Source: Candidatus Heimdallarchaeota archaeon (GTDB lineage: Archaea > Asgardarchaeota > Heimdallarchaeia > JABLTI01). Taken from it: a DNA stretch of 24,740 bases. The notes below the pieces were generated by a model. That model was given only the letters and a program-made list of their open reading frames with translations. It did not search any database and had not been told where the DNA came from. The stretch is taken from the NCBI GenBank assembly GCA_030614005.1, contig JAUWKS010000047.1, positions 1 through 24,740 of the forward strand, given 5' to 3'. Shown one piece after another: positions 1 through 24,740 of this stretch (the stretch's first letter is position 1; every line of letters begins with the position of its first letter). Both the position numbers and the translations under genes were made by a program.

Positions 1-641
1 CGAATATGCAAATTTCCTTCTAAACCTGAGCCATCTGTGTGACCTGTCATATAAACAAAATCAATGCTCGGATAATCTATTTCTAAACCAACCATCAAAC
101 CAATATAAGTGTCTATATTTTCCTCAGTTGCACCTGATGCTTGACCACACCATGACCACATTACTACATTAACATCTTCATTTCCTGCAGTCTCGAGATA
201 CGCTCTTGTTCTAACTTCCCAAGTAATAAAATCGGGGTTTCCTAAATCACCTGAAACAAAGTAATCATCAATGTCTAGTGCCCCATCTGTTCCACCCTCA
301 TTCCAATCATACAACCCATCTGTAAAATTAGAAGGACCAGCTTGCGATCCAACATAATTTTCTTTAAAACCAGGTAAACTATTCATTCCGGTAATAATTT
401 GACTGCCATGGGAAGTGTGTCCATAAACAATATGCAGATTATTCTTAGCTTCAATTATTGCAGAATCAGGTATCTGATTGAGGCGTACAAGATTCATTAT
501 TGAATGATCAGCAATAATTGCATCAGCAGTTATTTTTGGTTGATCTATCAAGGGAGGGCTTTCGCTTGAAGTATTGGTGAAACTAATTAACAAAATACCA
601 ATAATACAAAAAGTAACAATTTGTTTTAACTTGAATACCAT
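1..641 (-). CDS. Secreted protein of an uncharacterised HTSHGSQ-motif family, probably SGNH-hydrolase-like; 3' end runs off the window
   Basis: Not in the ORF track; translated by hand from ATG at 641 (upstream GGTGAG RBS) with no stop to position 1: MVFKLKQIVTFCIIGILLISF...HIVYGHTSHGSQIITGM...GDLGNPDFITWEVRTRAYL...NVVMWSWCGQ...YPSIDFVYMTGHTDGSG. Hydrophobic N-terminal signal peptide. The SGNH-like fold is inference. Confidence 0.85.
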   Translation of the reverse strand, partial: MVFKLKQIVTFCIIGILLISFTNTSSESPPLIDQPKITADAIIADHSIMNLVRLNQIPDSAIIEAKNNLHIVYGHTSHGSQIITGMNSLPGFKENYVGSQAGPSNFTDGLYDWNEGGTDGALDIDDYFVSGDLGNPDFITWEVRTRAYLETAGNEDVNVVMWSWCGQASGATEENIDTYIGLMVGLEIDYPSIDFVYMTGHTDGSGLEGNLHI

Positions 642-743
642 TTTATTCTCACCGCAATATAATAAAAGATAATATTTACTTTCTAGTAAATAAGTAATTC
701 TCAATTAAATAAAAAAAGAAAGGATAGCTGAAAGCTAACCTAG

Positions 744-3578
744 TTATTTAATTCTTCGACGACCAGTAAACCAAGCAAAGAACGCTAATATTGTCATAGC
801 TGAGAAGGCAAAAAGAAGACCATTCTCAAAACCACCTTCCTCTGTTGTAGGAGTAGTTGTTGGACTGGGAGTTGGACTGGGAGTTGGAGTAGGTTCTGGT
901 GGGTCATTTGAGTCAGTTGGATCTGTACCATCAGCGATTTCTTCATCATCATCGATGCCATCACCATCTGTGTCTGCGTCGTTTGGATCTGTGATGTATC
1001 CATCTATTCCAGCAATAACTTCTTCTCCATCGCTAATGGAGTCATCGTCTGAATCAGGGTCATTAGGATCAGTATTATGAGTATTAGTTTCAGCGCCATC
1101 GGTTAAGCCATCGTCATCGCTGTCTGCATTATTAGGATCTGTAATGTAACCATCTGCTCCTAAAGCTAATTCCTCTCCGTCTAAAATTAAATCGCCATCT
1201 GTATCATCATCAGTAGGATCGGTGAGATGTACGTCAATTTCCATATTATCATTTAAACCATCCATATCGGTATCTATATCGTTTGGATCTGTGATGTATC
1301 CATCTGCTCCTTCAGTTACTTCTTCTCCATCCAAAATAGTATCGTTGTCCGAATCTGAGTCAAGAGGATTAGTTAAATAATTGTATACTTCAGCTCCATC
1401 ACCTAGACCATCCCCGTCTGTGTCAAACAGATTAGGATCAGTAAAGTATCCAGTTGCCCCAGTTAATTCATTATAATCACTTATACCATCGATGTCACTG
1501 TCTGCCAACGTTGGGTCAGTGAAGAAGGTAAATATCTCATCGTAGTCCCCAATGGTATCTCCATCGGTATCTTCTTTGTCGATATCAGTACCATATTCAT
1601 TTATTTCCAAATAATTCGATAATCGATCCATATCATTATCATGCAATAATACTTCAAAACCACCATGTGAGTCACCGACATACATTGTTCCATTTACAAC
1701 ATCGATATCTACAGCTTGACCGTCGTCATCAAAATAGTGACCTACTTGTTGGAATTTGGAATCTGAAGTCCACTCATAAACATAGACACCCATGGTATGA
1801 GCTGTATAATAGATATACTGTCCTTCAATGAAAACGTCATAACCGTGCCCACCGGGATCGATATTATCAAAACTGTAAACGTTATTCATGTCTGTAGTAT
1901 TAAAGGCATATAATCCCGCATAACCATTTCCTAACAAAACTAATCCTTCTGTTGCAAAGACATCATAGGCATATCCCGTTATAAACTCTCTATATTGATA
2001 CGTAGGATTTTCTACATCTGTTACATTGATTATTTGTAAACCACCATCATGGGCTGCTATGTAAGTAAAATTACCAAATACATCAATACTATAAGTATAA
2101 TTACCATCTGCCAATTGTGAAACATGAATCAAATCGGCTGGATCAGTAATATTCACAATTTGTAACCCGCCATTGTATGTTGCACAATACGCATACTTTC
2201 CTTGAACTTTAACATCATAAGCATTAAATGATGTTTGATAGCTATCTAGAAACACAGGGTTTTCAGGATCGGTTATGTTGTATGTTCGAAGTCCTAGTGT
2301 GCTGGCAGCAACATAAAGAATGTTTTCTTTAATATCGAGATTTTGAATATATTTTGCATCGAGTATTGATGCAACTAATTTGATGTTTGTTATATCAGAG
2401 ATATTTACAACATCTACACCATATCCGAAGCCAGCAATAAAAGCAAAGTCTCCATACACTTCCACGTCTCTCACTTCACCATAAGATTCGAATTTAAAGA
2501 CCTCAGAAATACTAGCAGGATTAGAAACGTTATAAATTCTAAAACCTCCAGTGTTATAAGCAACATAAAGCAAGCTGCCATTTATTGTTAGTTCCGGAGA
2601 GTAACTTCCCACACTTGCTATAGTTCCTTCTTGAACCGTTGCTAATGGATTTGTGACATTTATCAGCTCAACACCTTGGCCATGGGTAGCATAAACAATA
2701 TTATCAGAAAAATCTGTCCCTTCATACCAACTACTGAAACCTAAATGGGTATTAATTAAAGTTGGATCTGATCTATTTGAAACATCAATTATTTCCATTC
2801 CATTATTGCCTACTGCAGCATAAACTGTTGTTCCGCTAATAACTAAATTATCGATATTATCTCCACTGTAATAATTTGCTGTTTTCGTAGGAGTTGCTAC
2901 ACCAGTTATGTTAATGATATCCATACCCCAATTATAAAGCGAACAATAAGCGTAGTTTCCAGAAACCTCTACTTGGTAATAATATGTGCCATTGTAATAA
3001 TTATTTACATAAGTGATATCAGCAGGATCTGTTGCATTAAGTATTTGTAAACCTTCATTAAAGCCTGCTACAAAAATATAATTTCCAGCAACTTTTATAT
3101 CTTGAGCTGCTCCCAAAGTGTCATATCTATCTAGCTCCACTGGATTCGAAGGGTCTGAGATATCAAGAGTGACTACTCCATAAGCTCCACAAGACAGGTA
3201 GGCTATATCGTCTTGAACAGCTACTCTTTTAACAGTATTGTAACCAGGTAAAATAAATTGACTGACAATAACACTACTTGAAGGAGTGGAACAATCAAAA
3301 ATGAGTAGTCCTTCGTAATCACAAGCAATAAGAGCATATTGGTCTTTGATAACAATATTGTTCACTTGGTTGTAATGTTCATCCCAATAGCCTAATTCAG
3401 TTATGTTCTCTTGAACGGCATTTGTTACGAATTCTTGTTGTATTGTATCTGGATTTGCATTAACAGCACTATCTCCAGATTCAATTCCTATTTCTGATAC
3501 ATTAGCAATTAGCATTGGTGAAACAACACTTGCTAAAATAATCACTATAAATAAACTTCTAACTTTGTTTAACTGCAT
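744..3578 (-). CDS. Cell-surface protein: signal peptide, LVIVD-repeat beta-propellers, thrombospondin-type-3-like Ca-binding (DxDxDG) stalk, Pro/Thr linker, C-terminal TM anchor
   Basis: Many LVIVD-type units (e.g. YAYCATYNGGLQIVNITDP, FAFIAGFGYGVDVVNISD); repeated D-[ST]-D-x-D-G-[LI]-x-D-x-x-E ... TDP motifs; PEPTPTPSPTPS linker; GGF + hydrophobic helix + RRR tail resembling PGF-CTERM-type sorting signals. Confidence 0.92.
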   Translation of the reverse strand: MQLNKVRSLFIVIILASVVSPMLIANVSEIGIESGDSAVNANPDTIQQEFVTNAVQENITELGYWDEHYNQVNNIVIKDQYALIACDYEGLLIFDCSTPSSSVIVSQFILPGYNTVKRVAVQDDIAYLSCGAYGVVTLDISDPSNPVELDRYDTLGAAQDIKVAGNYIFVAGFNEGLQILNATDPADITYVNNYYNGTYYYQVEVSGNYAYCSLYNWGMDIINITGVATPTKTANYYSGDNIDNLVISGTTVYAAVGNNGMEIIDVSNRSDPTLINTHLGFSSWYEGTDFSDNIVYATHGQGVELINVTNPLATVQEGTIASVGSYSPELTINGSLLYVAYNTGGFRIYNVSNPASISEVFKFESYGEVRDVEVYGDFAFIAGFGYGVDVVNISDITNIKLVASILDAKYIQNLDIKENILYVAASTLGLRTYNITDPENPVFLDSYQTSFNAYDVKVQGKYAYCATYNGGLQIVNITDPADLIHVSQLADGNYTYSIDVFGNFTYIAAHDGGLQIINVTDVENPTYQYREFITGYAYDVFATEGLVLLGNGYAGLYAFNTTDMNNVYSFDNIDPGGHGYDVFIEGQYIYYTAHTMGVYVYEWTSDSKFQQVGHYFDDDGQAVDIDVVNGTMYVGDSHGGFEVLLHDNDMDRLSNYLEINEYGTDIDKEDTDGDTIGDYDEIFTFFTDPTLADSDIDGISDYNELTGATGYFTDPNLFDTDGDGLGDGAEVYNYLTNPLDSDSDNDTILDGEEVTEGADGYITDPNDIDTDMDGLNDNMEIDVHLTDPTDDDTDGDLILDGEELALGADGYITDPNNADSDDDGLTDGAETNTHNTDPNDPDSDDDSISDGEEVIAGIDGYITDPNDADTDGDGIDDDEEIADGTDPTDSNDPPEPTPTPSPTPSPTTTPTTEEGGFENGLLFAFSAMTILAFFAWFTGRRRIK
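859..888. repeat. 12-bp tandem repeat GTTGGACTGGGA (about 2.5 copies) encoding the PTPS linker
   Basis: Exact copies at 859-870 and 871-882, partial copy from 883. Confidence 0.85.
906..1643 (-). repeat. Ca-binding DxDxDG repeat stalk with a 50-aa (150-bp) higher-order period
   Basis: Long units containing GADGYITDPN/GIDGYITDPN/GATGYFTDPN alternate with short units; a 27-bp exact DNA repeat lies at 979-1005 and 1279-1305, 300 bp apart. Confidence 0.85.
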
Positions 3579-3794
3579 AATTTAACTCCGTCCTAATTAA
3601 AATTAATTCATAAACGTAACAGTTCTCATTTCATTAATAAAAGTTTTTAGATTTGAAAAATGAAGGACAATTACCTTTTGAGGGCAGATTATTTGACATT
3701 TTATGAATGAAGACAACCTTTGTCATTGAATTTTTTCTCATAATAAAATAGAAGAATTACGACAATAATTCATTTTTCAGAGAATTGAAAGTTT

Positions 3795-3823
3795 TTTCTC
3801 AATGATGTGAGAAAGTTTATAAC
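3795..3823 (+). promoter_or_regulatory. Archaeal promoter (TATA TTTATAAC) with a TTTCTCA-N6-TGAGAAA palindrome over the BRE position
   Basis: Palindrome at 3795-3814; TATA at 3816-3823, centred about 26 nt upstream of ATG 3846, the spacing expected for a leaderless archaeal mRNA. Confidence 0.55.
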
Positions 3824-3845
3824 ATTCACAGTAGAAAATAGTGCT

Positions 3846-4733
3846 ATGTCAGATTATGAATTCAAAAACTTTGAAAAAGGCATAGAAGAAGCGCAAGCAG
3901 AATTGGGTACAGAAGTAACCAAAGACTGGTCTTTTTTCGGTCAATCTGATGCTGCAGCTTTAAAAAATGCCTACTCTCGAGAAGGTTTTGATCCAGAAAC
4001 TCGTCATTATGCTTTCAAAGATGGTAAGCTCGTTGGGTTTTTAGTCTCACGAATTTTACCTGATACAGAAGATGGTATAAAAAGAGCAACTTTTGATTTT
4101 CCTTTTGTAAAAGAAGGTCATGAAAAAGCTGGAGAATTATTATACGAAAGAGGAATTGCTACACTCAAAGATAAAGGTGTGACTATTGCTGATGTTCGTG
4201 TCATAGAAGGTTGGAAAGGTACCACAGAACAAGCAGAGAAATATGGTTTTAAGAAAGGTGCACTTCGATTTGTTCGTGTTAAAAGTAGTTTGAATAAATT
4301 GCAAGCAAAAGATCATACAGAAAAGTTTGAGAATTTCGATCCTGAAAGAGACAAAGAACAAATCATAAAGCTTTTCACAGAAAATTACAATATGACTGCA
4401 GAACAAGCAGAAACGAATTTCAAAGGAATAGTTAATCCCCCTGAAGGTCAATATTTCCAACCGATTCTCCGAGAAGGAGACAAGATAATTTCACGCGGTT
4501 TACTCTACATTCCAAAAGATCCTAAAGATGCAACCTTTAGATTCTTGTCACCAGATCCAACACAATACTTTGATGCCTATTTGGCAAACATTATTCCTAT
4601 TGCTAAGGAAAAAGGGGCAGAAAATTTCGAGTTGTTTTTAGGTGGTCCTACTTTGGAGCAGCAGCTTGAATTGTTTAAATCGTACGGTTTTTCTGTTGTT
4701 GATGAAGCATTCACTTATGAAAAAGAGTTCTAA
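3846..4733 (+). CDS. Tandem GNAT-fold protein (two degenerate acetyltransferase-like domains)
   Basis: Both halves show a GNAT-like pattern ending in ...AEKYGFK and ...FKSYGFS, with RHYAFKDGKLVGFL as a beta strand pair. Start moved from the track's GTG 3807 to ATG 3846 because of TATA spacing. The canonical R/QxxGxG motif is degenerate. Confidence 0.7.
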   Translation: MSDYEFKNFEKGIEEAQAELGTEVTKDWSFFGQSDAAALKNAYSREGFDPETRHYAFKDGKLVGFLVSRILPDTEDGIKRATFDFPFVKEGHEKAGELLYERGIATLKDKGVTIADVRVIEGWKGTTEQAEKYGFKKGALRFVRVKSSLNKLQAKDHTEKFENFDPERDKEQIIKLFTENYNMTAEQAETNFKGIVNPPEGQYFQPILREGDKIISRGLLYIPKDPKDATFRFLSPDPTQYFDAYLANIIPIAKEKGAENFELFLGGPTLEQQLELFKSYGFSVVDEAFTYEKEF

Positions 4734-4811
4734 TTTAGTTCTCTCTTTTCTTTTTCTATTTTCTATTTGTTATTTTATCTTGTTTTAATGATTATATTAA
4801 AGAAAGTAAAA

Positions 4812-4833
4812 TTGATAGAAACCAATCTATCAA
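4812..4833. terminator. Hairpin TTGATAG-N8-CTATCAA between convergent genes, flanked by T-rich tracts
   Basis: 7-bp inverted repeat; T-rich run follows on the minus strand, and 4740-4790 is T-rich on the plus strand. Confidence 0.4.
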
Positions 4834-4854
4834 AATCCTCTTAGAAAATCTATT

Positions 4855-5832
4855 CTATTCAGAACGCAATGCTTCCCCGCAGGATGAACAAAAGTCTGTT
4901 GCTGCTTCATTAGCATATCCACAATTTTTGCAATTTTGAAAGTTAGTCTCATGCTCAAATCCATATGAAATTTGCTTACTTGTTATTGGTTTACTAACTG
5001 GTTGCACATCAGGTTTAGGATATGGTATTTGATAAGTTGGTTGTGAGTAAATAATTGGTGCAGGTCGTGTATCTACTCCTTGGTAATTTGAACCACCACT
5101 CCAATTGGAAACTGGCAAACCTTGTGCATCAGAAAAGCTTCCAGACAAAATAGTAATCAGATCGATTAAAACGCCAAAACCAAAAAGTCCAGATGTAAAT
5201 AAATAAATCAGTCCCATTTCCTGCTTTCCTACATAGAAAAGATGTCCTCCGAAATATCCTAGAAATAGGCAGAGAAAAAGAGCAACAGTACGACTATATT
5301 CTGACTCGATTTTTCGTGGTGCCATTGGCATTGAAGATGGCGTATGAGAATATTGATGTGCCCCCATTGGGGCTCTTGAAGAATCAAAATAAACAGTTAA
5401 ATTTTCTACTCCTTTCAATGTGGCATTAACGCCCAAGACAGTAAATAGTGTTAATAACACATCACTTGATAGCATAATCCAAAAGAGAACAGTAGGTTCA
5501 TCACTAGATACATAAATAATAATTAAAGTGACAGTATCAAATAGAATGCCTGCTGCAGCAAAAACAATAAACATAATTTTAGTATTTTTTACAGCATTTG
5601 CTTCTTTTATTGCTACTACAATTAGTGGTATAAAAATATAGCATGATAATGTTATCACAGCTAACAAGTTCATTGCACCATAAAATAAGTTAAAAAATAG
5701 CATATTACCAAACAATAATAATGTATGAGTTGCACAAGCAATTAACCATAAAATAATTACAATATAACCTAAGGAATGTTTTTTGAAAATTCTAAATGTT
5801 GCTCCAGCGCGCATATAACTATTAACCTCCAT
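4855..5832 (-). CDS. Membrane protein: about 4 N-terminal TM helices, TM2 domain, Pro/Gln linker, C-terminal zinc ribbon
   Basis: TM2 signature [24 protein letters not shown]...[23 protein letters not shown]; zinc ribbon CKNCG-x10-CSSCG. Confidence 0.85.
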
Positions 5833-5991
5833 CTACTGAACTATTTACCCTTTTTTCATGAATTTCTTTCAATATTGAAAAAGAATTCAATTTCATTATT
5901 GTTTAAGTTTAAATAAATATTATGCTAATTGACATTCAGTAAGAATAAGGAAGGCTTCAAATGAGTAAAACGAAAGTCTCATTTGAATTAT

Positions 5992-6414
5992 TTATCTTTT
6001 TAACGGCAGTCCACAGGTGCTACAATAAACAGTTTCCAAATCATTTATCGAACCACATTCAGGACAATAAGTTACTGGTTCATTTGATTGATATTGTGCT
6101 TTTTGAGCTGGTTGTGGATTTTGGGCTGGTTGAGATCTTTGATGAGGGGAAGGATGTGGCTGTGTTGTAATAATTGGTCTTGGTGTTTCATCCCAATTTA
6201 AGAGTGGGAGTCCTCGATCATCATAAAAAGCACCTGTTGCAATTAGTATAATATCTACTAAAACACCAATGCCAAACAATCCTTCTGTAAATAAGTATAA
6301 TATACCCGATGCTATTCTTCCAACATAAAATCTATGAGCACCAAAAATACCTAAAAATATAGCTAGTAATAAAGCAACCATTCTACTTCTTCTAGAAACT
6401 CTTCTATTTTGCAA
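5992..6414 (-). CDS. TM2-domain protein with Pro/Gln-rich linker and C-terminal zinc ribbon
   Basis: SRMVALLLAIFLGIFGAHRFYVGRIASGILYLFTEGLFGIGVLVDII is a typical TM2 (PF05154-like) sequence; CPECG-x10-CSTCG; TTG start preceded by a GGAGA RBS. Confidence 0.9.
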   Translation of the reverse strand: MQNRRVSRRSRMVALLLAIFLGIFGAHRFYVGRIASGILYLFTEGLFGIGVLVDIILIATGAFYDDRGLPLLNWDETPRPIITTQPHPSPHQRSQPAQNPQPAQKAQYQSNEPVTYCPECGSINDLETVYCSTCGLPLKR

Positions 6415-6582
6415 GATTTGATTTCTCCTATAATATAATAGATGATATATCCTATAAATATTAGTAAATGAATAAACAAATATATCTATTTAATTAACAT
6501 TTTTAGGTTACTAATTATAATTTGATCTTTGCATGTTCACAATTGAATGATATAGAAAATCCTTTTCTATCAATACAAAGCT

Positions 6583-6759
6583 GTGGTTTTTATTCCAGGA
6601 GTTATTAATAATGGATGCTCAATATCAGAAGTTCAAGCTCTACTTTTGAAGTTGGAGAAAGCACCAAAAGAAGGGTCTCGTTCTGAAGCAGCTAAATCTT
6701 TAGGTAGATTGGAAAAAACAGCCAGTAAAAGATTTTTTTCTTCTTTCCTTTTGAAATGA
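6583..6759 (+). pseudogene. Possible gene remnant with a HEAT/PBS-lyase-like motif
   Basis: Hand translation from GTG 6583: ...SEVQALLLKLEKAPKEGSRSEAAKSLGRLEKTASK...; sits in an otherwise empty 500-bp gap. No clear RBS. Confidence 0.25.
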
Positions 6760-6915
6760 AAGTCAACGTTTATTTTTTATCTATAATTGATGATTCACAT
6801 TGAAATAAAAAAATCTGAGAACGGATGCATCATTAATCACTACCGAGAGCTCTGATTAAAGCTTATCTGTTTCTATAACTTAATTTAACTACTGAGTTAA
6901 TTGTTGAGTAATTAA

Positions 6916-7803
6916 TTATAAAAGATCTTTTAGAGACCAAATTCTAACAGTTTTATCTGCTGATCCAACTGCTAACCATTTATTATCAGATGAAAATGCA
7001 GCAAAATAAACTCCTTTTGGTTTTAGTGGTATGTCTTCAATCAATTCTCCGGTTTTCAATGATCTTACTTGAAGTTTGTAAGGCAATGATAAAGTGAAAT
7101 ATTTTTCATCTGCAGAAAAGGCAACAGAATGTATTTCTGTATATTTAATATCAAATTCTTTTTCTAAAGTCCAATGTTTTGTTTTCCAGATTTTCACTTT
7201 GCCATCATTTGCTACTGAAACTAATTTTTTCCCTTTTGCTAAATGCTTTAGTGCAACGATTCCAGCAGTATGTGAATCAATTTCCTTTATCAATTTCCCA
7301 GAAGGTAGTTTCCAAATGACAATTTTAGAATCAATTGCTCCTGTTGCAATATGTGAACAGTTTTGAGCAAAACTTACGCTGGTTATATTTTTTTCATGAC
7401 CACTTAAGGTATCAAATAATTCCATTGTTTCACATGACCACAAATGAACCTTCCCATCATAAGATCCTGTAGCAATTAGAGCATTGCAAGAGGATAATTT
7501 TACAACGACAAGAGGTTTTTTGTGAGCAACAATTACATCTATCTCCTTTAATGAGTGTAATTCCCATATTCTCATTGTTGTATCGCTAGAACCTGTAATG
7601 AGCACATCCTGGTTATTACTCAATGCGAAAGCATTCACACTTTTTTCATGACCTATTAGTTCTCCTTTGAATTCCCACGACGGGACGGACCAAAACTTTA
7701 TCACATTATCCATGCCAGTTGTGATAAGTATTTCATTGTCGTGCGAAAATCCAATCTGCATTACATGGCTAGTATGTGCTTGGATTATTTCAGGTTCAAC
7801 CAT
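6916..7803 (-). CDS. Stand-alone WD40 7-bladed beta-propeller
   Basis: Seven repeats, e.g. GHEKSVNAFALS...LITGSSDTTMRIWE, GHEKNITSVSFA...IATGAIDSKIVIWK, ...LAVGSADKTVRIWS. Confidence 0.95.
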   Translation of the reverse strand: MVEPEIIQAHTSHVMQIGFSHDNEILITTGMDNVIKFWSVPSWEFKGELIGHEKSVNAFALSNNQDVLITGSSDTTMRIWELHSLKEIDVIVAHKKPLVVVKLSSCNALIATGSYDGKVHLWSCETMELFDTLSGHEKNITSVSFAQNCSHIATGAIDSKIVIWKLPSGKLIKEIDSHTAGIVALKHLAKGKKLVSVANDGKVKIWKTKHWTLEKEFDIKYTEIHSVAFSADEKYFTLSLPYKLQVRSLKTGELIEDIPLKPKGVYFAAFSSDNKWLAVGSADKTVRIWSLKDLL

Positions 7804-7996
7804 TCGATTCGCCTTTTCGTTTCATTGTTTTATACTCTAACATCGATTTTAGAAGAATCTAGTCATTAAGAATATACTAAAAGACTATTGGAATTTTTTA
7901 GAATCTAATGTTTACTAGCCTTGATTTTATAAGGAAAAAACCTTGCTTTACATAATAAAGAAAAAAAATCGATTTCAAGAGAATCAGCTAGCAAAA

Positions 7997-10900
7997 TTAT
8001 AGGTGGTGCTTTCTTAAAATGTCGATTAATTCGTGATTCAATGGGTAAAGAATGAATAATAAATTGTACTCAATTGTTTTTTTAGGTGGAATCATTATTT
8101 CACTGATTGAATTCACAGAGTTTGACAATTCTCCATCATCGCTAATGTTTAAATGAATATCATCTCTATCAGGTCCAACGATTGCTAGAGCTAATTTTGA
8201 TTCTCTATCAACAAAAACAGCCCATTTGTCTTTTTGTTTTTGTAACCAAATTCCATTGAAATAATTATGCTTTATCAATTGATCATTTTGGATAAAGAAC
8301 ATATCATTATCCACCCTTTCAGAAACTGCTAAATTAGAATCTAGTCCCCCTCTAAACCACAAATGGGCTTCTGAGTTATTTATTAGCCTGAAAGCTGCTT
8401 TAAGGATATTTGATTGTGGGAGTGTGGTATAATCAACTTCCAATCTTAAACCATGGTATCTCTCTTTAAGATTAAGATTAGAATAGAATCTGATTCCTTT
8501 TTCATTCCCTTTTGTAAGCAACTCAAATTCGAATTTTTCTAAATGGGTTATTGAACCCCAACCAGAGGGATTGCTAATTATTGGTACAATTCCACCCATC
8601 CAATCGCTGTCCCATAAAAATGGTTTTACGTTTGGCCAGGAAGACAAAAGATTGTTCTTCTTAACAATTGAGGGTAATTCGAAGGAAACAATAGAACCAA
8701 AATGATCTTTGGATGCTTTGAAAATAATTTTTCCATTGGAAATTTCTACTAACTCTTTTCCTTCATCCGTTTGCTGTTTATCTAGCTTTACTTTTTGGTC
8801 TTTATTTAGTATTTGAACGAGAAATGGTATATTGATACTCATATCAAGCAAAATAACTTTCACATCTACTGAATGAATTCGTCCAATTGAAGTTTCTTGC
8901 GCAAGAATTTTTTGCGTACACAGATAAGGTTGTTTTTCCGATATATCAGCTACCTCATCTTCATAGAGATGCAGCCCGTTTTCGAAGGTTAATCCCTTAG
9001 GTAGACAAATGTGTATTTTTCCTTTTATTTTTCTGCGAGTATTATTGTGAATTGTCAATTTTAGCGTATCATCAAAATTTAATGGAAGAATATTAAAATA
9101 GTTACATTTACCGAACATATCGGATTCAACCTCTACTGACAATTCATCGATAATTTTGTGCTTTTGCTTATTGGTAGAAATCTTTGTTGAAGATTCCTTT
9201 TCAATTGTATCTTTCCAGATTTTTCGAATGTCTGTCCAAGAACCCCTTCCCATAAAAATATGGTATTTTCCTTCTTTCGATTCTCCTGGAGCAATATCAC
9301 CGAATTGAAATTCCAATTGAGGTATCGTCACCACTCTAGTTTCTATTTTGGTTACATATTCTTTATGCCAAATGAAACCTAATAGCTGATTATTAGATAA
9401 TTCAGTGCTTATCCAGTTTTCAATAAAATCTTGTGGATTATCAGGGAAATGTCTTGCACTTTTGAATACTAATGAATTGCTTGATCGTAAAATTCCTTTT
9501 GAAAGAGGAAAATATGTTGTTCCTTCTGTGTCAATTGGACCCCAACCATCATAAAGAACTCTCACTGCGATATTCTTGAATGTTTGATTAGAAGCATTTA
9601 CTGCTTTTACAGATACTTCAATGAGATCAGAATTCGTTCGCAAAGTAAAACTTCTTTTGATATGAATGCCATCTTTTGCCTTTGATTTTACTAGCAATTC
9701 CAGAGTTGCTTTTCCAATTCCTTGAATAATTTTTACTTCTTGTGATAATCTTCCAAGTTCTGAACCCCAACCAGTAAATGGCATTCCCAAATCTAATAGT
9801 GAAGTTCTAACCTTAAACACTTGATTATTTCTTTTATCAGTTATACTATGAAATAAATACGCATCCTCTAATGTAAATTTTAATCGAAGATTATTGTTTT
9901 CTAATATCGCGTATTTGTTTTTCAGATAATAACCCGAGCAATTTAATTCCAAACCTAGTGGATCAATAACAGGTAGATAAATCGTTTCTTCAGGTAATTT
10001 TACAGATCCATCTTTTTCATCAATGAACGCATTTAGCTTCAATGAAATTTTTTTCTCAGAAATGTTCTCTAATGCAGTGAAATTTAGATCAATATCTTTT
10101 CTTTCATTAGCATTTAATAAAATTGGAACTTTGTTTGAGTCAAAACTAATATTGGGATTTTCCGAAATGACAACAGATCCTTTGATTTTACTAGATGTTC
10201 TATTCCAAACCCGTAAATTAATAGTTGATTTTTCTCCTGGTATAATAGAACGTAAATGTGGATAAAGTTCAATTTCTAAAGGATCGACTGGAGCTAAGCC
10301 TACTGCTAAATCAATTTCATCCTCATTGAAATGAATATATGATTCAATTCTCGGTTTTACTCGAGTCTGTGATTCTTTCGGGTTAGCAAGAGGTGTTACT
10401 GTCTCATCCAAAATCGCAAATGCGTGAATTGTTGTAGTCTCGTCAGATTTCACATTGATTTGTCTTTCAGGTTCTGTTTCAAATTTAATACCGTTAAGGC
10501 AGTTCGCCTTCAAAGTAAACAAAATATCATTTTTAGTTTCATTTAGAAATGTCCAAGATACAGGAACTTTTCCAAAGGAAACATAACCAACACTATTTTT
10601 AATAAGACAATTTATGCCTATTTTGCCTTCTGGAGTTTTTAATTCGAACCCTGCTATTTTCTTTGCTTTTGTATCTATTATAACTTTGAGGGAATTATTC
10701 TCATCCTCTTCAAAACAATAATTGTAAACAGACATTTCGTCTATAAGTTCTACATCCGGAACTAAATCCAAGGAACGCTTAAAGGTTTCATACCAGCTAA
10801 ATTTTTCAGTATATTTCTTAAACAGCTTTCGTCGTAAGATTCCAGGAAGATAATTTTCCATATAAACTGATGATTCTGGTGCCCAAAAGTAACCAGTCTT

Positions 10901-11341
10901 TTTGTAGAGTGGCATAGCTTTAAGATTTCCGCCCCAAGTGTGAAGTGTAATAATATCTTTTCCAAGTTCTAAAGCACGAAACGTTGCATGTATAAGGAGT
11001 GTTTTGCCAATTTTTCTCCCTTGAAAATTTGGATCTACACCGAGTAAACCAACATACACAGTATCTTCTTCATTAAAGTGACTAATAACATCACAATGTC
11101 CAACTATTTTTCCGTCTGCAATTGCAACAAATTTTGATAACGGAGAAGTTTTTTCTAACTCTTCAAGAAGTCTCTCTCCAGTAAATGGATCACTATGTCC
11201 AAATCCACCTGGCCAAGATTCGGGATCATCCCAGCTATTATAGCAATCTGCCAGCATTTGTGCATCTGTTTGGTTTTTTTGAAACTCTCTTATAGAAAAG
11301 CTAAATTCTACTTGATCCTTCTTTATCGTTTCTTTGGACAT
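7997..11341 (-). CDS. Large modular GNAT acetyltransferase: N-terminal GNAT plus a duplicated (Ig-like + mutarotase-like beta-supersandwich) region
   Basis: GNAT motif A VGLLGVDPNFQGRKIGKTLL and motif B TWGGNLKAMPLYKKTGYFW; internal repeat NRTSSKIKGSVVI / NNTRRKIKGKIHI 386 aa apart. The C-terminal folds are inference. Confidence 0.85.
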   Translation of the reverse strand: MSKETIKKDQVEFSFSIREFQKNQTDAQMLADCYNSWDDPESWPGGFGHSDPFTGERLLEELEKTSPLSKFVAIADGKIVGHCDVISHFNEEDTVYVGLLGVDPNFQGRKIGKTLLIHATFRALELGKDIITLHTWGGNLKAMPLYKKTGYFWAPESSVYMENYLPGILRRKLFKKYTEKFSWYETFKRSLDLVPDVELIDEMSVYNYCFEEDENNSLKVIIDTKAKKIAGFELKTPEGKIGINCLIKNSVGYVSFGKVPVSWTFLNETKNDILFTLKANCLNGIKFETEPERQINVKSDETTTIHAFAILDETVTPLANPKESQTRVKPRIESYIHFNEDEIDLAVGLAPVDPLEIELYPHLRSIIPGEKSTINLRVWNRTSSKIKGSVVISENPNISFDSNKVPILLNANERKDIDLNFTALENISEKKISLKLNAFIDEKDGSVKLPEETIYLPVIDPLGLELNCSGYYLKNKYAILENNNLRLKFTLEDAYLFHSITDKRNNQVFKVRTSLLDLGMPFTGWGSELGRLSQEVKIIQGIGKATLELLVKSKAKDGIHIKRSFTLRTNSDLIEVSVKAVNASNQTFKNIAVRVLYDGWGPIDTEGTTYFPLSKGILRSSNSLVFKSARHFPDNPQDFIENWISTELSNNQLLGFIWHKEYVTKIETRVVTIPQLEFQFGDIAPGESKEGKYHIFMGRGSWTDIRKIWKDTIEKESSTKISTNKQKHKIIDELSVEVESDMFGKCNYFNILPLNFDDTLKLTIHNNTRRKIKGKIHICLPKGLTFENGLHLYEDEVADISEKQPYLCTQKILAQETSIGRIHSVDVKVILLDMSINIPFLVQILNKDQKVKLDKQQTDEGKELVEISNGKIIFKASKDHFGSIVSFELPSIVKKNNLLSSWPNVKPFLWDSDWMGGIVPIISNPSGWGSITHLEKFEFELLTKGNEKGIRFYSNLNLKERYHGLRLEVDYTTLPQSNILKAAFRLINNSEAHLWFRGGLDSNLAVSERVDNDMFFIQNDQLIKHNYFNGIWLQKQKDKWAVFVDRESKLALAIVGPDRDDIHLNISDDGELSNSVNSISEIMIPPKKTIEYNLLFILYPLNHELIDILRKHHL

Positions 11342-11718
11342 CTGATTTTTCCTCTGTCTTCACATTGCAATTATTTTCACTTTTATCTATCAGAATCTAA
11401 GTGAAAAAATTATCTCTTTCACATTCAGCAATCAATGAGAATATATATTTTGCTAAATTTGTGTGAAAAAAGGAGAAAAAGTGAAGGTTAAAGCTTCTTT
11501 GAAAGATTGTTCTTGATTGCTATAACAAATAAAAGACTCTTTCCTTTCTATATGCTTGCTTTAATTTGAAAGAGGAAAAAAAATTGCAAATGCTTATAAG
11601 ACTAATTCTACTAAATTCATTTATTATCAAATTTTGTTCTCAGTGGGTGTGGAACAAATAAAAAATTTAATGGTGGAATTATTATTAGGGATGAAGTTAA
11701 TTTAGAAGAAAAAAGTGA

Positions 11719-11745
11719 AACTCTTCCACCCATAGGTGAAGAGTT
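11719..11745 (+). promoter_or_regulatory. Stable hairpin AACTCTT(C)CACC-CATA-GGTGAAGAGTT upstream of ATG 11759, sequestering an SD-like AGGTGA
   Basis: 11-bp stem with one bulge and a 4-nt loop, seen directly; function unknown. Confidence 0.4.
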
Positions 11746-11758
11746 AATTAGCAAACTA

Positions 11759-13726
11759 ATGGTGAATACTAGTTTTAATTTTGAATTAGATGTTCATAGA
11801 CAACATTTCGTTCGAAATAGTCTTTTCCTGGTTTTGTTTGGAGTTGTTGTGGGTGGAATTCTTGGAACAATTTTTTATTTTATACTTGAGTATACCAATA
11901 TTGTCAACCCATACGCTATTCTTGGAATAGGTGCTGGCATTGGTCTAGCTTTCGGAATTGTTATAGGAATTTCTTTAATCATTGCTTTGAAGGCACGAAT
12001 TGTTCCCGATTTCGGTTCGAGTTATGGTGTTGGTATAGGAACTAATATTTTCATTGGAGCAATAATAGGAATTGTTTTTGGTGCTGTTGTTGGATCTCTT
12101 TTTGGGTTAATCCTTCAAGCAACAGGTTATATCATTGATACAGACCTCTCGTATCCTGTATACGGAATGTTAGTCTGGATTGTTTTAGGGTTAAATATAG
12201 GTGTTTTAATTGGGCTGATTACGAGTTTTGGTTCCATAGACATAATTGCTGGAGGAGCAATTGCAGGTTGTATTGTTGGATCATTAGGTTCGCTTGCAGT
12301 TTTTGGTCCAAATTGGATTGCTGCAGGAGGTATCGCAGCAGGATTCATTGTAGGAATATTTATTGGCATTTTTTCAAAATATAGCGTTAGAGCAAGTATG
12401 GGATTTATTTCACAACCAATGTGTAATTATAAAGAAACAAGAGATAAAATAGAAAGTGATATTGATCACTCTATAAAAAGAGCAGCAAGTTCAGGAAGAA
12501 CTAGACGTTATCGACGTGACGGTTACTTTGGCAATCCTTGTTTTGGACCAACATACGCTTCATCCTATGCTTGCTGGGATAACAATGATTCGGATGATTG
12601 CAACGGAGAAGTAGGGGACGGTTGTGCTTCTGCAGTAGTCCCAGTAATTTTAATGATTCTACTTGCTGGAGCAGTGATTCTTCTAATTGCTTTCATTTCA
12701 TGGTTTTCAGTCAAAGCAAGTACGAAATTTGGTGGAGTAGTTAAAAAAGGAGCATTAACAGCTTTTGGTTCTAGTGCATCTCTATTATTAATTATAGGCT
12801 GCAATATTGGATTAACTGCATCATTTCATCAATTAGAGGTTTATTTTCTTGCCTTAATTGGTGCAGGAATAGCTATGCTTATTGGATTGTTAATCTTCGC
12901 TGGTCAAGCATTGTCGATCAAAAAGACCTCGCTTATTATTACTCCAGGAAGGATAAAATGGAGAGATGGGATATCACAAGGCCAGCTACATTTGTCTAGT
13001 GTAGAAAGCTATGATTTTGTTGTTCTGTTACAAGATATTGAAAATACTCCAGAATATGAAGGGTTTGTAAAATTTATTCTCAGAAATGGAACCTCAAGTA
13101 AAGTTTGCATTAGCTGTTGGAAAACACCTGGGGAAACAGGATCATCTCTATATTTACAGACTATCCTTAAGCATTATCTTAATCAAATTGCAGAAAAAAG
13201 AATACAAGAAAAAGCGAAACATGCTAAAATTAAAGGGACAACCATTTTACAAGAAAGTGACAAAAGAAGAAGAACTTATCGTGAAAGCATTGAAGATGGT
13301 AAAATTAAAGCAAGAGCCAACAGAGAAATGGAAGTTAGAAAACATGTTAGCGAAAAAGAAATCAGTGCTGTTAGAGATTTATTAGATACTCGAAATAAAA
13401 TGAGTGTCAATTGGATTAGCAGAGTAACAAAGATACCTGAAAACCGGGTTATTGATATTGCTACCCTAATTTTAGATAGAGAATATAAATTCGGTTACAT
13501 AATATCTGCTACTACACCATTTGAGATATCAGAAACTAGAACTGAATTCAGTGAAGAACAAATTCAGAAGGTTAGAGATCTAGTTGATGCTCGTAAAAAG
13601 ATCAGTGTTTCTTGGTTAAGTCAAGTAACTGGACTAACAAAGGATCAAGTAATCATGATTGCTACCGAACATTTGAATAAACTTCTGGTTAGTGGTTATA
13701 TAATATCTGATGATATTTTCGAGTAA
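11759..13726 (+). CDS. Polytopic Gly-zipper membrane protein with a Cys/Asp-rich loop, a PH-like domain, a charged helix and two C-terminal winged-helix (PCI-like) repeats
   Basis: Many GxxxG helices (GAIIGIVFGAVVGSLFG); loop CFGPTYASSYACWDNNDSDDCNGEVGDGC; C-terminal duplication VRDLLDTRNKMSVNWISRVTKIPENRVIDIA...GYIIS / VRDLVDARKKISVSWLSQVTGLTKDQVIMIA...GYIIS with a 67-aa period. The true start may lie upstream. Confidence 0.8.
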   Translation: MVNTSFNFELDVHRQHFVRNSLFLVLFGVVVGGILGTIFYFILEYTNIVNPYAILGIGAGIGLAFGIVIGISLIIALKARIVPDFGSSYGVGIGTNIFIGAIIGIVFGAVVGSLFGLILQATGYIIDTDLSYPVYGMLVWIVLGLNIGVLIGLITSFGSIDIIAGGAIAGCIVGSLGSLAVFGPNWIAAGGIAAGFIVGIFIGIFSKYSVRASMGFISQPMCNYKETRDKIESDIDHSIKRAASSGRTRRYRRDGYFGNPCFGPTYASSYACWDNNDSDDCNGEVGDGCASAVVPVILMILLAGAVILLIAFISWFSVKASTKFGGVVKKGALTAFGSSASLLLIIGCNIGLTASFHQLEVYFLALIGAGIAMLIGLLIFAGQALSIKKTSLIITPGRIKWRDGISQGQLHLSSVESYDFVVLLQDIENTPEYEGFVKFILRNGTSSKVCISCWKTPGETGSSLYLQTILKHYLNQIAEKRIQEKAKHAKIKGTTILQESDKRRRTYRESIEDGKIKARANREMEVRKHVSEKEISAVRDLLDTRNKMSVNWISRVTKIPENRVIDIATLILDREYKFGYIISATTPFEISETRTEFSEEQIQKVRDLVDARKKISVSWLSQVTGLTKDQVIMIATEHLNKLLVSGYIISDDIFE

Positions 13727-13735
13727 AATCAAATA

Positions 13736-13773
13736 TAGATGGATGTGGAATATTCATCTAATAGTACTTTTTT
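13736..13773 (+). terminator. Hairpin plus T-tract terminator
   Basis: TAGATGGAT-N7-ATTCATCTA (9 bp, one G-U) 10 nt after the stop, followed by T6. Confidence 0.55.
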
Positions 13774-13853
13774 CCTCAATCAAAACTATTAATATCTCCA
13801 AAAAAGTCCATTTTGTTAACTTATTTCAGTCAACCATAATGGAATGTTGAAAT

Positions 13854-14831
13854 TTGTCTAACTTTGATGATTTAAATAACCATTTGCGTAATTTCCAAGA
13901 AACGATTTTACTTGAGTCTGACTTTGCACGCTTACTCATTGTTCTCAATGGAGGTAGGGTACTTGCTGTTAGTTTAGGCTTAGAAAATCTTCTCTGGGTT
14001 CATCCAAAACCCCAACAGTGCGTTATGAGTGATGATTGGAATTTAGGTGGTATTAGAACTTGGATTTCTCCTGAAAGAGATTATTTCTATAAAAATCCAG
14101 CTGATTTTGATCAATGGTTCTGTCCAATGGGTATTGATCCTATTTATTACAAAGTAGTTTCAAAAGAAAAAACTTCTATAACACTAATAGCCGATATAGA
14201 AGCTAAGAACAATACTACCAGTGAAATTTTTAAAGGCATTCTTACTAAAAGGATTGATTTAATATCAATAAACGAAACGGATAATAATCGAGAAGCCAAA
14301 ATACGCATACACGATATTTTACAAATTCATTCTAATCATACCCCTGTGGCTATTTGGTCTATTCTTCAAGTTCCAACAAATGAGGCGCAAGAAAGTAAAG
14401 TGCGATTACCAATTAATGTTGCCAATGCAATTTCTTATTTTGATCCTATTCCTGAAGATTATTTTATCTATAATGAAAATAGCATTGACTTTATTCTTGA
14501 TGGTGAGAAAGAGTTGAAATTAGGCATACCACCTGAAGATTTTCCCGATAATTCAAAAATTGCCTTTTCTTATTCTTACAAAGTTAATGGTAAAAATGCA
14601 AGCATTTCAGTGAATTCTAACACAAATGCTTCTAATCAAGATGAATGTCTTGATGTAGCAAAATCTTCGCCAAATGGATTGAAGGGTGTTATTCAATTTT
14701 ATAATTCAGATTTTAATAAATCAGGTTTGAAATACGGTGAATTAGAAATTCATAGTAAACCAACAAAGTATATCAAGGGTGTTTTAATGACGGAAAGCAT
14801 CATAACAATAGATTTCTCTTTAGAGAAATAA
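13854..14831 (+). CDS. Uncharacterised protein with a probable galactose-mutarotase-like beta-supersandwich fold (resembles DUF6786/DUF4380-type proteins)
   Basis: TTG start; GGRVLAV...ENLLW and WNLGGIRTWISPE motifs, plus C-terminal YGELEIHS. Family recalled from motif, not searched. Confidence 0.65.
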   Translation: MSNFDDLNNHLRNFQETILLESDFARLLIVLNGGRVLAVSLGLENLLWVHPKPQQCVMSDDWNLGGIRTWISPERDYFYKNPADFDQWFCPMGIDPIYYKVVSKEKTSITLIADIEAKNNTTSEIFKGILTKRIDLISINETDNNREAKIRIHDILQIHSNHTPVAIWSILQVPTNEAQESKVRLPINVANAISYFDPIPEDYFIYNENSIDFILDGEKELKLGIPPEDFPDNSKIAFSYSYKVNGKNASISVNSNTNASNQDECLDVAKSSPNGLKGVIQFYNSDFNKSGLKYGELEIHSKPTKYIKGVLMTESIITIDFSLEK

Positions 14832-14876
14832 ACATCTAGAAGTGTAAGAATTACAAAAACTTAGAGAAAAATCTAT

Positions 14877-16049
14877 TCATTTTGAAGCTTTACAGATGTT
14901 TTCCATTACAGAATCAACCATGAAATCTTTAGAGGCTTTCCACTTTTTGTCCTTTGTATCGAATGTTTGATCCCATAAAGCATAATTCTTTGAAAATTTA
15001 TGGTCAATAATAAAGAGATTATGTTGAAGACATATTTCAAGCATGAAATCATTTAGTTCAGAAAGATGTTTTGGTGGTGCTCTTACATACCAAAGAAAAC
15101 CATTCTCAGCAATAAAAAAGAGACCTGAAAAAGGAAAAACGGGATTTTCTTGATCTATTGGAATATTATTTTTTATTGAATTTGCATATTGTTCTTGATT
15201 TTTATAAAGATAATTTCGGAGCTTTCTAGCAATATCAACACCACAGTTTCCTCGAAATATAATTGTTTGATAAAGATCAAAGGCAGAATGATTTAATGAG
15301 AGTCGGTAATTTATGATAGCATTTTCTTTAAGGAACGCTACTCTTCTTCCAATCTTCTGTTTGACCCCTGCTTCGTTTTTAATATCGAGATTTTTCATCA
15401 TTGTGGTATTCTTTCTTTTTCCATCAATGGTTAGTTGAGACAATAATTGTATATCTTGCACAGTTAATTCGCTTAGAATTTTCCTCGAATTAGGTTTATT
15501 ATTTATAGATTCAGTGTTATTTTTTAGAAAGCCTTTCCTCCAATTTTCCCAATTAAAATTCCAATTGTGGGTATTGGAATCCCAACTACTAATTGCAGAC
15601 TCAACATAAACAGTTTTTTCATCCCTATCTCGCTCAATATATTCGTAATGTTGAATTATTCCTTTCTTTCCCAATAATTCAGCAATTTCTTTTAGATATT
15701 TTAACGCACCTTTTGGAGTCCTAAATTGAATATAAAGGCCTGAGAAATAACCATTGCAACGACCTCTATAAATCACATAAGGATGATAATAGCAAAATAC
15801 CTCTTCTAGAAGTTTTAATGATTTTCTTGACTTTACCTTAAAGAAGAAATCATGTATTTCCAATTCAAGCGCTTCTAGATTCAAATCTGCAATCACATTT
15901 TGAAAAACACTCATTTCATGTAAAAGACGATTTATTCTATCAATGGTACCAGAAATACTCATATCGATTTGTTCTGCGATAGAACTTGCAGTTGCTAAAG
16001 GATTTGATTGAATAGTAAGTAATATTTCAATATCTTTGCTATCCAGCAT
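14877..16049 (-). CDS. Lrp/AsnC-like transcriptional regulator with two wHTH+effector modules
   Basis: N-terminal LDSKDIEILLTIQSNPLATASSIAEQIDMSISGTIDRINRL; second module LTVQDIQLLSQLTIDGKRKNT...RRVAFLKENAII; AGGTG RBS. Confidence 0.8.
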   Translation of the reverse strand: MLDSKDIEILLTIQSNPLATASSIAEQIDMSISGTIDRINRLLHEMSVFQNVIADLNLEALELEIHDFFFKVKSRKSLKLLEEVFCYYHPYVIYRGRCNGYFSGLYIQFRTPKGALKYLKEIAELLGKKGIIQHYEYIERDRDEKTVYVESAISSWDSNTHNWNFNWENWRKGFLKNNTESINNKPNSRKILSELTVQDIQLLSQLTIDGKRKNTTMMKNLDIKNEAGVKQKIGRRVAFLKENAIINYRLSLNHSAFDLYQTIIFRGNCGVDIARKLRNYLYKNQEQYANSIKNNIPIDQENPVFPFSGLFFIAENGFLWYVRAPPKHLSELNDFMLEICLQHNLFIIDHKFSKNYALWDQTFDTKDKKWKASKDFMVDSVMENICKASK

Positions 16050-16124
16050 TTCTCAAAGCACCTTTTTTACATTGTTACCTCTTTTTTTCAAAGTTGAATT
16101 AGAGTTACTAATTTAGTCAATCAA

Positions 16125-16610
16125 TTACTTAACAGTAATATTTATAGTTGGTTCTCCAGTTCCAGGATTTTCATCCGGTGGATCAAACGTTATATCCCTT
16201 TTTTGCAACATTATTTGACCATCTTCTAGGAAAAACAAACCTTCAATTTCTGCATTGTACCAACCAGGTTCTGTAGCAGTATTAAATGCAGTAATGATAA
16301 ACACAACACCATCATCTGATTCAGCGCAAACTGTAGCAGAAAAGTGATGAACAAAACCTGATGGGAGAGTTATATCAATTTTCAAATTGGAAATTATCAA
16401 TCCTTCGTAATCAGTATCAATAGTAGCAATTATCCTTATATCGTCCTCTATTCGATCTGAGTCAAAATTACCATAGTAAGCATCAACTATTTTGAATTTG
16501 AAATAATCATAAGAATCATCAGCTCTTACGGTATTCAATTGCAGAATGCCTAAACTTATAATTATTAGTAAAAAGGTAATTGAAATAAACCTTTTTTGAT
16601 TTTTTTTCAT
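16125..16610 (-). CDS. Small secreted beta-rich protein, function unknown
   Basis: Start moved to ATG 16610 (GGAGA RBS); MKKNQKRF + hydrophobic core + VRA cleavage site; acidic mature part ending FDPPDENPGTGEPTI. Confidence 0.75.
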   Translation of the reverse strand: MKKNQKRFISITFLLIIISLGILQLNTVRADDSYDYFKFKIVDAYYGNFDSDRIEDDIRIIATIDTDYEGLIISNLKIDITLPSGFVHHFSATVCAESDDGVVFIITAFNTATEPGWYNAEIEGLFFLEDGQIMLQKRDITFDPPDENPGTGEPTINITVK

Positions 16611-16691
16611 TTTAATTTCTCCAATAAACATCTGCTAATATTTATGTCGTCATCCTTAATATCTTTTTCAGTCAGTATTTATATATAAATG

Positions 16692-16752
16692 AAAAAAGTC
16701 CATAAGACCTATCGACATTGAAGGGAGAAAGAGAGGAGGATATGCGATAGGT
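16692..16752 (-). terminator. 3' hairpin (11 bp, 23-nt pyrimidine loop) plus U6 tract directly after the zinc-ribbon gene
   Basis: ACCTATCG at 16707-16714 and CGATAGGT at 16745-16752 are a perfect inverted repeat, extended by CAT/ATG after a 1-nt bulge; A6 on the plus strand at 16692-16697. Confidence 0.6.
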
Positions 16753-17021
16753 TCAGAAAACCGAATTGACTATTTTTGGCCTAAATTCATATTGTTTTCG
16801 CGAATCTCTCGCAGCACAGGCAACAATTTCTGTTCGGTTGTTGTAAGAAACTGTTAAACCACACTTTGGGCAGCATATATTGATGTGTAGGGTACATTCA
16901 GCTTTCCTGTGATCTATGACGGGTGGCGTGGTTGAACCGCAAATAGCACATTCAGTTCCCCAATATTCCTGAACAACGAATTTTATTTGTCTTCGTTTTT
17001 TTCCCATCGTTCATATCCTCC
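16735..17021. repeat. Inverted repeat flanking the zinc-ribbon ORF (arms 16735-16751 and 17003-17021)
   Basis: GGAGGATATG at 16735-16744 and CATATCCTCC at 17012-17021 form a perfect 10-bp match, extended by 7 more pairs after a 2-nt bulge; one pair is G-U only on the minus strand. Confidence 0.8.
16753..17007 (-). CDS. Small basic zinc-ribbon protein, possibly a divergent Elf1-like transcription elongation factor
   Basis: Strong GGAGG RBS 9 nt before ATG; MGKKRR N-terminus, CAIC-x22-CPKC. About 40% GC by hand count, higher than the surroundings. The Elf1 likeness is inference. Confidence 0.75.
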   Translation of the reverse strand: MGKKRRQIKFVVQEYWGTECAICGSTTPPVIDHRKAECTLHINICCPKCGLTVSYNNRTEIVACAARDSRKQYEFRPKIVNSVF

Positions 17022-17287
17022 GGATGTATAAGAGTTTGAGTTTCCACATATATTCAAATCTCACTTCTCTATTAGTCAGAAGTTCAATCTAGATATATAC
17101 ACTATACTTTTGTTTTTTATTGTTTAAATACTTTATCCTTTTTTTTGGTATATTTATAAATAAAACTGTAAAAAGTCCACAACGTAATTTTCACTTTTTT
17201 TAAACAAAATAGTAAACTTGAAAAAGGTATTTTTGTAAATTAGAGGAAAAATAGGTAAGAAAAAAACATAAAAGATAGGTTATTGAA

Positions 17288-19453
17288 CTATGCTAAAGAA
17301 ACAATTATATCATTAACCATATTCGATAATATTTTCTCATTTTCTTGACTCAATGTTATAGTTCCACTATAAATTTGTTTTAATTCATCCCACAAATGTT
17401 CATTTAACTTAATTTTAGCATCAATTTTTGCAAGTTTCTGTAAAGCAGAAAAAGATTGCCCTTTGAAAATATAGCATAATAAATATGATTCTATATTGTT
17501 AATTATTATGGTGTAGTCATTGTGTTTTATTCTGTTTATCGGACCTGTTGCAGAGAAAGCTTCTTTGGCAAAAATATTGATTGCAGAAAGAAAACCACTC
17601 AAAAGTGAGTCATCTAGTTCCCCTTTCAGTATAAAATTCTTGGAATAGATTGGCATCCCTGTTGATTTTAATAACATGAACATCACAGGTTCTTCCGGAG
17701 GAAACTGTATATCCAATCCTTTATCTCGATAAAGTTTCATAAAGAACTCTTCAATATCTGCTGTTTCTAATATTTCAGGAAGTGGTGCATCTTTTGTAGA
17801 AAGTTTTTTCCATATTTCTAATTGTTCGAGCAATTTATCATGATCAATTGAAATTTTCATTGCTAATTGATCAATTCCCCATTCTTCAGCAATGCTTTGA
17901 GCTTTCGTTAAATATTCTCGAGCACTTCGTATATTTAATTCTATCAATGCAATTTGTGAAAGTAACCAATAGCTTTCTGCGTAAATTATCATTGAATGCT
18001 GATTATGGGCGACATCAAGAATGTTATTTGCTAAAGATTTTACTTCACCCAGCAATTCCTTATTGTTAGTTTCTTTTAATTCATTAATTTTTAATTCGCA
18101 GAGGTTTAGCATTGCATCAATTTTATAATCTGTATCAAAATTATCGCATGCAATAATTTCTTCTAAATATTCTTCCGCTTTCGCTCTATTCTTTACTCGA
18201 TCACTTTTCATTAACAATAACGCAGTTGCTAGTTTTGTTTTAATGTTGATTAATGGTTCATCTGATTCTAAATTGATTTGTTTTAGTAACGCTAATTTTT
18301 CCTTAGCTTGTTCCAGATTGTTTTTTATCAAAGCTGTTGATATATAATTAAGGAGAGTCGTTGAGTTGAATCCATTATTTGTAATTTGATCCATCATATT
18401 TATTGCTAATTGAAAATTGAGTAGAGCTTCCTCGAATCGTCCTTTTAATTTGTAAACTTTTCCAAGCTGATTAAATGAGTTCATAATATTCTGGATATTG
18501 CCAATTTCTTGAAAAGAAGCTAAACTTTTTCTAAAATATTCTTCGGCTTTTTCTAAATCACCCATTCTAAGATTTAGTAACCCAATATTATTATATGTTC
18601 GAGCAATTATTCCTTTATTTCCTATTTCATTTTGATATTCCAAAGATTTTTGGTAGCAGTCTTCTGCTTCTCTAAGTTTTCCATCATAATTATAAATAAT
18701 TCCGAAGTTGTTCAATAATCTACCAATGAAATCCTTATTGCCAATTTTCAAATAAATATCGTAGCTCTTTTGATAATATTCTTGAGCCTTTTCTCTCATC
18801 CCTTTGTATAAATAAAATGTTCCAATTTCTTTCAAAGTGTATGCTTTTCCAGGTAAATCCTGTATTTCATTTTGTATTTCTAGTGCTTTATTCATGTTAG
18901 TAAAAGCTAACTCTTTTTTATTGACATAAAAATAGTTCATTCCTAATAAACTCAAAGTTTTAGCTACTTTTCTCATATTTTCTATTTTTTCAAATTCCAG
19001 CAGTATATTTTGATAAATGACTATTGCATCTTCTCTTATTCCCTTGGTTGAAATAATATTTCCTTTAAGTAATAGCAAATTTCCTTTTCTTAAAATCACT
19101 TCATCAGAATTTTTATCTGGTAAATTGTTAAGAATTTGTTCTCCTTTGTATACTTGCTTCAGAATTTCATCTATTCTTCCGTAAACTTCTAAAAATGAAA
19201 TATATAAAACTAGGACATCTAATTCTAATAATGGATATACTTTGAGTAGTGGTTGTTTTGCTAGCCCTAAATTTAATTCTAGTCCTTTTCTAAATCTACC
19301 AAAACCAAAAAGTGCTTCGCATTTGAGGATTTTTATTTCGAGAATTTCTTTTTCAGTTAATTCAATTCCATCTATTATCTTCTGAATTCGAGTTAAAGCT
19401 TCATTGTAATTGCCATTTAGCATCAGCTTTTTAATTTCAACAAGATAATCCAT
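17288..19453 (-). CDS. TPR-repeat protein with a C-terminal longin/roadblock-like domain
   Basis: TPRs such as IARTYNNIGLLNLRMGDLEKAEEYFRKSLAS and IGRLLNNFGIIYNYDGKLREAEDCYQKSLE; tail PVMFMLLKSTGMPIYSKNF...DDSLLSGFLSAINIFAKEAF...INRIKHNDYTIII...LLCYIFKGQS. Start taken as ATG 19453; ATG 19480 is possible. Confidence 0.85.
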   Translation of the reverse strand: MDYLVEIKKLMLNGNYNEALTRIQKIIDGIELTEKEILEIKILKCEALFGFGRFRKGLELNLGLAKQPLLKVYPLLELDVLVLYISFLEVYGRIDEILKQVYKGEQILNNLPDKNSDEVILRKGNLLLLKGNIISTKGIREDAIVIYQNILLEFEKIENMRKVAKTLSLLGMNYFYVNKKELAFTNMNKALEIQNEIQDLPGKAYTLKEIGTFYLYKGMREKAQEYYQKSYDIYLKIGNKDFIGRLLNNFGIIYNYDGKLREAEDCYQKSLEYQNEIGNKGIIARTYNNIGLLNLRMGDLEKAEEYFRKSLASFQEIGNIQNIMNSFNQLGKVYKLKGRFEEALLNFQLAINMMDQITNNGFNSTTLLNYISTALIKNNLEQAKEKLALLKQINLESDEPLINIKTKLATALLLMKSDRVKNRAKAEEYLEEIIACDNFDTDYKIDAMLNLCELKINELKETNNKELLGEVKSLANNILDVAHNQHSMIIYAESYWLLSQIALIELNIRSAREYLTKAQSIAEEWGIDQLAMKISIDHDKLLEQLEIWKKLSTKDAPLPEILETADIEEFFMKLYRDKGLDIQFPPEEPVMFMLLKSTGMPIYSKNFILKGELDDSLLSGFLSAINIFAKEAFSATGPINRIKHNDYTIIINNIESYLLCYIFKGQSFSALQKLAKIDAKIKLNEHLWDELKQIYSGTITLSQENEKILSNMVNDIIVSLA

Positions 19454-19593
19454 CAAAAATGTTTCACAAAGAACAAGCATCTGTTTCTTGTTTTAAAAGT
19501 TTATATTGTCACAATTCAAATTATACTTTTGAAAAGAATTATTAACTTCCTATATTGTGGAAGAGAATGGTATTTTTACCAGTGTGATAAACA

Positions 19594-20706
19594 ATGTATT
19601 GTGACTTTAACGAAAAATTAGCTAAACTAGTAATTAAGTATGCTGTTGGTGTTGAACCCAACGATTTAGTCTATATAACAAGCCTTGCAAATGCTGAAGG
19701 TCTAATTCGAGAAATTTACCGAGAAGCGATAAAAGCGGGTGGGCACGTTATTCGAACGGAAATATCCATTCCTGGGACTAGCGAGATATTTTACAAGCAT
19801 GCATCTGAAGAGCAAATCAAGTATATTGATCCGTTAGAAATTGAATATGCTAAAAAAGTTACAAAGTCAATTCATATTTACTCATCATATAATACTCGAG
19901 CATTAACTAATGTTGATCCAAAATTAAAAACTATACGACAGCAAGCAAGAAAGGAATTTAGTGAGATTTTCTATTCTCGAGCTGCAAAAGGAGAGCTCAA
20001 TTGGTCCTTGTGCCCTTATCCTTGTTTATCTTTGGCTCAAGAAGCTAGTATGGGGATAGAAGAATACACAGAATTCGTCTATAAAGCTCTTGCACTGGAT
20101 GAAGCAGATCCGGTTGCACATTGGAAAAAAGTAGAAAAAGCCCATGCCAAAATAATCAAAATCCTTGATAAAGGAAAAGAAATGCGCTTTGTTGGTGAAG
20201 ATACTGACATCACTTTTGGTATCGAAGGCAGAAAATGGATAAATTGTTGTGGGCATGAGAATCTACCTGATGGAGAAGTTTTCACCGCACCACACGAAGA
20301 TGGAGTAAACGGGACTATTCGCTTCACCTATCCCGGTATTTACATGGGTCAAGAAATTGAGAATATCTGGTTAAAATTCAAAGATGGAAAAGTCGTTGAT
20401 TATGATGCCAGTCGAGGTAAAGAATTATTAAAGAAAGTTCTCGAGATCGAAAACGCAGACGTACTTGGAGAACTTGCTGTAGGAACAAACTATGGTATCC
20501 AAAGATTCACAAAGAATATGCTTTTTGATGAAAAAATGGGTGGAACTATTCATTTAGCTCTTGGAATGGGTTATCCTGAATCTGGTTCTACAAACAAATC
20601 TTCAATTCACTGGGACATTCTCAAAGATATGAAGAGTGAAGATTCTATTATTTATCTTGATGGTAAAGAAATCTACAAAGCTGGTAAATGGCTTATAGGT
20701 AAATAA
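19594..20706 (+). CDS. ampS: Aminopeptidase, peptidase family M29 (AmpS/AmpT/PepS type)
   Basis: Family motifs NLPDGEVFTAP, GELAVGTN, LFDEKMGGTIHLALG, SIHWD, carrying the Glu/His/Asp metal ligands. Confidence 0.95.
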   Translation: MYCDFNEKLAKLVIKYAVGVEPNDLVYITSLANAEGLIREIYREAIKAGGHVIRTEISIPGTSEIFYKHASEEQIKYIDPLEIEYAKKVTKSIHIYSSYNTRALTNVDPKLKTIRQQARKEFSEIFYSRAAKGELNWSLCPYPCLSLAQEASMGIEEYTEFVYKALALDEADPVAHWKKVEKAHAKIIKILDKGKEMRFVGEDTDITFGIEGRKWINCCGHENLPDGEVFTAPHEDGVNGTIRFTYPGIYMGQEIENIWLKFKDGKVVDYDASRGKELLKKVLEIENADVLGELAVGTNYGIQRFTKNMLFDEKMGGTIHLALGMGYPESGSTNKSSIHWDILKDMKSEDSIIYLDGKEIYKAGKWLIGK

Positions 20707-20715
20707 AGGGATTCT

Positions 20716-20743
20716 AAAGTCTCTTCTGACTTTTTCTTTTTTT
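20716..20743 (+). terminator. Hairpin plus T-tract terminator after the aminopeptidase
   Basis: AAAGTC-TCTTCT-GACTTT followed by a long T-rich run. Confidence 0.6.
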
Positions 20744-20836
20744 CGTAATTACTCTCAACTTTATAAGGAATTACTAAAATAGGATGAACAGTTTATTAGT
20801 TATTATTAAAATGATATCTCATCGGAGGACATTTAG

Positions 20837-22198
20837 TTGGAAAAGCGAATCAAAATTACAATTATTCTCCTAATACCATTATTTCTTACAAATGGTTTAG
20901 TAAATGCTATTTATGAACCTCTTTTACAAGGAGGTCTAACTTCTCAAGGATATGATATTACTCCTGCGAAAATCACTTGGTGGGGTGGAGATGATGATGA
21001 GGGTTCAGTATCTGCTACTATAGATGATAATGGGAATTTCTATTTTACTTGTTTTTCCGAATCTTTTGGTCTTGCATCCAAAAATGTCTTTGTAGTGAAA
21101 TATGATGAAAATATGACTCTCTTATGGAATGTTACTTGGGTAACTTCAGATGACGCTCAACCTAGTGGCATCGAAGTTGATTCTAATGGTGACATTATCA
21201 TTGCTGGAACTATTCTTACTGAAAATCCTGCTCTTGTATTTCTTCACAATGTATTCGTGTTAAAATTCAATGCAACAAATGGAGCGAGAATGTGGGATTC
21301 CATAACGATAGCCCCTGAACAAGAGTGTACTGTAAATTGCATGACACTTGATAACGATAACAATGTCTTTGTTGCAGGTGTAACAAATAGTACTTCTGGT
21401 GCTGCCTTTATTATGAAATACGATTCTGGTGGAAATCTCGATTGGAAAAAATATTATGGAACAACCTTACCATATGAAAACTCTCGAGTTGAAAGTATCA
21501 CTGTTGATGATTCCGGAAACATTTTCCTAGGAGGAACCACAGACAATAGTGGTGGTAACTTAGATGATATATTATTAGCAAAATTAGATAGCTCAGGTGA
21601 TTATCTTTGGAATACAACCTTTGGTGGTAGTGCAAACATTGACTGGGGCGCAGATATCATTCTTTTAGAGGACGACATTTATCTTGTGGGAACTACTGAA
21701 TCTCTTGCTACAACTCCTTTAGATGCAATCGTGCTAAAATATAATTCCTCCGGACATATTCTTTGGAATCAAACACTTAATTATTCAAATGATGGTGGAT
21801 CAGCTATTACTAGTAGAACAAATGGTAATATTGTCATTAGTGGTAACAAAGACACTGGTGGAGCAAATGGTAATTATTTTGCTGCAGAGTACACAACTGA
21901 TGGTACATTGATTTGGAATAGTACCTGGGAAAGTGGTGGGGATGACCAAGCACAAGACATAGTTACTTTTGACCATCACAAAATGTTTGTTATAGGTTCT
22001 TCATATAACACTTCATCAAATGACTATGACATCTCAATTGTCTCCTACAATGACCCAAGCGACCCTCCTGAACCAACTTATCATACTCCAGGTGTTGGTG
22101 GAATTATTTTTTCATATATTCTAGTTATTGGAGGTGGAAGTTTAGCAATAATTGTTATTATATTATTAATTTTCACCTATTTTAAGAAAGAAAAGTAA
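20837..22198 (+). CDS. Membrane-anchored SBBP-type beta-propeller surface protein
   Basis: TTG start with GGAGG RBS; signal peptide; repeats such as ITVDDSGNIFLGGTT...DDILLAKLDSSGDYLWNTTFGG; TPGV + TM helix + KKEK tail. Confidence 0.88.
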   Translation: MEKRIKITIILLIPLFLTNGLVNAIYEPLLQGGLTSQGYDITPAKITWWGGDDDEGSVSATIDDNGNFYFTCFSESFGLASKNVFVVKYDENMTLLWNVTWVTSDDAQPSGIEVDSNGDIIIAGTILTENPALVFLHNVFVLKFNATNGARMWDSITIAPEQECTVNCMTLDNDNNVFVAGVTNSTSGAAFIMKYDSGGNLDWKKYYGTTLPYENSRVESITVDDSGNIFLGGTTDNSGGNLDDILLAKLDSSGDYLWNTTFGGSANIDWGADIILLEDDIYLVGTTESLATTPLDAIVLKYNSSGHILWNQTLNYSNDGGSAITSRTNGNIVISGNKDTGGANGNYFAAEYTTDGTLIWNSTWESGGDDQAQDIVTFDHHKMFVIGSSYNTSSNDYDISIVSYNDPSDPPEPTYHTPGVGGIIFSYILVIGGGSLAIIVIILLIFTYFKKEK

Positions 22199-22215
22199 TG
22201 AGTTCATTCATTACT
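22194..22215. terminator. Probable bidirectional terminator hairpin spanning two convergent stop codons
   Basis: AGTAATGA-N6-TCATTACT perfect 8-bp stem; the genes end 5 bp apart; T-rich sequence follows on both strands. Confidence 0.55.
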
Positions 22216-23112
22216 AATTTTTTCTCTTTTTTTCTTTTGAAAAATAATTGGCATTAAGGATATTAGAAAAATACTGCTTACGACTTGTACTATGTTGTTC
22301 ACAGATACATTCTCCGTAGCAAATTCTCCTAATTCAAATGGTTCTAATTCGAAACCTAACATTTCAAAGTATTGTTCAAATTCAAGATTAATTGTCCTAT
22401 TTTCAATTTTACCTTGAAAATAACCTTTGAATCGACTTCCTAATATTGCACCCGTTTGTGGTGAATAAGCGAATTTATAGCTTTGAGCAAAATTAAATGC
22501 TGAGTCATTATCACCCATATATGATCCTTTGAAGAAAGTTTCAATTTGATTAATTTTTCTTCGTTCTGTAATTAGACTATCGAACTCTTCTACGGTTGCA
22601 TTTTCACCAAAATATGAGGGAAAGAGAGTTTCAAATGTACTTAACATTTCCTTAACACTTGACCATGTTTCAGATTCTACATTAATAAATGGATGACAGT
22701 ATAGTGGTCCCCCTTTAGAATAATAAATAAAATTCCAATACTCGTCTAGGTAAAAACTATAAGCAATATATAATGGTAACATTGTTATCATCTCTATTGT
22801 TGCAACAAAATCACTATCATAAAAGATTTTTCTTTCTTCTATATCACCTGAAATCATTGTAATCAAATAACCAGTACTAAATATCGATGAAATATTATAG
22901 CTAAACAGATTTCCTTCTGGGATATTTCTAGTGTCAATTTGTATACCAGTGATATTGGCATCTGCAGTTTCAAGAACTATATTCATTTTTGCTGTTTTAA
23001 GTTCATAATCGAAAATATCTCCTTCATTAAAATTGTAACCTTGTAAAAAAGTAGGTAGAATAACTACAATTGAAATGATTCCAACTAGTATCATCCGGTA
23101 ATATTTTTTCAT
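22204..23112 (-). CDS. Secreted, C-terminally anchored protein of unknown function (paralogue A)
   Basis: MKKYY + hydrophobic signal; mature start YNFNEGDIFDYEL; C-terminal TM + KKKREK; clearly homologous to 23480-24394. Confidence 0.85.
   Translation of the reverse strand: MKKYYRMILVGIISIVVILPTFLQGYNFNEGDIFDYELKTAKMNIVLETADANITGIQIDTRNIPEGNLFSYNISSIFSTGYLITMISGDIEERKIFYDSDFVATIEMITMLPLYIAYSFYLDEYWNFIYYSKGGPLYCHPFINVESETWSSVKEMLSTFETLFPSYFGENATVEEFDSLITERRKINQIETFFKGSYMGDNDSAFNFAQSYKFAYSPQTGAILGSRFKGYFQGKIENRTINLEFEQYFEMLGFELEPFELGEFATENVSVNNIVQVVSSIFLISLMPIIFQKKKREKISNE
22406..22494. repeat. 89-bp exact direct repeat, copy 1 (copy 2 at 23685-23773)
   Basis: Compared base by base from ATTTTACCTTGAAAATAACC to CTTTGAGCAAAATT: identical in both paralogues. 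Confidence 0.9.
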
Positions 23113-23479
23113 TTTTATCTCCCAATAAACGTTATATAATATATTCCTAAATGAATATTTAAAGATAGGTTATTTTCTCTTGAACATTTTTCTCCAATCA
23201 AAAACAAAAAATTGCTACATTTTTACCGTTTAGAATAGAGAATGCTTTTTATTTCGTAAAAAATCACCCATGAATTATTTTGAATATAGAAATCTATGTG
23301 AAATAATCACAATTTCAGTTAAATGAATTCTATTCTACTGCAAGGTTATTGACCAAAGTAGAAGGTATTTTTGTTATTAATATCATCAGGAACAGCATTA
23401 ATGGTTGCTTTAAAATAAAATAAAGAAAAAAAGGAAAATATTTTGGTTGTTCTTGTTGTTCTCGGAGAGCGTTATCTGT

Positions 23480-24394
23480 TTATAGATTCATTGATTTAAT
23501 TCCTTTTTTTGTCTTCTTTTCGAAAATAACTGGTATAGTGAATACCAAAAAAACACCAACTACTTGTATTATACTATGCCCAGATACATTCACTGTAGCA
23601 AATTCTCCTATTTCAAATAGCTTTAATTCGAAACCAAGCATTTCAAAATATTGCTCTAATGCGATGTTAATAGAGGTATTAAACATTTTACCTTGAAAAT
23701 AACCTTTGAATCGACTTCCTAATATTGCACCCGTTTGTGGTGAATAAGCGAATTTATAGCTTTGAGCAAAATTGAAAATATTTTCAGCACTATCATTAAA
23801 TGATCCTTTAAAGAAAGTTTCAATTTGATTACTTTTTCTTCTTTCTGTAATTAGAACATTGAAGTTTTCTATACTAGCATTTTCACCATTATAAGAGGTA
23901 AAATCGGTATCAAATGTACTAAACATTTCCTTAGCACTTGCCCATGTTTCTGTGTCTACTTTGATAAATGGATGGCAAACTAAATTCTGTCCTCTAACAG
24001 TGCAGTAATCAATGAGTGCTTGACCTCCTTGGATTAACTCAATTGCTGCATACATTGGTATTTCTGTTATTCCAGATATCATTCCAATAAAACTACGATC
24101 ATAAAAAAAGATTTTTTCTACAAGTGTCCCAGAAATCAGCTCAATTGAATAATAATTTTCAAACATCGATGATATATTAAAACTAAATAGATTTCCTTCA
24201 GGAACATTTGTTCCTGCAATGTTTATACCGGTAAAATTTGCAACAGTAGTTTCGAGAACTAAATCCATTTTTGCAGATATAAGTTCATAATTGAACATAT
24301 CCCCTACATTAAAATTGTAACTTTGCGAAAAAGTAGGCACAATAACTAAAATTGAAATAATTACAACTATTATCATCTTATTAAATTTCTTCAT
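23480..24394 (-). CDS. Secreted, C-terminally anchored protein of unknown function (paralogue B)
   Basis: MKKFNK + hydrophobic signal; mature start YNFNVGDMFNYEL; same architecture as paralogue A; GGGAGA RBS. Confidence 0.85.
   Translation of the reverse strand: MKKFNKMIIVVIISILVIVPTFSQSYNFNVGDMFNYELISAKMDLVLETTVANFTGINIAGTNVPEGNLFSFNISSMFENYYSIELISGTLVEKIFFYDRSFIGMISGITEIPMYAAIELIQGGQALIDYCTVRGQNLVCHPFIKVDTETWASAKEMFSTFDTDFTSYNGENASIENFNVLITERRKSNQIETFFKGSFNDSAENIFNFAQSYKFAYSPQTGAILGSRFKGYFQGKMFNTSINIALEQYFEMLGFELKLFEIGEFATVNVSGHSIIQVVGVFLVFTIPVIFEKKTKKGIKSMNL
23685..23773. repeat. 89-bp exact direct repeat, copy 2
   Basis: Identical to 22406-22494. Confidence 0.9.
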
Positions 24395-24685
24395 TGGAAT
24401 CTCCCAAAAAACACTAATTAATATATTGTTAAACTATTATATAAGGATAATTTTTTTCTTTTTCAAAAGTGAATGGATAATGAAAATAAAGAAAAGAGAG
24501 CTTCCTAGATAAAATGCAGCTATAAATAATTTCCCTGAGAAAAAAATATTGTTATTATGATATCATTTCGTTAACTAATAGTTAAATTTTCCACAGTCAA
24601 AGAAAATAAGCAAGTATCATTTTTCATAGAAATATCACTAATTTTGCATAGTGATTCTCCTACAATTCAATACCCTTTCTTCTTT

Positions 24686-24739
24686 TTAAATGCCTCTTAG
24701 AATAGCTGTACGAATAGCTAATTGTTCAACTATTCTTTT
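24686..24739 (-). CDS. Possible C-terminal fragment of a gene entering from the right edge
   Basis: Open frame KRIVEQLAIRTAILRGI* ending at TAA 24688-24686; only 17 codons visible. Confidence 0.3.
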   Translation of the reverse strand, partial: KRIVEQLAIRTAILRGI

Positions 24740-24740
24740 A

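What the first reader, a model, noticed from the sequence alone, without database searches (positions are those of the whole stretch)
16735..17021. Fold-back RNA: the 3' UTR can mask the gene's own Shine-Dalgarno and start codon
On the minus-strand mRNA, the sequence just after the stop (CCUAUCGCAUAUCCUCC, 16751-16735) pairs with the translation initiation region (GGAGGAUAUGaaCGAUGGG, 17021-17003). The duplex is 17 bp with a 2-nt bulge and covers the whole SD and AUG. One pair is G-U on this strand but would be A-C on the other, which favours an mRNA structure over a DNA repeat. This recalls 'fold-back inhibition' in bacterial type I toxin mRNAs (hok; aapA in Helicobacter), where full-length mRNA is silent until the 3' end is processed. 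I do not know of this arrangement on an archaeal zinc-ribbon gene. A weak local stem (AUCC-GGA-GGAU) also covers the SD.
Basis: partly seen in the sequence, partly recalled or inferred. Interest (0 to 1): 0.75.

Follow-up and report, generated by a model that had tools for sequence, protein, structure and literature searches.

The report
Gene-spanning RNA clamp hiding ribosome site
In a small zinc-ribbon gene of uncultured Heimdall (Asgard) archaea, the stretch just after the stop codon pairs with the gene's own ribosome-binding site and start codon, and relatives keep the pairing through many matching changes, so the finished mRNA most likely folds shut to limit its own translation.

Summary
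On the minus strand, 17021-17003 (SD, spacer, AUG) pairs with 16751-16735, which starts 1 nt after the stop. That gives 10 bp, a 2-nt bulge, then 7 bp with one G-U, at -27 kcal/mol.

It is the strongest pairing between a start region and its own 3' tail among about 3400 genes of this genome. The null expects 0.1 such case per genome.

Comparison with relatives decides it:
- Five distinct close orthologues keep the duplex through compensatory and wobble changes.
- A lineage about 50% identical in protein has a different 16-bp perfect arm in the same place after its stop. Fourteen of 17 positions hold a different pair there.
- A third lineage masks its start region with a 23-bp duplex from inside the distal coding region.
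- One well-supported subclade and 16 paralogue loci lack the clamp.

In folding models, 82-99% of the start region is paired to the 3' arm. The tail raises the cost of opening the start region from 7 to 16 kcal/mol.

My reading is a conserved cis-acting translational clamp. It works like S. aureus icaR 5'/3'-UTR pairing and like hok/aapA1 fold-back. It is not a type I toxin module: the product is a basic, non-hydrophobic Cys4 zinc ribbon.

No transcript 3' ends or translation data exist. This scan has reported similar clamps before in phage and Saccharibacteria DNA.

The parts
17003..17021 (-). 5' arm: SD GGAGG(A) at 17021-17016, spacer, start codon AUG at 17007-17005 and the first bases of codon 2
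   Evidence: Sequence. Paired in the MFE, centroid and alignment consensus folds. The SD position matches the genome-wide SD peak.
16735..16751 (-). 3' arm (anti-SD/anti-AUG). It starts 1 nt after the stop codon and contains CCUCC at 16739-16735.
   Evidence: Single copy in the genome. Co-varies with the 5' arm in orthologues.
16753..17007 (-). CDS of the 84-aa Cys4 zinc-ribbon protein (stop TGA at 16755-16753)
   Evidence: Orthologues with invariant W16, C20, C23, C46, C49. The AF2 model shows an N-terminal helix plus a three-stranded zinc ribbon.
16950..16963 (-). 5' strand of a second predicted long-range helix (codons 15-19) that stacks on the clamp
   Evidence: MFE and RNAalifold consensus. 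It is rich in G-U pairs, lies in conserved coding sequence, and has only one-sided changes and some breaks. Support is weak.
16753..16766 (-). 3' strand of the second helix (last four codons plus the stop codon)
17047..17099 (-). 5' leader hairpin, probably at the very 5' end of the mRNA
   Evidence: Kept in close orthologues; L006 has a different inner stem sequence.
17121..17133 (-). AAAGTATTTAAAC, a probable BRE/TATA element that predicts a transcription start near 17100
   Evidence: Conserved upstream of the gene in all lineages, including L043. The function is inferred from the usual archaeal TATA-to-start spacing.
16707..16752 (-). Alternative local 3' hairpin (11 bp, -10.9 kcal/mol) that shares 16742-16752 with the clamp
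   Evidence: L005 has a different local hairpin on the CCUCC part. In L017, L016 and L006 the local hairpins are weak or different, so a conserved switch is not established.
16723..16734 (-). CU-rich tract UCUCUUUCUCCC directly after the arm; it holds a second CUCC
   Evidence: Invariant in the five close orthologues. Similar tracts follow the arm in L043 and L007.
16692..16697 (-). U6 tract, the first oligo-U after the gene and the likely archaeal termination signal. It lies downstream of the 3' arm.
   Evidence: Sequence. In every lineage the arm precedes the first T5+ run. Termination there is inferred.

Best explanation
The mRNA of this small zinc-ribbon gene carries a selected, cis-acting clamp. 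A 17-nt segment beginning 1 nt after the stop codon base-pairs with the SD, spacer and AUG of the same transcript. Once the transcript is complete and free of ribosomes, the initiation region is buried in a duplex of about -27 kcal/mol and initiation is strongly disfavoured.

The arm is the last part to be transcribed. Any ribosome that reaches the stop codon must also unwind it. Translation is therefore expected to be confined to nascent or already-translating mRNAs, which would keep output of this protein low.

What is shown: the complementarity, its rarity in the genome, its maintenance by compensatory evolution in three lineages, and its dominance in the thermodynamic ensemble.

What is inferred: that the transcript includes the arm, that the duplex forms in vivo, that it lowers translation, and how it is reopened. 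Reopening could be co-transcriptional loading, ribosome passage, 3' trimming or a trans factor.
For: 1. Rarity. The gene ranks 1 of 3413 genes for start-region versus own-3'-tail duplex energy. The null gives 3e-5 per gene.

2. Close orthologues. There are five distinct sequences (window/L020/L021, L005, L017, L016, L006). The pair at 3' position +10 is U-A in the window and A-U in the other four. The middle pair is C-G, U-A, A-U, A-U or absent. L017 changes one G-C to G-U. Only a terminal pair is lost, in L006. RNAalifold keeps the helix.

3. L043 (about 49% aa identity) has AAGAGGAAAATATCTA pairing with TAGATATTTTCCTCTT, 16 bp perfect, starting 2 nt after TAA. The energy is -25.4, reached by 0 of 300 shuffles. 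At 3' positions +2..+18, 14 of 17 pairs differ on both sides from the window's pairs.

4. L007 (another genus) has a 23-bp duplex at -29.6, reached by 0 of 300 shuffles. It covers SD and AUG, and its arm lies inside the distal CDS.

5. Cognate arm pairs beat non-cognate pairs across lineages by 5-15 kcal/mol.

6. In the ensemble, 82-88% of the start region pairs with the 3' UTR in the five close orthologues, and 99% with the distal CDS in L007. The opening cost is 14-19 kcal/mol with the 3' UTR and 7-10 without it. Against 236 small SD-led genes of this genome, the cost is 16.5 versus 7.6 +/- 2.8. The tail's contribution of +9.8 is the largest of all (mean 0.0 +/- 1.2).

7. The SD mechanism is used genome-wide, and this SD sits at the normal distance.

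8. Precedent. In icaR, 3'-UTR/SD pairing blocks initiation (PMC3868564). Distant anti-SD-like sequences pair with the RBS in vivo in B. subtilis (PMC12697547).
Against: There are no transcript-end, structure-probing or translation data. The only RNA contig found is from a relative, covers 16887-17048 plus the leader, and says nothing about the 3' end.

The clamp is not universal in the family. L008 and L044 lack it, and L009 and L045 are only marginal. It is therefore dispensable for the gene.

The sample is small: seven distinct clamp-bearing sequences from three lineages. The five close ones share ancestry.

Folding energies are for 37 C and for naked RNA at equilibrium. The gene list used for the null is crude ORF calling.
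Confidence: 0.65

Rival explanations
1. The duplex is a selected RNA structure, but its main role is not repression. One option is that it closes the mRNA to protect it from nucleases. Another is that it places the stop codon beside the start codon, so that terminating ribosomes re-initiate on the same ORF.
For: In two lineages the arm begins 1-2 nt after the stop codon, in the same register. A second long-range helix extends the closed structure. Termination-reinitiation is documented in archaea for adjacent genes (PMC6728339). A 5'/3'-UTR interaction stabilises B. subtilis hbs mRNA (PMC5737220).
Against: The paired bases are exactly the SD and AUG. These must be single-stranded for initiation, so occlusion is the direct consequence. 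In L007 the arm is 50-74 nt upstream of the stop, so stop/start juxtaposition is not conserved. The duplex does not involve the mRNA termini.
Confidence: 0.15
2. It is a hok/aapA1-like type I toxin module. The full-length mRNA is inert, 3' processing removes the arm, and an antisense RNA controls the activated form.
For: Small gene, with a fold-back that hides the SD. The mechanistic parallel is to the full-length aapA1 and hok mRNAs (PMC5416894, PMC9841398).
Against: The product is 84 aa with a basic N-terminal helix and a Cys4 zinc ribbon, and has no hydrophobic segment. It sits in a conserved three-gene chromosomal module with a signal-peptide protein and an HTH regulator. No antisense evidence exists. 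In L007 the arm is coding, so 3' trimming would destroy the ORF.
Confidence: 0.05
3. It is a DNA-level inverted repeat, such as protein-binding half-sites, recombination sites of an invertible segment, or ends of a small mobile element.
For: Two inverted copies flank a 250-bp gene.
Against: The arm is unique in the genome. Synteny is stable across genomes. The metagenome contigs laid on the region show no joints or inverted forms. G-U pairs are conserved (one in the window, two each in L017 and L007), and these would be A.C mismatches on the other strand. Bulges break the register of any repeated site. In other lineages the arms have completely different sequences, yet each still matches its own SD and AUG.
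Confidence: 0.05
4. It is a chance complementarity in one ancestor that close relatives passively inherited, and it has no function.
For: The genome-wide expectation is 0.1, which is not negligible. The five close orthologues are 79-98% identical in protein.
Against: Compensatory changes occur within the close clade. The independent sequences of L043 and L007 are each reached by 0 of 300 shuffles. Arms are specific to their cognate partners. None of 16 paralogue loci shows such pairing.
Confidence: 0.07

Closest known systems
S. aureus icaR mRNA 5'-UTR/3'-UTR pairing (Ruiz de los Mozos et al. 2013, PMC3868564)
   Same: A 3'-UTR segment of the same mRNA base-pairs with the SD region. In icaR this blocks formation of the initiation complex.
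   Different: This case is archaeal. The arm abuts the stop codon, whereas icaR's lies deep in a long 3' UTR. The duplex is 17-24 bp and also covers the AUG, whereas icaR uses a UCCCCUG motif. icaR's duplex is an RNase III substrate; no nuclease is known here. There is no experimental evidence here.
hok (tac/fbi) and H. pylori aapA1 full-length mRNA fold-back (PMC9841398, PMC5416894)
   Same: A long-distance 5'-3' interaction keeps the complete mRNA of a small gene untranslatable. The inhibitory partner is transcribed last.
   Different: In hok, the fbi element pairs with the 5' end and the SD is hidden by another element; here the arm pairs with the SD and AUG directly. Those systems encode hydrophobic toxins with antisense antitoxins and are activated by 3' processing. 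None of that is seen or testable here, and the protein is a zinc ribbon.
Long-range anti-SD-like sequences pairing with the RBS in B. subtilis mRNAs (Gill et al. 2025 preprint, PMC12697547)
   Same: Pyrimidine-rich CCUCC-like sequences hundreds of nucleotides downstream pair with the RBS and repress. The L007 lineage has its arm inside the CDS.
   Different: That work reports such sequences as depleted from natural genes. Here one is maintained by selection and extended to match the gene-specific spacer and start codon.
Haloarchaeal 5'/3'-UTR-dependent translational control (Brenneis and Soppa 2009, PMC2636863)
   Same: Archaeal mRNAs whose 5' and 3' UTRs must act together for translational regulation.
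   Different: That interaction was shown functionally, with no base-pairing model, and Haloferax largely does not use SD in 5' UTRs (PMC3986360). Here an explicit SD-masking duplex is predicted, but its function is untested.

Membership tests
icaR-type intramolecular 3'-UTR/SD pairing | A 3'-UTR segment complementary to the SD region of the same mRNA | tested here: met
   17 bp at -27 kcal/mol, covering SD and AUG. It dominates the ensemble.
icaR-type intramolecular 3'-UTR/SD pairing | Complementarity maintained in relatives | tested here: met
   Compensatory changes in the close clade, and different cognate arms in L043 and L007.
icaR-type intramolecular 3'-UTR/SD pairing | Pairing prevents formation of the initiation complex and lowers protein output | not testable with these tools
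   Only computed opening costs are available: 16.5 versus 6.7 kcal/mol without the tail.
icaR-type intramolecular 3'-UTR/SD pairing | The duplex is cleaved by a double-strand-specific RNase | not tested
   No search for such nucleases and no RNA-end data.
Type I toxin-antitoxin (hok/Sok, aapA1/IsoA1) | Small hydrophobic membrane-active toxin peptide | tested here: not met
   84 aa with a basic N-terminal helix, Cys4 zinc ribbon and no hydrophobic stretch. There is a weak Foldseek resemblance to archaeal RNase P protein Rpp21.
Type I toxin-antitoxin (hok/Sok, aapA1/IsoA1) | Full-length mRNA closed by a long-distance interaction that hides the SD | tested here: met
   Predicted only.
Type I toxin-antitoxin (hok/Sok, aapA1/IsoA1) | Antisense RNA antitoxin, and activation by 3' processing | not testable with these tools
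   The one RNA contig is unstranded and covers only the 5' part.
Archaeal bulge-helix-bulge processing stem (circularisation) | Two 3-nt bulges on opposite strands separated by a 4-bp helix | tested here: not met
   The window has a single 2-nt bulge on one strand. L043 has none in its 16-bp helix.
Invertible segment or mobile-element terminal inverted repeats | Multiple copies, or both orientations present in populations | tested here: not met
   The arm is unique in the genome. The four runs laid show no joints. Synteny is conserved.
Rfam RNA families | Match to a curated covariance model | tested here: not met
   No match at E <= 1 in 16500-17400.

The most novel reading that the evidence does not exclude
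The clamp is a ribosome-gated closed loop. The arm starts 1-2 nt after the stop codon, so each terminating ribosome itself unzips the duplex and exposes the SD and AUG for the next round. An mRNA that is being translated then stays open, and one that loses its ribosomes locks shut. That would be a translation-history switch, and a base-paired forerunner of mRNA circularisation in the archaeal lineage closest to eukaryotes.
Probability: 0.15. Interest if true: 0.85.

Novelty: new variant of a known kind. Interest (0 to 1): 0.62.

Why it matters
Base-pair-level examples of an mRNA's 3' end silencing its own ribosome-binding site are few: icaR and some type I toxin mRNAs. I found none described for archaea.

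Here comparative evidence is strong for such a clamp in Heimdallarchaeia, a group with almost no experimental RNA biology. It shows that SD occlusion by a distal, gene-specific anti-SD operates in Asgard archaea. It also gives a compact element of about 400 nt for studying how archaeal ribosomes deal with structured initiation sites.

It flags the orphan zinc-ribbon protein as something the cell keeps under tight translational control. That protein sits in a conserved module with a secreted protein and an HTH regulator.

The element is easy to test with compensatory mutants in heterologous reporters.

Tried and rejected
- **Rfam.** Scan of 16500-17400: nothing.
- **Bacterial-type terminators.** None, as expected for an archaeon.
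- **Multicopy repeat or TIR.** The arm is unique in the genome at up to 3 mismatches.
- **General habit of this genome.** Rejected. The distribution of own start-region/3'-tail energies equals that of mismatched pairs (mean -9.3 for both).
- **Paralogous small zinc-ribbon genes.** Sixteen loci, none with a significant fold-back (z from -1.3 to +2.2).
Not conserved.
The hairpin is real in the window at -10.9 kcal/mol. Orthologues have different or weak local hairpins, so a conserved switch is not established.
- **BHB or circularisation motif.** Absent.
- **Protein function.**
  - Pfam gave only sub-threshold hits.
  - NCBIfam found nothing.
  - The PDB sequence search found nothing significant.
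  - Foldseek's best hit was E 0.06, to Rpp21.
  - The Atlas returned only unnamed clusters.
- **RNA evidence.**
  - One metatranscriptome contig (X14) from a relative, about 94% alike, covers 16887-17048 plus 56 nt upstream.
  - It does not reach the 3' arm and cannot show transcript ends. The uncovered parts are not evidence either way.
- **More sequences.**
  - The first metagenome scan found nothing.
  - DNA for P0006, P0008, P0012, P0014, P0016 and P0017 could not be fetched.
  - A class-wide genome search added no new loci.
- **The count of structure pairs.** Not used, because it needed a long typed structure string. Pair counts were made in a script instead.

Full report
**What is there**

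The window comes from a 3.6-Mb, 126-contig MAG. Its closest public relatives are labelled Candidatus Heimdallarchaeota. The stretch occurs in marine-sediment and cold-seep metagenomes.

On the minus strand, an 84-codon ORF (17007-16753) encodes a protein with a basic N-terminus and two CxxC pairs. GGAGG lies 14 nt before the AUG. In this genome GGAGG peaks at -16..-12 and GGTGA at -12..-9 upstream of predicted starts. The organism therefore uses Shine-Dalgarno initiation, and this SD is at the normal distance.

The segment 17021-17003 pairs with 16751-16735 as 10 bp, an AA bulge and 7 bp including one G-U. The 3' arm starts one nucleotide after the stop codon.

**Is it more than chance?**

RNAfold places the duplex in both the MFE and the centroid structure of 16690-17100.

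I called about 3400 ORF-based genes in the whole genome. For each I computed the duplex energy of its start region (-22..+10) against its own stop..+50.
- This gene ranks first at -27.0 kcal/mol; the next is -22.1.
- The overall distribution is indistinguishable from that of mismatched gene pairs. Fold-back is therefore not a habit of this genome.
- Among 136,472 mismatched pairs, 4 reach -27. That is 3e-5 per gene, or 0.1 expected per genome.

That result is suggestive on its own. The comparative data decide the matter.

**Relatives**

The protein family is tiny. It occurs in 6 of 12 genomes of one family-level lineage and in none of 70 other genomes of the class. A few metagenome contigs add to it.

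*Close clade.* There are five distinct sequences: window/L020/L021, L005, L017, L016 and L006. They share 79-98% protein identity with the window. The arms differ, yet they stay complementary.
- One pair is U-A in the window and A-U in the other four.
- The pair next to the bulge is C-G, U-A, A-U or A-U, and is absent in L005.
- L017 turns one G-C into G-U.
- Only a terminal pair is lost, in L006.
- RNAalifold keeps the helix.

*L043.* This metagenome contig encodes a protein about 49% identical. It has a quite different SD and spacer. A perfect 16-bp complement starts 2 nt after its stop codon, at -25.4 kcal/mol, reached by 0 of 300 shuffles. Compared by position after the stop, 14 of 17 pairs differ on both sides from the window's pairs.

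*L007.* This locus comes from another genus. It masks SD and AUG with a 23-bp duplex at -29.6 kcal/mol, reached by 0 of 300 shuffles. Its arm lies inside the distal coding region.

*Specificity.* Each start region pairs much better with its own arm than with the arms of other lineages.

*Members without the clamp.* A well-supported subclade (97/96) comprises L008, L044, L009 and L045, plus two proteins whose DNA could not be fetched. In the four with DNA the clamp is absent or marginal. Sixteen loci of paralogous small zinc-ribbon genes show nothing.

The simplest history is that the clamp is old in this gene family, was maintained by compensatory evolution, and was lost once.

**RNA or DNA?**

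Several points favour a sense-strand RNA structure over a DNA repeat.
- The arm is single-copy.
- Gene order around it is stable.
- The metagenome contigs show no rearranged forms.
- G-U pairs are conserved or newly arisen, and bulges are asymmetric.
- There is no bulge-helix-bulge motif and no Rfam match.

**Predicted consequence**

In partition-function folds of modelled transcripts, 82-88% of the start-region bases pair with the 3' UTR in the close clade. In L007, 99% pair with the distal CDS.

Forcing -15..+6 open costs 14-19 kcal/mol with the 3' UTR and 7-10 without it.

I compared this with 236 other small SD-led genes of the genome.
- Their opening cost is 7.6 +/- 2.8 kcal/mol; this gene's is 16.5.
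- The contribution of its 3' tail (+9.8) is the largest of all (mean 0.0 +/- 1.2).
- Without the tail, the gene's start region is average at 6.7.

In every lineage the arm lies before the first oligo-T run, the usual archaeal termination signal. The transcript should therefore include it, although this is inferred.

A conserved AAAGTATTTAAAC box (17133-17121) predicts a transcription start near 17100. The mRNA would then begin with a conserved hairpin at 17099-17047. A metatranscriptome contig from a relative reaches about that point. A contig cannot define transcript ends.

**Mechanism**

The best-supported reading is cis translational occlusion. The completed, ribosome-free mRNA hides its SD and AUG in the clamp.

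The arm is transcribed last, and a ribosome approaching the stop codon must unwind it. Translation would therefore be limited to nascent or actively translated molecules. This part is inference.

A local 3' hairpin that competes with the clamp exists in the window at -10.9 kcal/mol. It is not conserved in the same form. I do not claim a switch.

**Comparison with known systems**

The clamp works like icaR (PMC3868564). It resembles the fold-back of the hok and aapA1 full-length mRNAs (PMC9841398, PMC5416894).

It is not a type I toxin module by the defining feature I could test. The protein is a soluble-looking helix plus zinc ribbon, with AF2 pLDDT 67 and a weak Rpp21-like Foldseek hit.

Long-range anti-SD pairing has recently been shown to act in vivo in B. 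subtilis (PMC12697547). In archaea, 5'/3'-UTR cooperation is known only functionally, from haloarchaea (PMC2636863). My searches found no Asgard or archaeal example at base-pair level.

Earlier reports of this scan describe similar clamps in phages and Saccharibacteria. I did not check them.

**Verdict**

The mRNA fold-back reading is supported by covariation in three lineages. Function in translation remains to be shown. I class it as a new, archaeal, stop-codon-adjacent variant of a known kind of regulation.

Noticed in passing
window 17179-17151 and 16702-16674 (minus strand): A TGGAC(T/A)(T/A)TTT motif followed within about 25 nt by a TATA-like box occurs upstream of the zinc-ribbon gene and of the next gene (a signal-peptide protein of about 165 aa). 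Only two other, apparently unrelated, sites in the 3.6-Mb genome match. It is also seen at the orthologous loci. It may be a shared operator for a dedicated regulator, perhaps the adjacent HTH_24 protein.
   Followed up: partly
window 14877-17007 (minus strand); L016, L044, L045: A conserved three-gene module: the 84-aa zinc ribbon, a protein of about 165 aa with an N-terminal signal-like segment and no family, and an HTH_24/AsnC-type protein of about 380 aa. The module recurs in distant family members.
   Followed up: partly
window 17047-17099 (minus strand): A 5' leader hairpin is conserved in close orthologues. L006 has a different inner stem sequence (TTCTGAAG/CTTCAGAA versus ACTTCT/AGAAGT). 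It probably sits at the 5' end of the mRNA.
   Followed up: partly
window 16723-16734 (minus strand): A CU-rich tract (UCUCUUUCUCCC) with a second CUCC lies directly after the 3' arm. It is invariant in the five close orthologues, and similar tracts follow the arm in L043 and L007. Its role is unknown; it could be a spare anti-SD or a protein site.
   Followed up: no
window 17012-17014 (minus strand): An out-of-frame AUG lies inside the 5' arm, 2 nt after GGAGGA, and opens a 20-codon frame. Orthologues have AAG there, so it is probably not used.
   Followed up: yes
L008 (G005:C55), locus positions 1495-1665: The syntenic homologue in a genome of the same genus has a TTG start and an in-frame TAG that ends the ORF at 57 aa. 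Weak similarity continues beyond the stop. It belongs to the clamp-less subclade.
   Followed up: partly
G000:C8:41286-41492 and G000:C1:44781-44969: The same genome holds at least two other families of small Cys4 zinc-ribbon genes distantly related to this one, each conserved across the genus. None has a fold-back.
   Followed up: partly
window 16887-17048: A marine-sediment metatranscriptome run (X14) has a 218-nt contig (depth 71) from a relative about 94% alike. It covers the leader, the start region and the first 40 codons. Its 5' arm reads GGAGGATAAGACTGATGGG, a further variant.
   Followed up: partly
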